A stretch of 6,363 nucleotides of DNA. Source: Candidatus Woesearchaeota archaeon. GTDB lineage: Archaea; Nanobdellota; Nanobdellia; UBA10117; CAYGVN01. A model generated the notes under the pieces. That model worked only from the letters and a program-made list of their open reading frames with translations, searched no databases and was not told where the DNA came from. Positions 1-6,363 of this stretch are shown here, piece by piece. Location: the NCBI GenBank assembly GCA_964353445.1, contig CAYGVN010000049.1, positions 1 through 6,363 of the forward strand. The letters are read 5' to 3'. The translations under genes and the position numbers were made by a program. Positions within the stretch are counted from its first letter, which is position 1, and each line of letters opens with the position of its first letter.

Positions 1-1
1 T

Positions 2-106
2 ACTGGTCAGTCTAAAAAAATAAATCCAAAAGCTGAATTACTTGTTAAAGACTACATATTTCATAAAGAATCAAACGACAGATTACTAGCTATTATAAAA
101 AACTGA
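2..106 (+). CDS. Possible 3' end of a plus-strand CDS entering from the left edge (34 codons, ...KAELLVKDYIFHKESNDRLLAIIKN*), convergent with pheT
   Basis: Frame 2 is open from the window edge to TGA at 104-106 in otherwise stop-rich AT-rich DNA. There is no start, no recognisable domain, and the stretch is short. Confidence 0.3.
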   Translation, partial: TGQSKKINPKAELLVKDYIFHKESNDRLLAIIKN

Positions 107-117
107 ATTACATTTAG

Positions 118-1749
118 TTATCGCAGCAATTCTAAATTAATCTCAAACCCTACAACAGGCATCTCAATTCCCCAATTGTTGAGGACTTTCGGGTGCATCT
201 CGCCGATTATTCCTATTTCCTTTTTGCCGAGCAGGATTTTTCCAATTCTGCCGGGGATAAAGCTTGAATGCTCAGCTTCTTTGACGTCTGCTTTTAAGCC
301 GAGATTTGCCAGAAGAGATTCAAGAATCTGCTTTGCATCTGTGAAGCTGGCAGTTGCATTGCTTGAAACAAAAGCAAGCTTCCTGATGGTATCTGTGCCT
401 TCAACAACATCTCCGGCTTCGAATACAAGCTGAGGATATTCTTTTTTTGTGTTGCTGCCCAAGAACTCAAGCAGGCTTGGAAGCAGCCAGCTTCTGAGGC
501 AGGAATAAGTAAGTGAGACAGGATTTTCAACTTCAATAACTTTTGAGCTTGGCAGATTCATTTTTTTGAACAAATTTTCCTTGTTCGTCATTGTAAATGT
601 CATGATTTCTTGAGCGCCGAAGCCCAGACAAATATCTCTAACTTTGTCTGAAAATTTTTCCAATTCAGACAGGCTGCCTGTTGTTGCAAGCTCAAGCTTC
701 TGGGGCTTGAAGTTTCCATAGCCGTATGCTATTGCAACATCTTCGATTATGTCAACAGCGTGCATGATATCTGTCCTGTAGCATGGGATTTCAACATCTA
801 CAAAATTCTTATTCTTGGAAGCGGCCCCATATCTGGCTTCTTCCAGCAATTCCCCGATTTCGTATGCTTCAAAGGTAGTGCCTAATAAATCGTTAACATC
901 CTTGACGCTTAATTTGAACTTCGAAGTCTCCAGATGAGGTGCATTATCTTTTGGCGAGTAAGGATAATCTATTGCAACAGAATGAATCTGCCCTCCTCTG
1001 TCTGCCAAAGTCAAAGCAATTATCTTGAGAACATTATTTACAGCCTTGTAGTCTGTTCCTGTAACTTCAATAAGCACATTCCGCGTCTTTTCAGTTATCT
1101 GGCCTAAATCATTTGAATTTATTACAGGCGGCATCGATAGGACTTTTTTCTTGCTGTCCATGAAAATCGGATATTCTTTTAAGCCGTCGAGTAAGTGCCC
1201 GTATTCAGCTCCTTTTGGATGCTGTTTTAAGATTTGAGCAGGCGTAAGTTTCTTTTCAAAAGTCAGAGGGACAAATGCATTTTCATTTGGCCTTGTCAGT
1301 GTGTAAGAAAGCGGGAAATTTACCATGTCAAAATCATAAAGCCCTATTGAAGTCCTTTTTCTGTTTCTGCCGTATGTGCTGTCAATCTTATCCTGCTGCT
1401 GCATTATTTGCTTTATTATCTGGCCTGAAAGCCTTGCATTCCTCACAACAGCGCAGGCAATATACGGCCTGATATTTTTCAGCCTTTTATCAACATTAAT
1501 TTTGAAATTTGATTTGAAGGAAGCGTATTTTTGAAGCCCAGCTGCTTTTATCTGCCTGGCAATGCCCTCTGCGCACCACAAGTCAGGCCTGTTGCTGTCT
1601 TCGATGTTGATTTTCAGCTCGTCGTCAAGCATGCTTTCGACTTCTGCTTTTGCATTCTGGAGAACATCATTAAGTTCGTCAATATCTCGAGGCAGTCTCC
1701 TGCCTGCAAGTTTCTCCAAATCTCTCAGTGATATTTCAATTGTCGGCAT
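118..1749 (-). CDS. pheT: Phenylalanine--tRNA ligase beta subunit, archaeal/eukaryal type (543 aa)
   Basis: Long intact ORF of the size expected for archaeal PheRS beta. The N-terminus MPTIEISLRDLEKL resembles the conserved MPT(V/I)S... start of archaeal/eukaryotic beta subunits. It lies in the same operon as pheS. A Shine-Dalgarno AGGTGA (1758-1763, minus) sits 8 nt upstream of the ATG. Confidence 0.93.
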   Translation of the reverse strand: MPTIEISLRDLEKLAGRRLPRDIDELNDVLQNAKAEVESMLDDELKINIEDSNRPDLWCAEGIARQIKAAGLQKYASFKSNFKINVDKRLKNIRPYIACAVVRNARLSGQIIKQIMQQQDKIDSTYGRNRKRTSIGLYDFDMVNFPLSYTLTRPNENAFVPLTFEKKLTPAQILKQHPKGAEYGHLLDGLKEYPIFMDSKKKVLSMPPVINSNDLGQITEKTRNVLIEVTGTDYKAVNNVLKIIALTLADRGGQIHSVAIDYPYSPKDNAPHLETSKFKLSVKDVNDLLGTTFEAYEIGELLEEARYGAASKNKNFVDVEIPCYRTDIMHAVDIIEDVAIAYGYGNFKPQKLELATTGSLSELEKFSDKVRDICLGFGAQEIMTFTMTNKENLFKKMNLPSSKVIEVENPVSLTYSCLRSWLLPSLLEFLGSNTKKEYPQLVFEAGDVVEGTDTIRKLAFVSSNATASFTDAKQILESLLANLGLKADVKEAEHSSFIPGRIGKILLGKKEIGIIGEMHPKVLNNWGIEMPVVGFEINLELLR

Positions 1750-2401
1750 TTATTTTCTCACCTTTATTAAATAAGTAAACATCTCCAATAAATTTTAGAT
1801 TTTTGCTATTATATGCTAATGCGTGTCCTTCTGGAATAGCATAAATTTTAATATTGGTTTTTTTTGATAAATTTTTAAGATTCTTAGCTGGCGACTCTCC
1901 TGAAAGTAATTTTTTTGGTCCTCCATAATGCACAGAAACTGCAAAATCAACTAATCCAATACCTTGCTCAAAAGCTGTTTTTGGGCGATGATCCTGTCCT
2001 TTTATGACCGCATATTTCTTGCACAGCGCAAGAGAACCGGCACTATTTCCAACGATTGTGCCAGCATATTTTTTTAAGTATGGCACAATTTTCTTTTCAT
2101 GCAGTTTTTTTACTAAAAATTTAGGCTCTCCGCCAGGCAAGTAAATCAAATCTGAAGAATTTATTTTTTCTACAATTTTGTGCAAAGGATCTGAAATTTC
2201 TGGATATATTATTTTCTTTGCGCCAATATTTTTGAAATAATCTACCGTGCTTTTTCTATATTTTTTCTTCTCGACTTTTGCAGTCCAAGGAAACACAAGA
2301 ATTACTGGTGAATTATTAATATCCGCAAATATTTTTTTAACTAATCCTTTATGTTCACCTTTTTCGAAATCTGTTCCACCAAGAAAATATAATTTCGGCA
2401 T
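1736..2401 (-). CDS. Peptidase S51 family protein (dipeptidase E / cyanophycinase-like, class I glutamine-amidotransferase-like fold), 221 aa
   Basis: Motifs match the S51 pattern: LPGGEP, then GNSAGS (nucleophile-elbow Ser), then a downstream His (VSVHY) and Glu (IPEGHA), consistent with a Ser-His-Glu triad. GGAGG lies 10 nt upstream of the ATG. The start overlaps the pheS stop (TAATG) and the 3' end overlaps the pheT start by 14 nt. Confidence 0.75.
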   Translation of the reverse strand: MPKLYFLGGTDFEKGEHKGLVKKIFADINNSPVILVFPWTAKVEKKKYRKSTVDYFKNIGAKKIIYPEISDPLHKIVEKINSSDLIYLPGGEPKFLVKKLHEKKIVPYLKKYAGTIVGNSAGSLALCKKYAVIKGQDHRPKTAFEQGIGLVDFAVSVHYGGPKKLLSGESPAKNLKNLSKKTNIKIYAIPEGHALAYNSKNLKFIGDVYLFNKGEKINADN

Positions 2402-3933
2402 TAGAGCTTCGCCTCCCTCAGCCAGTCCAAATCATAGCTGAACAGCTGGCGGATATCAACGATGTTTTCTTTAACCATAAACAGCCTGTCGATACCAATT
2501 CCCCAAGCAAGCACAGGAACTTTTATTCCAAGAGCCCCTGTCAGTTCTGGCCTGAAAATTCCTGCTCCGAATGCTTCCATCCAGGTTCCAAGTTTTTCAT
2601 TATACACATAGCCTGTTACAGAAGGCTCTGTAAATGGGAAATAAGCAACTGGAACTATTTTCACTTTGTTTGTTTTGGTTATCTTTACTGCAAAATCTCT
2701 CAGCAAACCAAGCAATTGCCTGAAATTTAATTTTTCTCCAAGAACAATGCCTTCGCAATGATTAAACTCAACTAAATGAGTTGCATCTAATTTATCCGGC
2801 CGATAGCATCTTGCAATTCCAAAGTATTTTCCAGGAATTTTTAAGTTAGGGCTCATCAGAGTGCGCGCAGAAAGCGCTGTTCCTTGAGAGCGCAGAATGT
2901 ATCTGGCTGTTTCCTTTTCATCAAATTTTGTCTGCCAGCCAGTTGAGCTAAATCCTCCTTTCTCATGCACCTGCTTGACAGCTTTTACAGATTTGGAATA
3001 TTTTCCAAGATTTGCATATTTCGGCTCCTTGACAAAATAAATATCATGAATTCCCCGCGCAGGATGATCCTGCGGCATGTACAGCGAATCGCAGTTGAAG
3101 AAATTAGTCTCCACCAGCGGGCCAGTCATTTCTTCAAAACCCATTGAAACTAGCTCTTCTTTAACTTCATCTAAAAAAGCTCTGTACGCCTGTTTTTTTC
3201 CTGCAAATAACCTTGGAACAGGGGCGCTGATATCATATCTTCTTAAACTAATTTTTTCCCAGCCTTTTGTCTTAATCAAATCTGGAGTCAATGTTCCTAT
3301 TCTCTTCTTTTCCTTCAGAATCTGGGCTTCAACTTGTTCGCCTAAATGCGTGATTTCAAAATCGCGCAGTTTTCGGGCTGATTGTATTACAAGCCCTCTT
3401 TTTTTCAGAGCTTCAAGAGCATATTTCTCTTCAGAAGATAATTTTTCAGCATTTACTTCTTTTTCTCTGGCAAGCTTCTCCAGGAAAAGCTCTTCCAGAC
3501 TTTTATTTTTCAAGAATGCTGCGCCTATATCTGTGATACTTGCTTTTCCATCTTCTAATTTTATACAGCCTTTTGTTTTAAGATAGCCCAAGGCGAACTT
3601 CAGCTCTGTGCTTCCCAGCCTGCCAGCTTTCTCGATTTCTTCTAGATACATAGGCTCTTTGAGAACTGATAAAAATCTTTTTTCAGGAAGAATTTCTTCT
3701 GTGTACTTTTCTCCTAAATTGCTTAGGCTGACAATTTTCTCTTCTTGCTCTTTTACTGCAACAAGCCCTTTATTTTGCAGCCAGAGAGCAGCTCTCGCAA
3801 GAATATCTCCTGACAAGCCGGTTGCTGATTTCAAAGCCTCTATATCAGCTTTATCCACTCTTTTTAGAGCCTTTAGAATAACAATTTCAGCAGCCTGCAA
3901 TGCTTCTGCAACCTTTTCTATGTCTATGGCCAT
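2401..3933 (-). CDS. pheS: Phenylalanine--tRNA ligase alpha subunit, archaeal/eukaryal type (510 aa from ATG 3933; the ORF track extends to a GTG at 3957)
   Basis: Class II aaRS core is present: QDHPAR, LRSQGTALSARTL (equivalent to LRTHTSAVSAR), CYRPDKLDATHLVEFNHCEG, FPFTEPS, GAGIFRPE, AWGIGIDRL. A long helical N-terminal extension matches archaeal/eukaryal alpha subunits. I prefer ATG 3933 because the TATA box TTTAAATA (3959-3966) lies 25 nt upstream of it, and the GTG at 3957 falls between the TATA box and the predicted transcription start. Confidence 0.93.
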   Translation of the reverse strand: MAIDIEKVAEALQAAEIVILKALKRVDKADIEALKSATGLSGDILARAALWLQNKGLVAVKEQEEKIVSLSNLGEKYTEEILPEKRFLSVLKEPMYLEEIEKAGRLGSTELKFALGYLKTKGCIKLEDGKASITDIGAAFLKNKSLEELFLEKLAREKEVNAEKLSSEEKYALEALKKRGLVIQSARKLRDFEITHLGEQVEAQILKEKKRIGTLTPDLIKTKGWEKISLRRYDISAPVPRLFAGKKQAYRAFLDEVKEELVSMGFEEMTGPLVETNFFNCDSLYMPQDHPARGIHDIYFVKEPKYANLGKYSKSVKAVKQVHEKGGFSSTGWQTKFDEKETARYILRSQGTALSARTLMSPNLKIPGKYFGIARCYRPDKLDATHLVEFNHCEGIVLGEKLNFRQLLGLLRDFAVKITKTNKVKIVPVAYFPFTEPSVTGYVYNEKLGTWMEAFGAGIFRPELTGALGIKVPVLAWGIGIDRLFMVKENIVDIRQLFSYDLDWLREAKL

Positions 3934-3958
3934 CCTTACTCTGCTAAATAATTTCACT

Positions 3959-3966
3959 TATTTAAA
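3959..3966 (-). promoter_or_regulatory. TATA box of the pheS operon (AAACCTTTAAATA), predicting a leaderless mRNA starting at ATG 3933
   Basis: Minus strand reads CCAAACCTTTAAATA, then 25 nt, then ATG. The same motif and spacing occur upstream of both tRNA-type 5' ends in this window. Confidence 0.6.
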
Positions 3967-3983
3967 GGTTTGGAGCAGTTAAC

Positions 3984-3991
3984 TTTATATT
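3984..3991 (+). promoter_or_regulatory. TATA box of the divergent 70-aa gene (TTAACTTTATATTA)
   Basis: AACTTTATAT lies 22-23 nt upstream of ATG 4014. No Shine-Dalgarno lies between them, which fits a leaderless or near-leaderless transcript. Confidence 0.5.
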
Positions 3992-4013
3992 AAATAAAAT
4001 TCTTTAGAAGAAC

Positions 4014-4226
4014 ATGGTATTCGGACTACTTGGCCTGATGAGCATGTGGGGAATTTGGGGAATACTGGGATTAATAGCCTTTATTTGGGTTTTAGTTGAC
4101 GTAATCAACAGAAAGGATTTGGATACTGGAATGAAAGTGCTTTGGATAATAATTGCATTACCTTTCATCCTTGGTATAATCGGCGCAGCAATCTACTACT
4201 TTATCGGCAAAAAGAAGAAAAAATAA
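4014..4226 (+). CDS. Small two-TM membrane protein resembling the PLDc_N (phospholipase-D-nuclease N-terminal) domain family, 70 aa
   Basis: Two hydrophobic helices separated by VDVINRKDLDTGMKVLW, with a basic tail GKKKKK. This matches the pattern I recognise for PLDc_N small proteins (W..iDv..r......k.lW....lP.iG...Y...G). A promoter motif lies upstream. Confidence 0.75.
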   Translation: MVFGLLGLMSMWGIWGILGLIAFIWVLVDVINRKDLDTGMKVLWIIIALPFILGIIGAAIYYFIGKKKKK

Positions 4227-4252
4227 ATTTTTATCTCATCTAAGCTGAGATA
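4227..4252. terminator. T-run plus 7-bp hairpin between convergent genes (possible bidirectional terminator)
   Basis: ATTTTT follows the stop of the 70-aa gene. The hairpin is TATCTCA (4232-4238), loop TCTAAGC, TGAGATA (4246-4252). It overlaps the stop codon of the convergent 185-aa ORF. Confidence 0.35.
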
Positions 4253-4793
4253 GCTTGATAATATCAGACTTAGCTATCTGCGGCTTCTTCAGCAGATTAT
4301 CAACAGCATTGAGAAGCCTCTCGCCGCCTAATTTTGAAAGCTCGACTTCTGCATCTATTATCTTGCTGACGAGCTCGGAGGGGGCAAGTTCTCTCTTCAG
4401 AGCCTGCTTGATATGGCCGAGCAGGAATTCTATTCTGTGTTCTTCTTCTTTCAGCTTTGCAAGCTCTGCCTTGATAACGTCTCTGCCAGGCAAATGAATC
4501 TTTGACCGTTCAAGCCCGACAGAAATATTTTTGCTCAGCTTTTCAAGCTCTTTCTGCAGGCCAGCCTGCCTTGCCAGCAACTGGACAAAAATATCCCTCT
4601 CGTTTTCAAAATGCTCCTTTTTCCTTACAAGCTCAGCAAGAGCTTTCAGGTTCGGTTCCAAAGCATTGATGTCAAAAATAAATTTTTCCTCTCTTTTGCA
4701 GATAGAATCTATCTCTTCTTTGGCTTTCTTGACGCCCTGTTCTGTCAGCAGTCTCTTTTCAGCAATAATATCTTTTCCCATTTTAACATGCAT
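4236..4793 (-). CDS. Hypothetical coiled-coil protein, 185 aa (alternative start at Met5, coordinate 4781)
   Basis: Long ORF with E/K/L-rich, heptad-like composition (AELAKLKEEEHRIEFLL, LQKELEKLSKN). The antisense ORFs are S/F-rich junk. I recognise no domain. There is no promoter motif or Shine-Dalgarno upstream, and the first ATG directly abuts tRNA-Ile. Confidence 0.7.
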   Translation of the reverse strand: MHVKMGKDIIAEKRLLTEQGVKKAKEEIDSICKREEKFIFDINALEPNLKALAELVRKKEHFENERDIFVQLLARQAGLQKELEKLSKNISVGLERSKIHLPGRDVIKAELAKLKEEEHRIEFLLGHIKQALKRELAPSELVSKIIDAEVELSKLGGERLLNAVDNLLKKPQIAKSDIIKLSQLR

Positions 4794-4910
4794 GGGCCTG
4801 GGCTGACTTTCTCGCAGAGAAAACCAGCGAAAACCGCAGTTTTCAGCGCGTTTGAACAGCCGACCTCTCGATTATCAGTCGAGCGCTCCACCAGGCTAAG
4901 CTACAGGCCC
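4793..4910 (-). tRNA. tRNA-Ile (anticodon GAU) with a 44-nt non-canonical intron in the T-loop; no encoded CCA
   Basis: Minus strand reads GGGCCTG TA GCTT AGCCTGGTG GAGC G CTCGA CTGATAA TCGAG AGGTC GGCTG TTCAAA[44 nt]T CAGCC CAGGCCC A. All four stems pair perfectly, and the spliced product is 74 nt with T-loop TTCAAAT. Confidence 0.9.
4807..4850 (-). other. tRNA-Ile intron (44 nt), most parsimoniously at position 59/60 of the T-loop
   Basis: It lies between TTCAAA and T-CAGCC. Internal hairpin is GAAAAC-TGCG-GTTTTC. The junctions can form only a relaxed bulge-helix-bulge: T-stem as outer helix, U54-U55-C56 pairing with the intron GAA, an AG|U 3' bulge, and intron CGCG pairing with UGCG. The exact junction is ambiguous by 1-3 nt. 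Confidence 0.7.
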
Positions 4911-4934
4911 GTAAGTCTAAAGAACTCTAAGGTG

Positions 4935-4943
4935 ATTTTTAAA
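4935..4943 (-). promoter_or_regulatory. TATA box of tRNA-Ile (AAAACCTTTAAAAAT), positioned for initiation at or next to tRNA nucleotide +1
   Basis: TTTAAAAAT ends 24 nt upstream of G+1 (4910). The motif is the same as at pheS and at 6021-6027. Confidence 0.6.
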
Positions 4944-4948
4944 GGTTT

Positions 4949-4979
4949 TGAAAACAAAAGAAAAAAGAAAAAACAAAAT
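4949..4979 (-). terminator. Oligo-T tract downstream of the 113-aa membrane gene (archaeal-type terminator)
   Basis: Immediately after the stop codon the minus strand reads AATTTTGTTTTTTCTTTTTTCTTTTGTTTTC, several T5-6 runs of the kind that terminate archaeal RNA polymerase. Confidence 0.5.
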
Positions 4980-5321
4980 TTATCGCTTGCTAGCTAAGTT
5001 CCAGATAGCTATCAATGCAACTACCACTGCAGCCGGCGCAACTAATGTCATAATGTATGTAAGTATATTCTGCAAAAAGGTTCCGATAAATGGTATCAGT
5101 TTAAAACTCTGTGCGCCTAATATTAGCGCAATAGTTGCCAGCAAAAACGGCGTTGTTTCCTTTGTTGTTACATTTAATAGCCCTACTACTAAACCTATCA
5201 ATGCTAACAATGCTGCTATGCTTTTTTGGTCTGGCCAGACGAATCCAAATATTACTGCTACTACTATACCTATCAAAAAGATATAGTGGCCAAACTTCTC
5301 AAATGATTTTTTCTCAGCCAT
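4980..5321 (-). CDS. Hypothetical integral membrane protein, 113 aa (about 3-4 TM helices)
   Basis: Strong Shine-Dalgarno GGAGGT (5327-5332, minus) lies 5 nt upstream of the ATG. The sequence is hydrophobic throughout (IFLIGIVVAVIFGF, ALLALIGLVVGLL, LLATIALILGA, LVAPAAVVVALIAIW). A promoter motif lies upstream. Confidence 0.8.
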   Translation of the reverse strand: MAEKKSFEKFGHYIFLIGIVVAVIFGFVWPDQKSIAALLALIGLVVGLLNVTTKETTPFLLATIALILGAQSFKLIPFIGTFLQNILTYIMTLVAPAAVVVALIAIWNLASKR

Positions 5322-5355
5322 AGGTTACCTCCTGTTAAAATAAAAGAGTTTGCTC

Positions 5356-5365
5356 ATATATAAAA
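5356..5365 (-). promoter_or_regulatory. TATA box of the 113-aa membrane gene (TAAACTTTTATATAT)
   Basis: The shared AAAC-TTTA motif is present. The spacing predicts a transcription start near 5332-5334 and a short leader carrying the GGAGGT Shine-Dalgarno. Confidence 0.45.
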
Positions 5366-5386
5366 GTTTAGAAAGCAGAGTTGTGC

Positions 5387-5647
5387 TTAATTGTTTGGCG
5401 GATTGTATATCCCTGCGATGAACTCTATGGATTCTTTACATATTCTATAGACCTGATTCCATTTATTATTTTGTTCTTCCCACTTTGTATAAATAATTCC
5501 TAAATCAGTTAAAATATCCAGCGCTTGATTTAACGTCACAGAATCTATTGTCTTTTCTAATTCTGAAAAAGAAGATGATTTCTTTTCGATTTCTGAACGG
5601 TGATAAATCTCATATGCGACAATTAATTCAGGTGAAATTTCTGCCAT
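5387..5647 (-). CDS. Hypothetical small protein, 86 aa, possible winged-helix DNA-binding fold
   Basis: The ORF has a promoter motif 22 nt upstream of its ATG. The segment FSELEKTIDSVTLNQALDILTDLGIIYTKWEEQNNKWNQVYRI looks like helix-turn-helix plus a beta-hairpin wing. The fold assignment is by eye only. Confidence 0.6.
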   Translation of the reverse strand: MAEISPELIVAYEIYHRSEIEKKSSSFSELEKTIDSVTLNQALDILTDLGIIYTKWEEQNNKWNQVYRICKESIEFIAGIYNPPNN

Positions 5648-5669
5648 TTATATTTTTTAGCTGATTAAT

Positions 5670-5676
5670 CTTATAA
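5670..5676 (-). promoter_or_regulatory. TATA box of the 86-aa gene (AAAACTTATAAGA), predicting a leaderless mRNA
   Basis: TTATAAG ends 22 nt upstream of ATG 5647, and no Shine-Dalgarno is present. Confidence 0.5.
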
Positions 5677-5685
5677 GTTTTTGTA

Positions 5686-5823
5686 TGGACTGGTCGGGAC
5701 GGACCCTTTTCTAAAGAAAAGGTCCCGTAGCTCCCCAAAAGGAGATTTTCTTCGCTTTGCTCAGAAAATCGTAAATGTAATTCTTTCTGAAGGATGCGCA
5801 GGACTTTCTTTTGAAGAAAGAGA
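5686..5823 (-). ncRNA. Structured 3' flank of tRNA-Ala (about 138 nt): three hairpins plus one arm of a long-range helix; function unknown
   Basis: Minus-strand hairpins are CTTTCTT-CAA-AAGAAAG (5804-5820), TCAGAAAG...TTTTCTGA (5761-5790) and ACGGGACCTTTTC-TTTA-GAAAAGGGTCCGT (5699-5728). TCTCCTTTTGGGG (5733-5745) is complementary to 5927-5940. The 3' part is GC-rich in an AT-rich genome. I do not consider any ORF here credible. Confidence 0.35.
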
Positions 5824-5895
5824 TGGACCAGCCGGGAATCGCACCCGGAGCCTCCTGCGTGCGAGGCAGGCACTCTACTATTGAGCTACTGGCCC
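5824..5895 (-). tRNA. tRNA-Ala (anticodon CGC), intron-less, no encoded CCA, with atypical D-loop and T-loop
   Basis: Minus strand reads GGGCCAG TA GCTC AATAGTA GAGT G CCTGC CTCGCAC GCAGG AGGCT CCGGG TGCGATT CCCGG CTGGTCC A. The G3:U70 alanine identity pair is present and all stems pair. Confidence 0.88.
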
Positions 5896-5995
5896 ATTTT
5901 TGTGTGCTTGAGCGAATATCAACACACCTCTCTTTTGGGGTTGGTCCAGACCTTTTCTCTGTCGAGAGAAAAGGGAAGGACTGAGCAACTGGCCC
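5896..5995 (-). ncRNA. Structured 100-nt element upstream of tRNA-Ala that begins with a partial copy of the tRNA 5' end (GGGCCAGTtGCTCA); a leader, tRNA remnant or unknown small RNA
   Basis: The first 15 nt match tRNA-Ala positions 1-15 at 14 of 15. A 38-nt hairpin follows: GTCC-TTC-CCTTTTCTCT-CGAC-AGAGAAAAGG-TCT-GGAC (5944-5981). Next is CCCCAAAAGAGAGG (5927-5940), complementary to 5733-5745, and then a 7-bp hairpin at 5902-5927. A consensus promoter is placed to initiate at about 5995. Confidence 0.35.
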
Positions 5996-6020
5996 ATCCA
6001 AAAATATAAAAGCTGATGTC

Positions 6021-6027
6021 TTTTAAA
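6021..6027 (-). promoter_or_regulatory. TATA box (TTAAACTTTAAAAGA) positioned 25 nt upstream of the tRNA-like 5' end at 5995
   Basis: The motif and spacing match the tRNA-Ile and pheS promoters. A second AT-rich block, TTTTATATTTTT (6000-6011), is a weaker alternative. Confidence 0.5.
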
Positions 6028-6091
6028 GTTTAATGAGACAGCCTGAGCTCAATGCAGCTCAGAAAGTCCAATCTGAATAATCAGATGGACT

Positions 6092-6114
6092 AGCAAAATT
6101 CAAAAAATTTTGCT
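6092..6114. promoter_or_regulatory. Perfect 9-bp AT-rich hairpin in the divergent intergenic region upstream of the MBL-fold gene
   Basis: AGCAAAATT-CAAAA-AATTTTGCT. It overlaps the position where a TATA box for a leaderless transcript starting at 6130 would sit. Its role is unknown. Confidence 0.25.
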
Positions 6115-6129
6115 TTGTCCTCGGAAATA

Positions 6130-6363
6130 ATGGCAGAGGACAGAATAATCTTCTTAGGTACAGGTGGAGGCCGGGTTGTTGTGGCCAACCAGATGGTTGC
6201 CACTGGCGGCTTTGTAATTCAGCTAGCAGGCTGGCAGATTCATGTAGACCCGGGCCCGGGAGCAACTGCAAGAGCAAAGCAATTCGGAATAAGGCCTCCA
6301 AGAACAGATATTGTTTTTGTTTCTCATCATCATATCGACCATGTTAATGATTTGAATGCAGTA
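6130..6363 (+). CDS. MBL-fold metallo-hydrolase, N-terminal 78 codons (partial, continues past the window end)
   Basis: Absent from the ORF track because no stop is reached. Translation is MAEDRIIFLGTGGGRVVVANQMVATGGFVIQLAGWQIHVDPGPGATARAKQFGIRPPRTDIVFVSHHHIDHVNDLNAV. It contains the metallo-beta-lactamase HxHxDH motif (HHHIDH), preceded by the beta-strand/GTGGG and DPGPG elements typical of the fold. Confidence 0.85.
   Translation, partial: MAEDRIIFLGTGGGRVVVANQMVATGGFVIQLAGWQIHVDPGPGATARAKQFGIRPPRTDIVFVSHHHIDHVNDLNAV

What the first reader, a model, noticed from the sequence alone, without database searches (positions are those of the whole stretch)
5686..6027. tRNA-Ala embedded in a ~310-nt GC-rich, hairpin-dense unit that starts with a promoter-positioned duplicate of the tRNA 5' end
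tRNA-Ala(CGC) at 5824-5895 has no promoter motif at the usual distance. The window's consensus promoter (AAACTTTAAAA, 6021-6027) instead sits 25 nt upstream of a second GGGCCAGTtGCTCA at 5995, which matches tRNA positions 1-15 at 14 of 15. tRNA-Ile shows the same TATA-to-+1 geometry. After that duplicate the sequence is not tRNA-like but is highly structured. There is a 38-nt hairpin with a symmetric 3x3 internal loop (5944-5981) and a 7-bp hairpin (5902-5927). Downstream of the tRNA there are three more hairpins (5804-5820, 5761-5790, 5699-5728), and the 5944-5981, 5804-5820 and 5699-5728 hairpins share a CTTTTCT/AGAAAAG core. CCCCAAAAGAGAGG (5927-5940) upstream is complementary to TCTCCTTTTGGGG (5733-5745) downstream: 9 bp, a 1-nt bulge, then 4-5 bp. 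That helix would bracket the whole tRNA, much like the processing stems that bracket archaeal rRNAs. Possible explanations are an unusually long structured leader and trailer needing RNase P or endonuclease processing, a processing-stem excision or circularisation unit, a decayed tandem, split or multi-intron tRNA-Ala gene, or an undescribed small RNA co-transcribed with the tRNA. I could not fold the flanks into a second tRNA.
Basis: partly seen in the sequence, partly recalled or inferred. Interest (0 to 1): 0.7.

Follow-up and report, generated by a model that had tools for sequence, protein, structure and literature searches.

The report
tRNA gene nested in mobile-intron debris
An intact alanine tRNA gene of a tiny DPANN archaeon sits inside a hairpin-rich inverted-repeat element wedged between the first 15 and last 13 bases of a tRNA-Ala gene; sister strains carry a plain gene at the same promoter, so this is a snapshot of mobile, intron-like DNA remodelling a tRNA locus rather than a new RNA-processing device.

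Summary
tRNA-Ala(CGC) lies at 5895-5824 on the minus strand. The only well-placed promoter (TTTAAAA, 6027-6021) is 25 nt upstream of a second GGGCCAGTTGCTCA at 5995. The hairpins and the leader-trailer complementarity exceed shuffled controls. The flanks are not a second tRNA: 5135 leader-trailer joins gave none, and no convincing bulge-helix-bulge site brackets the tRNA.

Three near-identical strains were decisive. L182 and L190/L191 share the promoter and downstream flank but start a leaderless, different tRNA-Ala(CGC) allele at the same +1. That allele ends in CCCGACCAGTCCA, identical to window 5698-5686.

L190 has a 157-nt foldback trailer whose last 72 nt equal window 5770-5699. The window's leader arm (5981-5925) is homologous to that trailer's left arm and to the start of a tRNA-Ile intron in L182. 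It pairs with the right arm (5747-5699) at -51.5 kcal/mol.

The unit is therefore a DNA-level mosaic of a tRNA, intron-type foldback modules and tRNA-end fragments. It is probably read as one roughly 310-nt precursor cut by RNase P and tRNase Z; this last step is inferred. Similar end duplications recur in related archaea: 8 upstream and 18 downstream among 206 tRNAs, against about 0.1 expected.

The parts
6021..6031 (-). Archaeal TATA-type promoter AAACTTTAAAA; its TTTAAAA core ends 25 nt before G5995
   Evidence: Read from sequence. tRNA-Ile at 4910 has the same 25-nt spacing. Sister strains L182 and L190 carry the same promoter, there driving a leaderless tRNA-Ala. In related contigs the TATA-to-tRNA distance peaks at 22-28 nt.
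5981..5995 (-). E1: GGGCCAGTTGCTCAG, a copy of tRNA-Ala positions 1-15 (13/15), placed at the transcription start
   Evidence: Local alignment. 0 of 5000 shuffles reach the match. It occupies the +1 position of the tRNA in L182 and L190. It ends where D-loop introns begin in relatives, after GCTCAG.
5925..5981 (-). Left arm of the foldback module. It holds the 38-nt hairpin 5944-5981, the acceptor-3'-like CTGGACCA (5942-5949) and CCCCAAAAGAGAGG (5927-5940).
   Evidence: Hairpin z -3.2. Duplex with the right arm -51.5 kcal/mol. Homologous to the L190 trailer left arm and to the start of the L182 tRNA-Ile intron, 0 of 1000 shuffles each.
5902..5927 (-). Hairpin GTGTGTTGA-TATTCGC-TCAAGCACAC, followed by the A-rich linker 5896-5901
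   Evidence: Fold z -1.6. No homolog found in any locus.
5824..5895 (-). Intact intron-less tRNA-Ala(CGC) with G3:U70, A73, T-loop UGCGAUU and D-loop AAUAGUA
   Evidence: ARAGORN and Rfam at 66.3 bits. 93% identical to the syntenic tRNA-Ala(CGC) of L183/L185/L123 but only 78% to the allele of sister strains.
5771..5823 (-). Diverged left part of trailer element Z, including hairpin 5804-5820 and the 5' arm of hairpin 5761-5790 (its 3' arm runs on to 5761)
   Evidence: Aligns with L190 3719-3803 at reduced identity. Hairpin CTTTCTT-CAA-AAGAAAG corresponds to CTTTTCTT-AAA-AAGAAAAG in L190.
5699..5770 (-). Right part of trailer element Z. It holds the motif TGAGCAAAGCGAAG (5750-5763), TCTCCTTTTGGGG (5733-5745) and the hairpin GGGACC...GGGTCC (about 5701-5726).
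   Evidence: 72 of 72 identical to L190 3804-3875. L190 Z folds as a rod at -58.4 kcal/mol, z -6.2. The motif matches the spacer TGAGCGAAGCGA of repeat arrays in L179 and L099 at 12 of 14.
5686..5698 (-). E3: CCCGACCAGTCCA, the T-stem 3' strand, acceptor 3' strand and A73 of the sister-strain tRNA-Ala allele
   Evidence: 13 of 13 identical, together with the downstream flank TACAAAAACTTATAAG, to the 3' end of the tRNA-Ala in L182; the 13 nt and TAC also match L190, whose downstream flank then differs. 10 of 13 to the inner tRNA.
4793..4910 (-). Context: tRNA-Ile(GAU) with a 44-nt non-canonical intron (4807-4850) at position 59/60, from the same genome
   Evidence: Rfam 23.8 bits unspliced. ARAGORN calls tRNA-Ile(GAU) once 4807-4850 is removed. 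Sister strain L182 has a 99-nt 37/38 intron instead and none in the T-loop.

Best explanation
The 342-nt region is a mosaic made at the DNA level. It is not a purpose-built RNA device.

Layers:
1. An intact tRNA-Ala(CGC) gene (5895-5824).
2. Two arms of a roughly 50-nt inverted repeat around it (5981-5925 and 5747-5699), plus extra hairpins. The arms belong to a family of hairpin-rich foldback modules. In sister strains this family appears as a 157-nt trailer after tRNA-Ala and as the first part of an anticodon-loop intron in tRNA-Ile.
3. Outside the arms, the first 15 nt and last 13 nt of a tRNA-Ala gene. They sit exactly where a leaderless tRNA-Ala(CGC) gene starts and ends in sister strains with the same promoter and downstream flank.

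Inferred history: a foldback element inserted at the 3' end of the resident gene and duplicated about 16 nt of that end. Later, recombination swapped the resident gene for a block carrying another tRNA-Ala allele, its own 5'-end duplicate and a foldback arm.

Inferred operation: the single promoter starts transcription at G5995. The precursor carries a 100-nt leader and a trailer of up to 138 nt. RNase P and tRNase Z release the inner tRNA. The flanks are by-products with no shown function.
For: Anatomy:
- tRNA, duplicate and promoter spacing are confirmed.
- The flanks cannot form a tRNA.

Sister strain L182 is 95-97% identical in the flanks. It has the same promoter followed directly by one tRNA-Ala(CGC) with a 44-nt 59/60 intron. 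That gene ends in CCCGACCAGTCCA+TAC..., identical to window 5698-5686 and onward.

Strains L190/L191 have the same promoter and allele, then a 157-nt foldback trailer. Its last 72 nt equal window 5770-5699 and its first part is a diverged homolog of 5823-5771.

Allele origin:
- The inner tRNA is 78% identical to the sister allele.
- It is 93% identical to the syntenic tRNA of more distant relatives L183/L185/L123.
- The block was therefore recombined in.

Module homology: the leader arm matches the L190 trailer left arm and the L182 tRNA-Ile intron start, 0 of 1000 shuffles each. Arm-arm duplex is -51.5 kcal/mol.

Intron position in tRNA-Ile differs between the window (59/60) and L182 (37/38). 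The element family is therefore active at strain level.

Generality:
- Among 206 tRNAs in related contigs, 8 have upstream copies of their 5' end and 18 have downstream copies of their 3' end, against about 0.1 expected.
- L019 tRNA-Glu and tRNA-Ile are nested in the same way.

Literature:
- RNase P ribonucleoprotein proteins are reported in all archaeal genomes examined (PMC6380272).
- Closest published model: mobile-element-driven tRNA fragments and intron gain within one population (PMC3293823).
- Intron transposition among tRNAs (PMC4033280).
Against: - No transcript data exist. The start at 5995, read-through and RNase P/Z cleavage are inferred.
- The fixed TATA-to-+1 spacing in this clade suggests leaderless tRNAs. 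A 100-nt leader is then atypical and its removal is not guaranteed.
- E1 carries the acceptor sequence of the inner allele (GGGCCAG), not the resident allele (GGGCTGG). It is therefore not a simple relic of the resident gene.
- No transposase or integrase was found, and no long DR-flanked insert apart from one 5-kb case (L081).
- Upstream and downstream end-copy hairpins in other lineages show compensatory changes and GNRA-like or GAA loops, and the outer acceptor pairing in L019 is perfect. Some RNA-level or ssDNA-level selection therefore cannot be excluded.
- The ancestral allele H (trailer flanked by two copies of the 3' end) is inferred, not observed.
Confidence: 0.62

Rival explanations
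1. The leader and trailer are selected RNA elements. The nested outer stem, minihelix-like hairpins and foldback trailer would help fold, protect, terminate or process the precursor. Examples: tRNase Z or RNase P entry sites, an insulator or terminator, or sequestration of duplicated tRNA ends so they do not compete with the acceptor stem.
For: - The unit folds far better than shuffles.
- The L190 trailer is a very stable rod, z -6.2.
- Three T4 runs lie in the trailer.
- End-copy hairpins recur beside many DPANN tRNAs and are enriched more than 50-fold over chance.
- Stems covary in the L067/L149/L165/L077 upstream units and in 24 downstream TGGACT-hairpin-AGTCCA units.
- All such mimics replace G3:U70 with a Watson-Crick pair or a mismatch (read).
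Against: - Sister strains with the same promoter do without any leader, and one does without the trailer.
- The closest syntenic relatives L001, L083 and L183 have plain genes.
- The window's outer acceptor pairing is broken at 2 of 7 pairs.
- The same modules occur inside introns, where they are discarded.
- Upstream units are the reverse complement of downstream units, including the spacer (TCACTTCGTTC against TGAACGAAGCGA). This points to a strand-independent DNA process.
Confidence: 0.2
2. The outer pieces are exons of a functional disrupted tRNA, either multi-intron, split or tri-split. The inner tRNA's own ends would be intronic, or the outer pieces would be trans-spliced to a middle piece encoded elsewhere.
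For: - E1 ends exactly at the D-loop intron site used in relatives, after GCTCAG.
- The genome does splice non-canonical introns: the tRNA-Ile 59/60 intron.
- E1 joined to the inner tRNA from position 16 gives a valid tRNA-Ala.
- GAGC at 5733-5730 could pair with GCTC of E1, like the decoy helix of D-loop introns.
Against: - No anticodon arm lies in the flanks, and none of 5135 joins makes a tRNA.
- Cutting at the GAGC decoy yields a 57-nt product with no anticodon arm, which ARAGORN does not call a tRNA.
- The sequence before the inner D-loop is GTAGCTCA, identical rather than complementary to the exon. No bulge-helix-bulge site can form for the E1-to-inner join.
- The outer T-arm insertion has no BHB geometry (hand check).
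- E1 and E3 pair at only 5 of 7 positions.
- Sister strains lack the outer layer.
Confidence: 0.04
3. A processing stem analogous to archaeal rRNA stems. The leader-trailer helix would present bulge-helix-bulge sites so that the splicing endonuclease excises, and the ligase circularises, a tRNA-containing intermediate.
For: A long-range helix brackets the tRNA. The organism has an endonuclease that accepts relaxed motifs, as implied by the tRNA-Ile intron.
Against: The helix has one 1-nt bulge. No pair of 3-nt bulges 4 bp apart lies at useful positions, and BHB-scan candidates are noise-level with none cutting at the tRNA ends. The known tRNA-Ile intron itself ranked poorly in that scan, so the scan is weak evidence either way.
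Confidence: 0.05
4. Assembly artefact: a metagenome assembler threaded two strain alleles into one chimeric contig.
For: At least three alleles of this locus coexist in public data, and they share long identical stretches: the promoter and the 72-nt right part of Z.
Against: - The Z|E3 junction (GGGTCCGT|CCCGACC) and the E1 and leader sequences have no counterpart in the other alleles from which a graph chimera could be built.
- The same nested design is seen in an unrelated MAG, L019.
Confidence: 0.05

Closest known systems
tRNA-Thr(GGU) locus heterogeneity in a Caldiarchaeum subterraneum population (Sugahara et al. 2012, PMC3293823)
   Same: Strain-level alleles of one tRNA locus differ by intron gain and by a 5' tRNA fragment left upstream as a direct repeat. 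The authors explain this by a mobile element integrating at a tRNA terminus, followed by recombination.
   Different: In that case a 1.8-kb insert encodes a recombinase. Here the inserts are 85-157 nt, non-coding foldback modules. Fragments lie at both ends, the intact tRNA is nested between inverted-repeat arms, and no recombinase was found.
Transposed BHB introns of Thermoproteales tRNAs (Fujishima et al. 2010, as summarised in PMC4033280)
   Same: Similar intron sequences occur in different tRNA species and positions. Here one module family occurs in the tRNA-Ile 37/38 intron, the tRNA-Ala trailer and the tRNA-Ala leader. A second family is shared by the window's tRNA-Ile 59/60 intron, the L083/L089 tRNA-Ile intron and a sequence interrupting the tRNA-Ala gene of L100.
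   Different: The lineage differs (DPANN). The modules also sit outside the tRNA as leader and trailer with duplicated tRNA ends, which was not part of that description.
attL/attR direct repeats left by SSV-type and pNOB8-type integrases at tRNA genes
   Same: A displaced copy of the tRNA 3' end lies downstream of a functional gene, and an empty site exists in a related strain (L182).
   Different: No integrase or cargo is present. The segment between the repeats is only 125-157 nt, a 5' duplicate exists as well, and the inserts are long inverted repeats.
Split, tri-split and permuted tRNA genes (Nanoarchaeum, Caldivirga, Thermofilum; PMC3218864)
   Same: tRNA gene pieces are flanked by structured complementary sequence in a DPANN archaeon. 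The promoter sits at a fixed distance from +1, as in the RNase P-free N. equitans.
   Different: A complete tRNA is present. The outer pieces lack an anticodon-bearing partner and do not assemble.
Foldback/MITE-like and REP/BIME-type palindromic repeat elements
   Same: Short non-coding elements made almost wholly of inverted repeats. They show presence/absence polymorphism between strains and form tandem arrays in relatives (L179, 51 nt x 4.6).
   Different: Their ends copy the termini of the tRNA they adjoin, the inferred duplication is 13-16 nt, and no parent IS or RAYT-type gene was seen.

Membership tests
Canonical tRNA-Ala (inner gene) | Cloverleaf scoring above the Rfam tRNA threshold, with an NGC anticodon, G3:U70 and A73 | tested here: met
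   Rfam 66.3 bits against a gathering score of 29. ARAGORN calls Ala(cgc). G3:U70 and A73 read from the alignment.
Intron-containing / multi-intron archaeal tRNA (outer gene) | The exons, once joined, form a complete cloverleaf including an anticodon arm | tested here: not met
   5135 leader-prefix + trailer-suffix joins give 0 tRNAs, and E1 plus the sequence after the GAGC decoy gives none.
Intron-containing / multi-intron archaeal tRNA (outer gene) | A bulge-helix-bulge or relaxed HBh' motif at each exon-intron boundary | tested here: inconclusive
   The scan gives many weak candidates, none yielding a tRNA. By hand, GCTC/GAGC (5986-5983 / 5733-5730) can pair, but the product lacks an anticodon arm. 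The scan also ranks the genuine tRNA-Ile intron poorly.
Split / tri-split tRNA | Separately transcribed pieces whose flanking complementary sequences pair to form a BHB, with the partner piece(s) elsewhere in the genome | not testable with these tools
   Only 6.3 kb of the genome is available. Within it no anticodon-bearing partner exists.
Permuted tRNA | The 3' half is encoded upstream of the 5' half in one transcript | tested here: not met
   The order is 5' fragment, full tRNA, 3' fragment.
rRNA-type processing stem | A long leader-trailer helix bracketing the RNA | tested here: met
   The MFE fold pairs 5927-5940 with 5733-5745. Arm-arm duplex is -51.5 kcal/mol.
rRNA-type processing stem | Two 3-nt bulges separated by 4 bp within that helix (BHB) | tested here: not met
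   The helix has a single 1-nt bulge, and the scan found no BHB there.
Integrated mobile element at a tRNA gene (att footprint) | A direct repeat of a tRNA terminus flanking the insert | tested here: met
   E3 is identical to the sister allele's 3' end and 10 of 13 to the inner tRNA. E1 matches the 5' end at 13 of 15.
Integrated mobile element at a tRNA gene (att footprint) | An empty (uninserted) site in a close relative | tested here: met
   L182 has neither leader nor trailer. L190 has the trailer only.
Integrated mobile element at a tRNA gene (att footprint) | An integrase or recombinase gene, or other cargo, between the repeats | tested here: not met
   The inserts are 85 and 125 nt and non-coding. 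Only one related locus (L081) has a 5-kb insert, and it has no Pfam integrase.
MITE / foldback element | Terminal inverted repeats making up most of a short non-coding element, polymorphic between strains | tested here: met
   L190 Z folds as a rod, z -6.2. Arms are homologous and complementary. The element is present in the window and L190 and absent in L182.
MITE / foldback element | Multiple dispersed copies in the genome and a related autonomous transposon | not testable with these tools
   The genome is not available. Within the sampled alleles, copies occur at tRNA-Ala and in a tRNA-Ile intron only.
Any described RNA family (Rfam 15) for the flanks | A covariance-model hit at or near the gathering score | tested here: not met
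   Only tRNA hits. The best flank hit is CRISPR-DR57 at 20 bits against a threshold of 39, E 0.9. Related loci give none.

The most novel reading that the evidence does not exclude
The hairpin-rich foldback modules may be an undescribed class of small non-autonomous mobile elements of DPANN archaea that home to tRNA genes.

- They copy 13-16 nt of the tRNA terminus (or the D-loop or T-loop edge) that they invade.
- They can travel with, or recombine in, a replacement tRNA.
- They interconvert between three states: spliced BHB intron, 5' leader and 3' trailer or array.

If so, loci like this one are caught intermediates showing how non-canonical archaeal tRNA introns and tRNA fragments arise.
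Probability: 0.3. Interest if true: 0.8.

Novelty: new variant of a known kind. Interest (0 to 1): 0.58.

Why it matters
How archaeal tRNA genes acquire non-canonical introns, fragments and split arrangements is a long-running question. It has mostly been argued from comparisons between species.

Here three alleles of one locus, in strains about 95-97% identical, differ by a leaderless intron-bearing gene, a foldback trailer, and a nested tRNA with duplicated ends. The same module appears as an intron in a neighbouring tRNA.

That makes mobile-element origin of introns, and tRNA allele replacement, testable with read-level population data and RNA-seq from the named samples.

It also matters for annotation. 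ARAGORN missed the tRNA-Ile here and many disrupted tRNA-Ala genes in relatives. A 100-nt leader in a lineage with leaderless-type promoters is a natural test of whether these organisms rely on RNase P.

Tried and rejected
- Exact look-ups of window proteins failed.
- The MBL-fold N-terminus search gave only a 64% relative on a contig without a tRNA.
- The first metagenome DNA pattern, 36 nt of the inner tRNA, found nothing.
- A viral-contig scan for the outer 5' piece hit only coding sequence by chance.
- My BHB scan was too noisy to support or exclude endonuclease sites. It did not rank the true tRNA-Ile intron.
- Attempts to assemble a second tRNA from the flanks, by hand and exhaustively, failed.
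- blastn and nhmmer of leader and trailer against 1.65 Mb of related loci gave only chance 13-mers. Homologs appeared only once sister-strain contigs were fetched.
- A search for long-range direct repeats flanking integrase-bearing inserts found one 5-kb case without a recognisable integrase.
- I considered casposon-like (14-15-bp duplication), IS200/IS605-PATE-like, attC-like and ssDNA-hairpin mechanisms for the end-copy hairpins. None could be tested, and none is claimed.
- I considered that leader and trailer spacers form a processing stem. The complementary spacers occur in different loci, not in the same transcript.
Full report
**Organism and layout**

All relevant features are on the minus strand. 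Phenylalanyl-tRNA synthetase alpha (2401-3957) is at most 58% identical to Woesearchaeota/Pacearchaeota-type DPANN genomes. Gene order, read along the minus strand:
- an MBL-fold gene, divergently transcribed (from 6130, plus strand);
- the tRNA-Ala unit;
- an 86-aa orphan ORF;
- a 113-aa membrane protein;
- tRNA-Ile;
- a 185-aa protein;
- PheRS alpha, then a peptidase S51 homologue (1736-2401), then a 543-aa ORF at 118-1749 that I take to be PheRS beta (not searched).

**Checking the observation**

ARAGORN and Rfam agree on tRNA-Ala(CGC) at 5895-5824, at 66 bits.

TTTAAAA (6027-6021) is followed by exactly 25 nt and then GGGCCAGTTGCTCA at 5995. tRNA-Ile at 4910 has the same 25-nt spacing.

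The duplicate matches tRNA positions 1-14 at 13 of 14. No shuffle of 5000 reaches this.

Fold statistics:

| Region | Result |
|---|---|
| Whole 316-nt unit | -116.5 kcal/mol, z -5.3 |
| Hairpin 5944-5981 | z -3.2 |
| Other hairpins | z -0.2 to -1.9 |
| Leader-trailer duplex | -67 vs -41 +/- 5 kcal/mol, 0/1000 shuffles |

The TTTTCT..AGAAAA core occurs three times against 0.14 expected.

The trailer ends in CCCGACCAGTCCA, a 10 of 13 copy of the tRNA 3' end.

**What it is not**

- The flanks contain no Ala anticodon arm.
- Joining every leader prefix to every trailer suffix (5135 products) gave no tRNA.
- The bracketing helix has a 1-nt bulge and no bulge-helix-bulge geometry.
- My BHB scan found nothing that cuts at the tRNA ends, though the scan is weak.
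- Rfam has no family for the flanks.

**tRNA-Ile as context**

The 23.8-bit Rfam hit at 4910 becomes a clean tRNA-Ile(GAU) once 4850-4807 is removed. This is a 44-nt intron at position 59/60 with a relaxed BHB: T-stem as outer helix, UUC/GAA as central helix. The genome therefore splices non-canonical introns.

**Relatives**

More distant syntenic relatives have plain leaderless tRNA-Ala(CGC) genes next to the MBL gene. Examples:
- L001
- L183 and L185
- L186
- L188
- L083, which has a short D-loop intron

A metagenome scan for the clade's unusual tRNA-Ala 3' part (T-loop UGCGA) returned 120 loci. About 40% of these genes are interrupted: D-loop introns after GCTCAG, or long anticodon-loop introns.

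Copies of a tRNA's own ends beside the gene are common in these contigs. Among 206 tRNAs:
- 8 have an upstream copy of the first 12 nt;
- 18 have a downstream copy of the last 11 nt;
- about 0.1 of each is expected by chance.

This is not limited to Ala. L019 tRNA-Glu and tRNA-Ile each carry a promoter-positioned 5' copy and a 3' copy with an inserted hairpin in the T-arm. That is the same nested design as the window.

**The decisive comparison: three alleles of this locus**

The membrane protein has 99%-identical homologs. Their contigs give two further alleles.

*L182 (ENA ERZ27247725).*
- The promoter is 39 of 40 identical.
- The region from E3 through the membrane gene is 682 of 719 identical.
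- The promoter is followed directly by one tRNA-Ala(CGC), here called T2: acceptor GGCTGG/CCAGTCC, anticodon stem CGACC/GGTCG, and a 44-nt 59/60 intron.
- T2 ends in CCCGACCAGTCCA TACAAAAACTTATAAG. This is identical to window 5698-5686 and its downstream flank.

*L190 = L191 (Logan SRR29366192 / SRR29366204).*
- Same promoter (left flank 349 of 368 identical) and same T2.
- Then TAC and a 157-nt trailer, Z. Its last 72 nt are identical to window 5770-5699. Its first part is a diverged homolog of 5823-5771.
- The membrane-gene promoter follows directly. There is no second 3'-end copy and no 86-aa ORF.

In shorthand, with P the promoter, e the tRNA 3'-end block, O the 86-aa ORF region and M the membrane gene:

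| Allele | Structure |
|---|---|
| L182 | P-T2(e)-O-M |
| L190 | P-T2(e)-Z-M |
| Window | P-[E1-leader-T1]-Z-e-O-M |

The simplest common ancestor is P-T2(e)-Z-e-O-M. In it Z was inserted at the tRNA 3' end with a duplication of about 16 nt. This ancestor is inferred, not observed.

The window's inner tRNA (T1) is only 78% identical to T2, with compensatory differences in every stem. It is 93% identical to the syntenic tRNA of L183/L185/L123. The block from +1 to inside Z (5995 to about 5771) was therefore recombined in, not evolved in place.

**The flanks are a foldback module family shared with introns**

- L190 Z folds into a rod at -58.4 kcal/mol, z -6.2. Its left and right arms are inverted repeats.
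- The window's leader arm (5981-5925) is homologous to the L190 left arm and to the reverse complement of the right arm.
- The leader arm pairs with the right arm (5747-5699) at -51.5 kcal/mol. The window's own degenerate Z-left pairs with the right arm at only -29 kcal/mol.
- The same module (a CCTTTYCTCT hairpin, an 11-nt linker, then CCAAAAGA-type tract) opens the 99-nt anticodon-loop intron of tRNA-Ile in L182. None of 1000 shuffles reaches that score.
- tRNA-Ile intron position differs between the window (59/60) and L182 (37/38).
- The window's 59/60 intron has homologs in the tRNA-Ile of L083/L089 and in L100, where the matching sequence lies inside the tRNA-Ala gene just upstream of its 3' part.

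**How it most likely works**

Shown:
- one correctly spaced promoter;
- an intact inner tRNA;
- no alternative tRNA from the flanks;
- absence of the leader in sister strains.

Inferred:
- transcription from G5995;
- possible termination at T4 runs in the trailer (5768-5765, 5740-5737, 5720-5713);
- release of the tRNA by RNase P and tRNase Z.

RNase P ribonucleoprotein proteins are reported in all archaeal genomes surveyed (PMC6380272). By standard wobble rules a UGC isoacceptor can read GCG. The CGC gene may therefore be under relaxed constraint, which would explain why this isoacceptor accumulates disruptions. This last point is inference.

**Comparison with what is known**

The closest precedent is the Caldiarchaeum tRNA-Thr locus. 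There, strain-level alleles differ by an extra intron and a 5' tRNA fragment, attributed to integration of a mobile element and recombination (PMC3293823). Intron transposition among Thermoproteales tRNAs is also close (PMC4033280).

Differences here:
- the inserts are tiny non-coding foldbacks with no recombinase;
- fragments lie at both ends;
- an intact tRNA sits between the arms;
- the same modules serve as intron, leader and trailer.

My literature searches found no description of this arrangement in DPANN. One paper notes that DPANN genomes hold unidentified disrupted tRNA genes (PMC5829648). The searches cover open-access text only.

**Verdict**

This is a new variant of a known kind, namely mobile-element-driven tRNA gene disruption and allele turnover. 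It is interesting mainly as a population-level snapshot, and for the recurrent but mechanistically unexplained end-copy hairpin elements.

Noticed in passing
window 4793-4910 (-): tRNA-Ile(GAU) with a 44-nt intron (4807-4850) at the non-canonical 59/60 position. ARAGORN misses it and Rfam scores it below threshold. Sister strain L182 has a 99-nt 37/38 intron instead and an intact T-loop.
   Followed up: yes
window 5824-5895; L001; L060-L179: tRNA-Ala genes of this clade have T-loop U54-G55-C56 (UGCGAUU or UGCGAAU) instead of UUC, and a 7-nt D-loop (AAUAGUA or AGCAGUA) without the GG pair.
   Followed up: partly
L179 6500-6941; L129; L070; L077; L099; L145; L173: Arrays of units of about 35-45 nt, TGGACTG-hairpin-(A)AGTCCA, occur only downstream of tRNA-Ala on the same strand. 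L179 has a 51-nt unit x 4.6 at 98% identity. Many hairpin loops are C-GAA-G or GCAA. The 12-nt spacer TGA(A/G)CGAAGCGA contains GCGAAGC. Window 5750-5763 (TGAGCAAAGCGAAG) matches the spacer plus the next two bases in L179 (TGAGCGAAGCGAAT) at 12 of 14.
   Followed up: partly
L067, L149, L165, L077 (upstream of tRNA-Ala); L098 (tRNA-Ser): Conserved upstream units have this order: 5'-end copy, covarying hairpin, CGCTCC, acceptor-3'-like strand with G3:U70 replaced, spacer TCAC(A)TTCGTTC, then the tRNA. The spacer is the reverse complement of the downstream-unit spacer. L098 has three tandem 105-nt upstream units.
   Followed up: partly
L019 (tRNA-Glu, rc 1023-1095; tRNA-Ile 7367-7489): Two adjacent divergent tRNAs are each nested between a promoter-positioned 5' copy and a 3' copy. 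The T-loop of each 3' copy holds a hairpin with the conserved loop TTTCACGAA. The outer acceptor stems pair perfectly.
   Followed up: partly
L081 7011-12025: A tRNA-Ala and a 2-mismatch copy of its 3' end flank a 5-kb insert. The insert encodes an 827-aa protein that hits a PHROG of unknown function (2e-12), and no Pfam integrase. It is a possible integrated element.
   Followed up: partly
window 5387-5647 (-): The 86-aa ORF has only two matches among 5.8 billion proteins: its own contig and L182. It is absent from the L190/L191 allele, so it is a strain-variable orphan with its own TATA-like box.
   Followed up: partly
window 6130-6363 (+); L001, L083, L183, L186, L188, L190: The MBL-fold (Lactamase_B_2 / Apyc1-like) gene is divergently adjacent to tRNA-Ala(CGC) in all syntenic relatives examined. 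tRNase Z belongs to the same superfamily, but no functional link was tested.
   Followed up: no
L182 position 41: The L182 tRNA-Ala starts with T where L190/L191 have G, giving U1 opposite C72. This is either an assembly error or a damaged allele.
   Followed up: no
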